Source of the DNA: a virus
Lineage: Duplodnaviria > Caudoviricetes
DNA length: 64,000 bases
Reading direction: 5' to 3' (one strand)
Virus record (IMG/VR): IMGVR_UViG_3300031994_000064
Coordinates: 1-64,000 of that record
The notes beneath the pieces are model-generated. The model had not been told where the DNA came from, searched no databases, and saw nothing but the letters and a program-made list of their open reading frames with translations. A program made the translations under genes and the position numbers. Shown in pieces: positions 1 to 64,000 of this stretch; position 1 is the stretch's first letter; every line of letters begins with the position of its first letter.

Positions 1-516
1 GGCTCTCTCTTTTGCTGCTGCTTCTCTTGCGGCTTTTGCGGCGGCTGCGGCTCTCTCTGCTGCTCTGCTGTTGGCAGCGTCTAATAATGTTTGCATGCTC
101 TCAATGTGTCGTACTGCGTTCATTGTTAGTTCATCGTATCTTTTTCGCTCGTCTGCTGTAAGCTCTGTTGTAAGCGTTGCAAACTTACTAATAACTGTTG
201 TTATTCTATCTGTTAAGTTTGCTTTTACAACAGATACACAGCCGCGGGACGTCCCGTCTGCTTTGATACCTTGCACCTGCTCAACGTTGCAGATACGGAC
301 TTCACCATAAAAAACTGTGTAATGTTGTGCTGGCTTCTCGCCCGTCAATCTGAGTTCGTAACCGTCTAAAGATTTGATATAATCTTTTGTTTCTTTTGCA
401 TTCATGTTTACACATGCTGCTTTCAATTGTGCCTTGATAGTTTCAGGACTCAACACATCATTATTGTTTGTGTTGTTTGTGTTAACTTTGCTGCTGTTTT
501 TTTCGCTGTTTTTCAT
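1..516 (-). CDS. Hypothetical protein, partial (runs off left edge), Ala-rich coiled-coil C-terminal part
   Basis: Translated by hand; absent from the ORF track because no stop lies in the window. ATG at 516, MKNSEKNSSKVN...AAERAAAAAKAAREAAAKERA, open to position 1. Confidence 0.75.
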   Translation of the reverse strand, partial: MKNSEKNSSKVNTNNTNNNDVLSPETIKAQLKAACVNMNAKETKDYIKSLDGYELRLTGEKPAQHYTVFYGEVRICNVEQVQGIKADGTSRGCVSVVKANLTDRITTVISKFATLTTELTADERKRYDELTMNAVRHIESMQTLLDAANSRAAERAAAAAKAAREAAAKERA

Positions 517-562
517 AATGATAAATTTTTAAGATTTGTAATATTGTTTATTGTTTTTTTTG

Positions 563-757
563 TTATTTGAACACATACTCTGTTTGCTGGTAAATTCCTG
601 AAGGCCGTTGGTACACCGTATAAAAACCAAAATCTGTGTACTCGAATTTAATTAAACGGCCTGCCTCTAAATTTTTTAAGTTTCTTTTTATATACCTATC
701 TTTTAATGTTTGCGGGACGGTTACCGTTTCATAATTTGTAATAATGTAATTTTCCAT
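563..757 (-). CDS. Small hypothetical protein (64 aa)
   Basis: ORF track; AT-rich leader; lies downstream of the minus-strand promoter at 815-822. Confidence 0.6.
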   Translation of the reverse strand: MENYIITNYETVTVPQTLKDRYIKRNLKNLEAGRLIKFEYTDFGFYTVYQRPSGIYQQTEYVFK

Positions 758-814
758 AACTTTAATTTTTTAATGTTTATAAATTTGTTTATTGTTTGTC
801 TTTGTTTGACGGAG

Positions 815-822
815 CAAAAATA
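815..822 (-). promoter_or_regulatory. Bacteroidota sigma -7 element (TATTTTTG), leftward promoter
   Basis: Matches the TAnnTTTG consensus on the minus strand upstream of 563-757. Confidence 0.6.
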
Positions 823-1159
823 CAACATAAAAACCACATGCAGCCAAAAAAAACACTATTTTTTCAACACTACATCGTTAATAAAGTACACTGTTATTTT
901 GTTGGCTTTTAATACGTTACGGCGTTTTAGTTTGTTTTATTGGTACATTGTTAATTAAAAAAGTCGCTTTTTGCCACCTCAAAAATTGCAAGTTTTAGAC
1001 TTTTGCCAAAAAAAACGGACTTTTGCCCGTTGTGTTTGTAGCTTGTTTTTTTGCCATTACATATATATATATAAAATCAAGCCACCAGCCACAGAAACTC
1101 CTTTAGTGTATGAGTGCACTAATACACCGAAACGCAGGGATCACCCACAACTAAAAATA

Positions 1160-1610
1160 TAGTTACATAATTATCTTTATAGTTACACAATTATCCCGTT
1201 AGTTATATAACTAAACAATTAGTTGAGTGTATGACCTGACTAACACAACGAAACACCTAACGAATAACTTAAATGAATAACTATAAAATTAGTTACACAA
1301 CGAATTATTTAGTTAAGTGTATGAATGACTTAATACACCTAACGAATTATTTAGTTATCCGATTGACTCCATACAATACAGAACAAACAAACGGACAACG
1401 ATTGACTCCAACGACCGACTTATCCGACTGAACAACAACGACTTATCCGACTTACTTAAAGTCCCACTTCAAGTAAATGAACAATCAACATCCAAACGAG
1501 GATTGAATAATCGACCAACGAACGGACAACAACACAACTCCGCACAATCCTCAACGAATTATCCGAACCTAAACGATTGATCCCCAAACGATTGACTATC
1601 CGGCAACCAA
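1160..1610. repeat. Degenerate short direct-repeat array (TAGTT boxes phased at 20 bp; CGATTGACT and CGACTTATCCGACT units)
   Basis: TAGTT at 1160, 1180, 1200, 1220, 1290, 1310, 1352; CGATTGACTCC at 1360 and 1399; CGACTTATCCGACT at 1416 and 1439; non-coding and G-poor. Confidence 0.75.
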
Positions 1611-1699
1611 CAACAAATGGACTTGAAGTTTTCCTTTAAGTGAACGCTGTAACTCCTTGACTGTTAGGGAGATATCCGCCGAATGATTGACAATTTTTT

Positions 1700-2100
1700 C
1701 GCCGAAACTCCAATATATAGGATAATATATATATATTCCATATATAGGATAATATATAAAGGATATTTATTTATACTATTGACTTGTATTTATAACAGAT
1801 AGGATAACAATAAAGAAAGAATATACAATAAAGGACAATAGTAAATAGGAGTAGCTATATATGTAGTTTCAGTATATACGGAGTAGATGATATATTGTTT
1901 ATACTCCTTTATATATTATAGACTATAATATTATCCTTGTTTATTTTTTTTTTTTTTTTTTTTATAATATAGATACTATAATCCTATATAGTCAGTAAAT
2001 AAATAAGTCCTTAGTATATATATAATAATCCTTAATATTGCGTCCACATTTTTATAAAAATATTGGTACGGTATTAAAGAATAATATATATATAGTAGCG
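1700..2100. other. Extremely AT-rich non-coding tract with TA runs and a T20 homopolymer
   Basis: ATATATAGGATAATATATA twice (about 1714 and 1740); T run 1944-1963. Confidence 0.7.
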
Positions 2101-2325
2101 GCGGCCGTTTTTTTTCGTTGGTGGCTGGTTTTTTGCTTTTTGCCGTTGGTTTTTTGCCGTCTAAACTTGTTAACAATTACAAGTTATATAGTAACCAGCG
2201 CACCGCAAAAAGCGTATAAATACCTTATTTATAGCCATTTATAGTATTTATTCAATGTATTAGTTATTCACAATTGATTGTTTATAAATAATTTTAATAG
2301 TATATTGTTTTATTAAAATAATATG

Positions 2326-2333
2326 TATTTTTG
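2326..2333 (+). promoter_or_regulatory. Bacteroidota sigma -7 element, early rightward promoter
   Basis: TATTTTTG preceded by an AT-rich upstream region, at the start of the long plus-strand gene run. Confidence 0.7.
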
Positions 2334-2339
2334 CATATC

Positions 2340-2707
2340 ATTTGAAAGCACAATGAATGCCGCCGGTGACAATAAGAGCGGAGGAGTGTTTCGGAATGGT
2401 CAGGACTCGGAAAGGAAGTAGTGAAGCCAAGTCCGAGGATGTATGAGAGTTCTTTGATTTACTGGCGTACTGTGGGACTGTGAAGTCCCACGATGAGTTC
2501 GGACGAATACGCTCCGGCGACCGATTGGCGGATGAGGCATCGCGCCAGCACGGAAAACCATAAAAGGATTCAGACGTGTCGATTTCCTTCTGTTAGACGT
2601 GTGATTCATTCTTCCAACAAACCCAATCGGGGAACGATTTATATGGAGCCACTTGGTGTCAAGCCTCGGATGAGGTGCAGTTCTGGGTTCGATTCCCACG
2701 GCTTCCG
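2340..2707 (+). ncRNA. Structured leader or ncRNA ending in a 62-nt tRNA-like mini-cloverleaf (2645-2706)
   Basis: Follows the promoter with no credible ORF. Hairpin GTGGGACT-GTGA-AGTCCCAC at 2472-2491; T-arm TGGG-TTCGATT-CCCA at 2684-2698; acceptor-like GGAGCC/GGCTTC. Confidence 0.55.
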
Positions 2708-2739
2708 CTGATTAACTTTTCACTTAAATCCAAACAATA

Positions 2740-3018
2740 ATGAAAAATTCCGAATTGATTTACAGATTTGTCGCGGGAACCGCCCGCGACGGACAGCACA
2801 CCGGAAGTGTGTCTGTCAAGGACAACAAACTCTATTCCTACGCAACCTGCATCGCGGAGCGCGTCGTGGACAAAATCGTGGTGAACGAAACCAAGTATTC
2901 CGTCACCACGTCCAAGCACCAAAGTTATCTGTATGGTGCTATCCGCCGCTACAACGAGTGCGCGGAATTCGTGAACGGCATAATGCGCGAGACGTACCGC
3001 CTTTCGGATGCCGTTTAA
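2740..3018 (+). CDS. Early hypothetical protein (92 aa)
   Basis: ORF with A-rich translation-initiation leader. Confidence 0.8.
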   Translation: MKNSELIYRFVAGTARDGQHTGSVSVKDNKLYSYATCIAERVVDKIVVNETKYSVTTSKHQSYLYGAIRRYNECAEFVNGIMRETYRLSDAV

Positions 3019-3083
3019 CCATCAAGGAAATCGGGCGGGAGACTGCCCGACTTCCTCTAAATTCACTTAAAAATCCAATTATT

Positions 3084-3269
3084 ATGAGCAAACTTATGAT
3101 TTCCTCCGTGGTCATGCAGACCATAGGAGTGGCTTTATGGATTGCCGCGTGCGTTGTCAAGGCGGCGAACGGGATTTCTGACGGATGGGTTGATGCCGCC
3201 GTCCTTGTGCAGGCTGTCGGCTTGCTTCCGGTATTGATTGAATCAAAGATTGAGGAACGCAAGTTGTAG
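3084..3269 (+). CDS. Small two-TM membrane protein (61 aa)
   Basis: Internal ATG of ORF 2958-3269 after the ATTCACTTAAAAATCCAATTATT leader; two hydrophobic segments. Confidence 0.7.
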   Translation: MSKLMISSVVMQTIGVALWIAACVVKAANGISDGWVDAAVLVQAVGLLPVLIESKIEERKL

Positions 3270-3336
3270 GTAACCAACGGGCGGACGGTCTTTGCGGGCT
3301 GTCCGCTTGCTACAATTCACTTAAAAAATCAGTATT

Positions 3337-3516
3337 ATGGAAAACTTTATCTGTTATGTCACGGGATTGTTCAACCGTGACTCCGAGTTGAGCAGAAACG
3401 CTCAGAATGTCCGAACGATTGTCAGCGAGGAGCTTTCCTCGATGAACGAATGCGTCACGGACTACATTGTTCGCACCATTTCTTCCGCCGTATGCGGCAA
3501 CTTGGGGATTGCGTAG
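3337..3516 (+). CDS. Small hypothetical protein (59 aa)
   Basis: Translated by hand (MENFICYVTGLFNRDSEL...GNLGIA); below the ORF-track cutoff; same leader type as its neighbours. Confidence 0.65.
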   Translation: MENFICYVTGLFNRDSELSRNAQNVRTIVSEELSSMNECVTDYIVRTISSAVCGNLGIA

Positions 3517-3586
3517 GCGAACGACTTTATCCCGAACGACCTTTGCGGGTTGCTCGGGAGCGAATTATTCACTAAAATCAAAAAAA

Positions 3587-4033
3587 ATGGGAATTATAGA
3601 ACAAATCGAAAAAACGTACAAGGACAATCCGATGTACATGGTTAAGTTCTCTATAAACTACGAAGGAGAGAACTATGACGGTCTTGAAATCGGAGACGTT
3701 GAACAATCCGAAATGCAATGCGGAACTATGGTTCAGTACCAGCCGATAACATACGAAGGAGTTGAAGTTGGATATGTACGAGACCGCATTTCAGGGAAAC
3801 TGTTTGACCCTCCTGTTCAGTCTTACTGCCATTTTTTAGCCGACTGTTCAGAAGATGATATTCTTACTTACGAACAGAAGTCCGATGTTCATTTCGCAGA
3901 CTGCGGAGAACATTTTGAAATGCAGTTTGCAACGATGAAGGATTTGTGGAATTATGTTTACAACGCTGGCGTCCTTGACGAAATCATTGCAAAAAAAGAA
4001 CTTGCTGAGGAATACGGCGGGTTTTATTGCTAA
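3587..4033 (+). CDS. Acidic hypothetical protein (148 aa)
   Basis: Internal ATG of ORF 3467-4033 after a TTCACT leader. Confidence 0.75.
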   Translation: MGIIEQIEKTYKDNPMYMVKFSINYEGENYDGLEIGDVEQSEMQCGTMVQYQPITYEGVEVGYVRDRISGKLFDPPVQSYCHFLADCSEDDILTYEQKSDVHFADCGEHFEMQFATMKDLWNYVYNAGVLDEIIAKKELAEEYGGFYC

Positions 4034-4109
4034 AAATTATCCGTGGTGAGGCTTGGCCGCCTTTCCATGGGCGAAAATTCACTTATGTTTAACCAAAAAA
4101 TTAGTCATT

Positions 4110-4604
4110 ATGGAAAAGAAAATGATTTCAGTTTTAGAGGATGATTTCAACCGTCTTAAAAGAGAGGTTGAGGAACTTCGTGCAGAGAACAGAGAACTCC
4201 GCAGAGGCAGCGAGCGGTACGACTACCGCGAGCAGGTGACTTCCGATGTCAAAGACGCTGTTTATGAGCGTTACACAAAAGAGGAAATTCGTGAGCGATT
4301 GGAAGACCGCAATGACTTCGAAGAGGAGTTGAACGATGACCTCTTCATGTCGGATTCAGTGACTGGCAACGCGAGTGGCTCTTACTTCTGCAATACGTGG
4401 AAAGCCGAGAACGCTCTTATGCACAACCTTGACTTGCTTGGAGAGGCAATCGAAGAGTTTGGCGGTGTCGGTAATGTTCTTGAAGGCGGAGCCGAGGTTT
4501 GCGATGTTACAATCCGCTGCTACTTGCTTGCAGAGTGTATCTCGGATGCCATTGACGAAATCGAGGATGAACTTGACGAAGAGAGCGAAGAAGACGAAGA
4601 ATAA
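4110..4604 (+). CDS. Acidic phage hypothetical protein with DSVTGNASGSY motif
   Basis: Internal ATG; motif recalled from uncharacterised gut-phage proteins. Confidence 0.8.
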   Translation: MEKKMISVLEDDFNRLKREVEELRAENRELRRGSERYDYREQVTSDVKDAVYERYTKEEIRERLEDRNDFEEELNDDLFMSDSVTGNASGSYFCNTWKAENALMHNLDLLGEAIEEFGGVGNVLEGGAEVCDVTIRCYLLAECISDAIDEIEDELDEESEEDEE

Positions 4605-4670
4605 CCACGACATTTCCCGCGTTGGTTTGACCGCCTGCGCGGGAACAAGTTTCACTAAAACCTTAAAATT

Positions 4671-4874
4671 ATGTGCTACAAAATCAAAGTTAATGATTCA
4701 ATCGGTGTGGCTATGTTCGGAAAATACCATTCTCCGCGCCACGCTGAAATCGGTATGCGTGTAAACGGCATATCGGGGACTGTTGTGAAGTCCGAGCCGT
4801 ATGAGCTTGCGACATTCACAATCCAACACGAGTTCAACGTGTTCAACATGCTTGGAAAGGAGGTTCGGTCATGA
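4671..4874 (+). CDS. Small hypothetical protein (67 aa)
   Basis: ORF track; TTCACT leader. Confidence 0.7.
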   Translation: MCYKIKVNDSIGVAMFGKYHSPRHAEIGMRVNGISGTVVKSEPYELATFTIQHEFNVFNMLGKEVRS

Positions 4875-5041
4875 GTTCAAAACGCTGCACGAGAATCCTC
4901 GAAAAATGGTTTGAGGAAGACGGTCAAGAACTTGCCGACTACATCCTCGACCTTTGCGAGCAATATTGGGAAGTCAAGCTGCTTGAAACCATTGACCACG
5001 AGGACGGCTCTGTCACTTGCCGATGGGCTGTGACGGAGTGA
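4871..5041 (+). CDS. Small hypothetical protein (56 aa)
   Basis: Translated by hand (MSSKRCTRILEKWF...RWAVTE); ATGA overlap with the upstream stop. Confidence 0.65.
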   Translation: MSSKRCTRILEKWFEEDGQELADYILDLCEQYWEVKLLETIDHEDGSVTCRWAVTE

Positions 5042-5237
5042 CAAATTCGGTTTGCGGTGGGGATACCTGCCGCATTCCGCTAATTCACTAAAAGCGTTTT
5101 TAAGCCCTATTTTGAGCGTTTTTAATCTTTTTGAATATCTTATACCAAAAAGATATTTTAACGAGAAAAAAACGGCAAATAAAGCGCAAATAAACGTATT
5201 TTTTGAAATATCATTTATTAACTAAAATATCAAAAGT

Positions 5238-6017
5238 ATGAAAAGCATTGAAAAATTATCAGCTGCGTTGGAAAGTCTTACTCGGGAATTTTCAGAATCA
5301 AAAAACAGTGTCGTGTCGGATGCCATCATCGCCATTCACGAGTTCATCGTTGACAACGCGCCCGTCAAAAAGTCGGAGTTGTCGGTTTGGGAGTTTGTGT
5401 CGAACGACAAATTGAGACCGAACATGATGACGGTGTTCCACGACAACGATTGGAAAGCGGCTGTTGCAACGGATGCACACGTTTTGTTCGTCAACCCCTC
5501 GGAGTACATCGACAGCACCGATGCCGAGGAAGCCAACGGTCAGAAGTTCGACTATGACGGCTACACAGGATTGATGCGCGACAAGTACGGCAAAGTCGTT
5601 GAACGAGACAACGGCACGTTTGGAGACCGCTACCCGAATTACCGAGCCGTAATTCCCGCCGAGGACAGACAGATGCCGTTCGAGGTGCGCTCCGACTTGA
5701 AGCAGTGCCGAGACATCGTGAAGTCAACGCTGAAACTTCGGACTGGCAAATCACGCAGCGAGAGCAACGCGCAAATCTGCATCAACAAGGATTTGAACAT
5801 CTGGATTGGCGAGAAGTACGTTGACATCTTAATTCGCGCAGGCGTTGACTGTTGGACTTGCTCGAAAAAAAATCCGAGCGGTAGTGCGCTTGTCAAGCGT
5901 TTCGCTGACGGCAGAATCCTTTTGATGATGCCTATGCTTGTTGAGCGCGAGGCTTGGGATTGCCAAAGCCCCGAAGATGGAATTGACCTCGTGAACATGG
6001 TCAAGTTCTACGTCTAA
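5238..6017 (+). CDS. Hypothetical protein (259 aa) with weak resemblance to beta-clamp-like phage proteins
   Basis: AVATDAHVL and terminal LLMMPM motifs recall the sliding-clamp fold; not confirmed. Confidence 0.6.
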   Translation: MKSIEKLSAALESLTREFSESKNSVVSDAIIAIHEFIVDNAPVKKSELSVWEFVSNDKLRPNMMTVFHDNDWKAAVATDAHVLFVNPSEYIDSTDAEEANGQKFDYDGYTGLMRDKYGKVVERDNGTFGDRYPNYRAVIPAEDRQMPFEVRSDLKQCRDIVKSTLKLRTGKSRSESNAQICINKDLNIWIGEKYVDILIRAGVDCWTCSKKNPSGSALVKRFADGRILLMMPMLVEREAWDCQSPEDGIDLVNMVKFYV

Positions 6018-6082
6018 CAGGTTATGCGGGGAGAAATCTCCGCACAGCCGCAAATTCACTAACAACTTAAATTCAAAACAAT

Positions 6083-6304
6083 ATGGAAAAAGATTTGAAC
6101 CTTATGTCTGCAAAGTCCCAGATAGAGGGCTTGCAGCGGATCGTGAAAAGATACGAGCGGAAAGCCGAAAACGCTATGACAAACACGGCGGCATCCCGTT
6201 ATTGGGGTCTTGCCGCACGTTACAGCGGGAGAATCGGCGAACTCAGACGCTGGGTTGCCGAACGCGAGTTGAACATTGTCGGAAAGGAGGTGGCGGTATG
6301 TTAA
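6083..6304 (+). CDS. Small hypothetical protein (73 aa)
   Basis: ORF track; TTCACT leader. Confidence 0.7.
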   Translation: MEKDLNLMSAKSQIEGLQRIVKRYERKAENAMTNTAASRYWGLAARYSGRIGELRRWVAERELNIVGKEVAVC

Positions 6305-6804
6305 TCGACGCAATCCTCGACAGACGAGCCGACAGAGAGGATGGAATCTTCAACTATGACCCAAAGAAGTTGTATAATTACCTAATTGATTCTATTCATC
6401 CGTCATATCATGATGTAGCACGCGCCATGGACAAAGGCTCGAATATGGAAGTGCAAGCCGAAATGTGCGCCTACATTGACTTGGAAGAGTACAACCCAAA
6501 CATCAAGTGCTTCGTGAACTCTGTGGATTGGCTGACTGCCGACCCTCAGAAGCCGAAACAAGAGATTTTTCAAGAAATCCGCGCCTACAAATCACGCGAG
6601 GATATGTTCGCTCACAATCCTCTCGACTTGAAGTTTGTGGTAAACCAAAACCCCGATTACCGTGAGCGTTACGAAAAGGAGTACGCTCGCGGTGTTGCGG
6701 CAGGATTGACGGTGAAGTACGCTCGCCCCGTAGTGGCTGTCTTGACCACGATAGACGGCAAGACGGAGGTCACGGAAGTTCACCAAGCAAGACGCTGCAA
6801 GTAA
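6298..6804 (+). CDS. Hypothetical protein (168 aa)
   Basis: Internal ATG (MLIDAILDRR) after AAGGAGG, overlapping the upstream stop. Confidence 0.75.
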   Translation: MLIDAILDRRADREDGIFNYDPKKLYNYLIDSIHPSYHDVARAMDKGSNMEVQAEMCAYIDLEEYNPNIKCFVNSVDWLTADPQKPKQEIFQEIRAYKSREDMFAHNPLDLKFVVNQNPDYRERYEKEYARGVAAGLTVKYARPVVAVLTTIDGKTEVTEVHQARRCK

Positions 6805-6878
6805 CCTTGTTTCCCGCGAGGCGAGAGCCTTTCGGGAAACCTACAATTCACTAAATGTTTAACCAAAATTTCGGTATT

Positions 6879-7229
6879 ATGAATGGTAATTATCCTTTGG
6901 GCGCGGAGTATCTTCCAAACGCGCCTTTCAATCAGCCAGAACCGATTGAAAAAGACTATGACGTGGAAGTGACGGCAACGCTGTCTTGTTCCACGACAGT
7001 GACAAGCAATGACGCTTACTATGACGAGGACGGCGAGCTTTGCGAGGAAAATGTTTGTCTCGGTGTTGACTTTTACAACCAAAAGCACTCTCCAAAAGAC
7101 TTAATCAAGTACTTGTACAACATTCTTCGCGAGCATCCCGAAATAAAGTTCAGCGACAGAAAAAGTGTGCTTTACAGCTGCGGAATGTGGCTTGCCGGCA
7201 ACGAAGACCTTGAGGTCGAGGAGGCTTAA
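6879..7229 (+). CDS. Phage hypothetical protein (NYPLGAEY..NAPFNQ N-terminus)
   Basis: Internal ATG of ORF 6855-7229; N-terminal motif recalled from gut phages. Confidence 0.75.
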   Translation: MNGNYPLGAEYLPNAPFNQPEPIEKDYDVEVTATLSCSTTVTSNDAYYDEDGELCEENVCLGVDFYNQKHSPKDLIKYLYNILREHPEIKFSDRKSVLYSCGMWLAGNEDLEVEEA

Positions 7230-7465
7230 CGTAACAACCCTTTGAAAGAGTCCGCAATCGCAAACTCGGACGTTGACTTGTTGGCTGCTCGGAAAAAGCC
7301 GCGAAGCCCGTCTTGCCGTTCATCGGGAGAACACGGTGCGTCCTTGCACAACCTGCTGCTTTGTAACACGCACTTGGCGCATCTGTTCTCCCCGTTGTAC
7401 GGCATGAAAGTTGCGAAAACATCCTTGCCGTTGCCTAAGTCGTTCTGTTTGTTCGTTATCTTCAT
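7226..7465 (-). CDS. Small Cys-containing hypothetical protein (79 aa)
   Basis: ORF track; CxxC..C..C pattern; convergent with the early genes. Confidence 0.5.
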   Translation of the reverse strand: MKITNKQNDLGNGKDVFATFMPYNGENRCAKCVLQSSRLCKDAPCSPDERQDGLRGFFRAANKSTSEFAIADSFKGLLR

Positions 7466-7612
7466 CGCTTGTCAATTTTGCGGCAAAAGTGCGAAATTTG
7501 CGCGAAAAAACAAGCGGGATGGCGGCAAAAAATTTGTGTGTCGGTTCTAATCGGCTGATTTATAGCCACAAAAAAATTATTGTTTAGTATAACAACGTAT
7601 TGAAATAAATTG

Positions 7613-7620
7613 TATATTTG
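7613..7620 (+). promoter_or_regulatory. Bacteroidota sigma -7 element (TATATTTG)
   Basis: Consensus match in an AT-rich intergenic region. Confidence 0.65.
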
Positions 7621-7762
7621 CTCATCAAAATTAAAACAATATGATTATTTACATTTTGATTGGTGCGCTTGGGTGGATTCTTGAAGCCGTTGGAGGCGCA
7701 CTCATTGGGAAAGAACCCAAGTTATAGTTCCACGACCCCGCCTATGTAGGTAAAGTCTGGAA

Positions 7763-7836
7763 AGCCACGTAGTTCAGTTGGTTAGAACGGAGTGACATAT
7801 GTCGAGCGGTCGCGGGTTCGAGTCCCGCCGTGGCTT
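7763..7836 (+). tRNA. tRNA-like gene or pseudo-tRNA without a canonical anticodon arm
   Basis: Acceptor AGCCACG/CGTGGCT, D-arm GTTC/GAAC and T-arm GCGGG-TTCGAGT-CCCGC are canonical; positions 27-43 (GAGTG-ACATATG-TCGAG) cannot form the normal 5-bp stem. Confidence 0.65.
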
Positions 7837-7861
7837 TAAAACATCACTAAAAACCAAAAAT

Positions 7862-8164
7862 ATGAAAAATTTCAAAATCAGAAAAAAAGGCGTTGGTATG
7901 CGCCTCGGATTAAAAGACATCTATCATCTTCGCGGTAGGGTATTTGAAAAGGGCGGAGAACTTATGTATATCGCCCAAGTTGACATTTACTGCCGAAATG
8001 GATATGACGTGACCGTGTATGTAATTACAGAGGGTTACAAGTCCTTGTATTCCCGCCTTACGTGGCTTGACGAAGACACCGAAACGTGGATTGGGGAAAT
8101 CGTTGACCAAAATGGATGCGCGGTTAACGAACTTGTGATTCCCGCGAACGTATTGATAAATTAA
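7862..8164 (+). CDS. Hypothetical protein (100 aa)
   Basis: Internal ATG after an ATCACTAAAAACCAAAAAT leader. Confidence 0.7.
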   Translation: MKNFKIRKKGVGMRLGLKDIYHLRGRVFEKGGELMYIAQVDIYCRNGYDVTVYVITEGYKSLYSRLTWLDEDTETWIGEIVDQNGCAVNELVIPANVLIN

Positions 8165-8189
8165 CTATTCACCAAAAAACCAAAAAATT

Positions 8190-8531
8190 ATGGAAAGAAA
8201 CGATTTTAGAGAACTCGTGTACGATGCCATTTGCACCGTCACGGACAGCGAAACCGCCAACATCAAGGCAGACCTCGCGGCCGACTTGCGCGAGGAAATG
8301 TTATCAAGAGTGGTTGAGTTTGAGTTTATCAAGAAAGACGGCTCGACCCGACACGCTTACGGGACAATCTGCCCCGACTTTCTGCCGCAAGTTGAGAGTG
8401 ATGGCAACCCGAAGAAAGCACCTTCCGCACCGAACTATTCTTGTTTTCGGTATTATGACACCGAGAAGCAAGCGTGGAGAGCGTTTTCGGTTGTTAACCT
8501 CGTCTCTTTTGAGAAAGGAGGCGAGCAATGA
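8190..8531 (+). CDS. SH3 beta-barrel / WYL_2 (DUF2693-like) protein
   Basis: VEFEFIKKDGSTRHAYGT...YYDTEKQAWRAF motif. Confidence 0.75.
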   Translation: MERNDFRELVYDAICTVTDSETANIKADLAADLREEMLSRVVEFEFIKKDGSTRHAYGTICPDFLPQVESDGNPKKAPSAPNYSCFRYYDTEKQAWRAFSVVNLVSFEKGGEQ

Positions 8532-8752
8532 AGTATTGTCATATATCTGTATATTGGAACGACCTCAAAGGCGTTTGGCAAATCTTGGGGTTCAAGGAAG
8601 AAAATTCTGACATCTTTGATGTTCTTGCCGAGGTTTACAAACCGGACATTGAGCATGAGGACTTTTACGTTGAATATAAGAAAGAAGATGCAGAAACACT
8701 TGTTTCGGAAGAAATCGAAAAAATAAAATGCGGCTATTACATTGAATTTTAA
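8528..8752 (+). CDS. Small acidic hypothetical protein
   Basis: ORF track; ATGA coupling. Confidence 0.65.
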   Translation: MKYCHISVYWNDLKGVWQILGFKEENSDIFDVLAEVYKPDIEHEDFYVEYKKEDAETLVSEEIEKIKCGYYIEF

Positions 8753-8792
8753 CTAAAAGTTGCGCACGACACGGATTAAGTGCATATTTTTA

Positions 8793-8954
8793 ATGGATAA
8801 CAAAAAAATGTTAGAAGAATTTGAAAAATTGACGAAACCTTTGAACGAATGGTTGCAAAAAAACGGGAACCCTCATCAGCAAATCGTCATTTCGTTTGAC
8901 GGCGCAGAACTTGTCGAGGGTGTAATTTGCGTTCCGTTTCAAGTGAATGATTAA
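8793..8954 (+). CDS. Small phage hypothetical protein
   Basis: Internal ATG (MDNKKMLEEFEKLTKPLNEWL). Confidence 0.6.
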   Translation: MDNKKMLEEFEKLTKPLNEWLQKNGNPHQQIVISFDGAELVEGVICVPFQVND

Positions 8955-8967
8955 AAAAATATTCAAT

Positions 8968-9246
8968 ATGGTAGAAAACGTAGAAATTATCAGAACAGAA
9001 ATGGAGCGTCTGAACAAGGGCATTCGGACGCTCGCCGAAGAAATCGGCACAAGCACCGCCACCATCGTCAAAGCCCGCGATGGGAAGAACGTGACCACCG
9101 ACACTTTGGCGGCGGTCGCAGAGGCACTTGGGCTGAAAGTTGTAATCGTCAAGGTCGAGAACGCCGATGTCAAAGCGTATCAACGCAAAAAGCCCGTAAA
9201 GAGAAGAAGGGCGAAGAAAATCCCCGTGCCGAGAATAAACAAGTAA
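8968..9246 (+). CDS. XRE/Cro-like helix-turn-helix regulator
   Basis: IRTLAEEIGTSTATIVKARDG...TLAAVAEALG pattern. Confidence 0.75.
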   Translation: MVENVEIIRTEMERLNKGIRTLAEEIGTSTATIVKARDGKNVTTDTLAAVAEALGLKVVIVKVENADVKAYQRKKPVKRRRAKKIPVPRINK

Positions 9247-9275
9247 ACAATCACTAAACACCAAAAAAAATCATT

Positions 9276-10109
9276 ATGGAAAAACAAACAATCACCACAA
9301 AGGTTGAGACAATCTCACCGAACACCGCGATGACTTACCTCAAAAACGCGGGAAAAAACCGAAAGTTATCGGAGAAAAAAGTGCAGGACTACGCCAAGCA
9401 GATGACCGATGGCGAGTGGGTGCTGAACGGTGAACCCATCATCTTCGGCAAGTCCGGCAACCTCATTGACGGGCAGCACAGACTTCGTGCGGTCATCTAT
9501 GCAAACGCAAGAGTGCAAATGCTTGTCGTGCGCGGAGTCAACGATGAATACTTTGACAGCATTGACAGCGGAAAGTCACGTTCTCTGCAAGACGTGTTTT
9601 CTTGCAAAGATATTGCCAACTCTCAGTTGATTTCTTCCGTTGTGAAGAAATTCTACATCATGTGCAATAACCCGAATGCGTGCTTTTTCCGTGATTACAG
9701 CAAAGCAACAGCGAGCAGAAAGAAGATGCTTGAAATATACCACCGACACGCACAAACATTTGATTTTGCCGCTCAATTCGGGGCGAATATGTACGCGAAA
9801 AAGCGGCTTGCGTCACCCGCAAACATAGGCGCGATTTACGCATACTTGATGATTGTCAAAGAACACGAGCAAGAAAAGATTGAAGAGTTTTTCTGGTTCT
9901 TGTTCGGCAACAAAGATTATGCTATAATACCCGCTTATTCTGCATCGCTTGAAGTGAGAAACCGCATCATATCCGCAGCACTTTCTGGAAAGAAATTCGA
10001 GCCGAAGACATTGCAAAATATGTTCGCTATTGCTTGGAACTCTTTCATTGAAGTCAAAGAGGTAAAAAGGCTGAACGTCAGCAACGAGGAAATCATTGAG
10101 TTTTTATAA
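9276..10109 (+). CDS. ParB/Srx-like N-terminal domain protein
   Basis: NRKLS...GEPIIF...LIDGQHRLRAV motif. Confidence 0.75.
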   Translation: MEKQTITTKVETISPNTAMTYLKNAGKNRKLSEKKVQDYAKQMTDGEWVLNGEPIIFGKSGNLIDGQHRLRAVIYANARVQMLVVRGVNDEYFDSIDSGKSRSLQDVFSCKDIANSQLISSVVKKFYIMCNNPNACFFRDYSKATASRKKMLEIYHRHAQTFDFAAQFGANMYAKKRLASPANIGAIYAYLMIVKEHEQEKIEEFFWFLFGNKDYAIIPAYSASLEVRNRIISAALSGKKFEPKTLQNMFAIAWNSFIEVKEVKRLNVSNEEIIEFL

Positions 10110-10130
10110 CAAATCAAACAACAAATCATT

Positions 10131-11813
10131 ATGAAAAACATCCAATTAAAGTCAATCTCCCTCAAAGAATGGAAGGGCAGAAACATCAACATTGATTTCA
10201 ACCAAGACCAGCCGACAACCATCACCGGCAGAAACGGCATTGGCAAAACGAGCGTTATGAAAGCGTTCTTGTGGCTGCTGACAGGTCGCACGGACGCGAA
10301 CGGCAAAATCAACAGCGAGTTGTTCGACAACCGCGTTGAACTGTCGCCCGACACTCCGCTTGCAGTTGTAACAGCCACCATCGACATAGATGGTATTGAA
10401 CACACTTTGGCGCGTTCTGCCGAAGCAAAATTCACTCGCAAGAAAGGCGAGATTGAACCGACAAAAGCAGACTCCGACAAGTACACTTTCAGCGTTGACG
10501 GTCTGCCGTACACCGCCACCGACTACAACGGATGGATTTCAGCGCAAATCTGCAACGTGGACTTGCTGCCGACCTGCATTCTCGGCGAGACGTTCAGCAA
10601 CTTTACAGAGAACGACAGAAAGAAAGCCCGCGAGGTGCTGACAAACCTCATCGGCGAAATGCAGCCGAAGGCAAGCAAATATCACGAAATCGAAGAGGAT
10701 TTGTCAATGCACAAGCCCGATGATTTGGTCAAGCTGCTCAACACCAACATCAAGGCTGCGACCGAGGAGCTGAACCAAGTACCCGTCAAAATCGGGGTAC
10801 ACCGAGAAAACCTCAACCTTCTCAAAGAGGCTGACGATAACGAAGATGCCGATTACGATGCGCAAATCAACGATATCTGCAACCAGCTTTACAAAGCCCG
10901 CGAGAAAATGAACGGCAAAAAAAACGAGGCTAACGAGACGAACAGAAACGCGCAAGAACTTTCCGAAAAGAAGCGCAACTTGCAAAAGCAATCTGACGAG
11001 GCGCAGAGAGAGTGTGAAGAGTGGATGACAAAGCAGAGCGAATACGAGCGCAACATTGAAACGCTCACCGCCGTTGTCGAAAACGGCAAATCCGCCTGCC
11101 CTACTTGCGGCACGATGCTTGACCTCTCGGAAGATGAGTTGAACGAAAAGAAAGAGCAACTTGACTGCTACAAAGAGCAGCTGAACATCATCCACGAAAA
11201 GGTGATGGACAAAGACGCTCTTGCCTACAACCTCGAAAAAGAGGCGAACGCGATTGTTGTGCCGGAGTTCGTCACACCCGACACCACTGAAGAGCAGAAC
11301 GAAATCCAACGCTTGAACGATTTGCTTGCCGATGCGAAAGTCAAGAAAGCAGAGCAAGACGGTCGCAAGCAGCGCATCGCAGCAGAAGAGTCCGCCATCG
11401 AGGCTCTTGAAAACTCGCGCAAAGAATACGGCAGCAAACTTGCCGAGTGGGAGCGTAAGAAAATTGAGCTCGACAAATACGTTCAAGACGCTGCAAATAT
11501 GCTTTCCGAAGCAGTAAACGGCAATCTGAAAGACACAAAGATTCAGATGTTCGAGACGCAGAAAAACGGCGAGCAGAAGCCGTCTTGCATCATCACCGAC
11601 AAGCAAGGCGTGAAATACTCCACGCTGAATTTTTCTGCAAGAATGCTCTGCAACGTGGAAATTGCACGTATGTTCTGTCGCCTGCTTGACGTGAACCTGC
11701 CGTGTTTTGTTGATGAGTGCAGCGTGTTCGACAGCAATCACCTTCCGACCATTGACGGAACGCAAATGATTTACATGCGCTGTTCTGACGACCAAAAACT
11801 TGTTGTGTTATGA
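10131..11813 (+). CDS. SMC/Rad50-like ABC ATPase (recombination)
   Basis: Walker A GRNGIGKT, long coiled coil with CPTC zinc hook, Walker B/D-loop FVDECSVFD. Confidence 0.85.
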   Translation: MKNIQLKSISLKEWKGRNINIDFNQDQPTTITGRNGIGKTSVMKAFLWLLTGRTDANGKINSELFDNRVELSPDTPLAVVTATIDIDGIEHTLARSAEAKFTRKKGEIEPTKADSDKYTFSVDGLPYTATDYNGWISAQICNVDLLPTCILGETFSNFTENDRKKAREVLTNLIGEMQPKASKYHEIEEDLSMHKPDDLVKLLNTNIKAATEELNQVPVKIGVHRENLNLLKEADDNEDADYDAQINDICNQLYKAREKMNGKKNEANETNRNAQELSEKKRNLQKQSDEAQRECEEWMTKQSEYERNIETLTAVVENGKSACPTCGTMLDLSEDELNEKKEQLDCYKEQLNIIHEKVMDKDALAYNLEKEANAIVVPEFVTPDTTEEQNEIQRLNDLLADAKVKKAEQDGRKQRIAAEESAIEALENSRKEYGSKLAEWERKKIELDKYVQDAANMLSEAVNGNLKDTKIQMFETQKNGEQKPSCIITDKQGVKYSTLNFSARMLCNVEIARMFCRLLDVNLPCFVDECSVFDSNHLPTIDGTQMIYMRCSDDQKLVVL

Positions 11814-12073
11814 ATTTAATCGAAGAAATAGTAAAGAATCCACAAGCAGTTCAAATTGTAAGATGTAATCATCGTTTTTCTCTTGAAGAACAGTTGAATG
11901 TATATTCATATCCTAAATTAAAGCGAGAAATATATAGAGATATAACAAAAAGGATTGCAAGTTACTTAGTAAAAAACAATTTGATTATGTTTGATGAGGA
12001 AGAAAATAACGGAGAGACAACAATTCATGCAAAATTGTACGTAATTGATTCAAACAAAATAAAAAAAGAATAA
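11810..12073 (+). CDS. Hypothetical protein (87 aa)
   Basis: ORF track; coupled start. Confidence 0.65.
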   Translation: MNLIEEIVKNPQAVQIVRCNHRFSLEEQLNVYSYPKLKREIYRDITKRIASYLVKNNLIMFDEEENNGETTIHAKLYVIDSNKIKKE

Positions 12074-12075
12074 TT

Positions 12076-12465
12076 ATGGAAGAAAAAACAATAGCTGAAA
12101 CAAGGCTTTATGACTTGTTCGACAAAGACATTGAAGATATTGCCGACTATATTCAGACAGGCAGACAGTTCTGGATATACAACGAGCAGGAAAAATCTCA
12201 CAAACTAATTGAAATCACGTATGTAAGGGCGAATGTTGCTTTTTACAAACAAGTGGGTTTTATTGAAGAGAAAGCGTTTTTCAAAAACTCCGCCGGTGCT
12301 TGTTTTCTTTACCCTCGCCATATTTTTGTTGACGATGTTGTAAAACACGTCTTAAAGAGAGGCGGGTTTGAAAATTACGGCGAAGCGTATCAGTCCGTTT
12401 ACACGTTTTTAAGAAAGTATCCGTTAGACGTTCCATACGGGTGCGAAATCGACATTATAGTCTAA
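12076..12465 (+). CDS. Hypothetical protein (129 aa)
   Basis: ORF track. Confidence 0.7.
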   Translation: MEEKTIAETRLYDLFDKDIEDIADYIQTGRQFWIYNEQEKSHKLIEITYVRANVAFYKQVGFIEEKAFFKNSAGACFLYPRHIFVDDVVKHVLKRGGFENYGEAYQSVYTFLRKYPLDVPYGCEIDIIV

Positions 12466-12476
12466 ACCAAAAAATT

Positions 12477-12565
12477 ATGATTGACAACGTAAATTTATAT
12501 CACGGAGACTGTCTCGAATCAACGAGGCAGTAATCAAAAAATCATCAGAAATACAATTTGAGTAA
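12477..12565 (+). pseudogene. Deletion scar of a DNA methyltransferase gene (N- and C-termini fused)
   Basis: Frame 1 gives MIDNVNLYHGDCLE, a typical N4/N6-MTase start; the overlapping frame gives RINEAVIKKSSEIQFE-stop, a typical MTase end; the catalytic core is absent. Confidence 0.65.
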
Positions 12566-12627
12566 TCCCTGCCTTTTTGTCAGCCGTCAGCATTCTGGCG
12601 GATTTTTTTAACAAAAACAAACAAGTT

Positions 12628-13113
12628 ATGAAAAACAGTTTTGAAGCATTCAAAAGATGTGTTTACGAATACTATTGTAAGCATGAGAACAGTCCGATGA
12701 GCAAAGAAGATTTTGCCAAATCGGTTGTTGACTACAAAGAAAGAGCCGACAAATACCTTGTATATCTCGGATACTCAAAGAAAGACAAAGAGCACAAAAA
12801 GATTATCTACGTCGGAACAACAATTCAGCACCCGATGTCAAGATGGTATTACCATTCCATTCACGGGAAAGACCTTGATTTTGTTGAGTATAAGCGTTTT
12901 GACAACGAAAATGATATGCTTGACCTTGAGTTTGAACTTATCAAAAAGCACAAGCCTTCGTTAAACAAGATTACAAAACGAAAGCAAAATTTTAACGTGG
13001 AATTGACAGAGGATGTGTTAGAACAGCGAAAAGGAGACGAGCAGTGGTGTCAGTGTTGCCTCAAACGCCGCGTGAACAAAGGTTATCGTTATTGCTATTG
13101 GTGCTCTAAATAG
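12628..13113 (+). CDS. GIY-YIG nuclease with C-terminal Cys4 zinc finger
   Basis: YLVY...IIYVGTT...MSRW...LEFELIKKHKPSLN; CQCC...CYWC. Confidence 0.75.
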   Translation: MKNSFEAFKRCVYEYYCKHENSPMSKEDFAKSVVDYKERADKYLVYLGYSKKDKEHKKIIYVGTTIQHPMSRWYYHSIHGKDLDFVEYKRFDNENDMLDLEFELIKKHKPSLNKITKRKQNFNVELTEDVLEQRKGDEQWCQCCLKRRVNKGYRYCYWCSK

Positions 13114-13196
13114 CCTTATTTCAGCCGTTCTTGTTTTTTTCGGTATCGTTAGCCGTCTGAAAGAAAACAACGCGAAATTCGGGCGGTTTTGAGGCT

Positions 13197-14126
13197 CTAC
13201 GGCAATTCTATCTTGAAATAGTCTTCAAGCATTTGTTTCGCGCTGCTTTCAGAAAAAAGCGAAGACCTGCCGTATTTGCGCTGATAGACCGCGTAAGATT
13301 CGCAAAACACGTTGTGAATGAATAAATGATAGATAGAATCGAATTTCTGATGAGAAGATGTGTTCGGTCTGTTCTCCCACCACACCTTTCCGTGTTTGAT
13401 ATAAGCCTTGACAAAAGCAGGATGCGCTTTGAAATCCTCAATAAGAAGCCTTTGTGACTGCAACACACAGCAAATACATCCCAGCCTTTGTTTAGGGTCA
13501 AAACAACCGTTTTTGTCGTAATAAAGTCGGTGGCATTGTATTTTCTCTTGCTCTACAAACTCTTTGACATCATCGTCAGTCCAATCAAGAATCGGAAGAA
13601 ACACCTCGACCTTGTTTTTCTTGTTACCTCCGTACACTCGACAAATCTGCGGCTCTTTGTACAACTTTGCTCTCTTTTTCGATTCTGAAACACGAATGCC
13701 GTGAACTGCCGTGTCAAGCACCTTGTATTCTTTAAGATTAGAACAGCAAAATCGTGCGCGTCTTGTCGGAAAGCCGCTTTGCTCAATCAAAGAAAAAAAT
13801 GATTTTTGTGGTTCTAATATTACCGCTTTGTTTTCAATGCAGTGTCGTAATGTTCCTGCCTCGTCTATTGTTGTTCTCTTGTGTATGGCTCTATGTTTTA
13901 TACCAGCCATCTGTGCAAGGCGCAAAATCACGTCTGAATCTTTGCCGCCAGAGTAAGATATTTCCACTAAATTATTGTCAATCAGTGTTTTCTGCCACCC
14001 CCCGTCAGTATTCCAAGCGGGTGTGTTTACCTCAACCATCTTCGATTCTTTTGTTGCAGCTTGCTGCTCGGCGGTTTTCAGCAACTTTATCGCCGTATCT
14101 ACTTTCTGTATCAGTGTTTTGCTCAT
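13197..14126 (-). CDS. PAPS/APS reductase family (PP-loop) protein
   Basis: SYSGGKDS PP-loop, RFCC and GCICC Cys motifs, VHGIRVSES, PILDWTDDDV. Confidence 0.85.
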   Translation of the reverse strand: MSKTLIQKVDTAIKLLKTAEQQAATKESKMVEVNTPAWNTDGGWQKTLIDNNLVEISYSGGKDSDVILRLAQMAGIKHRAIHKRTTIDEAGTLRHCIENKAVILEPQKSFFSLIEQSGFPTRRARFCCSNLKEYKVLDTAVHGIRVSESKKRAKLYKEPQICRVYGGNKKNKVEVFLPILDWTDDDVKEFVEQEKIQCHRLYYDKNGCFDPKQRLGCICCVLQSQRLLIEDFKAHPAFVKAYIKHGKVWWENRPNTSSHQKFDSIYHLFIHNVFCESYAVYQRKYGRSSLFSESSAKQMLEDYFKIELP

Positions 14127-14132
14127 AAATAT

Positions 14133-14726
14133 CTATTGCTTTGATTTCTTTCTGTTAAACAAGATTATAGTAAGTGCTTCTTCAAGTTTGTTCTTGTCGG
14201 CGGCCACGCTGTTCTGTATTCTGTGCGTTTCCATTTTGTAAGAAGCAAAAGCATCATCCCGCAAATAATCTTTTCTTTGATTTCTTACGTTTTCGTGTGA
14301 ACTTCCGTCCACCTCTATCAACACCCTTAATGCGGGTATATAAAAATCTGCAAAAAAGATTTGACCGTCAAGCACAAATGGTGCTTGGTGTATAAACTCT
14401 ACACCTTTGTCCTTTAATGCTTTGTAAACGGCTTTTTCGTACTTGTTAGCCTTTTCTCTAAGCTCATACATGGTATGCTCTATCCAATCTTTTTGAGCTT
14501 TGCATATTGGCAATCTTCCCAAATAGTTGTAGTCCATAATTATGTCTTTGTGCGACAACGGCACTTCTTGGTAGCCGCTAACCTCTTTTATGAACTTTTT
14601 TTTTCTTTCTTTCTTTTCTTTGTCACGCTCTATTTTTGCAAGGCGTTCTTCTTCTGTTAATTCGCCCCAAGATTTTTTGGTGCTTTTTTGTGGACTAATA
14701 TATTTTTTATGTCTTTGTAATGCCAT
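14133..14726 (-). CDS. DUF559 / Vsr-like endonuclease domain protein
   Basis: FADFYIPALRVLIEVDGSSH...D..RD motif after a basic N-terminus. Confidence 0.8.
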   Translation of the reverse strand: MALQRHKKYISPQKSTKKSWGELTEEERLAKIERDKEKKERKKKFIKEVSGYQEVPLSHKDIIMDYNYLGRLPICKAQKDWIEHTMYELREKANKYEKAVYKALKDKGVEFIHQAPFVLDGQIFFADFYIPALRVLIEVDGSSHENVRNQRKDYLRDDAFASYKMETHRIQNSVAADKNKLEEALTIILFNRKKSKQ

Positions 14727-14746
14727 AGCAACTAAAAAAATATTGA

Positions 14747-15661
14747 TTAAGCGCAAATACCGACAAACTTGCCACCGTTCTCTATATACTGTCGGTTTTC
14801 GTACTCTAACTGTACCAGCAATTTATCTTTGGGTGCGCGGTAGTTGTCGTATCTCAACATAGGAATGTCATAAGGATTATATACATAAGTATTAGCCAAT
14901 ATCTTATAAGAGTATAGAGTATCAGTATCAGAGTAATATACGTAGAACTGACAATTATCCCTAACACAATGTATCAGCTTTTTCAAACTGCCGACAAAAC
15001 GACTTGCGTTTTTGTAAACATCGCGGTGTCTGTTCGGCTCTTTGCGAAATATTTTTGCCTTTTCGCAAATCTTTATGTATTTTGACACGTAACTTTTCGA
15101 TATCCCGAACCTTGCGGCGAGCGTTTCGTATGTCACACCGTTGTCATAGAACTCGTCAATATCAAAACCAAGAGAACGTGAGCGTCGGATTGACTGTTTA
15201 TGTTCTTTTTTGTCGTGCGGGTTTTTGATTTTGCACTTCAATTCCATAACATACCCGATGGCACGCATCGTAGCGGAGAAGATATACTTGGCAAATTCTA
15301 TTGCAGCGGCTCTTATACTTGCGTAGTCGCTAAATTCGATGATAAAATTGCGTTCTTTCCTTTTGCTTTTGAGAGTCTTGAAATGGAGCGTATTGTTTTC
15401 AACTGTTGCAAGACCAAAGTGCATGAGCGTGTCAACATAATGCCCGACCGTTTCGCGGTGGAGGAAAACGCCGTAGAGTTTCTTGTAGATTTCCCTTACC
15501 TTGTACTTGCTGTACTTGTTGATGGTATGGTAGCCGTTTGCAAGCATACGCGAAGAAAACACCATCGCGTTCGTCAGGTCAATGATAGACACACCATTAA
15601 AGAGCTTGTCTTTGTCAAGCCCCAATCTGTGCACCAAATGCTTTGACATCTTTACTTCCAT
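14747..15661 (-). CDS. Basic HTH-containing protein, candidate replication initiator
   Basis: YETLAARFGISKSYVSKYI HTH-like segment; first gene of the leftward operon. Function inferred. Confidence 0.55.
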   Translation of the reverse strand: MEVKMSKHLVHRLGLDKDKLFNGVSIIDLTNAMVFSSRMLANGYHTINKYSKYKVREIYKKLYGVFLHRETVGHYVDTLMHFGLATVENNTLHFKTLKSKRKERNFIIEFSDYASIRAAAIEFAKYIFSATMRAIGYVMELKCKIKNPHDKKEHKQSIRRSRSLGFDIDEFYDNGVTYETLAARFGISKSYVSKYIKICEKAKIFRKEPNRHRDVYKNASRFVGSLKKLIHCVRDNCQFYVYYSDTDTLYSYKILANTYVYNPYDIPMLRYDNYRAPKDKLLVQLEYENRQYIENGGKFVGICA

Positions 15662-15681
15662 ACTCGAATGTTTTAAAACCA

Positions 15682-15860
15682 AACGCCCCGCAACGAGTGT
15701 CGCGGAGCGTTCTTTTACTCGAACCTTGCCACCCCTCGGTTAAGAGGGGCGAAAGCAGACGCAAGGTGTATGAACATTTGAGTATATTTCTATCCTAAAC
15801 TGTTATCATTTCACGGTACGGCTGCTTTTCCGTTACTCGTCAAAAGACGCGGCAAAGATA
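15682..15860 (-). promoter_or_regulatory. Promoter (TATCTTTG 15853-15860) plus structured attenuator-like leader
   Basis: Nested hairpin 15724-15766, then hairpin 15682-15711 followed by TGGTTTT on the minus strand. Confidence 0.55.
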
Positions 15861-15988
15861 CACTTTTTTCGTAAAGTCTGCGAAAAAAAGTGAGATTTTT
15901 TGAAAAAAATTTTTCATCGTTTCGCAACTTACTGAAAACCAATAAGAAAAAATTTTCACGCTGCTGTGTTTTGTTTTTATAAAAATGT

Positions 15989-15996
15989 TATATTTG
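15989..15996 (+). promoter_or_regulatory. Bacteroidota sigma -7 element (TATATTTG), divergent partner of 15853
   Basis: Consensus match upstream of 16040. Confidence 0.65.
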
Positions 15997-16039
15997 CAGC
16001 ATCAAACATTAAGTTAATAACCAATTAAATTTATCAATT

Positions 16040-16261
16040 ATGGAAAAATTTTATTTTACTTTCGGCATCGGGCAGTCTTTGCTCGCCAACCGATACATCG
16101 AAATCGAGGCGGAAAACTACGAAGCCGCCCGCGAAATCATGGTAGAATCCTTCGGCACAAAATGGGCGTTCTCGTACAACGAGAAAGAGTGGACTGAAAA
16201 GAACCTCTCCGGCAAGTACGGTCTTGTCAAACTTAACGTGAACGAATTTTGGAAGGAGTAG
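16040..16261 (+). CDS. Small phage hypothetical protein
   Basis: MEKFYFTFG...WAFSY; ORF track. Confidence 0.7.
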   Translation: MEKFYFTFGIGQSLLANRYIEIEAENYEAAREIMVESFGTKWAFSYNEKEWTEKNLSGKYGLVKLNVNEFWKE

Positions 16262-16304
16262 TTATGGATGATAAAACAGAGAAACATCTTAAAAATGAAA
16301 TAAT

Positions 16305-16724
16305 ATGGATGCTAATAAATTTCAGTTAGGAGATTGGTGTTTATATGGAAAGAGATATGGCATAATTCAAAAAATCTCCAATAATAGTGCGTGTGTTCTT
16401 GTTAATACTGGAGTTCAAGATGAAATCATCGTTGAAACATGGGACAACATAGACTCTGTAAAGTTGACACAAGACATATTAGAGAAAAACGGGTTTATTG
16501 AAATAGCAGAAGATATTTACAAATGTTGTGTCGGCGAAGTATATATTGAAATAGGTATTTACAAACCAATGTTTATCTATATTGGAGCGCGTGTGATTAC
16601 ACCAGAAGAAGTGTATGATACAGACATTTCTTCAATTACAAAAGCCAACGGTGGCGATTTTTTTGTTCACGACTTGCAGAACGCATTGAGATTGTGCGGA
16701 ATTGACAAAAAAATAAAACTTTAA
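16305..16724 (+). CDS. Phage hypothetical protein (139 aa)
   Basis: FQLGDW...LTQDILEKNGF...FVHDLQNALRLCGI, a recurrent Bacteroidota phage pattern. Confidence 0.7.
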   Translation: MDANKFQLGDWCLYGKRYGIIQKISNNSACVLVNTGVQDEIIVETWDNIDSVKLTQDILEKNGFIEIAEDIYKCCVGEVYIEIGIYKPMFIYIGARVITPEEVYDTDISSITKANGGDFFVHDLQNALRLCGIDKKIKL

Positions 16725-16762
16725 GTTACTGCGATAGTTTATTCACTTAAAAATCTGATATA

Positions 16763-16954
16763 ATGGTTATAGCAACAAGAAGAATGTCGTTTCAAATAGC
16801 AGAAAGTGATTTTGATGTGACAACAGAGTGTAAAAAGTTTGACGATAATGCAACTATTTCGGAGATAAAAAGATGGTATGAAGAAGGAAATAAAAAATAT
16901 CACTTTTATGCAAGTTCAGAGATTTGTATTCATTTTGTGAATGATAACGAGTAA
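16763..16954 (+). CDS. Small hypothetical protein
   Basis: ORF track; TTCACT leader. Confidence 0.55.
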   Translation: MVIATRRMSFQIAESDFDVTTECKKFDDNATISEIKRWYEEGNKKYHFYASSEICIHFVNDNE

Positions 16955-16967
16955 TATAACAAAAAAT

Positions 16968-17213
16968 ATGGAAAAAGCGAGATTCAAAGAAGCGAAAAAG
17001 CAAGTTGAAATCATTGACGCTTGCGAATATATCTTGGACGTTGATATTGACTACGCAGATATAAAAGACTCTTTCGCCCATTTAGTAGCAAACAAAGACC
17101 CGAATGGGCTGATTTTGAAACTTCTTTGGACAGACAAGCACGTCCAGCGTTCTTTCCTGCGCTGGGTAGAGAACGAGAAAGCAATCGCGGAACAGAAATT
17201 CAAAGAAATATGA
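16968..17213 (+). CDS. Small hypothetical protein
   Basis: Internal ATG (MEKARFKEAKK). Confidence 0.65.
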   Translation: MEKARFKEAKKQVEIIDACEYILDVDIDYADIKDSFAHLVANKDPNGLILKLLWTDKHVQRSFLRWVENEKAIAEQKFKEI

Positions 17214-17386
17214 CGATAGAGTTTATACACCGACTTAACGTACTTACATCGCAGTGGCTTTACCACGAGCAGGAATTGCGCCGAGATTCTGACGAAAAAT
17301 ATCACAAAAAAGAACAAAGAAAGATTGAAAAACTTATAAAACAACTTATCAACGCTATAAAGACGGATTCTACGTCCGAAAAATAA
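17210..17386 (+). CDS. Small hypothetical protein
   Basis: Internal ATG with ATGA coupling. Confidence 0.55.
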   Translation: MTIEFIHRLNVLTSQWLYHEQELRRDSDEKYHKKEQRKIEKLIKQLINAIKTDSTSEK

Positions 17387-17410
17387 TTATTCACCTTAAA
17401 ATTAAAAAAA

Positions 17411-17845
17411 ATGGAAGAAATTCAAGAAGATTATCAAGTTAAAAGAATGAGAGAAGAAAGAAAGCTGAAAAGACAAACCGCGTTTTTTGTGTTTGGCGCA
17501 ATATTCCTGTTTTTGGCGGTTTTGGTCTCAATGTTTGTGTTTTTGCCAAAGTACAATGTCTGGCGTTCTGAATTAAAAGGCAAAGCGGAATTTGTTCGGG
17601 CAGAACAAAACAGACAAATCAAGATAGAGGAGGCAAAAGCCAACCTTGAATCCGAAAAACTGAACGCCAAGGCGGAGGTTGAACGCGCAAAAGGCGCGGC
17701 AGAGGCAATCAAAATTGAAAACGGTCAGCTTACCACAACCTACATCCAATATCTTTGGGTGCGCCAACAAAGCAACAACCAAATTCAAAAAATCGTGTAC
17801 ATTCCGACAGAGGCAAGTATGCCTATTTTAGAGGCAAAGAAATAA
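17411..17845 (+). CDS. Single-TM membrane protein with coiled coil (SPFH-C-terminal-like)
   Basis: TM segment FFVFGAIFLFLAVLVSMFVFL then an Ala/Glu/Lys-rich helix. Confidence 0.7.
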   Translation: MEEIQEDYQVKRMREERKLKRQTAFFVFGAIFLFLAVLVSMFVFLPKYNVWRSELKGKAEFVRAEQNRQIKIEEAKANLESEKLNAKAEVERAKGAAEAIKIENGQLTTTYIQYLWVRQQSNNQIQKIVYIPTEASMPILEAKK

Positions 17846-17883
17846 TTTTTTTTCAAACCTATTCAGTATATCAGAAAATTTTG

Positions 17884-17891
17884 TATCTTTG
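17884..17891 (+). promoter_or_regulatory. Bacteroidota sigma -7 element (TATCTTTG)
   Basis: Consensus match upstream of 17945. Confidence 0.65.
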
Positions 17892-17944
17892 CAACCTAAA
17901 ATTAAACATTACAATTACAAATATTATTAACAAAAATCAAAATT

Positions 17945-18244
17945 ATGAAAAGATTTGAAGGAAAGAAGTGCATCATCAGGAGTTATGGTGCAGGGGTGTT
18001 CTTCGGAACGCTCGAAAAGGTAGAGGATAACAACTGCGTGGTGTTGTCTGACGTGCGGCGCATTCATTTCTGGGACGGCGCGGCTTCTTTGAGCCAGCTT
18101 GCCACCGAAGGGGTGAAGAGACCTCACAACTGCAGATTTTCCGTTGTAGTGCCGTCATGTGCTGTGACGGGGGTGCTTGAAATCATTCCTTGCAGCGACG
18201 AGGCGATTAGAAACATTATGTCCGTGCCTGTATGGAAGCAATAG
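17945..18244 (+). CDS. DUF6948-like small protein
   Basis: CIIRSYGAGVFFG...VRRIHFWDGAASLSQLATEGV motif, as recalled. Confidence 0.7.
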   Translation: MKRFEGKKCIIRSYGAGVFFGTLEKVEDNNCVVLSDVRRIHFWDGAASLSQLATEGVKRPHNCRFSVVVPSCAVTGVLEIIPCSDEAIRNIMSVPVWKQ

Positions 18245-18969
18245 AGCGATGGGTTAAATACAACCTTGGAACTGATGGCTATGGCTATGGTGGTGGCTCT
18301 GGCTATGGCTCTGGCTCTGGCTATGGCTCTGGCTATGGCTCTGGCTATGGCTATGGCGATGGCTCTGGCTCTGGCTATGGCTCTGGCACTGGCGATGGCT
18401 CTGGCTCTGGCTATGGCTCTGGCTCTGGCTCTGGCTATGGCTCTGGCGATGGCTCTGGCTCTGGCGATGGCGATGGCTCTGGCGATGGCGATGGCTGTTT
18501 GAGTACTTATTGTGGAAAAAAAGTGCATTATATAGACGGTATACCCACTGTCATTCACTCCATACGCGGTGCTTTCGCTAAAGCGGGTGTTATACAAAAG
18601 GATTTCACCGAAAAGCCATGCTATTTGGCAAAAGGTAAAGGATTTTTTGCACATGGTGAGACCGTGAAGGAAGCCGCCACTGCACTGGAAGCGAAAATTG
18701 CCGAGAATAAACCGATTGAATTAAGGATTGAGCGTTTCGTGCAGAAATATCCGACCATTGACAGTGTGGCCGAGAACAAGGAATTGTTCATTTGGCACCA
18801 CATTTTAACGGGCAGCTGCGAGTTCGGCAGACGCGAGTTTGCGAAGAAACATGACATAGATGTGGAGCATGGCAGAATGACCGTTTGCAGATTCATTGAG
18901 TTGACCGAAGAAGAATATAGTGGAAGAATAATAGCTTTGTTAAAGCAAAAATACGAAAAATCGAATTAA
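18232..18969 (+). CDS. Protein with Gly/Ser/Tyr/Asp hexanucleotide-repeat tract and conserved C-terminal domain
   Basis: GYGSGSG low-complexity block followed by ...WHHILTGSCEFGRREF. Confidence 0.8.
   Translation: MEAIERWVKYNLGTDGYGYGGGSGYGSGSGYGSGYGSGYGYGDGSGSGYGSGTGDGSGSGYGSGSGSGYGSGDGSGSGDGDGSGDGDGCLSTYCGKKVHYIDGIPTVIHSIRGAFAKAGVIQKDFTEKPCYLAKGKGFFAHGETVKEAATALEAKIAENKPIELRIERFVQKYPTIDSVAENKELFIWHHILTGSCEFGRREFAKKHDIDVEHGRMTVCRFIELTEEEYSGRIIALLKQKYEKSN
18277..18494 (+). repeat. In-frame GGCTCT/GGCTAT/GGCGAT hexamer minisatellite
   Basis: Directly visible tandem hexamers. Confidence 0.9.
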
Positions 18970-18978
18970 AACAACAAT

Positions 18979-19054
18979 AAATCACCTTACGTGGTATGGG
19001 TAGAGGACGTGGAATGGTCGGCATTGGCTGACACGTTGAAGCGTCAATCTATTT
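18979..19054 (+). mobile_element. Orphan copy A of the TnpB right-end/omegaRNA 3' module
   Basis: 69/76 identical to 25245-25320 (reverse complement), aligned by hand. Confidence 0.85.
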
Positions 19055-19084
19055 AACAAAAAAAATAAAACAACGTAGAACAAT

Positions 19085-19585
19085 ATGTTTCAGATAGAAG
19101 GCATTTTAAGAGAAATCACGCCGGTGCAGTCCGGCACATCGGCACAAGGAAACTCGTGGCAACGCTGCGAGGCAATCGTAGAAGCACAAGACGGTCAATA
19201 TGTCACAACCTACGTCTTCACCGTCTTCAACAAAGACATCACAATCCACGTAGGCTCTACCGTGGTATGCGACTTTTATGTAAAATCACAGAACTACAAC
19301 GGAAAGTGGTTCACAAATCTGAATTTGTTTAAGATGGAGCCAAGCGTCCAACAGCCGACATACCAACCTCCGGCACAGCCGCAGTACAACAACCAAGGCT
19401 ATCAGCAGCCGATGCAGCAGCAACCGAGACGGCAACCCGCACCGCAGATGCCCGCGCAACCCGTAAGACCGACACCCGCACCAGCACCGCAGCAATACCA
19501 GCAACCGCAGATGCCGCCGATGCCGACTGCACCCGTGCCGAAACAAGGCGCGTCCGTTGAGGAGGTCAACGACCTGCCGTTCTAA
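19085..19585 (+). CDS. DUF3127-like single-stranded DNA-binding protein
   Basis: OB-fold-like N-terminus (SGTSAQGNSWQR), Gln/Pro-rich linker, SSB-type DLPF tail. Confidence 0.8.
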   Translation: MFQIEGILREITPVQSGTSAQGNSWQRCEAIVEAQDGQYVTTYVFTVFNKDITIHVGSTVVCDFYVKSQNYNGKWFTNLNLFKMEPSVQQPTYQPPAQPQYNNQGYQQPMQQQPRRQPAPQMPAQPVRPTPAPAPQQYQQPQMPPMPTAPVPKQGASVEEVNDLPF

Positions 19586-19628
19586 AATCAGTAACCAATT
19601 CATTTTCAAACCTTAAATTATCACAATT

Positions 19629-20543
19629 ATGGTACAACAACAAAACCAAATCCAACAGCAGCAGCCGAAACTCGGCATCGCCGCACTCAAAAACGTCCTC
19701 AACAACGACGCTATCAAACAGAAATTTGCAGATATGCTCGGCAAAGAATCGCAAGGGTTTATAACGAGCGTTATTGCTGTTTGCTCAAACAACCAGCTTC
19801 TTGCAAAAGCAGACGCTAACAGTATTGTTCTTGCGGCTTCTCTTGCGGCAGGAATGAAGCTACCGATAAACCCAAATCTGGGTTATGCGGCTATTGTTCC
19901 GTTTAGAGACGGCAAAACAGGAATCACTACAGGAACCATGCAAATAATGCGCAATGGTTGGGTAGAGCTTGCTTTGCGTACTGGAAAAGTTGCGAAAATA
20001 ACCAACGAACTCGTTTACGAGGGAGAACTTGTCAGCAAAAACCGCTTTACCGATGAGTATGTGTTTGACGAAACAAAGCGCGTGTCAGACAAGGTTATAG
20101 GCGCGATGGCATACGTTAAATTGACGAAAGAAATGGGAGGTCTTGAAAAGACCGTTTACTGGACTACCGAACAGTGCTTAAAACACGGCAAGAGATATTC
20201 GCAAACATTCAGAAAAGGCTACGGACTTTGGGTTTCCGACCCGGAAAGTATGTTTTTGAAAAGCGTGCTAAAGCATTTGATTGTCAAATATGTTCCAAAA
20301 TCTATCGAGCTACAAAAAGCTATTGATTCAGACCAAGCCGCGTTCACTGGCGACATCGACAACCCGAAACCTGTTTACGTTGACAATCCGCACGAGGAGG
20401 AGGTCGGCGAACCAGTCGATTTCGAGGAGGTCGATACCGAAAGCGGCGAGGTTCAGCAAGAGGAAGAACCCAAAACAACCATCGTTGTCGAGGATGACGA
20501 GCCGACCAACGGCGAACTTTTCAACGAAAAAGAACAACAATAG
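19629..20543 (+). CDS. recT: RecT/Red-beta family single-strand annealing protein
   Basis: LPINPNLGYAAIVPF, QIMRNGWVELALRTG, MFLKSVLK; acidic tail. Confidence 0.85.
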   Translation: MVQQQNQIQQQQPKLGIAALKNVLNNDAIKQKFADMLGKESQGFITSVIAVCSNNQLLAKADANSIVLAASLAAGMKLPINPNLGYAAIVPFRDGKTGITTGTMQIMRNGWVELALRTGKVAKITNELVYEGELVSKNRFTDEYVFDETKRVSDKVIGAMAYVKLTKEMGGLEKTVYWTTEQCLKHGKRYSQTFRKGYGLWVSDPESMFLKSVLKHLIVKYVPKSIELQKAIDSDQAAFTGDIDNPKPVYVDNPHEEEVGEPVDFEEVDTESGEVQQEEEPKTTIVVEDDEPTNGELFNEKEQQ

Positions 20544-20595
20544 GAGGGCGATTTGTTCTTTCATAATTTGGTTATTTTTGATTTGTTGATATTGT

Positions 20596-20765
20596 TTGAC
20601 AGTCACCGCCTCACAAAGCCCTCCGGCGGTGACGATGCTCCGCGCAAGCGAGCGCATCTTGCCTTATATGGGCAGCGATAGCCACCAGCCCGCAACTGGG
20701 GCGGAGCACGAGGACGGGTCGCGCCCGTATATGCCGAGTATAAACATGAGGGACAACCTCGGCAG
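20596..20765 (+). ncRNA. GC-rich multi-helix RNA element upstream of tRNA-Ser
   Basis: Helices GTCACCGCC/GGCGGTGAC, TGCTCCGC/GCGGAGCA, ACGGG/CCCGT, TGCCGAG/CTCGGCA. Confidence 0.5.
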
Positions 20766-20790
20766 AAATAAACAATAAAACCCTCAAACA

Positions 20791-20877
20791 AGAGAGGTGG
20801 CCGAGTGGCTGAAGGCGGCGGTCTTGAAAACCGTTGGGGTGTAACAATCTCCGTGGGTTCGAATCCCACTCTCTCTG
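20791..20877 (+). tRNA. tRNA-Ser (anticodon TGA)
   Basis: Full class II cloverleaf: AGAGAGG/TCTCTCT, GCGGT-CTTGAAA-ACCGT, long variable arm, GTGGG-TTCGAAT-CCCAC, G73. Confidence 0.95.
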
Positions 20878-20904
20878 CAAAGAAAAATAAAAAAAAACGA
20901 CAGA

Positions 20905-21630
20905 ATGGCGAAAATAAAGATTTTAGGAAGCGGCAGCAGCGGTAACGGCTACATCATCGAGGCGGGCGGTCAATCGCTTATCCTTGAACTCGGCATGCCG
21001 TATGAAGACTACATCGTGAACGCCGATTTTTCAAGCATCGTGGCTTGCATCGTGTCTCACAGACACCGCGACCACTACCGCGAGAAAGTGGCTAAAAGGT
21101 TCGCCAAAATGGGCGTTAACGTGTTCGCCAACCAAGACGTTCACGATGCCTACACGGGCAAAGACAACCCTATAAAGGTGCTTGAGAAAGGCAAAGCCAA
21201 CTTTTTCGGCGACTTTGTTGTGCAAGCGATTCCGCTGTCGCACAGCGTCCCGAATTTCGGCTACCTAATAAAACACCCGAATATCGGTCGCCTCGTGTTC
21301 GCCACCGACACCAACGAGTTCAACTACAAGTTCAAGGAGATAAACCACTGGCTCATCGAATGCAACTACGACCCGAACATCGTTGTTGACACAAAACTAT
21401 CCGGAGAAGACGTGAGAAGCAACTACGGCGACCACCTCTCAAAACAGAAATGCTTCGAGGTGCTGCAAAACAACTACGGCGTGTTCACGAAGACCATCAC
21501 GCTCATCCATTTGAGCGACAGCAACAGCAACGCAAAAGCTTTCAAACAAGAACTGCAAGACCTTCTGAACTACGACAAAATAGAGGTCGCGGGGCTTACC
21601 AAAGACGTTCAAGTCATTAACCTACTTTGA
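20905..21630 (+). CDS. Metallo-beta-lactamase-fold hydrolase (phage nuclease type)
   Basis: GSGSSGNGY, SHRHRDH, LSHSV, ATDT, IECNYD, IHLS motifs. Confidence 0.85.
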   Translation: MAKIKILGSGSSGNGYIIEAGGQSLILELGMPYEDYIVNADFSSIVACIVSHRHRDHYREKVAKRFAKMGVNVFANQDVHDAYTGKDNPIKVLEKGKANFFGDFVVQAIPLSHSVPNFGYLIKHPNIGRLVFATDTNEFNYKFKEINHWLIECNYDPNIVVDTKLSGEDVRSNYGDHLSKQKCFEVLQNNYGVFTKTITLIHLSDSNSNAKAFKQELQDLLNYDKIEVAGLTKDVQVINLL

Positions 21631-21915
21631 TTCGCAAATAAAACGTCGCGCTGACTGACGTGCGAAGCGGGTTAGCCAAAGCCCCTGTCAGCAATAGGGA
21701 GCTACGTTGCGGGAGAATGAAACAATAGGCACTTCGGGGCGGTCGCCCTAACCCCGAACTCTGCGGACAGTGGTTAAAAAAAGCGAAAGCGACGGTGCTG
21801 CTGCCAAGCAAACCTCCCGACAACATTGGCGAAGGGCGCACAACGCGGGCAACCGCGACTTATACCGAAAAGGTATCACGGGCAACGCAGACGAACTGCG
21901 GAAACGATTAAAACA
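21630..21915 (+). ncRNA. IscB omegaRNA (HEARO-like scaffold)
   Basis: TTAGCC...GCTACGTT...ATAGGCAC...CTCTGCG...GGTTAAA...AAACC...ACAACATTGGCGAAGG landmarks directly 5' of iscB. Confidence 0.85.
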
Positions 21916-21922
21916 TTGAACT

Positions 21923-23161
21923 ATGGTGTATGTTTTAGACAAAGACGGCAGACCTTTGATGCCGACAAAGCGACACAGAAAAGTCAGACGGCTTCTTCGT
22001 GACGGTCTTGCTGTTGTCGTGAGACGAACACCGTTCACCATCAGACTTCTGTTTGACACGACCCATTACAAGCAGAATGTCACTCTTGGAATTGATGCAG
22101 GGTCTAAACACGTAGGTGTCAGCGCATCAACGAAAAACGAAGAACTCTTCAGTTCAGAGGTATTGCTACGCAATGATATTGTGAATTTATTAAGTACGAG
22201 ACGCGAGGCACGCAGAACAAGAAGAAGCAGAAAATTACGTCACAGAGCTGCAAGATTCAACAACAGACGAAAAGAAGATGGATGGCTTGCTCCGTCTGTA
22301 ATGCAGAAGGTTGACAGCCATATCAAGATTGCGAACCTTGTATGCTCAATTCTGCCTATTGATACAATTGTGATAGAGACAGCGCAGTTTGATACGCAGA
22401 AAATCAAAAATCCAGATATTAGCGGAGAAGAGTATCATCACGGAGAACAAGAAGGCTTTTGGAACGTGCGCGAATATGTTTTGTGGCGAGACGGTCACGT
22501 TTGCCAACACTGCAAAGGCAAAAGCGGCGACAAGATTTTGAACGTGCATCATCTTGAAAGCCGAAAGACGGGCGGCGACAGTCCAAACAATCTCATAACG
22601 CTTTGCGAAACGTGTCACAAATCATATCACAAAGGCGAGATTGAACTAAAATTCAAACACCGTTCAAATTCTTTGCGCGACGCGGCGTTTATGAATGTTA
22701 TGCGGTGGCGCGTGTATGAATTGATGAAAAAGATGTTTGCGGACAAGACCGTGAAGATTACTTATGGCTATCAGACAAAGCGCAAGCGCATTGAAAACGT
22801 AATAGAAAAGACGCATTGCGCGGACGCTTTTTGCATTGCTGGTAATTTAACTGCAAGACGCACAGACAGACTTTATAAAGGTCGTTTTGTCGCACGTCAC
22901 GCGAGAAGCCTTCACGTGTTTGTGCCAAAGAAAGGCGGAGTACGCAGAAGCACTATTGCAAACCATTGGATAGGGAAAAACAGATTGCAACGGTTTGATA
23001 CGGTTCGATACAACGGTGCTGATTGTTTTATTTCTGGAAGCTCAAACGGAATACCGTTTTTGCGTGATGCTGATTGGAAAAAAGTTACAAAAACATCAAT
23101 AGTAAATGCAAAATATGTCAAATTTATGTCTCGTAAGCATAGTTCTTTGTTGATTTTGTAA
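21923..23161 (+). CDS. iscB: IscB RNA-guided endonuclease (IS200/IS605 OMEGA)
   Basis: PLMP domain, RuvC-I GIDAG, Arg-rich bridge helix, RuvC-II IETAQFD, HNH (HHLESR..NNLITLCETCH), RuvC-III THCADA. Confidence 0.95.
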   Translation: MVYVLDKDGRPLMPTKRHRKVRRLLRDGLAVVVRRTPFTIRLLFDTTHYKQNVTLGIDAGSKHVGVSASTKNEELFSSEVLLRNDIVNLLSTRREARRTRRSRKLRHRAARFNNRRKEDGWLAPSVMQKVDSHIKIANLVCSILPIDTIVIETAQFDTQKIKNPDISGEEYHHGEQEGFWNVREYVLWRDGHVCQHCKGKSGDKILNVHHLESRKTGGDSPNNLITLCETCHKSYHKGEIELKFKHRSNSLRDAAFMNVMRWRVYELMKKMFADKTVKITYGYQTKRKRIENVIEKTHCADAFCIAGNLTARRTDRLYKGRFVARHARSLHVFVPKKGGVRRSTIANHWIGKNRLQRFDTVRYNGADCFISGSSNGIPFLRDADWKKVTKTSIVNAKYVKFMSRKHSSLLIL

Positions 23162-23195
23162 TATAATAAAATTTAGTAATATAACCTTTAATATT

Positions 23196-23654
23196 ATGTG
23201 CATTATGAGTTGGTTCAACAAAAAACAAAACAAGCAGAGCAAGTGGCACAACACCCCTTGCGAGTACAACGGCATCAAATTCGACTCCCACAAGGAGCGC
23301 GACCGTTACATCTTTCTCAAGTCTTTGGAAGACAAAGGCGTTATCAGCGACTTGAAACGGCAAGTCAGATACACCGTCTGCCCAGCTGTCTATGGAGAGC
23401 GTGAGGTGCAGCTCAAGACAAAGACCAAGATTGAGAAATACACGCGCCAAATCGCCTCGTACTACTATGCGGATTTTACCTATATGTTAAACGGCGAACT
23501 TGTCGTTGAGGACATAAAAGGAGCGGAAGGTACTGAAACAGAGGTATTTAGGCTAAAAGCCAAACTGATGTTGGCTCACAACGGAATCGAAGTTAAAAAA
23601 GTTTATAACCCTACGGAATGGAATCACGTGAACTACGGAAAGACCCCGAGATAA
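23196..23654 (+). CDS. DUF1064-like endonuclease
   Basis: KWHN...GIKFDSHKE...YYADFTY...VVEDIKG...FRLKAKLM. Confidence 0.8.
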   Translation: MCIMSWFNKKQNKQSKWHNTPCEYNGIKFDSHKERDRYIFLKSLEDKGVISDLKRQVRYTVCPAVYGEREVQLKTKTKIEKYTRQIASYYYADFTYMLNGELVVEDIKGAEGTETEVFRLKAKLMLAHNGIEVKKVYNPTEWNHVNYGKTPR

Positions 23655-23941
23655 CCGGCATCGCAGAGGCGATAGCATCGCAGTTCGGCTACAAGTTCGA
23701 GAATCTTCTTGAAAAAGGCAACAGCAACCACCTCACATCGGCGAGGAACTTCGCGTATTATATCCTGCACTACGACTACGGGGTATCTCTCAACGACCTA
23801 TGCGCAATGTTCCAACGCTCGAACAGGGAGGTCTGTTACCGCATTAAGAAAGTGCGCGACAAACACGAGAAAGAAAACGCTTTCAGACTGCGTTGCGAAA
23901 GCATAAAGAAAAAACTTGAAGCATCGCTGTCGGAAGAATAG
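23618..23941 (+). CDS. DnaA C-terminal (domain IV)-like HTH protein
   Basis: IAEAIASQFG...LL.K...TSARNFAYYIL...SLNDL..MFQRS pattern. Confidence 0.65.
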   Translation: MESRELRKDPEITGIAEAIASQFGYKFENLLEKGNSNHLTSARNFAYYILHYDYGVSLNDLCAMFQRSNREVCYRIKKVRDKHEKENAFRLRCESIKKKLEASLSEE

Positions 23942-23951
23942 TAAAAAATCG

Positions 23952-23959
23952 TATTTTTG
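23952..23959 (+). promoter_or_regulatory. Sigma -7 element driving the tRNA(CAT)
   Basis: TATTTTTG ending 17 nt before the tRNA 5' end. Confidence 0.65.
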
Positions 23960-23975
23960 CCGCGTGAAAGACGAT

Positions 23976-24049
23976 GGCGGGGTGGCGCAGATGGTAGCGC
24001 GTGAGAATCATAGTCTCAAGGTCAGTGTGTTCAAGTCCACTCCCCGCTA
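23976..24049 (+). tRNA. tRNA with CAT anticodon (Met or Ile2), extra T in the T-stem
   Basis: GGCGGGG/CCCCGCT acceptor, GCGC/GCGC D-stem, TGAGA-ATCATAG-TCTCA, AGTG(T)G-TTCAAGT-CCACT. Confidence 0.8.
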
Positions 24050-24120
24050 CAAACCATGCGGATTGAAACCATACCATATTTGGTGATTTTTTTGGATTTA
24101 TTTAGTGAATTGTGTGAAGA

Positions 24121-24146
24121 AGGGCGACTGTTAATTCAGCCGCCCT
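24121..24146. terminator. Hairpin between the convergent tRNA and lysis transcripts
   Basis: AGGGCGACTG-TTAATT-CAGCCGCCCT. Confidence 0.45.
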
Positions 24147-24203
24147 CTCTTCTTCTAACTAAAACACCTAAAAATTAAAAATTATGGAAAAAAACAACAC
24201 TGC

Positions 24204-24770
24204 TCATTTCCCAATGAGCAGGTTTCTCTTTATAGCCATCGTGTCGCCGGTGCAGCCGCTTATGGCAATCGCTTTCACACGCCTTTTGCCGAACAAGCAT
24301 TTGCGCTTCTCTTTGTACAAAGAAACAAGAATCTCGTCTTGAGCTGTAAACCCGCTTATTTCAAGCGTATCGTCAATGATTTGACCATCTATACTATAAC
24401 AATCGGTTTGAACGCAAAAATCGGCTTTGTGGGCTTTTCTGACGGTATCGTAAACATACACCAATGTGTCGCGGTAAACAGTCGTGTCGTGAACGTAATA
24501 AGTGACCTCGACAATGTTCTCCACATCACGAGGCTTTATGCCGTGCTCTTTCAGCGTGGCGACCTCCTTGCTGAAATAGTCTTTCAGCTCTTGAACGTCA
24601 ATCGTCTGCTGCCGAGAGTGGTCTTTGCTTAACTCGATGTCGTAGTTTTCCTTGAGCCTCCGTTTTTCATCGCCCTGCTTTTTAAGGCACACCGCCATTA
24701 TCACAATCGCAGCCACCATCAGCACAAAGATGGCAATCTTCGCTACCGTTATCCAAATGTTTTTTGTCAT
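24204..24770 (-). CDS. Spanin-like N-terminal TM plus periplasmic domain protein (DUF6549-like)
   Basis: N-terminal TM helix then coiled coil and beta region; end of the lysis operon. Confidence 0.55.
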   Translation of the reverse strand: MTKNIWITVAKIAIFVLMVAAIVIMAVCLKKQGDEKRRLKENYDIELSKDHSRQQTIDVQELKDYFSKEVATLKEHGIKPRDVENIVEVTYYVHDTTVYRDTLVYVYDTVRKAHKADFCVQTDCYSIDGQIIDDTLEISGFTAQDEILVSLYKEKRKCLFGKRRVKAIAISGCTGDTMAIKRNLLIGK

Positions 24771-24915
24771 CTTTTTTGATTTTCTTTGTTTTTCTTATAC
24801 AAACCCCGTATTGCTCCTCGAAATAAAGCGCAATCACATCGTAGAACATATACACCGCAAGCGCGACAATCGCCGCGATAAAAAGAAATTGCACGATAAT
24901 TGACAAAAATTTCAT
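24682..24915 (-). CDS. Small membrane protein (uncertain)
   Basis: Hydrophobic N-terminus; overlaps the next start by about 90 nt. Confidence 0.35.
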   Translation of the reverse strand: MKFLSIIVQFLFIAAIVALAVYMFYDVIALYFEEQYGVCIRKTKKIKKDDKKHLDNGSEDCHLCADGGCDCDNGGVP

Positions 24916-24921
24916 ATAAAT

Positions 24922-25212
24922 TTATCTTTGTGTTTCAATCTTTATTCCGAGTTTAAGCGCGATGAAATGCTCAAGTTTCGCACCATGAGAGGCTTTCCAC
25001 CCTTTGAGCATATAGATGCCGTCGCAATTGACGAGCAAAGGAATCACTGTCTGCATACATTTCTTCCAAGACCATGACACATTGCAGTGCTTTGTAGGGT
25101 TCACGGGTTCGTCTCCGCGAGAATACAAGAACTCTTCTGCTTTTGCGAAATTGTCCATCGCCTGCTCATAGGGCAAACCGCTGACTTGACCTGCAATATA
25201 AATTTTACTCAC
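24922..25212 (-). CDS. DUF4406 (nucleoside deoxyribosyltransferase-like) protein
   Basis: KIYIAGQVSG...PVNP...CDGIYMLKGW..S.GA.LEH. Confidence 0.8.
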   Translation of the reverse strand: MSKIYIAGQVSGLPYEQAMDNFAKAEEFLYSRGDEPVNPTKHCNVSWSWKKCMQTVIPLLVNCDGIYMLKGWKASHGAKLEHFIALKLGIKIETQR

Positions 25213-25227
25213 GTGATTTCTCCTTTC

Positions 25228-26436
25228 TTATTTTGTTAATAATGAAATAGATTGACGTTTCATCGTGTCAGCCAATTCCGACCACTCCGCGTCCTCTACC
25301 CCTACCACGTAGGGTGATTTATTGTTGTTTGTTAAATTCTGTTCTTGCAAACCGAATCTTAGAATGTTCACGGCGGCGAGCAAGTCCCTGTCATTGTCGC
25401 GACCGCATGACGGGCACACCCATCTTCGCTGTGACAGCTTCAAGTCTTTGTAAACGCTACCGCACAAGCACATCTTTGAACTCGGCTCGAAACGCCCGAT
25501 GCGCACAAGGTTTTTGCCGTACCAATCGCATTTATATTGCAACTGTCTGAAAAATTCAGACCACGCAACAGAGCTTATGCTTTTGGCGAGGCAATGGTTT
25601 TTAAGCATTCCGTCCACATTCAAGTCCTCAACGACTATGGTTTGGTTCTCACGCACAATCTTCGATGTTACTTGGTGAATAAAATTGGTACGCTTGTTTC
25701 TTATGCGCTCATGCTGTTTTGCGACTGCAAGTTTTGCGCGTTCTCTGCGTTTGCTGCCTTTCTGCTTTTTCGCAAGCCGTCTTTGCAGCACTTTGAGACG
25801 CTTTTCCTCTTTTTCAAGAAATTTAGGATTCTCGAACACTTGACCGTTTGAAAGCACGGCAAAATCCTTGATGCCAACGTCTATACCAACCGATGTATTA
25901 AAATCAATCATCGGCTTTTCGGGCATCGGCTTGCCGTCATCAACGGTTATAGATATATAGTATTTGTTAGTCGGCGATTTAGAAACGGTGCAAGTACCAA
26001 TTTTTCCTACAAAAGTTCTGTCGCAGGCAAACTTCACCTTGCCGACTTTTGGCATCTTAACACGCTTATTATCAAAATCAACGAATACGCAGTCAACAAA
26101 CTGAAACGAGTTTCTGTTTCTTTTCTTTGACTTGAATTTCGGGAAACCTTTCTTTTCTCTGAAAAAGCGGGTAAACGCGGCATCCATATTGCGTATTGAC
26201 GATTGCAGAGATTGATTTGAAACCTCGGACAGCCATTCTGTCTCTTCTTGTTTTTTAAGGCTTGTGAGTTCTTTTGCGATAGACACATAGCTGAGCCTTT
26301 CGCCGCTGTTTTGGTATGTTTCAATCCTTCTCTGCAACGCCCAATTATAGACATATCGGCAGCAGCCAAACGATTTCTCAAAAAAAGTCGCTTGTTCCGC
26401 TGTTGGGTATAGCCTATATTTGTACGATTTAATCAT
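25228..26436 (-). CDS. tnpB: TnpB RNA-guided endonuclease (IS200/IS605)
   Basis: MIKSYKYRLYPT HTH, RuvC GIDVGIKD / IVVEDL / DRDLLAAVNI, zinc finger; probable start ATG 26436 just after TATATTTG (26441-26448). Confidence 0.95.
   Translation of the reverse strand: MIKSYKYRLYPTAEQATFFEKSFGCCRYVYNWALQRRIETYQNSGERLSYVSIAKELTSLKKQEETEWLSEVSNQSLQSSIRNMDAAFTRFFREKKGFPKFKSKKRNRNSFQFVDCVFVDFDNKRVKMPKVGKVKFACDRTFVGKIGTCTVSKSPTNKYYISITVDDGKPMPEKPMIDFNTSVGIDVGIKDFAVLSNGQVFENPKFLEKEEKRLKVLQRRLAKKQKGSKRRERAKLAVAKQHERIRNKRTNFIHQVTSKIVRENQTIVVEDLNVDGMLKNHCLAKSISSVAWSEFFRQLQYKCDWYGKNLVRIGRFEPSSKMCLCGSVYKDLKLSQRRWVCPSCGRDNDRDLLAAVNILRFGLQEQNLTNNNKSPYVVGVEDAEWSELADTMKRQSISLLTK
25245..25320 (-). ncRNA. TnpB right end / omegaRNA 3' scaffold ending in GTCAA, followed by flank-derived guide
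   Basis: Overlaps the tnpB 3' end; two hairpins; TCAA boundary at 25252-25255. Confidence 0.7.
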
Positions 26437-26574
26437 GCCGCAAATATACAAAAAAATTAAATACAAACGGGCTTAATTTTTATAAAAGCTTTTTTTTAAA
26501 AATATCAAAATAGTTGTATCAACATATTGATTTTTCATTTATAAAAAATCATGAGCCTTTGCCATACTATTTTT

Positions 26575-27105
26575 CTATTTCACTTCGGTTTTCTTTTCAG
26601 CACAAGCAGCTTTGCGAGATTTCGGAACTTGCTTTTTGCGGCGACGCTTCCATTCGGCAAAGTCTCCGTTGAGAAACCCGCTTACTTGCCCAACCTCCTC
26701 GGTGAGCGACGCTACTTGGTTGTCCATCTTTGTGACGCGCTTGTCAACCGATGTGACGCGTTTGTCCAAATTGTCAACCTTGTCGTTTAGGTTTCCCACA
26801 AGACCGCGCAATTCATTCATTGTCTCCTCTTGCTTTGCCCAGTACTCGTCACGCTCTTTGTTGCTGTTGAGCATCATCTCCTGCATCCTCTGCGTTATTT
26901 CAAGGGTGCTTTCAAGATACTTTTTGCCGAGGTCTATCTGCTTGTCGTCGTTGTCGATTTCCTTGCCCTCAACGTCTGCGTTTGACGATTTTACCTCGTT
27001 TCTTTTCAACTGCCTGTTCTCGCGGAAGAAAAACACACCCGTAATTAGTCCTCCGATGCCCGTGCCGCCGAACAAAAACCCCAAAATCAAATTCCAATCC
27101 ATCAT
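26575..27105 (-). CDS. Holin-like single-TM plus coiled-coil protein
   Basis: N-terminal TM (LILGFLFGGTGIGGLITGVFFF), basic C-terminus, adjacent to the endolysin. Confidence 0.55.
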   Translation of the reverse strand: MMDWNLILGFLFGGTGIGGLITGVFFFRENRQLKRNEVKSSNADVEGKEIDNDDKQIDLGKKYLESTLEITQRMQEMMLNSNKERDEYWAKQEETMNELRGLVGNLNDKVDNLDKRVTSVDKRVTKMDNQVASLTEEVGQVSGFLNGDFAEWKRRRKKQVPKSRKAACAEKKTEVK

Positions 27106-27106
27106 T

Positions 27107-27595
27107 CTACTTTTTTACAATTATTTTATTCTCAACTTTGACTTTGTTATAAGTCTTGAAATCTTTCGTCCATAACAATTTCATACGGTTACCAGTGCTT
27201 CTGTATGCAACGTGAATCCATTGAGCCGAGACAATCTCGCCGTTGGTGTTGAACTTCGCGCCCTCGATGATGCACTCGTCATAAGGTATTTTCAGTTCAA
27301 GCAAAGATTTGACTATAAGGATGTTGTCCGTGCTGTCGTTACCAATATGAATGTCCGCCGCACAAGCTATTTTGTGGTTCGATGTCGGGCTGCCACCAAC
27401 AGCTTTGTTCAAAGCGTCAGGTCTGTACCCGCTCGTCACCCTTATCGGTCTTCCGAGTTTAACCCGCAATGGGTCAAGCAGTTTCTCGATAAGCGCGACA
27501 ATGTTTCTGTACTCTGCCGTGCCTTGTTTCGGCACTTGCACAAGTTTTGGATGAGACCCCGACACACACAACTCTTGAACCGAAAAATACAACAT
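27107..27595 (-). CDS. Endolysin, peptidase M15A family
   Basis: LDPLR...PIRVTSGYR..ALNKAVGGS..SNH....AADI...WIHV. Confidence 0.9.
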   Translation of the reverse strand: MLYFSVQELCVSGSHPKLVQVPKQGTAEYRNIVALIEKLLDPLRVKLGRPIRVTSGYRPDALNKAVGGSPTSNHKIACAADIHIGNDSTDNILIVKSLLELKIPYDECIIEGAKFNTNGEIVSAQWIHVAYRSTGNRMKLLWTKDFKTYNKVKVENKIIVKK

Positions 27596-27618
27596 CCTTA
27601 CAAATCTTTTTCTCGTTG

Positions 27619-27626
27619 CAAAAATA
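27619..27626 (-). promoter_or_regulatory. Sigma -7 element for the lysis operon
   Basis: TATTTTTG on the minus strand upstream of the endolysin. Confidence 0.6.
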
Positions 27627-27649
27627 CGATTTTTATGATAACAAAAATA

Positions 27650-30600
27650 TTATGACTCCAAAATTGCGTGTACTTTCAGATAGCTGCCTCCGCCGTTGCC
27701 TTGGTAACCTCCGGAATGCACAACGCTGTCGAGCAACAAGTTAATTGACGTGGTTTGCGCCGCCACGATTTTCAGCTGCTGCAACATCGGGTTGCTGTTG
27801 TTGTCTATCGTCAGACCGTTAAGCAGGTTCTGCAACAGCTGGTTGTTGTCGGCAACGTAAAACCTCACGCTGTTCAAATACGCGGCGAGAATGTCTGCGG
27901 TTTCCTCGGTCATGCCTTGCAAACCTGCTTGCAGACCCTCAAGACCGCCACCGATGCCAGTGACACTCTGAATCGCGTTAACGGCAGCCTGCATCTCTTC
28001 GTCGGCTTGCACAGCCAAATCGTGGTATTGGTTAATCCAGTCGTTTAGAGCGTCAAGGTTGCCCATAACACCTCCCTCAGTGCCGAGAATCTTGTCCAAA
28101 CCGCTTAAAAAGTTATCGCCGAAATACTTTGTCATAATGTTGTTCATCAAATGTTTTTTGACAATATTCTCAAAAAATTCTTCAAACGAATCTTCAAGAC
28201 CGCTAAGACCGTCACCTGTCTCTTTGAAAGCCTCGTACCAAGCGTCAGTCCACTCTTCAACGGTTGATTTCATGTTCGCCGCGCTGCCGAAACCTCCGAG
28301 AGCCTCGTAGAAATTCTCTATGCCCTCTTGCATCTCCTTGTTTAAGCTGTCTATTTGGTTTTGGTAATCATCAATGACGGCTTGGTCGGACTTTTTCTTC
28401 GCTTCTTCGGCTTCTTTCATGTCTTCAAGAGTGGCAATGGCAAGTTCACGTGTCCTTATAAGAGCAGCGTCAAGTTGGCGCAATTCTTCTTCGGCATAAG
28501 AGCTTTCAAATGCTTCTGACAAGTCTTCGGCAGTTTTTTCAAGCTTGTCAAGGCTTTTTTGCAGTTTCTCTATTTCTGCTTGTTTGTAAGAATCGTGAAG
28601 CCCCGAAATCGCTTTTATTCCAGACATAATCAGCGTAATAGCCTCGGCAATAAGACCAATCCAGCCAGCCGCCGCATTGATAGCCGTTTCAGCGGTTGTA
28701 ATAGACGCAACCATCGCAGGTAACATCTGAAGCGCACGGGATATTGTGTCAAACATTTCATCTCCGAACTCTTTCCACGCTTGACCTATTGTGTCAGTGC
28801 CGACACCTATGCTTTCAAGACCTTCGTAAATAGAGTCAAAAGACTCTTTTGCCTTTTGAGTCCAATCACCGAGCAATTCGCCCATTGCCTTCACCGCTTT
28901 TGCCCAATCGTCAAGTCTCTTTTTTGTGTCTGCGAGCTGGTTTGCTTGACTTGTTACTTTTTTTAAGCTTTCGTTAGCTTTGTCAAGATTGATTTGCAAA
29001 TCTTCAAATTCCGCGAACGGGTCTCCGCCGTTTTCTTCAAATTTCTTACGAGCAGAAAACAATTTTCCGATAGATTTTGCAAGTTTGTCGTACTTCAAGT
29101 ATTCTTGTTCGTTTTCTGACAAACCAAGTCTGTCTTCTTCTCCGCTCAATATTTTTGCAAGACGGTCGTTGCTTATTTTATTTGCGGCTTCTTCTCTCTT
29201 TTTTTCAACGTCTTTTAATGTGTTTTCAAGTTCTTCTGAATTGTATATATCTCTCCAATCAACGCCTTGCTCTTCAAGCATTTTTTTCGCCTCGTCGCGT
29301 TCTTTCCCAGCACCGAGCAATGTTTCTTTTAAGTCAACATCTCTTTTTGCTTCATACTGCTTTTGGCGGGCAATGTTTACTGCTTCGTCAAGTGTTTTTC
29401 TGAAATTCTTGATGGGGGCGTTCAAATCTTTTTCGCCTAAAACTTCATTGATAAGATTTCTTGTCTTCAAATCTTTAGTTGCCGATTTATATTCTTTTAT
29501 AGAATCAGCCAAAGATTTGAACGGGTTTCTCTTAATCATCTCGTCACGCAGTTTCTGCATTTGCTCTGTGATGGCTTTCAAATCCGACGGAGATAAGTTT
29601 TTCAAAGAAGATTTCAGCTCTTCCAAATGTCTCAACATTGACTCTATCGCTTTGTTTGACACACGCTCCAAATCTTCAAACACCTCAATGTACATGTCTG
29701 AACTTGTGAACGTCTTCCAATCTATCTCGTCAAGTTTTTTCTGCGTCTCTTTCTGCAAGTTGTCAAGTATGCGCATCGTTTCGTTTTCGTCAAACGGCAA
29801 AGCGTAAATTTCGGCACGCTGACGCATATATTCCAACTCAACCTTTGCACGCTCGCCATATTCTTCACGCAGATATTTGACGTATTTCTTTGCCATCTCA
29901 AGGTTCGCCTTGTCATTGATTTCGACAATCTTGCGCATAAATTGGCGGTACTCCTTCTCCATATTGCGACCGACAAACTCTTCTTTCATGGATTCGAGCT
30001 TCTTTTCAAGCGTCAGCAAATCCTTCGTGTCAATGTTGAACAGCTTGCCAACCTCTTCAGCGTCAACACCGAGTTTTCCAAGCTCGATGGTCAGATTGTA
30101 GTCGTCAAACATCTTCTGCACCTGCGCCTTGAGGCGTTCGTCCTCGCGGGCTTTCAATTCGAGTTCGGCTTCGAGTTTTATTTGTCCGACAGCCTCTCCC
30201 CATGCACGCTGCAACTCTTCTTTTTCTTTCTTTGTCAAATCCTTCGCGCTGTCAATAAGACCTTTGACAATGTTTTCGGCTTCTACAGTGCCTTCTTTCG
30301 TTGTGAAATCAATGCTTCTTAACGTGTTTTGGAAAGCCTTCTTGAACTTTGTCGGCATCGCGCCGAATTTCGCCTCAAACGATGACAGAATGCGGTTTGT
30401 CGCGCCTGCCCATTTTGCGGAATCTTTCTCGTTGAAATTCTTTCTCAACGTGTCGAACTCCCTGTTCAGCTCACGCACAAAGTCAATCATAGACTGATAT
30501 TCGGACTTCATGCTTTTTGCCCTTGTAGAAGAACTTTTATCTTCTGGCCATTCATAAAGCATCCTGTCACCAAAAATCTTTGCGTTAGAAAGCTCTGTGT

Positions 30601-33600
30601 TGATATAATTTATCATATCTTGAAGAGTGTGGAACTGAGTACCCATCAACTGATTCATTCTCGTCTTAATAACCTCTTCTTCGATTTGATTCTTCTTTCC
30701 TCTTTCTATAAGTTTTAAGTATTCTTGGTACTTCTGAACCTCGTCTTTGAAAGTTTTTTCTTTCTCTTTTTCTCCTCCGACGGCATCTTGGACGGCTTTT
30801 ACTATTCTCATTGCCGTTTCAAGTTCGTTTTTTCGTTCTTCGTTGACTTGTTGCAGCGGGTCTATCAATGCCTGTTCTGCCTCTACTTGAGTTCCTATAA
30901 AGTCGGGTAAATCGCCAGTTCTTTTTATTTCAACATCATATACAAGTGTTCTTACATATCCGTTTTCGTCTGAATTTGCTATATCGTCAATAAGACGCTG
31001 AAGGTTTGTGTTTGTTGCATCCGTTTTTGCTTTCTGCGCTTCAAATATAATAGTAGCGGTGTATGACTTGTCAAGATCTAATATGTCAGAAACAAGGTCT
31101 GGCATATTTTGTTTTGCAAATTCACCAGCGTCTGCGAAAGCATCAATCACAGCGGATATTTTTGTTTGTACTGCTTTTTTGTATTCTTCTTCTGTTCCAA
31201 CAAAATCGTCTGGGCTTATAACTTTTTTGATTGCTGGTTCAAGTTCTTTTTTTGCGTTTGCAAGTGCTTTCTTGTAAGAACTTGTAAACTTTGTCAAATC
31301 TGTTACTGCGTTTTTTAGAAACGTATTTTCTGCCTCAGAAAGACCTTGAACGCTTCTGCCTCCAAGTGTTATGTTTTGAGCATTTGTGGTTATTCCAGCC
31401 ATAATTTGCATTCGCTCAAGTCTGGCAATCTTCCATTGCTCGTTTGTCATTTTGTATTTTTTGACAGCTTCTTCTTCGTTTTTTGAGAAAGCCTCATCTA
31501 TTTCACGAAGGTTATCTACCATCTTTTTTTGCTCGTCTGAAAGATGCTCATAGTCACCTATGAGCATATTCATCATATTTTGGTATCCCAAAGAAGCGTT
31601 TGCAAACTCAAGGTTTGTTGCGTTTAGCTTTTCAAGAGCCTCGTTTACATCAACAGAATATAATGCTGATTTGTACAAAAGAACTTGATGTGTGTATTCT
31701 TCAATCTGCTTACTCGCGCTTTCAAAATTCTTGTCTATGTTAGATTGAGTTATGTTTTCGTCTATCTCCAAAGCCATCTTATACTCTTTGGCTTTTTCGA
31801 TAAGTTGTTGTAACAAAGCAATACGACCGCTAAATGTTTTGTCTTTGCTATATGCTTGTTCAATCGTTTTCATTTCAGACATCCTTTTGTTGTACTCGGA
31901 AATCTCTTCAACAAGAGAACGCTGTATTTCTTCTCTTTTTGCTTTTGCCTCCTGATGTCTTGCCAAAAAGAAAGCAAAAGCTGCGGCGGCTGCTTGTATC
32001 CCTATTGTGAGCGCGTTCATCCCAATTTTTGCATTCCATATAGATGTAGTCAGTGCTGTAAATCTTGTGGAACCTAACGCACGTGCAACGACCCATCCTT
32101 CTTTTAATGAAATAGCTAAACTTTTTGCTCCACTTGTAATAGCCGCAAAATTACGAATCAGTTTTACAAACAAAGCAGAACCAGCCCAAGCCACCATTAT
32201 TGAAATTACTTCACGTAAATGTCTAATAAAAAACTGAATTGTAGTTATCACTTTTAGAAGCACCCCAGATGTAGATGTTCCGATTTTGTTCATCGAAATC
32301 TGGAACAAGTCTCCGAGTTTCTGCAACTGCCCGTAAAGCGTCTGTGACTGAATCAGCTGCATATTGTAGAACTCGCCACCGCTTTGAGTCATGCGTTTCA
32401 GCACCGCGTCAACGTCTTCAAACAGCACTTTTCGCTTTGAAACGCTGTCGAAAATCTCGTTGATAGACATGTTGATGTTCTTTGTTTCGCGGTAATACTC
32501 TTGCAGTCCGCCGAGAATGTTCACACCCGCTTCGGAGAACTGACGCAACTCTTGACCGCGCAGATAGTTTGCCGCTTTTACCTGCCCATAAGCAAGGATA
32601 AGTCTGTCCATATCAACACCGACACCGACAGCAATATCTCCAAGCATCTTCAAAGAATCATACAAATTGGTTGTTTCAATACGGAAAGCCGCCAACTGCT
32701 TTGCATAGCGGTTCAAGTCCATGAATTTCATTGGAGATTCGACCGCCAAAGACTGCATTTGCTTGAACAACACGTTCGCCTCTCTCGTGTTTTGAATAAT
32801 TGCACCCAATGCGCGTTGTTGCAACTGAAACTCTGCTGTTATTTTGTAAAGCTGCTTGACAAAGTTTGTAGCACCAAACACACCTGTCATAACTCCGAAA
32901 GACATTGCGAGTTGTTCAACCATGCTTTTTGACTTTGAAAAAGCGGATGAAAGCCTGTCTGCAATGTTGGCGTTTCTGCCAAGCATAAACTCCAAACTTT
33001 TGATTTGCTGACCGAGTTTAGCGTATTCTTGCTGACCTTTTTTCGTTGCAAGATTGCAGTTCTCTTGGGCGGCACGAAGCCCAGCAAGCGCGTTGTTAAT
33101 GCGCTTGATAGATTTTTCTTGCTTAAGGTACTCTTGAATCGCAGATTTGTCTCCTGTCAAAACTTTTTCTTCTTGTATTTGCTCAAGAGTCTTTTGAAGA
33201 GACTTTGCGTTTTTTAATATTTGTTCTTCGTTTTTTAATGTTTTTGACGCTTCGTCTGACGCTTTTTTTTGAGCATCAGCTTGACCTTTTGTTGCGCTTG
33301 CGGCTTGCGATGCGCTTTGTGCCGTATGCTGTTGGGCGTTTGCGGTTTGTTGAGCGTAAACAGAACTTTGTTTTAACGAATTTAAGATTGTGGTTGCAGC
33401 AATAGCACCTGCTTGCGCACTTGCGTTTTGAACTTTGTTTAACTGTTCAATTACGTTTGTCATTCCAAGTTCGCTTGCCGTACCTTTAAGCGTCCTTAAC
33501 TGCTCAATAAGAGCTTGAAAACTTTTAACAGCTTCGGCGTTCCCACTACCAATTTGTTTTCTAAAATCTTCAAGTATTTTGCTCGTGGACTGAAGGTCGC

Positions 33601-33760
33601 TTTTAAAAACATTCACGTTTGTTTTTTCAGACAAATCTCCAAATCTTTGAATGTTTTTTGAGGCTATGTCAAAACTTCTGCCAAGTTTTTGTATGTCGTT
33701 TTGAACGTCTTTTATCTGTTTGTCAAGACCTGTCAAATCAATCTCTTCTCCTGCACCCAT
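27650..33760 (-). CDS. Tail tape measure protein (2036 aa)
   Basis: Very long helical ORF downstream of the tail tube and chaperones; tape-measure domain (LGDIAVG...LILAYGQVKAANYLRGQELRQF) and TM-like segments. Confidence 0.92.
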   Translation of the reverse strand: MGAGEEIDLTGLDKQIKDVQNDIQKLGRSFDIASKNIQRFGDLSEKTNVNVFKSDLQSTSKILEDFRKQIGSGNAEAVKSFQALIEQLRTLKGTASELGMTNVIEQLNKVQNASAQAGAIAATTILNSLKQSSVYAQQTANAQQHTAQSASQAASATKGQADAQKKASDEASKTLKNEEQILKNAKSLQKTLEQIQEEKVLTGDKSAIQEYLKQEKSIKRINNALAGLRAAQENCNLATKKGQQEYAKLGQQIKSLEFMLGRNANIADRLSSAFSKSKSMVEQLAMSFGVMTGVFGATNFVKQLYKITAEFQLQQRALGAIIQNTREANVLFKQMQSLAVESPMKFMDLNRYAKQLAAFRIETTNLYDSLKMLGDIAVGVGVDMDRLILAYGQVKAANYLRGQELRQFSEAGVNILGGLQEYYRETKNINMSINEIFDSVSKRKVLFEDVDAVLKRMTQSGGEFYNMQLIQSQTLYGQLQKLGDLFQISMNKIGTSTSGVLLKVITTIQFFIRHLREVISIMVAWAGSALFVKLIRNFAAITSGAKSLAISLKEGWVVARALGSTRFTALTTSIWNAKIGMNALTIGIQAAAAAFAFFLARHQEAKAKREEIQRSLVEEISEYNKRMSEMKTIEQAYSKDKTFSGRIALLQQLIEKAKEYKMALEIDENITQSNIDKNFESASKQIEEYTHQVLLYKSALYSVDVNEALEKLNATNLEFANASLGYQNMMNMLIGDYEHLSDEQKKMVDNLREIDEAFSKNEEEAVKKYKMTNEQWKIARLERMQIMAGITTNAQNITLGGRSVQGLSEAENTFLKNAVTDLTKFTSSYKKALANAKKELEPAIKKVISPDDFVGTEEEYKKAVQTKISAVIDAFADAGEFAKQNMPDLVSDILDLDKSYTATIIFEAQKAKTDATNTNLQRLIDDIANSDENGYVRTLVYDVEIKRTGDLPDFIGTQVEAEQALIDPLQQVNEERKNELETAMRIVKAVQDAVGGEKEKEKTFKDEVQKYQEYLKLIERGKKNQIEEEVIKTRMNQLMGTQFHTLQDMINYINTELSNAKIFGDRMLYEWPEDKSSSTRAKSMKSEYQSMIDFVRELNREFDTLRKNFNEKDSAKWAGATNRILSSFEAKFGAMPTKFKKAFQNTLRSIDFTTKEGTVEAENIVKGLIDSAKDLTKKEKEELQRAWGEAVGQIKLEAELELKAREDERLKAQVQKMFDDYNLTIELGKLGVDAEEVGKLFNIDTKDLLTLEKKLESMKEEFVGRNMEKEYRQFMRKIVEINDKANLEMAKKYVKYLREEYGERAKVELEYMRQRAEIYALPFDENETMRILDNLQKETQKKLDEIDWKTFTSSDMYIEVFEDLERVSNKAIESMLRHLEELKSSLKNLSPSDLKAITEQMQKLRDEMIKRNPFKSLADSIKEYKSATKDLKTRNLINEVLGEKDLNAPIKNFRKTLDEAVNIARQKQYEAKRDVDLKETLLGAGKERDEAKKMLEEQGVDWRDIYNSEELENTLKDVEKKREEAANKISNDRLAKILSGEEDRLGLSENEQEYLKYDKLAKSIGKLFSARKKFEENGGDPFAEFEDLQINLDKANESLKKVTSQANQLADTKKRLDDWAKAVKAMGELLGDWTQKAKESFDSIYEGLESIGVGTDTIGQAWKEFGDEMFDTISRALQMLPAMVASITTAETAINAAAGWIGLIAEAITLIMSGIKAISGLHDSYKQAEIEKLQKSLDKLEKTAEDLSEAFESSYAEEELRQLDAALIRTRELAIATLEDMKEAEEAKKKSDQAVIDDYQNQIDSLNKEMQEGIENFYEALGGFGSAANMKSTVEEWTDAWYEAFKETGDGLSGLEDSFEEFFENIVKKHLMNNIMTKYFGDNFLSGLDKILGTEGGVMGNLDALNDWINQYHDLAVQADEEMQAAVNAIQSVTGIGGGLEGLQAGLQGMTEETADILAAYLNSVRFYVADNNQLLQNLLNGLTIDNNSNPMLQQLKIVAAQTTSINLLLDSVVHSGGYQGNGGGSYLKVHAILES

Positions 33761-33792
33761 AATAATCTATGTTTTTATCGTTAATACTCTTG

Positions 33793-34134
33793 TTAAAAAC
33801 CCATCGGCTGACCCAAATCGTTCAACCAGTCAAAACCGTATTCGCCTCCTATCTGAACGGCATCGCGCTCGGCTTTCCTGCGCTTCGCCTCTTTCTCGCT
33901 CAAATGCTCCAAATGCGTGTTGTCGAACCGCATCAGCTGTATCATCGGCACACTCAACCTCCACAAGTAATCGTCAACACTCACAGAAGGAAACGCCTTG
34001 ATGAAATCAACCATGTCGCCGATTTCACTCACAGCGTATATCATTTCTGTTCTTTCGTCTTCGTCCTCATCCTCTTCTTCTTCGTCACCGCTTGTCTGAA
34101 TACGTCCAGCATATCCAGACTCTGCAAAAAAAAA
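33793..34134 (-). CDS. Tail assembly chaperone C-terminal extension (-1 frame, gpGT-like); may also start at ATG 34043
   Basis: Open -1 frame entered at the T9 run 34126-34134, directly upstream of the tape measure gene. Confidence 0.65.
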   Translation of the reverse strand, partial: FFFAESGYAGRIQTSGDEEEEDEDEDERTEMIYAVSEIGDMVDFIKAFPSVSVDDYLWRLSVPMIQLMRFDNTHLEHLSEKEAKRRKAERDAVQIGGEYGFDWLNDLGQPMGF

Positions 34135-34616
34135 CTTATGTCGAGAAGGCTCAATGTCTCTATCAGTATCTTGCCGAACTGCTTCGGGTCGCAATCCCAC
34201 ATAAGCGTGTTATAAGTAGCCTCGTAAAGCTCAGAAAACCCTTTTGACGGGTCTCCGTCTTCGTATATCTTGTTCTTGTCGTTAAGCAAAGCCAACGTGA
34301 AAATATGAATCGTAGCAGGCACGCTTTTGGCAAAATGCTTTACAGTACCGCCGAAAGCGTCTTGCTTTTCGCCGTCAGAATCTTCTTTCGGCGCGTTTGC
34401 GTTGATTTCAAGAACCTTTTCCGCTATCAGGTTCTGAGTTCCAGCCCTCAACGGACGTATCGCCCATTCAGTGCCCTCCAACGCAACAATTGTCGGCGTG
34501 TCGTTCAATATTTTCGCAAGCCGCATCTGGTCTTCAAGGCTCACATCGGGGCAACCTTTGCGCTTTTCCTCGGCAAGCCGCTGTTTTTTGTCGCTTTTTA
34601 CTTTTTCAATAGCCAC
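34041..34616 (-). CDS. Tail assembly chaperone (gpG-like)
   Basis: Position between tail tube and tape measure; contains the slippery T TTT TTT. Confidence 0.7.
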   Translation of the reverse strand: MAIEKVKSDKKQRLAEEKRKGCPDVSLEDQMRLAKILNDTPTIVALEGTEWAIRPLRAGTQNLIAEKVLEINANAPKEDSDGEKQDAFGGTVKHFAKSVPATIHIFTLALLNDKNKIYEDGDPSKGFSELYEATYNTLMWDCDPKQFGKILIETLSLLDISFFLQSLDMLDVFRQAVTKKKRMRTKTKEQK

Positions 34617-34640
34617 TTTTTCAAGTTTTTATATTCGGTG

Positions 34641-34648
34641 CAAAAATA
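34641..34648 (-). promoter_or_regulatory. Sigma -7 element for the chaperone/tape measure genes
   Basis: TATTTTTG on the minus strand. Confidence 0.55.
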
Positions 34649-34660
34649 CAAAAAAAATGC

Positions 34661-34690
34661 AAAAAGAAAGGCGGGGCATATCACCCCGCC
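34661..34690 (-). terminator. Intrinsic terminator after the major tail protein gene
   Basis: GGCGGGG-TGATATG-CCCCGCC followed by TTTCTTTTT on the minus strand. Confidence 0.8.
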
Positions 34691-34725
34691 AATCCCACAA
34701 TTATGAAAAAACTTACCAATTAAGG

Positions 34726-35403
34726 TTAAGAAAGATAGAACTCGCCGTTTGTGGCTGCCGTAACAGAACCGACAGCGACAAGGTTTGCAGCGGTAGCCGC
34801 ATCGGTCGCGCTGTTTGCAACGCTGATGGCTTGCGAGGTAATCGGGTTCAAGTACGCGATTTCGGTTTCGGCGTTCTTGTTCGAGTAGTCGATGTAGCCT
34901 TGCATTGCCGTGCCGGAAATCTGCGCCGAGCCAGTGGAGGTCTTGAACGTGCCAAGCGTGGTCTTCGCGCTCATTGAGACCTTGGGCAACACGATGATGG
35001 GTGCGCTCGTCGGGTGGAACGTGATGACGATGGTGGCATAGCTTTCTGCAGATGCCGCCTCGGAAACCATCACGTCAACAGGCGTAGAGCCGGAGGTGTC
35101 GATTTCGCGAGTCCAACCAAACACGCGCTGCATAATGTCAAACGACATATCAACGCAGTCTGCGGTGACCGTGCGCTCGCCTTTGGTGGAAGAACTCATC
35201 AGAGGGGTGTCGCCAAATTCCCAATCAACGGTCTCGGTGGTCGGGTCACCCTGCTCGATGCTGATGGAGTCGGCAAGAATCTCAACGATGTCGTAAGTGC
35301 TCGTGCCGGGCTTCCATACATTGTTGGTGAACACCCAAGGGGTGTAGTACATGTGGGAGGCTTTGTGAACAAAGACGCTGCCCTTTAATTGTGTAACTGC
35401 CAT
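34726..35403 (-). CDS. Major tail (tube) protein
   Basis: Size 225 aa, Thr/Ser-rich beta pattern, biased codon usage, canonical position. Confidence 0.7.
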   Translation of the reverse strand: MAVTQLKGSVFVHKASHMYYTPWVFTNNVWKPGTSTYDIVEILADSISIEQGDPTTETVDWEFGDTPLMSSSTKGERTVTADCVDMSFDIMQRVFGWTREIDTSGSTPVDVMVSEAASAESYATIVITFHPTSAPIIVLPKVSMSAKTTLGTFKTSTGSAQISGTAMQGYIDYSNKNAETEIAYLNPITSQAISVANSATDAATAANLVAVGSVTAATNGEFYLS

Positions 35404-35441
35404 AATGTAAAGATTTTAATTGTTAATGATAAAATTTCTTG

Positions 35442-35840
35442 TTAAAAAACCATGATGTTAAGCTCTACGATGTTGTAGTGCCAGTTTCTTTTGGTATCGT
35501 AGTCGGTGTAGGTCGCTCTTCTTGAGATTTGGTAGTGCGGGTTGTTGGCGTTTCTGATGATTTCGTTCAGACGCTGCTCCAACTGGCTCATCTTCGGAAC
35601 GTTCTTGCTGCCGTCGGTGTTCGGTCTTGCGTACAAGAGTATCATTACCGTGCCGCTCGCCCTTGCATCCTCGTCAACAATGCTGCTGCCGCAGTCTATA
35701 AGGCACATTTCCTGCCACGTGTCCTTGATGGTTTCGGGCAGCGTGCCTACAAAAGTCTGCTGCGTCAGCGTTCCGTAAAGTTCGCCGTAAAGATAGCTTT
35801 CTATCTTCGATATGTTGAATTTGTCGTCTGCTACATTCAT
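35442..35840 (-). CDS. Tail terminator-like protein
   Basis: 132 aa immediately upstream of the tube gene; synteny. Confidence 0.55.
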   Translation of the reverse strand: MNVADDKFNISKIESYLYGELYGTLTQQTFVGTLPETIKDTWQEMCLIDCGSSIVDEDARASGTVMILLYARPNTDGSKNVPKMSQLEQRLNEIIRNANNPHYQISRRATYTDYDTKRNWHYNIVELNIMVF

Positions 35841-35842
35841 AG

Positions 35843-36460
35843 TTAATAAGTTGTCGTTCCTACTTCAATTCCTATCATTTTGATTGCGCTTTTGCCCTTA
35901 CCGAGATAACTGTTGACAGCATCTTCAATAAGGTTGATTGTACGATAGCGCATATTGCCCCTTTTAAACCAAGCGTAAGGCATACCAACCGTAAGCACAA
36001 TTTCGTAGCCTTTCTTTACTTTCAGTATTTTCTTGGCTTCTCTTGCAGCGTAAACAGCATAGTCTCTGCCCGTTTTTCTCGCCATGTTTTGATTCACGGC
36101 GTATTTCCAAGGTCTGTCGCCTTTGCCGTTTAAATCAAAGCCGTAAACGGGGTTTTTCTTGACAAACGGGTTGCCGTATAAAGCTCTGTTTTTAGAGCCG
36201 TGCTTTGTGCTTGTCACAAAATGCGCACCGTCAGTCTCAACACCGAGAACCTTTCCGTTGTAGAACAAGATTCCGACCACGCTTGCCGCATAGTTCCACG
36301 TTCGGTATTTCATGAACCTGCTGCCCATGAACTGTGCATAGTCAACAGCTTCAATCAATCTTCTCAACCATAGCGATTCGGTTTGTCGCAGCCGTCTTTC
36401 GGCGGTGTCAACAACCGCGTTCATCACGTTCTCACGCCATTGTGAAATTTTGAACCCCAT
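35843..36460 (-). CDS. Tail completion / neck protein (putative)
   Basis: Basic 205-aa ORF in the neck cluster; synteny only. Confidence 0.45.
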   Translation of the reverse strand: MGFKISQWRENVMNAVVDTAERRLRQTESLWLRRLIEAVDYAQFMGSRFMKYRTWNYAASVVGILFYNGKVLGVETDGAHFVTSTKHGSKNRALYGNPFVKKNPVYGFDLNGKGDRPWKYAVNQNMARKTGRDYAVYAAREAKKILKVKKGYEIVLTVGMPYAWFKRGNMRYRTINLIEDAVNSYLGKGKSAIKMIGIEVGTTTY

Positions 36461-36462
36461 CG

Positions 36463-36813
36463 CTACACGTCGTTAGCCTGCACGTAGGCGACAAAACCGC
36501 CGAGCTGCGAGGGGAAAACCCCCTCTACCTTGCCCTCTATCAGCAAACCGTACATGTTGGCGCGAAACATCACACCTCGGTTCACCTCTATCGGATTCAC
36601 CGACTCCTTGTCGAAAGGGACGAAAATGGAGTACACCGCCTTGATGAACTCACCAACCCTCGAATGGCTTGCCTCGGTGATGTCGCATTTCGTCTCCAAC
36701 AAAACAACCTCACTCTCAACCTGCAACTCAAGAGGCAAGCTCTTGTCTATTTCTGACGTGTAAAAAACCCCATCAAACGGGTACTCCTGTATTTCGTCTC
36801 TGTCTATGTGCAT
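36463..36813 (-). CDS. Head-tail joining (stopper-like) protein (putative)
   Basis: 116-aa beta-rich ORF; synteny. Confidence 0.5.
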   Translation of the reverse strand: MHIDRDEIQEYPFDGVFYTSEIDKSLPLELQVESEVVLLETKCDITEASHSRVGEFIKAVYSIFVPFDKESVNPIEVNRGVMFRANMYGLLIEGKVEGVFPSQLGGFVAYVQANDV

Positions 36814-36832
36814 CGTACTATTTATTCAAAAA

Positions 36833-37201
36833 CTAAAAGAACTTTCCTTCGTCAATCCACTTGACACGACCAGCGATACCGTCAAGCAACTCGTCTTCAC
36901 CATAGCGTCTGTATATGCCCATGAATATCTGATACAACTCATCGCGGTTGATGGTCTGCGACCCGACAGTTTTCGAGTAAGAGCCGTGCTGGTGCGTGTG
37001 GTTAGCCATCATGTTCGGCGAACAATACGCGGTGTACAGCAAGTCAGCCAACAACAAATCCTTGTCGCGCTGCGTAAGAGAATCGTATGACGTGACCTCG
37101 GACACGCCTCTGTCAAGGGCTATGCGCTCGATGACGGTCTTGTCGAACACGAATCCCGTCAACCCCTCGATGTACTTGTATATGTCAAATTCATCAGCCA
37201 T
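36833..37201 (-). CDS. Head-tail adaptor/connector protein (putative)
   Basis: 122-aa helical ORF directly after the capsid gene. Confidence 0.55.
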   Translation of the reverse strand: MADEFDIYKYIEGLTGFVFDKTVIERIALDRGVSEVTSYDSLTQRDKDLLLADLLYTAYCSPNMMANHTHQHGSYSKTVGSQTINRDELYQIFMGIYRRYGEDELLDGIAGRVKWIDEGKFF

Positions 37202-37212
37202 GATTCAGACGT

Positions 37213-38391
37213 TTAGAAAGTGGTTGAAGACGTTTGCGTGGTGTCGATGATGTAATGGTACAGGAACTTGTCAAGCACCGGAATTGCGCTCATCATCAAG
37301 TCGCTGTGCCACTCTTTGAGGTTGCCGTTGGCGATGACAGAGTTCATCACAAGGGCGAGTCCGTTCAACGCGCTGGAGAATGTTCTGTCAATCAGCTTGT
37401 TGCCGTATTTCTTGTAGATTTCCTCGTCAAGAATGTTGGTTCTCAACACTTGACCGGCTTTGCCGACAGGACGCAGAACGGCGGTGTTGTCGTTCCAACC
37501 GTGAACAGTCTGACCGGCGAAAGAGTCGTACTGGCTCTCTTCTACAATCACGATTTCGGGCATGTCGTCGCCGAAATTGTACTGACGGATGGCGTTCAAA
37601 GCCATTTCGGTGTTGGCTTGGAAGACCTGCGGCAGAAGCACGTTGTTGAGGCTGTTGTAGTAACGGATAACCTCAAGCACCTGCGCGTTCTTGAGCCAGT
37701 TGTTGAGCCACTGGTTGCGGGTGATTTCAAGCTGCATCTTAATTTCCATGCCGAGATGTTCGCGCACATCGGCGTAAATCTTGCGCACTTGGTCGAGAAT
37801 CTTGCAGTTCGTGGTGTCAGACCAAACGACAGCACCGGCTTTCAAGAAGTTCTCGGTTGGGATGTTAGCCTTGTACAGAGGGGAGCGGACACCATGCTCG
37901 TAGTTCCAAAGCACTTGACCCGTTGAAATGGCTTGAGCAGCCATGTTGGAAAGGGTCTGGTTTGCTTGGTCGAGAGCGGGTTGCAGCCACTCGGTGACGT
38001 AGGCTTTGATGAGGTCGCTGTCCTCGAACTGCGAGAACAGTTTTTCGCGCTGGTCTCTCTCCATGGCGGTTTCCACATAACCCTTGGCGATGAAATCGGG
38101 AATCGTGCCCGTATAGTAAGCCAAGTTACCCTTTTCTTGAGGGATGGAATCACCGAGAGGTCCGCGCATATCCATCATGCCGCCGCTTTCGACTTTCGTC
38201 ATTTCCTGCACGAAGGTTGCTCTGCCCTTTGGGTTTGTCGGGATGATGGAAGAAGACACCGTGAACTTCTGTCTCCAGAAGCCGTGGTTGGCGTGTACAA
38301 GGTTGGGGTCTTGAAGGATGGTAGAGGTAATCAGCTTGCCTTCCTTGCTGTCCCATAATTTTGCAAATAACGTATTTTCAAATTTAGCCAT
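37213..38391 (-). CDS. Major capsid protein (392 aa)
   Basis: Size, strong C-ending codon bias, position after scaffold and decoration genes; lambda gpE-like order. Confidence 0.8.
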   Translation of the reverse strand: MAKFENTLFAKLWDSKEGKLITSTILQDPNLVHANHGFWRQKFTVSSSIIPTNPKGRATFVQEMTKVESGGMMDMRGPLGDSIPQEKGNLAYYTGTIPDFIAKGYVETAMERDQREKLFSQFEDSDLIKAYVTEWLQPALDQANQTLSNMAAQAISTGQVLWNYEHGVRSPLYKANIPTENFLKAGAVVWSDTTNCKILDQVRKIYADVREHLGMEIKMQLEITRNQWLNNWLKNAQVLEVIRYYNSLNNVLLPQVFQANTEMALNAIRQYNFGDDMPEIVIVEESQYDSFAGQTVHGWNDNTAVLRPVGKAGQVLRTNILDEEIYKKYGNKLIDRTFSSALNGLALVMNSVIANGNLKEWHSDLMMSAIPVLDKFLYHYIIDTTQTSSTTF

Positions 38392-38411
38392 ATCTTACTC
38401 CTTTCTTGTTT

Positions 38412-39233
38412 TTATGCTTCAAGTGTGTCAATTCTTGCCTCGTGGTCTGCGGTGGTGACGGCAACCTTGTTCAAGAAATCAACCTTGAACCATCCGTTCA
38501 CGTTGGCGAGGTTGAGGTCAAGCACACATTGCGGCATAGGTGACATTTTGTGAATGTACATCAGACCGCCAAGAGCGGGGGTATAGATGTATCTTGCAGA
38601 ATCGTAGTCCATGCTCGTGACAGCCTTGACGGTGTTCTTGCCGGTGTCTATGACGGGGTAGTCGAAGAAATCGCAGTCGCAATCGACAACGGAGTTGACG
38701 GTTTCGACAAGCATCTTCTTGCTTGCACCCGCTTCGGTGGCTTCGACAAGAATCGTGCCCTTGCTGATAGAAGAGGCGATGTTCGCGCTCACGGTCAAAG
38801 CCCACACTGGGTAGTCAACGCTGCTGACGGTGGCTGTCGTCTCGGTGATTGCGGTCACGGTGACACCCGTGCCGGTTCCGCCCATGACGGCGGGGGCAAC
38901 CATGAGGATGTCTCCTACAAACGGCTTGTGATGATAGCCGTCACGAAGGATGTTGATGGTGGTGGTGGCTGCGCTTACAGCCTCGTAGGTCTTCAGAATG
39001 TAGATTTCGGGGCGAACGCCTTGGGCGTTGGTCTTGTACCAGCAAAGGTCGCCTGCGAACATCTTGGCAGGGCCTTTGAAGGGGTTCATAATCATGCCGC
39101 CGAACGTGGGGTAAACAAGTTCGTTCTTGATACCCTGCAATTTGACGAACACGTTTCTTGAACCGCCTACTTCGCCTCTCTTTTGGATAAGCTCTCGACC
39201 TCTGAATGTTCCGACTTCGTTTTCGTAAATCAT
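38412..39233 (-). CDS. Head decoration / cement-like protein
   Basis: Between scaffold and capsid genes; Thr/Val-rich insert; C-terminal DHEARIDTLEA. Confidence 0.55.
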   Translation of the reverse strand: MIYENEVGTFRGRELIQKRGEVGGSRNVFVKLQGIKNELVYPTFGGMIMNPFKGPAKMFAGDLCWYKTNAQGVRPEIYILKTYEAVSAATTTINILRDGYHHKPFVGDILMVAPAVMGGTGTGVTVTAITETTATVSSVDYPVWALTVSANIASSISKGTILVEATEAGASKKMLVETVNSVVDCDCDFFDYPVIDTGKNTVKAVTSMDYDSARYIYTPALGGLMYIHKMSPMPQCVLDLNLANVNGWFKVDFLNKVAVTTADHEARIDTLEA

Positions 39234-39273
39234 AATGTAAAGGTTTTAATGTTAATAAAAAGTTAGTTCATCT

Positions 39274-39957
39274 CTACTCGCCTTGTTCGGCTTTCAAGGC
39301 TTCTCCTGCGGCTTTGATGGTTTCCTTGATTTTTTCAAGGTGGCTTGCCGAGCCTGCGCCGCGAGGTGTCAAGTCGTCGTCTTCGGGCATTTCCGAGAAG
39401 AACTCGTTGTACATCTCAAGGTAGCTTTCGGCTTCCGCTTCGATGTCGGTGTTCTCGTCAATCTTCGCCTTGTCGAGCATTGATTTCACCCATTTGTCGT
39501 TCTTGACACCTTTCTTCTTGATTTCGGCGGCAAGCTGTTCGCGTTTCTGACCAATGGTCTTTTTCGTTTCTTCGGCTTGCTTTTCGTCCTCAAGCTTTTT
39601 CAAGCGTTCTTCCAACTTGGCGATGGTCTCGTCTTTCTTGCCGTCATCGTTGCCGACCTCGTCTTTTTTTTTCTTTTTCGCAGGCTCTTCGATTTGCTTT
39701 TTCAGCTCCTCGATTTGCTTGTTAAAATTCTCGGCGAGGGTCGAATTGGCTTTGTTAATGTGACCTTTCTGCGTTTCAAGCATTTTAACGGCTTTTTCCG
39801 CAAAAGCGTCAAGTTCGATTTCGCTGTCTTCACCAACAAGTTCGCATAGGGTCTCTACGTGTTCCTTGATGGTTCGTTCCCAATCGGCGATTTTTTCTAC
39901 CTTTTTTGAGAACATTGCCGTGATTTTTTCACGGGCTTCCTCTTTTGTGAATTTCAC
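39274..39957 (-). CDS. Capsid scaffolding protein (putative)
   Basis: Highly charged coiled-coil protein heading the head operon; GTG start. Confidence 0.65.
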   Translation of the reverse strand: MKFTKEEAREKITAMFSKKVEKIADWERTIKEHVETLCELVGEDSEIELDAFAEKAVKMLETQKGHINKANSTLAENFNKQIEELKKQIEEPAKKKKKDEVGNDDGKKDETIAKLEERLKKLEDEKQAEETKKTIGQKREQLAAEIKKKGVKNDKWVKSMLDKAKIDENTDIEAEAESYLEMYNEFFSEMPEDDDLTPRGAGSASHLEKIKETIKAAGEALKAEQGE

Positions 39958-39979
39958 GTTGTTCTATTTTTTTTAAGTT

Positions 39980-40055
39980 AAATAGATTGACGCTTCATCG
40001 TATCAACCAATGTTGACTACTCCACGTCCTCTACCCCTACCACGTAGGGTGATTT
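39980..40055 (-). mobile_element. Orphan copy C of the TnpB right-end/omegaRNA 3' module
   Basis: 68/76 identical to 25245-25320, with compensatory changes in hairpin 2. Confidence 0.85.
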
Positions 40056-40112
40056 AAGTTAGTTTATGTTTTTATCTTTTTTCAATTTCCTGTTCGTTTT
40101 GGATTAACGCGG

Positions 40113-40189
40113 CAAAAATAACAATTATTTTGTATTTTTTTATTATTCGGAGGGAAAAATCGTCCTATGACGTTTTTTTTGTATTTTTG
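40113..40189. promoter_or_regulatory. Divergent sigma promoter pair (head/tail operon leftward, terminase/portal operon rightward)
   Basis: TATTTTTG at 40113-40120 (minus) and 40182-40189 (plus). Confidence 0.7.
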
Positions 40190-40208
40190 CGGCTGTAAAT
40201 AATACCGA

Positions 40209-41813
40209 ATGTCCGAGATAAAAATCATACGACCGCAAGCTGGATTTCAGGAGAAGTTCTGCCGTACCAATGTGGATTTCTGCATTGGCGGCGGCTTATT
40301 GAACTCTGGCAAGTCGTATGCTTCCGTTTTGGCTTGCGCACAAGCGGTTTCAGACCCGAATTTCCGCGCTTTGTACTTGCGTAACAACCTCGGCGACTTG
40401 AAGGCAGGCGGCGGTATCGCCGATACGTTCAGAGAGATTTTCGGCGAAAGCATAAAGATTGTCGAGTCCGGCGACCCGCACATCAATTTCCCAAGCGGGG
40501 CGGTCATAGACCTCACGCACGTCGCCAACCAAAGCAGAGAAGCAATACGACAGCGTTTCAAAGGACGTCAGTACGATTTGATTGTGTTCGACGAAGGAAC
40601 GGGTTACACTTGGGAATGTCTTACCGAGATTATGACACGTAACCGTGGCAAGGGAAGCTGGACGGGTCACGTGCTTATGACCACCAACCCCGAAAAAGAC
40701 CATTGGATTCGCACGTTCATAGACTGGTACATCGGCGAAGACGGCTACATCAGAGAAGACCGAAACGGTGTGGTGCGCTATTTCTACATCAACGGCGAAA
40801 CCGTCAACGATGTTGTGTGGGGCGACACGAAAGAGGATGTATTCAACAAGTGCCGTGTCGAAATATCGCAGCGTCTGCGCAAAATGAACGGCAAGAAAGA
40901 GATTTTCAAGTGGCAAGACCTCATAAAGTCTTTCACATTCTATCTTGGCAGTATGTCCGAGAACGTAGCGTCCATCAGCGGCAATAGCGGTTATGCGGCA
41001 TCAGTGGCGATGGTCGGCGGTCGTGCCGCCCAGCAATACCTTGAGGGCAACTGGAACGTCAGCACCAAAGGCGACCTAAACTCACCGATACCGCAGGCAC
41101 TCGCAGAATCCGTGTTTGACAACGACCCAATGACCAACGGCGACCGATGGATTACCGCAGACCTCGCCGATACTGGGACAGACAACTTCATTGCGCTTGT
41201 ATGGGACGGCTTTCACGTCTTTGACATGGTTGTAGCAGGAAGAACAACGCCAAGAGAAAATGCGGATATTCTCAAAAACCTGTGCAGCAAACACAAGATA
41301 CCAGAAACAAATGTGATTTTCGACGCGACTGGAGGCGTTTATCTGAAAGACTACATGCCTACCGCGATTGCATATTACTCTAACGCTTCTCCGATGGGCG
41401 TGTACATGAACCGCTATATGAAGCTGAAAGACGAATGCTACGGGCGTTTGTGCACTCTGATAAAAGAACACAGCATTTCTTTCTCCGAAGACCTCGCCAA
41501 CAAGATATACTCGCATCCGCTTTTGAGCGACAAGATAACCATCAAGGAAGAGTTCAAAGAGGAATGCGCGTGCGTGAAGTTCAAGGACGACACCGGCATA
41601 CGCAGGTCGCTGATTACGAAACGAGAGATGAGAAAGCTGCTCGGCAAGTTCCGTTCGCCCGACTTGTTAGACCCTTGCGCGATGCGGATGATGCCCATAT
41701 TGAGATACGCGAACGGCGAGGAACTGATAAAGACAAGCGCGTACCGAAAAGACGATGAAGATGAAATGGATGGACTTACTGTCAACGTGTTCGACGATAC
41801 AACTTGGTGTTAA
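40209..41813 (+). CDS. terL: Terminase large subunit
   Basis: RPQAGFQ adenine-binding motif, Walker A GGGLLNSGKS, Walker B LIVFDEG, coupling motif TTNP, nuclease DLADTGTD ... SPDLLD. Confidence 0.92.
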   Translation: MSEIKIIRPQAGFQEKFCRTNVDFCIGGGLLNSGKSYASVLACAQAVSDPNFRALYLRNNLGDLKAGGGIADTFREIFGESIKIVESGDPHINFPSGAVIDLTHVANQSREAIRQRFKGRQYDLIVFDEGTGYTWECLTEIMTRNRGKGSWTGHVLMTTNPEKDHWIRTFIDWYIGEDGYIREDRNGVVRYFYINGETVNDVVWGDTKEDVFNKCRVEISQRLRKMNGKKEIFKWQDLIKSFTFYLGSMSENVASISGNSGYAASVAMVGGRAAQQYLEGNWNVSTKGDLNSPIPQALAESVFDNDPMTNGDRWITADLADTGTDNFIALVWDGFHVFDMVVAGRTTPRENADILKNLCSKHKIPETNVIFDATGGVYLKDYMPTAIAYYSNASPMGVYMNRYMKLKDECYGRLCTLIKEHSISFSEDLANKIYSHPLLSDKITIKEEFKEECACVKFKDDTGIRRSLITKREMRKLLGKFRSPDLLDPCAMRMMPILRYANGEELIKTSAYRKDDEDEMDGLTVNVFDDTTWC

Positions 41814-41830
41814 ACATATATTTAACCACA

Positions 41831-42355
41831 ATGATAAGCAAATCGAAACTTAAAAAGATAATCGAAGATGCAGAGAGAAAAGGTTACAAACTGAAAGTCA
41901 GAGATGTGGCTTACGCTTACCTTTGCACACATTTCGAGGACAGCGCGATAGCGTACAAGGTCGTTTACGGCGAAGACGTGCTTGACACGGCTGCTTTTGA
42001 CGCGAAGCCAGCAATCGCGTACATCAAAGACCAAATCAAATACTCGCTTGTCACGGATGCCTCTGAAAGTGCCGACAAAATGTCTTTTGATGAAAACAAG
42101 AAAGAGATGATTAAGCTCATCAAAAGAACAGAAAAAGGCATGGAAGAAGGCAGAATTGACGAAGATAAAGGTCTTAACATAATAAAAGACATCCGTGTGA
42201 AACTGAACGACAAGTTCAACGTAAGCGACAAGTCGAAGAGCGGAATCGTAATAGTAGAGCCGAAGTTTTCAAAAATCTGCGAGTGTGGCAGGGAAATATA
42301 CGTACCGAGCAAACAAGAGTTGATGGCGCAATACGGGCTGGTTGAAAAAGAATAA
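41831..42355 (+). CDS. Hypothetical protein between terminase and portal (possible small terminase)
   Basis: Internal ATG (MISKSK); position only. Confidence 0.55.
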   Translation: MISKSKLKKIIEDAERKGYKLKVRDVAYAYLCTHFEDSAIAYKVVYGEDVLDTAAFDAKPAIAYIKDQIKYSLVTDASESADKMSFDENKKEMIKLIKRTEKGMEEGRIDEDKGLNIIKDIRVKLNDKFNVSDKSKSGIVIVEPKFSKICECGREIYVPSKQELMAQYGLVEKE

Positions 42356-42385
42356 CGTACAATAATATAATATATACTATATACT

Positions 42386-43915
42386 ATGGGTTACGAAGAA
42401 ATGAAAAAAGAGCTTTTGGCAAGTCCCGAAAAGCTCATGCAGAAAAAGCCGTTTTACAGAGAGGTTTACGAAACGAAGGGTGTGGCGAACTGCGGCTTTC
42501 TCTCTGAACAATATATAAACGAGACGATAACCGCAGAGCCTACGTCGCTGAAGGTCACCCCCGTCTCGCAGGACAGGTTCTTGATGGAACTCAACCCAGA
42601 CTCTCACGATGTCTTGTTTGACGAGAACATCCCGTCAATCACGATGAAGCTGAAAAACGGCGGTTGGGCTGACTTGAAATTCAAAAGGGTGGCTGTGCCT
42701 TTCCAACGCCTCATCAAGAACAAGCAAGTGCTTCACGCGACCGGCAATCCGCTGAACCACACACTGCTGATTGAAAACCCGACAGAAACGCAATCCGACA
42801 GCTTCATTCTTGTAAAGCAGTATTGGAAGATGCGCAACCAAGACGGAATGTTCAAGAAGATGGTCGAAACGCAGAAGTCGATGGGCGATGTGGGGTTGCT
42901 CTACTATTACGACTACAAAGGTCAAATCAAGTGCCGTGTGCTTTCGTACAAAGACGGCTACGCGATATGCACACACCGAGACAACAACGGCGATGTGATA
43001 CTTGAAAGCGTTGTGTACGAAAAAGACAACGTGAAATACATAGACAGTTACGATGACCTGTATATGTACCGCTACAAGAACGACACGAACGTCACAAAGT
43101 CCGAAGAAGACGGATGGGTGCTTGAAAAGCGAGTAAGGCACGGCTTTGACGAAATACCGCTCATCTCAAAACGCGGAGAGGTCGCTTGGAACGCCGTGCA
43201 AAGCGCGATTGACGTTTACGAGGTCATCTACAACGTGTTTCTCGCCATTCAGAAAAAACACGGCTGGGGCGTTCTCTACATCAAGGGCAACTTTGACGAG
43301 AACGGCAAGAAACTCGCGGGAAACATCATTCTGAACGACAACAGCATAGACGGAAAAGGCGATGCCAAGTTCTTGACACCGCCATCTCCAGAACATATCA
43401 TAGAGACCTTGCAAAGCATCGAGGACAACATTCAGAAAGGTGCTGGCACGACGTTCATTCTGCCGAAAGACATCAGATTGAGCGGCGACATCAGCGGCAT
43501 AGCAATCGCACTCACAATGTCTCTTGACATCGAGACCGCGGAGCAAGACAGAATAGACTGGCAGAACGTGACGTGCAAGATGATGCGTCTGTTCAAGTTC
43601 GGTCTTGCCAAGGAGTTGTACAACAAAGACAAGAAGAAATACAAAAGCGTCATTTCCGATTTCGAGGACATCGACATCTACTCTGAAATCAAGGTTTGGA
43701 GACCGATGAATGAATACGAATACAACCAGATGATTCAGATGATGACCCAAGGCGGTGTGCTTTCGTTCGAGACCGGCACTGAACTCTGCACATTGAGCAA
43801 ACCCGATGAAAAGGCACGGCTTGCAAGAGAAGAAAAAGCAGAAGAAGAGAAAGAGCAGCGCAAAGAAGAACGTGAGTTTCAAGTAAAAGGTTTTACAAAC
43901 CCACAAAACGAATAG
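42386..43915 (+). CDS. Portal protein (SPP1 gp6-like)
   Basis: About 500 aa after terminase; KSMGDVGLLYY, helical wing pattern, SGDISGIAI. Confidence 0.8.
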   Translation: MGYEEMKKELLASPEKLMQKKPFYREVYETKGVANCGFLSEQYINETITAEPTSLKVTPVSQDRFLMELNPDSHDVLFDENIPSITMKLKNGGWADLKFKRVAVPFQRLIKNKQVLHATGNPLNHTLLIENPTETQSDSFILVKQYWKMRNQDGMFKKMVETQKSMGDVGLLYYYDYKGQIKCRVLSYKDGYAICTHRDNNGDVILESVVYEKDNVKYIDSYDDLYMYRYKNDTNVTKSEEDGWVLEKRVRHGFDEIPLISKRGEVAWNAVQSAIDVYEVIYNVFLAIQKKHGWGVLYIKGNFDENGKKLAGNIILNDNSIDGKGDAKFLTPPSPEHIIETLQSIEDNIQKGAGTTFILPKDIRLSGDISGIAIALTMSLDIETAEQDRIDWQNVTCKMMRLFKFGLAKELYNKDKKKYKSVISDFEDIDIYSEIKVWRPMNEYEYNQMIQMMTQGGVLSFETGTELCTLSKPDEKARLAREEKAEEEKEQRKEEREFQVKGFTNPQNE

Positions 43916-43918
43916 TGT

Positions 43919-46900
43919 ATGGAAAAGGTGTTGCGATTATACGAGATACCCGATGTCGAGAACATAGTTACCGTTCTCGGCTCTGGGGATTCTCTGCCAG
44001 AAAGCGGGTTTTCGGAAAACGACTTGTTCATAAATCTTAACACCGACGGCTTGTACAAAGCGGTTGAAAACCAATCGCAACAGCTGCAATGGGTGCAGAT
44101 TCAGTTTGACGAAACAAAATACTACCGCGACAAGTCTGCGGAAACACCGCTGTTTTTCAATTTCAGCCAGCAATACGGGTTGAATGAATACGATGTTTCG
44201 TTCCCTCAAAACGCCGAAAGAGCCGCTGAAATCACGTCTTTCACATACAGCGCGACAAGAATGGGCAACGCGCCCACAATATCGGGAACGCTCATGTACC
44301 GCCAATGCCTTGACGAGCTTTGGACTGACCGCGTGTGCGTTTTTTTCAACAAAAAGTTCTATTTCATAGACAAGATACCGACAAGCGAGTACAACAACAC
44401 CGATGAGCGGTACAAACACTCTTGCGAGTTCGTGAGCGAGAACAAGCTGCTTGAAAACGTATATTTCACAAACGTGGTTGATGTAGAGCATTCAGGCGAA
44501 GACGAGGCGATGCTACCGATGCAATGGCTTGATTTCACGTTTTTCGGCGGTATAAGCGAGTTTGTTTCACGTTTGAACCTTTCTCTTGAATACAGCGGTC
44601 TTGACGCACAACACGTCGGGTTCAGAGTCGTGAAAGACTATCTTGAACCAGTAGAGGAAAAACTGATTACAATATCTGAAACAACGCTCAAAGCGGCTCT
44701 TGACTTGATTTACGAAACGTGGGAGATTCCTTATTGGTTTGACGGTTACACAATACACATCGGTTACTCAAACGAGCAGCAGATGCAGCAAGCTGGCATA
44801 ACGATGCCAACATTCCAATACGGGGCGGTGCAAAGCCTTCTTTCTTTGCAGAAAAGCCAAAGCAACGACATTGTGAACAGAATAACGGGTTTTGGCTCGG
44901 AAGAAAACATACCGACATTCTATCCAAACAAAAACCCGAACGCCATAGAGTTGCAATACCAGCGCAACCAAACGCTGATGGTGGATTATGCAAAGATAGT
45001 GAACCCGTACAAGACTGTGAAACTCAAACCTTCCGAATCGGTACACCAAGGCGTGCCAAGCGGCTCGTATTTCAAGTACATGCCGATAACAAAGACGTAC
45101 AACTATGACCAGTTCATGTCGGTGAACACTCATGCAAAACCTAAAGTGGTTGATGAAGACGGCGATCCATCTCTTGTTTTGACGGCAATAGAAGACTACA
45201 ACTGCCAAAGCAGGTATTTTGTGCAAGGACACGGAGGAACGCCCTCTATTATAGGGCATTCAAACGCCCACCCCGAATACAACATCATATGCAAAAGAAT
45301 ATGGGTGTGGCTTCGCGAGGGCACTTTTGAAAGCTTGTCGATAAAAGACGAGATGGACGCAGTTGAAATGTTCAAAAAAAGCGGTGCTTCGCAAGTTCTT
45401 TTCTATGACACGAACGCGCCGAAATTCTTTGTCAAAGCGCAGTCGTACACTTACACAAGAGAGCAGTACGAAACGGTAATAGGCAACAACCAAGGGTTCA
45501 ATCAAAATTCATCGGCAAACCTAATAGACAAATATTTCACTTTGCGCACAGAGAGCAACGATGTCGTTTATGTATGGGATGACGGAACAGAGACGGACAC
45601 TTACAACGAGGTGTTCCCGATAGACATTCAGAGTTTTCCCGCAGGCACAACTTGTCTGTCTTTCACGGTAGGATTGATGGCGAAATACAACGATGCCACA
45701 GCACCTACGTCTTACGTGCAGACACAGTTCAAGACAAAAACGCAGACCGTTATAACGCACACTCTTTTATCTACGCCGGACTGGTCTTTGAACGCCGACG
45801 GTAACGTCGCTCATCTTTGGCGGTATGGCATACGCCTGAACAGCGATGTGACACCTCTTGAAAACGACATCATCTATTTCACGAAAGAAACTGGTGCTTT
45901 GCCTTATTATTGCGGAATGCTCATGCCTTATTCTTTCAGACTGACAAACGACATTTGGATTAATGCAAAAAACAACGAATATCTGAAAGAAAACGGCACT
46001 GATTATTACTCTTTTGAAAATCTTTACAAGATTTCGTGCGCAAAAGAACACGTTGAGAATTTCGACGACATCAAGCCTACGATAAAAGGCATGATGAACA
46101 ACGACACGCCATCGAAACGCATAGACCAAATAATTGATGTTGCCTTCGACCAAGACGACAACAACGACTTGCAAGAAAACGGCACTGATTACCAACACCC
46201 GTATTTCTTTGTCAAGCTTGCCAAGACAAGCCTTGATGACGGCTACGGCTTCAACTTGTTCGACTGCGCCATAGACGGCGACACGATGAAACTTAACATG
46301 GCTGACGGCAACTGCGGCGGATGCACGTTTGAAGTCATGGTTGACTACAACGACGGCGTTGCTGTAAACCCGATAGGTGTGTTTACCGAAGCGAAAACGA
46401 TAAACGGAGTGACCTACGCTGCCGGCACGCCATACCGAAACGCAAACGGTGATGTGATGACAAGCAATGCGCCGAACACAAGCGGTCAGCAAGACACATC
46501 GGCCGCAGAGGTGTGGATTGCGTTGAGAAAAGACAACGAGACTTTCGGCAGCTACGCAAACGGTGCGGAAGTCGTGCTTCCAGACAGCAAACGCGGGGAG
46601 AATTTCATACCGCAAGAGGGTGACAGCTTTACAATCATCAACATTTGTCTGCCTTACGCTTACATTATCGCGGCTGAACAACGGCTTTATTATGCGATTC
46701 TCGACTATATGGAGAGAAACAACCCCCGCACTTGGTCTTTTTCTGTCAAATTCTCGTCAATCTACTACAAAAAACACTACGAGTTCATGGACAAATGGCT
46801 CAACGAATCATCTCAATTGCCTTTTGTCTATAACGACATTGAAAGAAAATACTTTGTGCAGTCGTACTCGTACAAGATGAGCAACAACTCGGCACTGCCG

Positions 46901-47608
46901 GAGGTTACCGTTGAATTGAACGAAAAAGTCAAAAAAAGAAACTTGTTCTACCCGATACCGTACAACCCTTACCAAAACACAGAATACGTGGAATCGCAGA
47001 ACAAAATGGCTGTGATGAAAATCGTGAAAGAAATGATTGGCGACACTGCTTCTCCGATAAACCAAAACGTAAATGACTTGAAAGTCAGCGGTGACATAAC
47101 ATTGTCAAACGGCGTTTCTTTGAACTCGCAGATAGCCGCCATAAACGCACAGATTTTCACCAACGACAACATTCAGACAAAATACAATATATGGGCTAAA
47201 ATCAAAGATGTTGCAGAAGCCGAAAACCTTTTCAAAGACGGTGTTTTTGCGACAGAATACAACAGCATTTCACCGACAAACTCTGCTGTTTCAAAACTTG
47301 AAAACGGCGTGTTCGGCAAAGACGGCTTGCACGTGGAGTTTTCAGACACCATCGCTGGAATCTCTTTCGAGCAAAAGATTTTTGTCGAAGAAGAAACGGC
47401 ATACACAATCGTCTTTTACGCTAAATCCGACGACAATGTGAACATAGACACTAAAATATATTATTTTGACGAAGACGACAAATCGTTGTCTTATGACACG
47501 TTTGAAAACAGAGAGCTGACAACAGAGTGGCAAAAAATTGTTTTCTTGATAAACACGCCACAAGCGACAAATTACCTTACTATAAAAATCAACAAGTCCG
47601 CATCTTAG
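43919..47608 (+). CDS. Tail hub / tail-associated protein (1229 aa) with C-terminal carbohydrate-binding-like domain
   Basis: NRITGFGSEENIP and TLKAALDLIYETWE motifs typical of siphovirus Tal-like proteins; C-terminal CBM4/9-like beta sandwich. Confidence 0.75.
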   Translation: MEKVLRLYEIPDVENIVTVLGSGDSLPESGFSENDLFINLNTDGLYKAVENQSQQLQWVQIQFDETKYYRDKSAETPLFFNFSQQYGLNEYDVSFPQNAERAAEITSFTYSATRMGNAPTISGTLMYRQCLDELWTDRVCVFFNKKFYFIDKIPTSEYNNTDERYKHSCEFVSENKLLENVYFTNVVDVEHSGEDEAMLPMQWLDFTFFGGISEFVSRLNLSLEYSGLDAQHVGFRVVKDYLEPVEEKLITISETTLKAALDLIYETWEIPYWFDGYTIHIGYSNEQQMQQAGITMPTFQYGAVQSLLSLQKSQSNDIVNRITGFGSEENIPTFYPNKNPNAIELQYQRNQTLMVDYAKIVNPYKTVKLKPSESVHQGVPSGSYFKYMPITKTYNYDQFMSVNTHAKPKVVDEDGDPSLVLTAIEDYNCQSRYFVQGHGGTPSIIGHSNAHPEYNIICKRIWVWLREGTFESLSIKDEMDAVEMFKKSGASQVLFYDTNAPKFFVKAQSYTYTREQYETVIGNNQGFNQNSSANLIDKYFTLRTESNDVVYVWDDGTETDTYNEVFPIDIQSFPAGTTCLSFTVGLMAKYNDATAPTSYVQTQFKTKTQTVITHTLLSTPDWSLNADGNVAHLWRYGIRLNSDVTPLENDIIYFTKETGALPYYCGMLMPYSFRLTNDIWINAKNNEYLKENGTDYYSFENLYKISCAKEHVENFDDIKPTIKGMMNNDTPSKRIDQIIDVAFDQDDNNDLQENGTDYQHPYFFVKLAKTSLDDGYGFNLFDCAIDGDTMKLNMADGNCGGCTFEVMVDYNDGVAVNPIGVFTEAKTINGVTYAAGTPYRNANGDVMTSNAPNTSGQQDTSAAEVWIALRKDNETFGSYANGAEVVLPDSKRGENFIPQEGDSFTIINICLPYAYIIAAEQRLYYAILDYMERNNPRTWSFSVKFSSIYYKKHYEFMDKWLNESSQLPFVYNDIERKYFVQSYSYKMSNNSALPEVTVELNEKVKKRNLFYPIPYNPYQNTEYVESQNKMAVMKIVKEMIGDTASPINQNVNDLKVSGDITLSNGVSLNSQIAAINAQIFTNDNIQTKYNIWAKIKDVAEAENLFKDGVFATEYNSISPTNSAVSKLENGVFGKDGLHVEFSDTIAGISFEQKIFVEEETAYTIVFYAKSDDNVNIDTKIYYFDEDDKSLSYDTFENRELTTEWQKIVFLINTPQATNYLTIKINKSAS

Positions 47609-47643
47609 TGAACTACCGCTTGGCTAAAGACCAATGGGTTTTC
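47608..47643 (+). mobile_element. IS200/IS605-type end hairpin remnant
   Basis: TTAG|TGAACTACC-GCTTGG-CTAAAG-ACCAATGGGTTTT resembles the recalled AACTACCC..CTAAAG..GGG end consensus. Confidence 0.5.
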
Positions 47644-47676
47644 TTGGCAAATTAATTATAAAATGCGGACTTTTCT

Positions 47677-48618
47677 TTATCCTTTCAAGTACAGCGCATT
47701 TGGGTCGAACATCGCCGACTTGTCTTGCTCTTCCCATGCTCCGTTAGCTTTTTTATACGCTTTGTTTACTGACTGCCATGTGCCGTTGACCTTGACCTTT
47801 ATATCAGACGCTTCAACCCAGTTGCCGTTGCGCTTCACGAATATCTTGTTTCCTCGAAGATAAAAGTGAATGAAATGGTCTTCCGACACATTTGTCAAAG
47901 AGTATGTTGCGCTTACGCTGCCACCTGCCTGTGGCTCAAGCTGCGACGTGACATCAATGCCGTTATCCTCAATGATGACGTTTGTAAGGTCACCTAAAAT
48001 GTCAAATGTCCTCCCGCCTCCAGCAACTATGTCAGCTCTACTCGGAGACATGAGCACTCCTGACACGTTGCTGACGGCCGCAACCTCATACACAACCTGG
48101 TTGTAAGTGTAATTTACCGTCAGTGTAGCACCGTAAAAGCGGAAATTTGTAGTTGAATTAGCATTATTAGCATTGGTTGACCTTTTTGCATATAATCTTA
48201 TACTAAGATTGTTAACTTCTTGAGCCGTCCACGAATCAGTATTGTTACTTAAAGTGGATATTGTTGACGTTGATGTTGTTACAGTTATTTCAGTTCCTTT
48301 CCCGACACCATTTGCGAACATCTGCATCTTTCTTTGTCCAGAAAGCAAAGTTGAAGTTTGTGTTGTAGAAATATATGCTTTTGCTTGACAAGTCAATGAA
48401 TTTATCGTTGCTCCGGAAGGGACCAAATCGCTTGCAAAATCAAAATACATATATGTCTCGGCACTTACTCCGCGAGCAAGATATATAGTTGCGTAAGTGG
48501 TGCTATCCGCTTCAGTATATCCTCTTGTCACGTTTGACACGGAATAAACTTCTGCCGAATCATAATGGTTAGACGATGGGTTAACCGACTTGCTGTCTGT
48601 TATTGTCTCTGTTCTCAT
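47677..48618 (-). CDS. Fibre/adhesin-associated beta protein
   Basis: Probable start MRTETIT at 48618; Ser/Thr/Asn-rich; C-terminal KVNGTWQ...KKANGAWEE motif. Confidence 0.6.
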   Translation of the reverse strand: MRTETITDSKSVNPSSNHYDSAEVYSVSNVTRGYTEADSTTYATIYLARGVSAETYMYFDFASDLVPSGATINSLTCQAKAYISTTQTSTLLSGQRKMQMFANGVGKGTEITVTTSTSTISTLSNNTDSWTAQEVNNLSIRLYAKRSTNANNANSTTNFRFYGATLTVNYTYNQVVYEVAAVSNVSGVLMSPSRADIVAGGGRTFDILGDLTNVIIEDNGIDVTSQLEPQAGGSVSATYSLTNVSEDHFIHFYLRGNKIFVKRNGNWVEASDIKVKVNGTWQSVNKAYKKANGAWEEQDKSAMFDPNALYLKG

Positions 48619-51086
48619 TACGATTGTATTTGTATATAAATGTCGCCGTCGGCACCAAGCGAGCTTGACGGTGCTGATGTCCCGCTGTAAATGGTAACAG
48701 GTTTTGTCCACTCGACATCGGTTTCTGTACTGTTCACGGTAAGCACTTTGCCAGCGTTGTTGTCTAAAGACGGCAGCTCAAACTCGTCCGTTATGCCGAT
48801 ACCGGTCATGTATATATGCGCGGCTTTGGCTTCACCGTTGTTGCCTGTGTTAAGGTACATGAACATCGCACCTTCCGGGACTTTGAACGTTCTCTTTCCG
48901 CCAACGGCGACAGACACGGTAGTTTCCCACCCGTCTGAATAATCGGGCGTTGTGCCGTATGTTGTGGATTCATAGCTGTCGAGAAAAGCTATATATGCCG
49001 CAGTTGACGAATTTGACTCCACAGTGACTTCCCTTATGTCAGCGACAGGCACAATCCAATGTTTGTAAGTCGATGATGACACCCATTTTCCAGACGCTGT
49101 AGCTATATAGTTGTTATGCGATTCATATTCGTTGTCAAGCCGCGAAACGATGTCTTTCTTGTTCCAAAGTTTGCGTAATTCAATTCCAATCGTTTTGTTT
49201 TGAACAGGATTAGTGCTTGTTTCGGATATTTCTGTGTCAACGACAAGCCGTTGCTGAATATCAAATGTGAAAAATTTCCAGCCATCTGTAGTTGTATATC
49301 TTAACACGTGATATTTTACTGTTAAAACTGATGTTGAAGATGTGGTTTGCGAAAATCCAGTGAAAACAACAAACGGATTAGAATTTGCTTGATTCAAAAG
49401 CAAAAAGTCTGTCGTAGGATACGATAGTTTGCAAATGACAATTTTGTTCGCATCTTTCGCTTCCACAATTTCAGCTGGTGTTTTGTCCATCGTGTTGTTT
49501 GAAATGTCATAATTGCATACAAACACTTCTTCTGTGTCGCCCCCACTTTGCTCTACCCATTCAACTCCAGTAGCTTCGCTGTTGACTGCAAGGACCTTGC
49601 CAGAGTTGTCGTCAATTGACGGATAATCCGACAAGTCATCAAGTTTGTTGGTTATTCCGATGCCTGTAAACAACAAAGAGACGGGTGTCGATCCAAAACC
49701 AAGATATAGATATTGTGCATCTTTAGGTACTTTATAAGTATGCGTACCTAAACGGTAATCCTTTCTTCCAGAATAACCTTCTGCATAAGTTGATGACGGC
49801 GGTGTACCTTCCGTATAAGTTTTTAGAAATGTGTAGTGACTACTTACGTTTGGGTCTGATGTAATTGTAAATTCTTTAATGTCGTTACACGGTATTATAC
49901 AATGTTTGATTGTTGTGCTGTTTGTCCAAGTGCCGCTGGAGTTTATATACCCATTCTTTTTTTGATATTCATTATCGATTCTTCCAACTATTTCTTTCTT
50001 GTTCCACAGCTTTCTCAACTCAATACCGATTACTTGGTTTTGCACAGGATTTGTGCTTGTTTCGGATATTTCTGTGTCAACTGTCACATTGTCGCCTATT
50101 GTCAAATCACCGCTACCAAGAAGGCTGTTGCCGTTGATGGTTTTAATGTTCTGACCTGTGCCAGTCCCAATGAGTAATTCTTGAGCACGGAATTTGAAAT
50201 AATTCCATTTTGATGAAGAATCATAATAAAGACTATATACGTCACTACCATCAATATGGGTAAAAAACAATTGAAATGTGCCTTCTTTTGAATCCTCAAC
50301 ATAACCAATACAGTGATATAGTAGACGTTCATTCTTGCTTGACTGAATTATTGGATTAATTCCAATAACACACTTTGTCTCCGTTTTCAAAGCCGCAAGA
50401 ATATTTGCTGGTGTCATGCTTGACGTGTACAAACCTCCAGATAAAGTCCAAGTAAAATAAACCACTTCTGTCGGAACATCGTTCAGCGTAATAAAATTAG
50501 TGTCATTGGTGAAGTAACTCAAAGCAGCTGGCAACCCAATCAAATCGGAATATGTACCTGTCTTCGCTACTTTGTGCAAATTGACCGTTCCGCTCAACGC
50601 TTCTGACGAGCTTGTTGACTGCGCTGTTGTGTTTGTCGTGTTCAACGTGCCGGGTGCGGAAGGTATTGTCGGCTTGTTCTTGATATAGTCGTCTTTGGTG
50701 TTGTCGCTCTGGTTCCAGTCTGATTGTACGTTCTTCTCCGCACCCGCTTCGATGTCCGCCAACTTGCTTTTCTCTGTTGTGGTGTAGTTGTTGTCGGTAT
50801 GAACGTATCCCGCATCAGTTACGATATTCTGCGGCTTGTTCTTGATGTATGCGGGGTCTGTCGCGTCAGTTTCGCTCCAATCGGACTGTTCTTGCTCGGG
50901 TATGTTTTGCAAAGCATTGTACACGCCGCCGCTTGTTATCGGGTTTGTGCTGCCGCTCGTGGGTGTGGTGTCAACTGTTTCTGGGACAAGGTACATTTCC
51001 GTGTCTGACGGAGATTGTATCTGTTCGTACTGCGCTTCTGACAGCACGTTTATTTTTAAATCGTTTACTTGGGTGTCTGTGGGCAT
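48618..51086 (-). CDS. Fibre / receptor-binding protein with internal repeats (822 aa)
   Basis: Duplicated DTEISETSTNPVQN...IGIELRKLWNKK module; [13 protein letters not shown] repeats. Confidence 0.65.
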   Translation of the reverse strand: MPTDTQVNDLKINVLSEAQYEQIQSPSDTEMYLVPETVDTTPTSGSTNPITSGGVYNALQNIPEQEQSDWSETDATDPAYIKNKPQNIVTDAGYVHTDNNYTTTEKSKLADIEAGAEKNVQSDWNQSDNTKDDYIKNKPTIPSAPGTLNTTNTTAQSTSSSEALSGTVNLHKVAKTGTYSDLIGLPAALSYFTNDTNFITLNDVPTEVVYFTWTLSGGLYTSSMTPANILAALKTETKCVIGINPIIQSSKNERLLYHCIGYVEDSKEGTFQLFFTHIDGSDVYSLYYDSSSKWNYFKFRAQELLIGTGTGQNIKTINGNSLLGSGDLTIGDNVTVDTEISETSTNPVQNQVIGIELRKLWNKKEIVGRIDNEYQKKNGYINSSGTWTNSTTIKHCIIPCNDIKEFTITSDPNVSSHYTFLKTYTEGTPPSSTYAEGYSGRKDYRLGTHTYKVPKDAQYLYLGFGSTPVSLLFTGIGITNKLDDLSDYPSIDDNSGKVLAVNSEATGVEWVEQSGGDTEEVFVCNYDISNNTMDKTPAEIVEAKDANKIVICKLSYPTTDFLLLNQANSNPFVVFTGFSQTTSSTSVLTVKYHVLRYTTTDGWKFFTFDIQQRLVVDTEISETSTNPVQNKTIGIELRKLWNKKDIVSRLDNEYESHNNYIATASGKWVSSSTYKHWIVPVADIREVTVESNSSTAAYIAFLDSYESTTYGTTPDYSDGWETTVSVAVGGKRTFKVPEGAMFMYLNTGNNGEAKAAHIYMTGIGITDEFELPSLDNNAGKVLTVNSTETDVEWTKPVTIYSGTSAPSSSLGADGDIYIQIQS

Positions 51087-51113
51087 ATATTTGTGTTTTT
51101 TATATTTTATTCG

Positions 51114-51773
51114 TCAATTCGGCATAACGGTGATATTGAATGAAGCTATGGCTGTTTCATCGCAATCATTCTCCGCAAACAAACTGATGTTGTGCGGAAC
51201 ATAATGACCGTCTATTAATACCGATTCTTGGTAATGGTCGTCTGGTGTTTTCCCCGCTATATTCTCGAAATAACCGTTCGCCCTTGTGCTTGGGTGTATC
51301 ATCGACAAATCAACAGTGGCATAATTCTGCCCTGCGTCACAATACACGGTTATATCATTCGGCACGTTCAGCCACTCAAGTTCAACGGGCGATTTCAATT
51401 CCACGTCCACGTGCCCAATCCTGCCGTTAGCATCCTTTGCGTATATCGTCTTGTGGCACACGACAATGCCTCCGTATTGGTCTGTGCTTTCGTATACAGT
51501 ACCCGAAACGGAAAGCCCGCTGAAAACACCCGTGCTGTTCGTGGTTGTGAAATTCGGTTCTAACGAATAGACATAAGGTGCTGTACCGCCGCTCGCGGAA
51601 ACAGTTATGCTTCCATCCGCACCGTCAAAGCAGGTCACGTCTTTATGCGCAGATACGTTTTCTGTCACAGTCAATGCGACACCAAGCACAAAAGAGCCTT
51701 TACCGCTGAACGATGGGCTTTTCAGCTTGTATCTGTTGCTTCCGTTATATAGTTTGTATCTTATCAGTGCCAT
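51114..51773 (-). CDS. SprB-repeat-containing protein
   Basis: [27 protein letters not shown] motif. Confidence 0.7.
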
Positions 51774-51774
51774 G

Positions 51775-53064
51775 TCACCAATGTCTGAATGTTACTGTCG
51801 TGAGTGTCGGCTTGTTTGACAAATCGTCATAGTCCCCGCTCGTGGCTACATTTGCCAAATTCGGCTTGTTGTTCAGTTGATTGTAATTTCCAGTAAACGC
51901 AACGGTGTTTAACGCTCCGTTTTCCCAGCATCGGTGTAGCTCGCTGTAAACAAGCACATCATAATCATCGGGAAGATAAATGTCTGTATCATTTAAATCT
52001 TCAATGGAGGCTGGTATAGTCGGTTTGTTCTTTATATAGTCGTCTTTGGTGTTGTCGCTTTGATTCCAGTCAGACTGTACGTTTTTTTCCGCTCCCACCT
52101 CTATGCCGTCAAGTTTGGTTTTCATCGTCAACGTGAAAACCTTGTTGACATTCCCGTCAACGACCAAATCCGCTGACAGCGGGTTCTGTGGCGTTATCTC
52201 GCTCTGCAAGCCGGCAACCAGGTCTGCGACGGAAAACTCGATCGTGCTGCCGTTCTGAAGCGTCAAAACAACCTTCTTCGTGCTGTCGTCATAATAACCG
52301 CTGACTACAACGCTCTCCAACGGCAAGTCTATTGTCCCAGCACTACCGAGGTTGTTCCCGTCTTGGTCTTTCAGTTGGGCTGTCACGACAAAAGAAGAAC
52401 TGTTCACGGACAGCGACAATGACGCACCATATTTCGTGCTTGACGGCAAGGCAGACACATCGTTTGCCGTAGTAGGAACAGTGATGTTTATGGTTTTGTC
52501 AACAGACGCATTTGCCGTGAACGTGTCTATCGTAGTACTGTTTTTCTGAATGGTAAGCACTGCGTTGTTGACGGTCGGTATCGTCGGCTTGTTGAGCAAA
52601 TCATCGTAGCTTCCAGTCTTTGAAACTTTATGCAGATTAACATCGCCGCTCAAAGATTCGCTTGCGGATGGAGTCTGTGCGGATGTATTCGTGGTGTCCA
52701 GCGTACCCGCCATGCCTTGCCGCGTGTCGCTGTCCGTGAACGGAAGATTCCCGACGGTTGTAACACCGTCGCCGACCTTGTATTTCGGGACAGGAATTGT
52801 CTGCCCGCCTTGTGTTATAGTTCCGCCGTCGGAATATATTATCTCCTCGCCTTTCTTCGGTATGTATGTCGCATGCTCCTCCCAATAGGCGGAGGTGTTT
52901 GTGTATCTGCCTATCTGTTCTCCAGAAAGCGGCTCTTTCAAAGAAGGCACATATTTGTCCGGCGTTGTCACGCTTGCAACAATGTTGCCGTCTTGGTCAA
53001 CGGCTGTCAAGTCGCTTCTGAACACCATCAAGCCGTCTATGTCAAAAGATTCTTTCGTCGGCAT
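51775..53064 (-). CDS. Fibre-like protein with SGxYxDLxNKP repeats
   Basis: [37 protein letters not shown]; YKVGDGVT motif. Confidence 0.65.
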
Positions 53065-53094
53065 ATACTGTTTTTGAAAGGTTGTTGAAAAAAA

Positions 53095-53931
53095 TTATTG
53101 ATTATCTCCGCCGAATCCGTTTGTGTTGCCCATCCATTCCGCGATTTCGTAGGCATCGTCGTAGGTCGTTTCGCCTGCCGTGATAGGAGGTGTCGGGAAT
53201 GCGAAGTTGAGCGTTGTGCCGTCGTCGGACATGTCGAATGTGCAGCCCGAGTACATGCTGTCGCAGCCGCCGTAGCCGATGGTGGTCAGTTGTGGAATAT
53301 TAGCCGCAGCTGTGAGGGAGGTGCAGCCCGAGTACATGAAGTCGCAGCCGTAGTCGCCAATAGAGGTGATAGTGTCCATCGCAGGAGGCGTGAGCAGGAC
53401 AGGCTCAACGTCTTCACCAATGATTGCAAACAAGTTCATAAAACCGTAATCAGGAACTTCCGTTAATTCCATTGTCTTGTCAAGAAGCGACATTATATTC
53501 CCGCCTGCTGAAACGCTGCCATCAATGACAAAATTGGTGAAACTCGGCGTTTCTTGTCCTTCAACAATAGCTCCTAATCCATTCGGGTTGTTGCCTCTGA
53601 TGAAAAGTCTTTCCCCGACAGAATACAACAACTTTCCATCAAATCTATGAACTCCATCTATTGTTGTATAGTGCCACTGATGCCATTCTTTTCTGTCCCA
53701 GCTCCACTCAAAGTTCGGTGCGGTTTCAAGCGTTGAAACAAAGCCTACATGACTGTTGATTGCAAGATTATCAAAATAAAGCGGCAACATTTCCGGCTCT
53801 GGTTCTACTGGCGTAAAACTGCCATCGTGAATCGTTTTCATCAGCTTGCCGTCTTCCAAGTAAACGGTCTTGTGCCATTTGCATTTCGGGTTTTCTATGT
53901 CAAGTCTTCCGACCTCTTTTCTGCGTTCCAT
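53095..53931 (-). CDS. BspA-like leucine-rich-repeat surface protein
   Basis: MYSGCTSL repeats 27 aa apart; 18-bp direct repeat at 53240 and 53321. Confidence 0.65.
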   Translation of the reverse strand: MERRKEVGRLDIENPKCKWHKTVYLEDGKLMKTIHDGSFTPVEPEPEMLPLYFDNLAINSHVGFVSTLETAPNFEWSWDRKEWHQWHYTTIDGVHRFDGKLLYSVGERLFIRGNNPNGLGAIVEGQETPSFTNFVIDGSVSAGGNIMSLLDKTMELTEVPDYGFMNLFAIIGEDVEPVLLTPPAMDTITSIGDYGCDFMYSGCTSLTAAANIPQLTTIGYGGCDSMYSGCTFDMSDDGTTLNFAFPTPPITAGETTYDDAYEIAEWMGNTNGFGGDNQ

Positions 53932-54060
53932 ATTCTCGGTTTTATAAAACTAAAATCTTTTTCTCTGCGCTCTGTGTCGCGGGTTTCTTGACTCTCTTTG
54001 TTTGATTTTCCTTATGTGGTTTGACTTTCCCATTGAAACATCCGCAAAACAAAAACACCG

Positions 54061-54068
54061 CAAAAATA
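54061..54068 (-). promoter_or_regulatory. Sigma -7 element for the fibre/adhesin operon
   Basis: TATTTTTG on the minus strand. Confidence 0.6.
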
Positions 54069-54118
54069 CAAAAATATTGTATAATCGCGGTGTTGTAACA
54101 CAAAAAAACTGTTTTCCG

Positions 54119-54517
54119 TCAAAATTCCCTTGCCACTTCAAGAACTGAATCCGACATTTCAGCCATCAAGTCGCCAAGCATATAGCAGAATTCCTCTTCG
54201 GTCAGCTTTATAACAAAAGCTTTCGTGATGTGGGAGCATATATGGGCGACCTCGTGGCTTAACGTGTTTATGAACTCTTTGAAGCTTGTAGTCTTGTAAA
54301 CGACAGCCACGGACGAGCGGTATTCGGGCGAGGAATACGTAAGACCCGTGTCTTTCGCGCAGTTCATCATGCTGTATTCGGCATCAAGAAGATGATGCTT
54401 GTCGCAGCCTATCTGCTCAAGAGCGTCAAGAACCAAGTCTGTCTTCTCGCAATCGAAATCCACAAACACATCTACACGCCATCCGTAGCGCGGTATGAAA
54501 ACGGTTTCTTTTGTCAT
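54119..54517 (-). CDS. HExxH zincin-like small protein
   Basis: NTLSHEVAHIC...EEFCY; probable start MTKETV at 54517. Confidence 0.6.
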   Translation of the reverse strand: MTKETVFIPRYGWRVDVFVDFDCEKTDLVLDALEQIGCDKHHLLDAEYSMMNCAKDTGLTYSSPEYRSSVAVVYKTTSFKEFINTLSHEVAHICSHITKAFVIKLTEEEFCYMLGDLMAEMSDSVLEVAREF

Positions 54518-54948
54518 AGCATTTCCTCCCATTCGATAGGTTCGCCGTTGTTCACGCAATCGTAGAAAAATCTGCTGAATACATGACCGTCAGCTTGGTC
54601 GGGGTCGTCAACATAATCCTTGACGAAAAGAGCAAGGTGCTGCTCGTCGGGAACAGAACTGCCGAGGTAATCGGCTGTCCCCATGCTCCATGTATAGACA
54701 CCATCGTACATCACATCGTTGTCTAAAACGATGCCGTACTTGGTCATAACACTGTCGAAAACCTCTTTCGTGACGGGTGCAACCTTCTCTTTCTTGCCGT
54801 TGGCTTTGTTGACCTTGTACATCTTCGACACGGCAAACTCATACATCTTCTTGTTGAAATGCTTGCCGTAATGCCGCAGATAGTTTATCATCTCGGTCGG
54901 AAATTCATCGTATAAATCAAGCGGTTGTCTGTTCTTTGCCATATCCAA
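54514..54948 (-). CDS. Phage hypothetical protein (CCC operon)
   Basis: YLRHYGKHFNKKMYEFAVSKM motif; coupled to its neighbour. Confidence 0.75.
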   Translation of the reverse strand: MDMAKNRQPLDLYDEFPTEMINYLRHYGKHFNKKMYEFAVSKMYKVNKANGKKEKVAPVTKEVFDSVMTKYGIVLDNDVMYDGVYTWSMGTADYLGSSVPDEQHLALFVKDYVDDPDQADGHVFSRFFYDCVNNGEPIEWEEML

Positions 54949-54961
54949 GACTTTTTGATGT

Positions 54962-55246
54962 TTAGTACATGCCTCCGCGTCTGCGCCGTCTCTCGCTAAT
55001 CATGTGGCGGATTTCGTCGCCTTCGTCCATGTCACGGTTGCGGTCGGAATCGTCATCGCGCATACCGACATTCATCGGCATACGTCTGCCGTATCTGCCT
55101 CCATCAGAACCTCTGCGCTCGCCGTAGAACTCATCTTCCATTTTAGAGATGCAGTGCATCAGCTCGCCGCCAGCCAAAAGCATGTCTTCTACAAGGCTCG
55201 AAAGCTTGTCAATCTTCTTTTCGCTTATTTCAATGACTCTTGCCAT
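54962..55246 (-). CDS. Small protein with helical N-terminus and Arg/Gly/Asp-rich disordered tail
   Basis: ERRGSDGGRYGRR...RRRRRGGMY. Confidence 0.7.
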   Translation of the reverse strand: MARVIEISEKKIDKLSSLVEDMLLAGGELMHCISKMEDEFYGERRGSDGGRYGRRMPMNVGMRDDDSDRNRDMDEGDEIRHMISERRRRRGGMY

Positions 55247-55265
55247 ATTTTACTCCTTTCTTGTT

Positions 55266-55775
55266 TTAAGAAACCAAAGACTTGATGTTCTTGCTCATCT
55301 CGGCAAGCATCGCCTCCATACTGTTCATCCTTGTTTCAAGGGTGTTCATCTTGTTCTCCCTCTCCTGCTCTTTGGCGATAGATGGGTTCAGCTGTGCGCT
55401 TATCAAGTCGCACTGTTCGATGATTTTTCGGTCGTTGTCTATGCCCTCGATGCGCTTGCGGCTACTGTCGCGCATAGCGTCAATCTCGGCGCATACAGCG
55501 TCTTTGCTCTCTGAAATCAAGATGCCGTTCTCTCCGTAAATCGAAAGGTTCGATGGCACTTTCTTGAAATCCACGTTCTGCCCGTCAATGTCAACTGTGA
55601 TGTCAACCGTGGTTTCGACGCCGTTAATTAACGGGTTCAGCGGGTTCACGTTCGGCGAGTATTTAGGCACGGGGGTCGTGACCGCCGACACTCTGCCGGT
55701 CTTGAATACGATGTTGGGCAACGCCCTTTTGTCCAATATGTAGATTAAATTTGTCTGCCTTAAAGTGCTAAACAT
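55266..55775 (-). CDS. Hypothetical protein with C-terminal coiled coil (CCC operon)
   Basis: MFSTLRQTNLIYILDK; ORF track. Confidence 0.75.
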   Translation of the reverse strand: MFSTLRQTNLIYILDKRALPNIVFKTGRVSAVTTPVPKYSPNVNPLNPLINGVETTVDITVDIDGQNVDFKKVPSNLSIYGENGILISESKDAVCAEIDAMRDSSRKRIEGIDNDRKIIEQCDLISAQLNPSIAKEQERENKMNTLETRMNSMEAMLAEMSKNIKSLVS

Positions 55776-55827
55776 AGTCTTTGGTTTTTTTGTTAATAAT
55801 TAGGTTTGTTTGTTTTGAAATTTTTTG

Positions 55828-55917
55828 TATCTTTGCACCCATAATTGGGTCGATAGTTCAGACTTGCAAACTGAATGACAAGGAGATAAGTCAACGGCTC
55901 TTTCGACCCTCTATTTT
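55828..55917 (+). promoter_or_regulatory. Promoter (TATCTTTG) and three-way-junction leader of the HNH gene
   Basis: GGGTCGA/TCGACCC closes the TTCAG/CTGAA and TGAC/GTCA hairpins. Confidence 0.55.
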
Positions 55918-55946
55918 ATCGTTGGCATCATCAAAATCGTTGACAA

Positions 55947-56597
55947 ATGACAAACGAAGAATTTATTGAGAGCATCAGACTCCCGAATGAGGAGTGGAGA
56001 TACGTTGTTGGCTATGAAGACCGCTACATGGTATCGTCTTTTGGTAGAGTTGCAAGAAAAATGATAGTGTATAATCAATGCAACAAATATCATACAGTTG
56101 TCCTTAATCAAAAAATTTTGAAACCTTTCATTAAAACAACAAGGAACAACCAATATGAAGAAATAGGTTTAACCGTATCAAGAAAAAAGACAAACCTTAA
56201 AGTGCATAGACTTGTTGCAATGGCTTTTATCGAAAATCAAGACAACAAACCAAAAATAGACCATATAGACGGAAACGGGCTAAACAATCACGTTGAAAAT
56301 CTTCGTTGGTGCACTCATCTTGAAAATGTTAACAACCCTATCACAAAAAAAAGACAATCTGAAGCTCGAAAAAACAGAAGATTTCCTGTTTATTGGAAAG
56401 CAGTTGTTTGTGTATTCAAAGATGGCAGCACAAAACAATTCAATTCTATTACAGACGCGGAAAAAGAAGGTTATCAAAGGGCTTCAATTATACATTCTTG
56501 CAAAAGAAAAGATATAATTCCGAGAAAATTCAAATGGTATTATTTAGACGATTACCAAAAACTCATATCATCCAGCGATGTCAAAGAACTATCGTAA
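55947..56597 (+). CDS. NUMOD4-HNH homing endonuclease
   Basis: EEWRYVVGYEDRYMVSSFGRV; VHRLVAMAFI..DHIDGNGLNNHVENLRW; antisense to the surrounding operon. Confidence 0.9.
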   Translation: MTNEEFIESIRLPNEEWRYVVGYEDRYMVSSFGRVARKMIVYNQCNKYHTVVLNQKILKPFIKTTRNNQYEEIGLTVSRKKTNLKVHRLVAMAFIENQDNKPKIDHIDGNGLNNHVENLRWCTHLENVNNPITKKRQSEARKNRRFPVYWKAVVCVFKDGSTKQFNSITDAEKEGYQRASIIHSCKRKDIIPRKFKWYYLDDYQKLISSSDVKELS

Positions 56598-56608
56598 AAT
56601 GGCTAATA

Positions 56609-56941
56609 CTACGCCGTCAGCGGTGATGTAAGTTGCAAGATATTGTTGAACTTGTCGTTAAACAATTGCAAAATACCTGTGCCGTCCAAATCGGCAGCGG
56701 TCACGGCTACACCGTTGAAATAGGTCAGCGGTCTTGTAATTCCGTTAAGCGTCAAAGTTATCGGAAGTGTGCCAGTAGTACCAGTAGGAATAGCATCCGT
56801 GATACGTATGGTCAAATATCCAACAGGAGGTATGCGACGGAAACCAAGCGCAAAATTGACAGCCGTGTCACTTACCGTAGTGTTAAATGTCGGCAAGTAG
56901 CTTATGCCTTGAACATTAGTGGTTACGTTTACGCATCCCAT
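56609..56941 (-). CDS. Small all-beta Thr-rich protein (CCC operon)
   Basis: ORF track; 110 aa. Confidence 0.7.
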   Translation of the reverse strand: MGCVNVTTNVQGISYLPTFNTTVSDTAVNFALGFRRIPPVGYLTIRITDAIPTGTTGTLPITLTLNGITRPLTYFNGVAVTAADLDGTGILQLFNDKFNNILQLTSPLTA

Positions 56942-56956
56942 ATCAAACCTCCCTTC

Positions 56957-57937
56957 TTAAAACGCGATACCGTTGTTCCAGCCGTTACCGAAGAATCCGC
57001 CGTTCCAACCGAAATTATTCATATTCGGTGTTGCATTGTAAACCCCAACTTGTGGGTACTCCACGTTAATAGTCGCGGGTAATTTGCATTTAATGTCGTC
57101 AACCTCGCGGGCGATGCCGTTGATTGCGGCGTTCAGCGGGGCGACAGCCTGTTGCACGATACCTGCGGTGAAGTTCTGCGACTCAAGTTTGGCGACCTGT
57201 GCCGTGAGAGCGGTGATTTCGCGGTCTTTGCGGCTTGATTCAAGAGCGTCAATCTTGTTGTCAAGCAACTGATAGTTGCGGTTCATCGTGTCAACGAGCA
57301 ACTGGCTTTGTTTGCAGTCAGACAGTTCCTGCGCGGCTTTGGTGGCTGCGATATTCTGGTTGACTGCGGCAAAACCGTTGTTGATAGCACCCGTCTGTTC
57401 CACGGTGCGCAACTGTGACTGGTAGCCTTGTTCGGTGACGAGCAGTTTATTTTCGCAACAGCACTGGGCAAAGGTCGCTGCGAGGTCTTTGTTGCCGCTG
57501 CAAATCTGATTGATAATTTGCAACGGAGTTGTTGCGTTCTGAATTGCCATGTTGTTCAAGATTCCGTTGATAGCACCGAACTGTGCGCTGACGGTTGCGA
57601 AGTCTTGACCGAGCATATTGCTTACTGTCTGGATAGCTTGACGGCTCTGCTCTCCGTTAGAGCTGATGGCTTGAATAAGCAAATCAGTGTTGTTGTTTGC
57701 GGTCGCCTGTGCGCCAAGAGCAGCAGCGGCAGCACCGCCACCGTTCATGCCAAAGCCATTTCCACCAATCCAGTTGCCGAGTGCGCTACCGAGAAAACCG
57801 CCGATGCCTGCTCCCCAGAAGTTTCCGCCTCCGAAACCGTTACCCCAGCCACCGTTGTTGCCATAAGCCAACCATGCGGGAACGGAGTTGTTTCCTTCGT
57901 TGCCGAAAACATAAGTTTTTGAAGTTTCACTTTCCAT
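56957..57937 (-). CDS. Gly/Asn-rich protein with coiled coil and QCCC motif
   Basis: Probable start MESETSK at 57937; GGWGNGFGGG low-complexity region, FAQCCCENK, GWNGGFFGNGW tail. Confidence 0.8.
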   Translation of the reverse strand: MESETSKTYVFGNEGNNSVPAWLAYGNNGGWGNGFGGGNFWGAGIGGFLGSALGNWIGGNGFGMNGGGAAAAALGAQATANNNTDLLIQAISSNGEQSRQAIQTVSNMLGQDFATVSAQFGAINGILNNMAIQNATTPLQIINQICSGNKDLAATFAQCCCENKLLVTEQGYQSQLRTVEQTGAINNGFAAVNQNIAATKAAQELSDCKQSQLLVDTMNRNYQLLDNKIDALESSRKDREITALTAQVAKLESQNFTAGIVQQAVAPLNAAINGIAREVDDIKCKLPATINVEYPQVGVYNATPNMNNFGWNGGFFGNGWNNGIAF

Positions 57938-58079
57938 ATTATTTACTATTAAAAGGTTAAATCGCCCTCTTTCGCCTTCGGGCATTGGCTGTAAGCTTAC
58001 GGATGCAAAGAAAATACAAAAAACCCGCGACGAAAAATTATCGACGCGGGAAAAATACAAAGTAATGAGATAGAAAAAG

Positions 58080-58358
58080 TTAAAAGTCTTTCCGAGCGGA
58101 AAGTTTGTCAATATAGTCTTTGTCCCAATAGAGGGATGTTATGCCTCTGATTTTTCGACCGTTGCGGATTTCGCCTTTGCGTATTTTGCGGTCAAATTGT
58201 CTAACTGACAGACCGAGCAAGTCAGACGCTTCTTTCTTGGTGTAGCCGTACATTTCGCGTGAATCGACCAATTTGAAGTCGCCTTTGATGGGTTGGTCGC
58301 AAACACCGCTTTCATACATTTTGAAGCCGAAAGAGAGGTATTTGATGGCGTTTTTCAT
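58080..58358 (-). CDS. Excisionase/MerR-like HTH protein
   Basis: YTKKEASDLLGLSVRQFDRKIRKGEI; probable start MKNAIK. Confidence 0.7.
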   Translation of the reverse strand: MKNAIKYLSFGFKMYESGVCDQPIKGDFKLVDSREMYGYTKKEASDLLGLSVRQFDRKIRKGEIRNGRKIRGITSLYWDKDYIDKLSARKDF

Positions 58359-58365
58359 AAACACC

Positions 58366-58761
58366 TTAAAACTTGTATTTGAATCTGTCATATATATAAG
58401 TGCAAAGTGATGAAACGACAACGGCGATGAATATCGAAAACACAAACTCTTGCAGAGTGGCGAACTTTTTAGAAAACTTGAATATGCTGTCAAGAAAATC
58501 AACAAGAGACACCATTATCAAATTAAGATAAAGTATTCTTGACCAAAGAGAAACATACAGCCTTCTGCTGATGAAATAAAGCATCGCAAGAATGTAGATT
58601 GAAAAGCCCGCTATCGGGCAAAGATACCAGCAAATCTCTAAATCATAGGTGTCACAAAGAAAACCTATTACCACAACAAGAGACAAGACTATCGGTATTT
58701 GTTGCAAAACACGGATAGCCTTTCTCAAGTTGTTCACACGTCTGTTACTTTTTTGACGCAC
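58366..58761 (-). CDS. Multi-pass membrane protein (about 4 TM)
   Basis: Hydrophobic segments throughout. Confidence 0.7.
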   Translation of the reverse strand: MRQKSNRRVNNLRKAIRVLQQIPIVLSLVVVIGFLCDTYDLEICWYLCPIAGFSIYILAMLYFISRRLYVSLWSRILYLNLIMVSLVDFLDSIFKFSKKFATLQEFVFSIFIAVVVSSLCTYIYDRFKYKF

Positions 58762-58848
58762 CTCTTTTTCTTCTTTGACGGCTTTTAGTCAGCCCCGTCG
58801 TACCAGAAATTTTCTTTGCCATAGCCGTGAAATTTGATTGGTTAAACA

Positions 58849-59370
58849 CTATTGTTGATTATCAGTTTCTTCGGGCAAAGCGTCTGCAATGCCTTTCAGA
58901 TTTTCCACTAATTCTTCTGCGGATTTCACCGAGCTCTCGAAGTCGTTGTTCGCATCGAAATCCTCTTTCTGCAAGGTTTCCGTACTCTTGTTCATCAACT
59001 CTTCGGTGAACTTTTGTATGCTCTCGAAAGCCTTGAACATAAAATCTTCGTTAGAGAAGATGATTGTCGGTGCGAAAAGGATGGCTGACACGAAATCGGC
59101 GATGTTCTGAAGGTTCTCTTTCTCCTCGCCTTTCTTGTCCTTGCCGTCGATAAGAACGTCAAGCAGTATTTCAAGCGTGTCGTACAGCGACTTGTAGTCG
59201 GGCTTCACGAAAACGTGATAGCCGCCTTTGGTCATATAGTGCATAAAGCCACCAGCTTTGTACAAGCAAAACGATTCGCAGTCAAACTGCTTCTCAACGT
59301 CTTTCTCCTCGATGCAGAAGTGCATCGGGGTTACTTTCTCGGTTTTCTCTTTCTTTTTTGTGTTCGCCAT
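58849..59370 (-). CDS. Hypothetical protein (173 aa)
   Basis: ORF track. Confidence 0.75.
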   Translation of the reverse strand: MANTKKKEKTEKVTPMHFCIEEKDVEKQFDCESFCLYKAGGFMHYMTKGGYHVFVKPDYKSLYDTLEILLDVLIDGKDKKGEEKENLQNIADFVSAILFAPTIIFSNEDFMFKAFESIQKFTEELMNKSTETLQKEDFDANNDFESSVKSAEELVENLKGIADALPEETDNQQ

Positions 59371-59372
59371 AA

Positions 59373-60068
59373 CTATTCAATTCTTGTTTTTTCGTTTTTG
59401 TAAATGTCCTCGTAGTACATCTTGATTTGCAGGTCAAGCATCATGTCGGTAAGTTCCTCGTAGGTTTTGTGCTGCAACTCGTCAACGGTCAGCTCGGAGT
59501 AGTTTGCGATGAATTTCGCCATCTCGTATGTGCTGTTCTGCGGAAACGCAGCGCTGTAGTTGTACGGAATCACCTCGATGGGTATTGGCGTGCCGACTTT
59601 CTTGATGGCGGCGCAATGACCGAAAATCTTCTCGATGTTGTGCGTTTTAGCGCCCGTGCGTTTCAGCACCACCCAAGAGACGGAGGTGTCTATCTTCAGC
59701 ACTTTGGCGATTGCTCTCACCCACACAGCGCTCTTTTGGAATTTCGGTATGCTTGAGATGCCGACAAAATCAAGCATCTCGCGTGTGTCGTTTTCCGACG
59801 GGTTGTACTTGACCTCTATTTCTTCTTCTTTAGGCAAGTCTGCGGGCTTGATTTCTTGAATTGTCTGTTGAGGTTGAGGTTCTTGAACTTGCTTTTCAAT
59901 TTCTGCCGCTTGTTCTTGCTGCGTCTGCTCAAGCCCGATTTCGGGCAGTTGCTCTACGGTTTCAGCCGTTTGCACCGTTTCGTTGGTGTCAACGAACTGC
60001 TCTTGTTTTTCCTCGGCTTTCTTAGTGGTTATCTTTGCGGTGTTGCCGCTTTTGCGTGGTCTTCCCAT
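59373..60068 (-). CDS. Hypothetical protein (231 aa) with Glu/Gln-rich N-terminus
   Basis: ORF track. Confidence 0.75.
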   Translation of the reverse strand: MGRPRKSGNTAKITTKKAEEKQEQFVDTNETVQTAETVEQLPEIGLEQTQQEQAAEIEKQVQEPQPQQTIQEIKPADLPKEEEIEVKYNPSENDTREMLDFVGISSIPKFQKSAVWVRAIAKVLKIDTSVSWVVLKRTGAKTHNIEKIFGHCAAIKKVGTPIPIEVIPYNYSAAFPQNSTYEMAKFIANYSELTVDELQHKTYEELTDMMLDLQIKMYYEDIYKNEKTRIE

Positions 60069-60081
60069 AGTAGAATGTATT

Positions 60082-60630
60082 TTAACTTAAAACTTTCGTG
60101 ATTATCGGCAAGGCTGCGTATTCAACAGCCTGCAACTGGTTAGGTATCTGCGAATCGTACACGTAAGGGCAATGACCAATCAGGTTGTTGAACTTTAGCT
60201 CAATCTCGATGTATTTCATGCCCTTGTAGTTGTCTTCTTTGACCTCGACCGCGCTTATGAGCGTCATCACAGCCATCTTGCGGCGAACGTTGTCCCAAAA
60301 GACGACTGGCAGTGTGCCGGAGACAAGCCCTATCACGGTGTTCATATCGTCATTGCCATTGGCTATTGACGGGTCTCTTCTTACCACAAGGTCTAAGGTT
60401 ATGGTTGTCGCCTCTCTCGTGATTACTTCGGGGAAGTCGGCTCTCACCGTATCACTGTCGGCGTATGTCTCTGTGTATATGTTCTTCACTTTTCCGAAAT
60501 CCTCAAGACCAGTGCATTTTCGGTAAAGCAGCGTTCTGCCAGTCCCGAGAACGTAGTTGTTGATGTCAGTCCAAGTCCAAGAACTGTTTGCGTATTTTCC
60601 TATATATACGTGTACGTCTTGTATTTCCAC
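60082..60630 (-). CDS. Hypothetical protein, possibly distal-tail (Dit)-like
   Basis: KCTGL..FGKVKNIYTETYAD...TTITLDLVV...FWDNVR pattern recalls Dit-like proteins; unverified. Confidence 0.5.
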   Translation of the reverse strand: MEIQDVHVYIGKYANSSWTWTDINNYVLGTGRTLLYRKCTGLEDFGKVKNIYTETYADSDTVRADFPEVITREATTITLDLVVRRDPSIANGNDDMNTVIGLVSGTLPVVFWDNVRRKMAVMTLISAVEVKEDNYKGMKYIEIELKFNNLIGHCPYVYDSQIPNQLQAVEYAALPIITKVLS

Positions 60631-60653
60631 GTGATTTCTATTTTAATTGTTAA

Positions 60654-60968
60654 TCAGTATTTTCGTTTCGACACGGGTCTTAGCCTTCCTATAAACCTTG
60701 TCGGCGGGCAGCCCATCTCTTTTCTTCTCTTGAAATTCTCCTCGTTGTATATCGGCTTGAGTATGTGAGAAATCCTCTCTGTCGGTTTGCTCAACTGCGA
60801 TGCGTAGAACGACAGATAGCAGTAGTTCTTGTCGGTCTTGTATATGTTCGCAGACTGCAATGGCAGGAACATTCCGAGTTCCTGCTTGCAAGTGTATGGG
60901 TTCTCGTCCCACAGCAGACGCGCACCTTCGAGGTTGCTCAACGATATTGTGACTAAAAAATCCTGCAC
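60654..60968 (-). CDS. Hypothetical protein (104 aa)
   Basis: ORF downstream of the promoter at 60990-60997 (minus). Confidence 0.65.
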   Translation of the reverse strand: MQDFLVTISLSNLEGARLLWDENPYTCKQELGMFLPLQSANIYKTDKNYCYLSFYASQLSKPTERISHILKPIYNEENFKRRKEMGCPPTRFIGRLRPVSKRKY

Positions 60969-61004
60969 AACAATTCAAATTTTCGGTTGCAAAAATAAAA
61001 AAAA

Positions 61005-61451
61005 TTATAAAACAACGGCGTTTTGACCTTGAAAATCGACAATGGCGTTGCCATTGCCCTTGATTTCAACGTGCGAGTCCCCCACAACGTAAAGCTTGCA
61101 GAGCCGCCACTCCTCTTCAAGGTTGAGAGTGCAGTTGCAGTCTATGAGGCAATATACGGTCGATTTGGCTTTTATCTCGCCGTTAAAGCGGCAATAAAGC
61201 TCGGAGGTGTACTTTCCATCATAAACGCAATTGCCGTTCAAATAAGGCGCAAAATCACGGCAAATCTCGTCAGATGTCATGCCCCACCCCTCGTCTATCG
61301 CCTTGCACAAAAACTCTATAGACTGGATTTCAAGAGCCGCCTTGAAAATCTCCATCTTGCTCTTGGCGTGCATTATCTTCAAAGAATACTCTTTGCAAGC
61401 TGGCGTGTTCGCCTTTGCACGCTCGAAAAAAGACTCTACGCTCTTAATCAT
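61005..61451 (-). CDS. Phage hypothetical protein
   Basis: Probable start MIKSVES at 61451. Confidence 0.65.
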   Translation of the reverse strand: MIKSVESFFERAKANTPACKEYSLKIMHAKSKMEIFKAALEIQSIEFLCKAIDEGWGMTSDEICRDFAPYLNGNCVYDGKYTSELYCRFNGEIKAKSTVYCLIDCNCTLNLEEEWRLCKLYVVGDSHVEIKGNGNAIVDFQGQNAVVL

Positions 61452-62127
61452 TCTCGCCTCCTTCCTTGATACGGTCACCAAAATGATACTTGAAATCGCG
61501 TTCAATGCAAACGTTCTCTATCACCGTCACGAACGGAGCCGGTTTCGGATCACCTGCTTTATGATAATACTCGGTTCGCAAGCAACTGTCGGCCTTGTCG
61601 CATCCAATTCCTCTGCAATGACAATTATAATAGATGAATTGGTCACGCTCCCGAAGATATCGGTTACTTTTCCTATCCTTGAACATTTCCATCGCCAGCT
61701 TTCTGTGCAAAAACCGCTGGTAGCGTGCAGGCTCTTTAAGTAGGCGATTGTAGTCAAAGTCGTATTTATTCAATATGCCTGCATGGAACACAAATGAATC
61801 TGTGAGTGCTTCCTGAGCCGATTTTAGCTCATGAACCAAATCGAAATCATCGCCGTACTTGCTAATGATGAGTTCCGTGATGAAGTCAATGTTGCAACCG
61901 TGTTTACCGTTCTTTACATTTTTCTGGTCATAAGTAAGGCCTTTCGAAAGCCCGAGCACCCACACAGCAGAATCCCATTTAATCAGATACTTGCCGTATC
62001 TTAACCATGAAGACAAATGCTTGCAGGCGTAGAGATGCAAGCCTCCGATTGTATGTTTTGATTCGGTCGCCATATCGCGCATGGCATCCCGGTCTTTTTT
62101 GTCGAACTTATGAATAAATATTTCCAT
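61444..62127 (-). CDS. Hypothetical protein with C-terminal Cys cluster
   Basis: Probable start MEIFIH; CHCRGIGCDKADSCLR. Confidence 0.65.
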   Translation of the reverse strand: MEIFIHKFDKKDRDAMRDMATESKHTIGGLHLYACKHLSSWLRYGKYLIKWDSAVWVLGLSKGLTYDQKNVKNGKHGCNIDFITELIISKYGDDFDLVHELKSAQEALTDSFVFHAGILNKYDFDYNRLLKEPARYQRFLHRKLAMEMFKDRKSNRYLRERDQFIYYNCHCRGIGCDKADSCLRTEYYHKAGDPKPAPFVTVIENVCIERDFKYHFGDRIKEGGEND

Positions 62128-62149
62128 TATTTTCAAGCTATATAACAAC

Positions 62150-62536
62150 TTATCGAATAATATCATACATACCTTCTGGTGCTTCGATGGCGAGCCCTTT
62201 TTCAAGAAGGCCACGGTAGTCGAAATGGTGGGCGTTCATCCAATCATAGAACTCTGTGGTTTTGTCATAGAACCTCTCTCCGAATGATTCAACCCATTCC
62301 AACTCTTCTCTCATATCGTCCCTTTCGTCATCGGTCATACTTGACATAGGGCGGATATAAGGTTTGACTGAAAATTTCTCGTCATCTATTAACCTAATGT
62401 AAGTGCTAACTGTGTCATATTTTACATTATCCACAGATTTTATATCTTTGTCTTTTATACAGACTTCTACTTTAATGCCATACGGCAACCTGCAGCAAAG
62501 GTCTTTCGTTAAAATGTCTTTATCTTTAGTCGTCAT
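62150..62536 (-). CDS. Phage hypothetical protein, paralog 2
   Basis: KDLCCRLPY...KPYIRPMSSMT...AHHFDYRGLLEKGLA. Confidence 0.8.
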   Translation of the reverse strand: MTTKDKDILTKDLCCRLPYGIKVEVCIKDKDIKSVDNVKYDTVSTYIRLIDDEKFSVKPYIRPMSSMTDDERDDMREELEWVESFGERFYDKTTEFYDWMNAHHFDYRGLLEKGLAIEAPEGMYDIIR

Positions 62537-62547
62537 AATTTCCGAAT

Positions 62548-62958
62548 TTATTCATACATACCTTTTGGCGATTCAAGTGCCAATCCCTTTTCTATTAATC
62601 CACGGTAGTCGAAGTGGTGTGCGTTGAGCCAATCAAACATTTTGATTTCATCTTTCAATGTAAGCATTTCGTCTATTATAATAGGGCATAAGTTTACACA
62701 ATGAAATCCTACAAACTCTTTCTGTTCTTCTTCGGTCATGCTTGAAATCGGACGCAAGAATGGCTTAACTTTTTCAATTAAAAATCCGTATTGGAACACA
62801 TCAACAGTAGGCATTCCTTTATATCCATCCAGTGTCACACCCATTGCAATATCAGAATCCAATCTGTTATCTTCAAGGTCAAGGTATTGAACCTTCACCT
62901 TATATGGCAATCTCGCACAAAGGTCTTTCAGTAATAATTGTTTGTCTTCGTTATTCAT
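62548..62958 (-). CDS. Phage hypothetical protein, paralog 1
   Basis: KDLCARLPY...KPFLRPISSMT...AHHFDYRGLIEKGLA. Confidence 0.8.
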   Translation of the reverse strand: MNNEDKQLLLKDLCARLPYKVKVQYLDLEDNRLDSDIAMGVTLDGYKGMPTVDVFQYGFLIEKVKPFLRPISSMTEEEQKEFVGFHCVNLCPIIIDEMLTLKDEIKMFDWLNAHHFDYRGLIEKGLALESPKGMYE

Positions 62959-63358
62959 TGTCGCCTCCTTTCAAAAGCTGTTTATCGTCAAAAATGTTAC
63001 CAATGACTACAACATCAACCATACTTAAATGGTTATGCAATACGTTGTGCATAAACTTTTCGCCGCATTTAAGTTCAAAACGACATCTTTCTTCTTTATA
63101 GACAACAACACTTCTGTATTGTTTCCAAAATTCATCAGGATAAAAAGATACAATATCTCCTTCAAATATCTCTTTGCCGTTTTTGTCAACAAGACCCGTA
63201 AATTGACCGACGGTATCTGGAACAACTTGAAACAAATCGTCTGTTTCGTCATCGTAGTGAACGCAAATCTGAGCAAACTTTTCATAATGGTACAGATCGC
63301 CGTACACCCACTCGCCGTTGTCGATGCGTTTGCCGCGAAACTTTATAACTCTATTCAT
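62951..63358 (-). CDS. YopX family protein
   Basis: IKFRGKRIDNGEWVYGDL...GQFTGLVDKNGKEIFEGDIV...VIGNIFD. Confidence 0.9.
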   Translation of the reverse strand: MNRVIKFRGKRIDNGEWVYGDLYHYEKFAQICVHYDDETDDLFQVVPDTVGQFTGLVDKNGKEIFEGDIVSFYPDEFWKQYRSVVVYKEERCRFELKCGEKFMHNVLHNHLSMVDVVVIGNIFDDKQLLKGGDNE

Positions 63359-63998
63359 TGTTTGCCTCCTCCCCGATGATAAGTTCTTTTGCGTAAGGCA
63401 ACTCTTCGATGAACTTGCAAAACGCGCCCCAATCCTCTTTCAGCTTGTGGCTCTTGCGCTGTTTGTAGATGGTCGCCAATTGCTCGTAGTTGGTCGAAAC
63501 GTGAACCGTCAGCTCCGCACCCATCGGGCAGTTGCTGATGATGCGCATATAACAATCGTAAAGAAAATTTGCGCGGTCAACAAACACATCATCATCTAAC
63601 GTGAAATTGTTGTCATCCTCAAGGTATGAAAGATAGCTGCAATACGCTTCAACTGTTTCGTTCCACTCTTTGATGTGGTAAAAGTATTTTTGAAACATAT
63701 TGTAATAATGAACAAGGCGGTTCACGATGTTCTTGACCGCTTTCGACACATATTTGTTGCAGCACTTGTCAAAGTCCATCTTCGTGATGCGGTGCATCAT
63801 AGACGTGCTGCTCACGTATTGAAGAAAATGGTATCTCTGTATCTGCTTCGAGAAATACTGCGGGTATTTCAAGTCGAAAGTCACCAAGATGCCCGTTCTG
63901 AAATTCGAGTTCCCCGTTCCTCCTCCGAGTTTCGCCAGCTTCTTGCACCTTTCAAGACCTCTCTCAAACTCTTCTTTCGTGCATTCGGCGGGCTCAAG
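63351..63998 (-). CDS. ThyX/Thy1-like (thymidylate synthase complementing-like) protein, 5'-partial
   Basis: Frame stays open to the right edge (NSNFRTGILVTFDL...QRYHF..VSSTSMMHRIT...NYEQLATIYKQRKSHKLKEDW); motif recalled from phage Thy1-like proteins. Confidence 0.6.
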   Translation of the reverse strand, partial: LEPAECTKEEFERGLERCKKLAKLGGGTGNSNFRTGILVTFDLKYPQYFSKQIQRYHFLQYVSSTSMMHRITKMDFDKCCNKYVSKAVKNIVNRLVHYYNMFQKYFYHIKEWNETVEAYCSYLSYLEDDNNFTLDDDVFVDRANFLYDCYMRIISNCPMGAELTVHVSTNYEQLATIYKQRKSHKLKEDWGAFCKFIEELPYAKELIIGEEANNE

Positions 63999-64000
63999 CC

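Follow-up and report, generated by a model that had tools for sequence, protein, structure and literature searches.

A tnpB-less omega-RNA module at a phage scaffold-gene start codon, and its possible spread by guide-only homing

Copy C, a short module in the head-operon leader of a rumen phage, is identified by comparison with its relatives as the predicted complete omega-RNA scaffold and right end of an ISDra2-like, IS605-family tnpB element, without the tnpB gene and the left end. The explanation that we tentatively favour, and that stops somewhat short of being probable, is that copy C is an orphan guide-RNA gene, which a TnpB of the same phage may use in trans for homing. The genome is an 82,983-bp virus record with terminal repeats; the window, by which we mean the whole stretch of DNA presented here, is its first 64 kb.

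The 76 nucleotides at 39980-40055 read, on the minus strand from 40055 to 39980, AAATCACC, CCCTAC-GTG-GTAGGG, GTAGAGGACGTGGAG, GTCAA-CATTGG-TTGAT, ACGATGAAGCGTCAATCTATTT. They are identical to the 3′ end of a tnpB element, copy B (25245-25320, minus strand), at 68 of 76 positions, exactly the figure given by the sequence-only reading, which had called the stretch an orphan TnpB module placed in the 5′ leader of the head operon in the sense direction. Both statements are supported, the module being of the omega-RNA and right-end type. Copy A (18979-19054) matches copy C at 67 and copy B at 69 of the 76 positions. Copy C is called an orphan because no tnpB adjoins it; its upstream neighbour is a divergent terminase gene. 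The three copies counted previously are those of the window, and a covariance-model search of the whole genome returned exactly four, the fourth (D) lying beyond it. Copy C is the best of the four, with 86.1 bits (E 1.8e-20) versus 78.9-85.3 bits for the others. Two of them, B and D, thus belong to intact tnpB elements, and the other two, A and C, are without tnpB.

The repeat extends past both TCAA and TCTATTT, via a third hairpin, to ACGT at 39959-39956, so that the true size of copy C is about 141 nt (40096-39956, minus strand). The scaffold GTG does lie about 30 nt past TCAA (29 nt), as had been stated; the use of TCAA as the boundary did not hold. The module and its surroundings comprise the following features:

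39956..40096, minus strand: inserted orphan module, about 141 nt replacing the 13 nt ACAAGGACAATAT of empty alleles
40057..40096, minus strand: A-rich left arm of uncertain origin, weakly like the last tnpB codons (GAACAG..AATT)
40035..40049, minus strand: stem 1 (formerly hairpin 1), CCCTAC-GTG-GTAGGG; loop nucleotides 40040-40044 are the predicted 5′ strand of a pseudoknot
39989..40028, minus strand: stem 2, which encloses stem 3; GACGT (40024-40028) pairs with GCGTC (39989-39993)
40000..40020, minus strand: stem 3 (formerly hairpin 2); GTCAA (40013-40017) pairs with TTGAT (40002-40006)
39963..39986, minus strand: stem 4, the subterminal right-end hairpin, TCTATTT..AAATAGA
39956..39961, minus strand: element terminus CAACG+T, with CAACG as the predicted 3′ strand of the pseudoknot
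39955..39957, minus strand: scaffold GTG start, with G and T from the element and the last G from the old ATG
39940..39955, minus strand: guide-equivalent 16 nt GAAATTCACAAAAGAG, identical to the sequence after AATAT in the empty relatives L187, L189, L193 and L194
39274..39957, minus strand: scaffold-like gene of 227 aa, first gene of the head operon, with a weak Pfam Phage_scaffold match; homologues were found
40109..40120, minus strand: promoter-like -7 box TATTTTTGCCGC, of the TAnnTTTG type, before the scaffold/capsid operon

The 3′ architecture of the module was established with eighty TnpB relatives taken from viral contigs, from which 24 distinct RNA copies were aligned. Relatives at 61-70% TnpB protein identity have the same 3′ architecture with a different sequence. 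The alignment contains 18 pairs, with 98.4% of the cells paired and seven pairs changed on both sides, and the covariation score is 0.44, compared with at most 0.13 in controls with slid partners; stems 1 to 3 have family-wide support from covariation. The common order is GCGTCAA, then a further hairpin, then a terminal TCACC-T, for which this phage has TCACG-T. Where one element occurs in different contexts, its copies are alike up to the terminal T and diverge directly beyond it; the right end therefore lies about 30 nt past TCAA. In the subfamily the right end is CACG-T (39956-39961 and 25211-25216; L004 1594-1599) rather than the CACC-T of the relatives, a change compensated in the stem-1 loop by G to C. 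With this end, insertion at AT|G would recreate GTG, while the CACC-T of the relatives would create CTG. Searches of Rfam with the element returned no family, either at the gathering score or at E values up to 10.

Stem 1 is unchanged between B and C, as reported earlier, with CCCTAC-GTG-GTAGGG at 40035-40049 identical in B; at up to two mismatches this 15-mer occurs 3 times in the window, versus 0.03 expected. Stem 2 is invariant or wobble-compatible across the 24 sequences. The change of stem 3 from GTCGG..CTGAC in B to GTCAA..TTGAT in C, with all five pairs kept, was confirmed. It consists of G-C to G-U, G-U to A-U and G-C to A-U, that is, one double and two one-sided changes, all of them transitions; in the family this stem has eight pairs, of which four are changed on both sides. 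Stem 4 is found in all family members at the same place with different sequence, and corresponds to the conserved 3′ hairpin described in PMC10278001. It was adopted in place of the outer pairing GUAGA/UCUAU seen in single-sequence minimum-free-energy folds, for which the family shows no conservation.

The loop of stem 1 is predicted to form a pseudoknot with the last five nucleotides, a pairing supported by two independent double changes among the copies: GGTGA/TCACC in most, GGTAA/TTACC in L043 and CGTGG/TCACG in B, D and L005. All five pairs can form in B, D and L005. In A and C, which have CGTGG/CAACG, four of the five pairs remain, with one internal G-A mismatch; one population variant of C has CCACG, giving five pseudoknot pairs.

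The origin of the left arm (40057..40096) is less clear. Local alignments against shuffled sequences gave P of about 0.17 and about 0.04, and its derivation from tnpB 3′ codons, a target duplication or a left-end (LE) remnant was considered, none being convincing against the shuffles. Within the left arm, GAAATTGAAAAAAGA (40075-40089) is identical at 13 of 15 positions to the target sequence that follows the element, GAAATTCACAAAAGA (39941-39955; P about 0.04 versus shuffles). This imperfect direct repeat around the scaffold may be due to chance, to target duplication or to a trace of the insertion mechanism.

The remaining copies are as follows:

25211..26487, minus strand: tnpB element B, with TnpB at 25228-26436, the omega-RNA module at 25211-25344 and a promoter-like box at 26437-26448
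77298-78559, outside the window: tnpB element D, the second tnpB, with its RNA copy at G000 78465-78543
18963..19076, plus strand: orphan copy A, upstream of a DUF3127 gene (ATG at 19085)

The 412-codon frame at 25228-26466 encodes TnpB, with Pfam matches to HTH_OrfB_IS605, OrfB_IS605 and Cas12f1-like_TNB and a match to ISDra2 TnpB at E 1e-79. The RuvC D/E/D residues, in GIDVG, VVEDL and NDRD, align with the catalytic residues of ISDra2. Elements B and D are 91.6% identical, and the second TnpB copy is 94% identical to the first; a look-up of the exact TnpB protein of B returned only site B. In copy A, a U-U mismatch disrupts stem 1, and GTA stands in place of the terminal GTG.

The resemblance to ISDra2 is extensive. 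The TnpB is a close homologue; the RNA has the stem-1 loop pseudoknot, stem 2 around stem 3 and the subterminal stem 4; TnpB has a dispensable C-terminal tail, with which the scaffold overlaps; and the inferred target-adjacent motif (TAM) is of the TTNAT type. In ISDra2, scaffold nucleotides -6 to -2 form the pseudoknot with the stem-1 loop, and activity requires no more than the 116 nt that begin at stem 1; both the RNA further 5′ and the overlapped C-terminal tail of TnpB are dispensable (PMC10097598). A and C, which begin upstream of stem 1 and extend to the terminus, are predicted to hold the whole equivalent of this functional scaffold. By sequence and structure copy C belongs to the ISDra2-type omega-RNA family, and the sole feature of the family that it lacks is attachment to tnpB. 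It differs from ISDra2 in having neither tnpB nor a left end, in standing behind a phage late-operon promoter and in an ACGT end that recreates GTG.

To identify the site before insertion, relatives of the scaffold gene were surveyed via IMG/VR and by a protein search with genomic-context look-ups. Eleven scaffold protein clusters, from 96% to 65% identity, are without the element. These empty lineages have the promoter-like box, TTAATCC, a short lineage-variable leader and then directly the ATG start; in the lineages of 93-96% identity the leader is AAAAACAAGGACAAT. L193 and L194 match the window at every position of the 150 nt upstream and the 35 nt downstream, and differ only in having 13 nt where the window has 141. 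The element end, ACGT, meets the G of the old ATG and yields the GTG at 39957. These alleles show that copy C replaced 13 nt of native leader exactly at the scaffold AT|G, with the start codon rebuilt as GTG.

The same AT|G geometry is common to C, B and D, a conclusion supported by the empty sites. TTTAT and GAGTAAAATT flank element B, at whose site the relative L117 has ATGAGTAAAATT; the flanks of element D are TTCAT and GACGAAAAG, and here L144 has ATGACGAAAAG. The left-flank motifs TTTAT, TTCAT and TTTAT (the last in L005) are akin to the ISDra2 TAM TTGAT, and the motifs before the left ends of relatives are TTAAT, GTAAT or GTGAT. In the empty alleles of site C the guide-equivalent sequence matches at 16 of 16 positions, while the preceding motif, AATAT, fits the inferred TT[T/C]AT at three of five. 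In L197 and L198 (cluster P0042, 65% identity) a perfect TAM-like motif, TTTAT, stands directly before the G of the start codon, followed by a sequence that matches the guide equivalent of C except at positions 10 and 16; this site is empty.

The filled allele is found in the window's own cluster, in contigs of three other studies and in the lineage of L090, L096, L097 and L106 (P0040). The scaffold protein of this last lineage is 65% identical to that of the window and the flanking DNA about 79%, yet the element is identical at 139 of 139 positions, with one change in L096. The chance of such identity is about 6e-15 at flank-like divergence and about 8e-4 even at 95% conservation. Taken with the many closely related alleles that are empty, this identity shows that the orphan moved, already truncated, between lineages; copy C reached the phage lineage by lateral transfer into the homologous site.

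This result bears on the proposal that the structure has been selected. The secondary structure is indeed constrained, as the covariation across the 24 members indicates. Selection of the compensatory changes at this locus is not sustained: an identical copy lies between 79% flanks in another lineage and eleven related lineages are empty, and with lateral transfer of the finished element the hairpin-2 changes came along and are no evidence of selection here. The sequence-only reading had itself named the same variants in full-length tnpB elements as a finding that would speak for inherited covariation. At the family level this is what was found, with A-U/A-U at two of the pairs in the L009 group. 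When IMG/VR and the JGI metagenomes were scanned for exact patterns, no full-length tnpB with the hairpin-2 variant of C emerged; the scans gave only C-type copies at the same site and L005-type tnpB, the other 15 metagenome matches being chance matches in coding DNA. Among the INPHARED phages there was no DNA match to the element or the head region. In four runs the contigs gave no joint for an empty allele.

According to the favoured explanation, the RNA of copy C would be loaded in trans by the two intact TnpB nucleases, whose genes lie at other sites of the genome. The 16 nt that directly follow the element would serve as the guide; related phages have this sequence at their empty site. 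On co-infection, the TnpB-guide complex would cut the empty allele, and repair from the filled genome would copy the module in, a TnpA-independent and non-restorative form of homing. The module would then be a selfish guide-only cassette, any effects on scaffold and capsid expression being a by-product. Independence from TnpA is needed because a search of the whole genome, with positive controls, found no TnpA (Y1, PF01797), although a copy in the host is conceivable. For omega-RNAs carried by the gene-less elements known as PATEs (palindrome-associated transposable elements), use in trans has been proposed (PMC10055086), and TnpA-independent homing has been observed in plasmids and proposed into co-infecting phages (PMC13565253).

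Homing agrees with a homologous site that is filled in some phages and empty in others, and with an element more conserved than its flanks. Several observations argue against it. The AATAT that precedes the target fits the TAM at only three of five positions; the pseudoknots of the orphans are weakened, and stem 1 of copy A has a broken pair. Most sampled relatives are empty despite a perfect target, so any drive must be weak or rarely engaged. In 50 other TnpB-bearing viral records no intact orphan was found: all seven of the strong extra copies examined adjoin tnpB, and the sole orphan is a decayed remnant.

That remnant (39 bits) is common to two phages of 137-151 kb, at G032:C1:98626-98694 (L179 1627-1695) and G035:C1:89915-89983 (L180). 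It has lost stem 1 and carries a clean deletion of stem 4, with TCAA joined to CACC; it occupies the 3′ end of an ORF of 82 codons, and the nearest 1.5 kb contain no tnpB.

Much of the same evidence fits an inert relic. A full tnpB element would have inserted at AT|G, followed by deletion of its left end, the tnpB gene and the native leader, which restored the proximity of promoter and gene; the remainder would be tolerated as an A-rich leader and source of the GTG, and would spread only by homologous recombination via the conserved flanks. The site flanks are highly conserved (24 nt on the left and about 40 nt on the right), and the promoter and N-terminal codons beside the element, nearly invariant across lineages, would serve as homology arms; ordinary phage recombination could thus move the module without any cut. 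A relic would also account for the missing left end, the decay of copy A, the weakened pseudoknot of both orphans, the clearly decayed orphan in two other phages and the many empty relatives. It accounts less well for a copy that scores no lower than any tnpB-linked one and retains every stem through compensating changes. Moreover, the four population variants of C all fall outside the 70-nt core (P about 0.06, suggestive only), and an identical 139 nt amid 79% flanks, a tract barely above the size of the element, needs drive or selection. We regard the inert relic as a serious possibility, still below an even chance, and its likelihood follows close behind that of guide-only homing, making it nearly as likely.

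A comparison of the end of the conversion tract with the expected TnpB cut site was also attempted. The window switches from L090-like to L085-like sequence between +7 and +13; the argument was dropped because closer empty alleles (L193) already have the window's flank, so that donor and tract cannot be fixed.

A further possibility, which we consider very improbable, is a PATE-like non-autonomous transposon, a miniature two-ended element moved by a host-encoded TnpA. Gene-less IS200/IS605 derivatives with omega-RNAs are known (PMC10055086), and AAGAT followed by AAAAAC in the left arm loosely resembles the TAM|LE junctions TTTAT|AAAAAT of B and D. When the left ends of B and D were sought in the left arm of C, however, the match was not significant, 1042 of 2000 shuffles scoring as high; the phage genome has no Y1 transposase, and other phages have the module only at the one homologous site, not scattered. 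Copy C shares with PATEs the character of a gene-less omega-RNA carrier dependent on TnpB in trans. PATEs, in contrast, keep both ends (LE and RE) and move by TnpA. With no left end detectable and spread confined to the homologous site, copy C is neither an insertion sequence nor a PATE.

The position of the module in a leader raises the question of its expression. The TAnnTTTG box at 40109..40120 is of the Bacteroidota -7 type; it is also present in the empty-site relatives, and is conserved in L085 and L187-L200. The extended form TAnnTTTGCSGC occurs six times in the window versus 0.32 expected:

15849-15860, 23952-23963, 26437-26448, 32142-32153, 40109-40120 and 40182-40193: copies of TAnnTTTGCSGC

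The copy at 40182-40193 (plus strand) precedes the terminase gene and another lies in the tnpB left end; one stands right before a tRNA gene (23976), and one within a 2036-codon tape-measure-like ORF. From the position of the -7 box, transcription is predicted to start about 10 nt before the module, which should therefore be transcribed as the 5′ end of the head-operon mRNA. In a sheep-gut metatranscriptome, a contig of depth 58 leads out of the scaffold gene into the element, where it ends at the repeat boundary; in the same sample the spacer 40056-40217 has a depth of about 0 and the terminase side 6.4. The RNA contigs fit transcription of copy C with the head operon; assembled contigs give no end, strand or level, and zero cover in them is no evidence of a transcription start. 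In RNA run X3, at a loose end at 40056, a 1794-nt contig joins stem 1 to a third kind of upstream sequence, TTTGTACGAACAGTCTTTTTCAAACAACAA, which suggests a further tnpB variant of the subfamily in the same rumen sample.

The sequence-only reading had offered a guide scaffold or an exapted cis-regulator as the function of the module. As a regulator, the structured leader, alone or bound by TnpB, would adjust how strongly the scaffold and capsid genes are translated; the ribonucleoprotein would bury the start codon, which occupies guide positions -2 to +1. The sense orientation in a 5′ leader agrees with this, as do the fusion of start codon and element end in B, C and D and the weaker GTG in place of ATG; TnpB is known to process and hold the scaffold-bearing RNA (PMC10278001). 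Eleven related lineages, some of them 96% identical, nevertheless manage without the element, which is thus not needed for head-gene control. The module also stands before unrelated genes (for a DUF3127 protein, a DUF4406 protein and a methylase-like protein), which fits an insertion-site preference better, and an abundant late mRNA would have to be titrated by TnpB. A regulatory role for copy C is unsupported, and we consider exaptation improbable. The guide-scaffold option is the better supported of the two because copy C holds the whole equivalent of the functional ISDra2 scaffold.

The favoured explanation, guide-only homing, has its closest parallel in the homing endonucleases and introns of T-even phages, with their intron and intronless homing and marker exclusion. 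The likeness lies in presence or absence at one homologous site, an element identical across divergent backgrounds, a short conversion tract and, in relatives, a neighbouring terminase gene whose intein contains a homing-endonuclease domain. The difference is that the mobile unit here would be the specificity RNA alone, with the nuclease encoded elsewhere and cleavage putative. In several relatives the large terminase subunit has 883-884 aa (L097 4159-6813; L188, L196), with Hom_end and LAGLIDADG hits that mark an intein with a homing endonuclease, whereas the terminase of the window (40209-41813) has 534 aa; homing elements are therefore active beside site C in this phage group.

TldR systems likewise combine a TnpB-family protein with a guide RNA, possibly at the promoter or start of the target gene, and some are phage-borne. 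The TnpBs of this genome differ in keeping the RuvC D-E-D triad, for which reason this is not a TldR system, and the guide matches its own flank and no distant promoter. Phage-borne mini-CRISPR arrays and solitary repeat units are also viral orphan guide-RNA genes that use an effector encoded elsewhere; they differ in belonging to another RNA family, that of CRISPR repeats with host or phage Cas effectors. In the literature searched, which was incomplete, we found no description of promoter-driven orphan omega-RNA genes without a left end in phage leaders.

TnpB is the ancestor of Cas12, and one may ask how a transposon nuclease with one gene and one guide turned into a system of several independent guides. 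The genome described here offers a natural case in which predicted complete guide scaffolds stand apart from the nuclease gene and the transposon ends, one of them behind a strong phage promoter and moved as a unit from one phage lineage to another. Should TnpB take up these guides in trans, they would provide a testable case of TnpA-independent, RNA-guided homing from virus to virus and a one-nuclease, many-guide intermediate. If the orphans are inert, they are a well-documented example of IS605 remnants reshaping phage leaders. In addition, the alleles with and without the element form a clean set, the structure model includes a covarying pseudoknot, and the data account for insertion at a start codon without loss of the gene.

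A and C might together be guide-only homing or competition cassettes, an idea we consider doubtful. A phage would retain one or two tnpB genes and have additional promoter-driven guides before essential genes, with TnpB cutting the unoccupied sites of co-infecting rivals and so converting or excluding head-gene and replication-gene alleles. If true, this would amount to RNA-programmed intronless homing of the T4 type and a step towards a multi-guide, CRISPR-like arrangement. For copy A, neither IMG/VR nor five related records contained a relative of the DUF3127 gene from which an empty site could be read. An RNA-mediated origin of the orphans via a reverse transcriptase was rejected, the candidate being a mere 14-bit match with internal stops. 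Copy A begins exactly at the end of a 245-codon ORF, inside which lies a 13-copy tandem repeat with 12/18-nt spacing (18246-18532). Three tRNA genes were identified with Rfam, at 7763-7836, 20791-20877 (87 nt) and 23976-24049.
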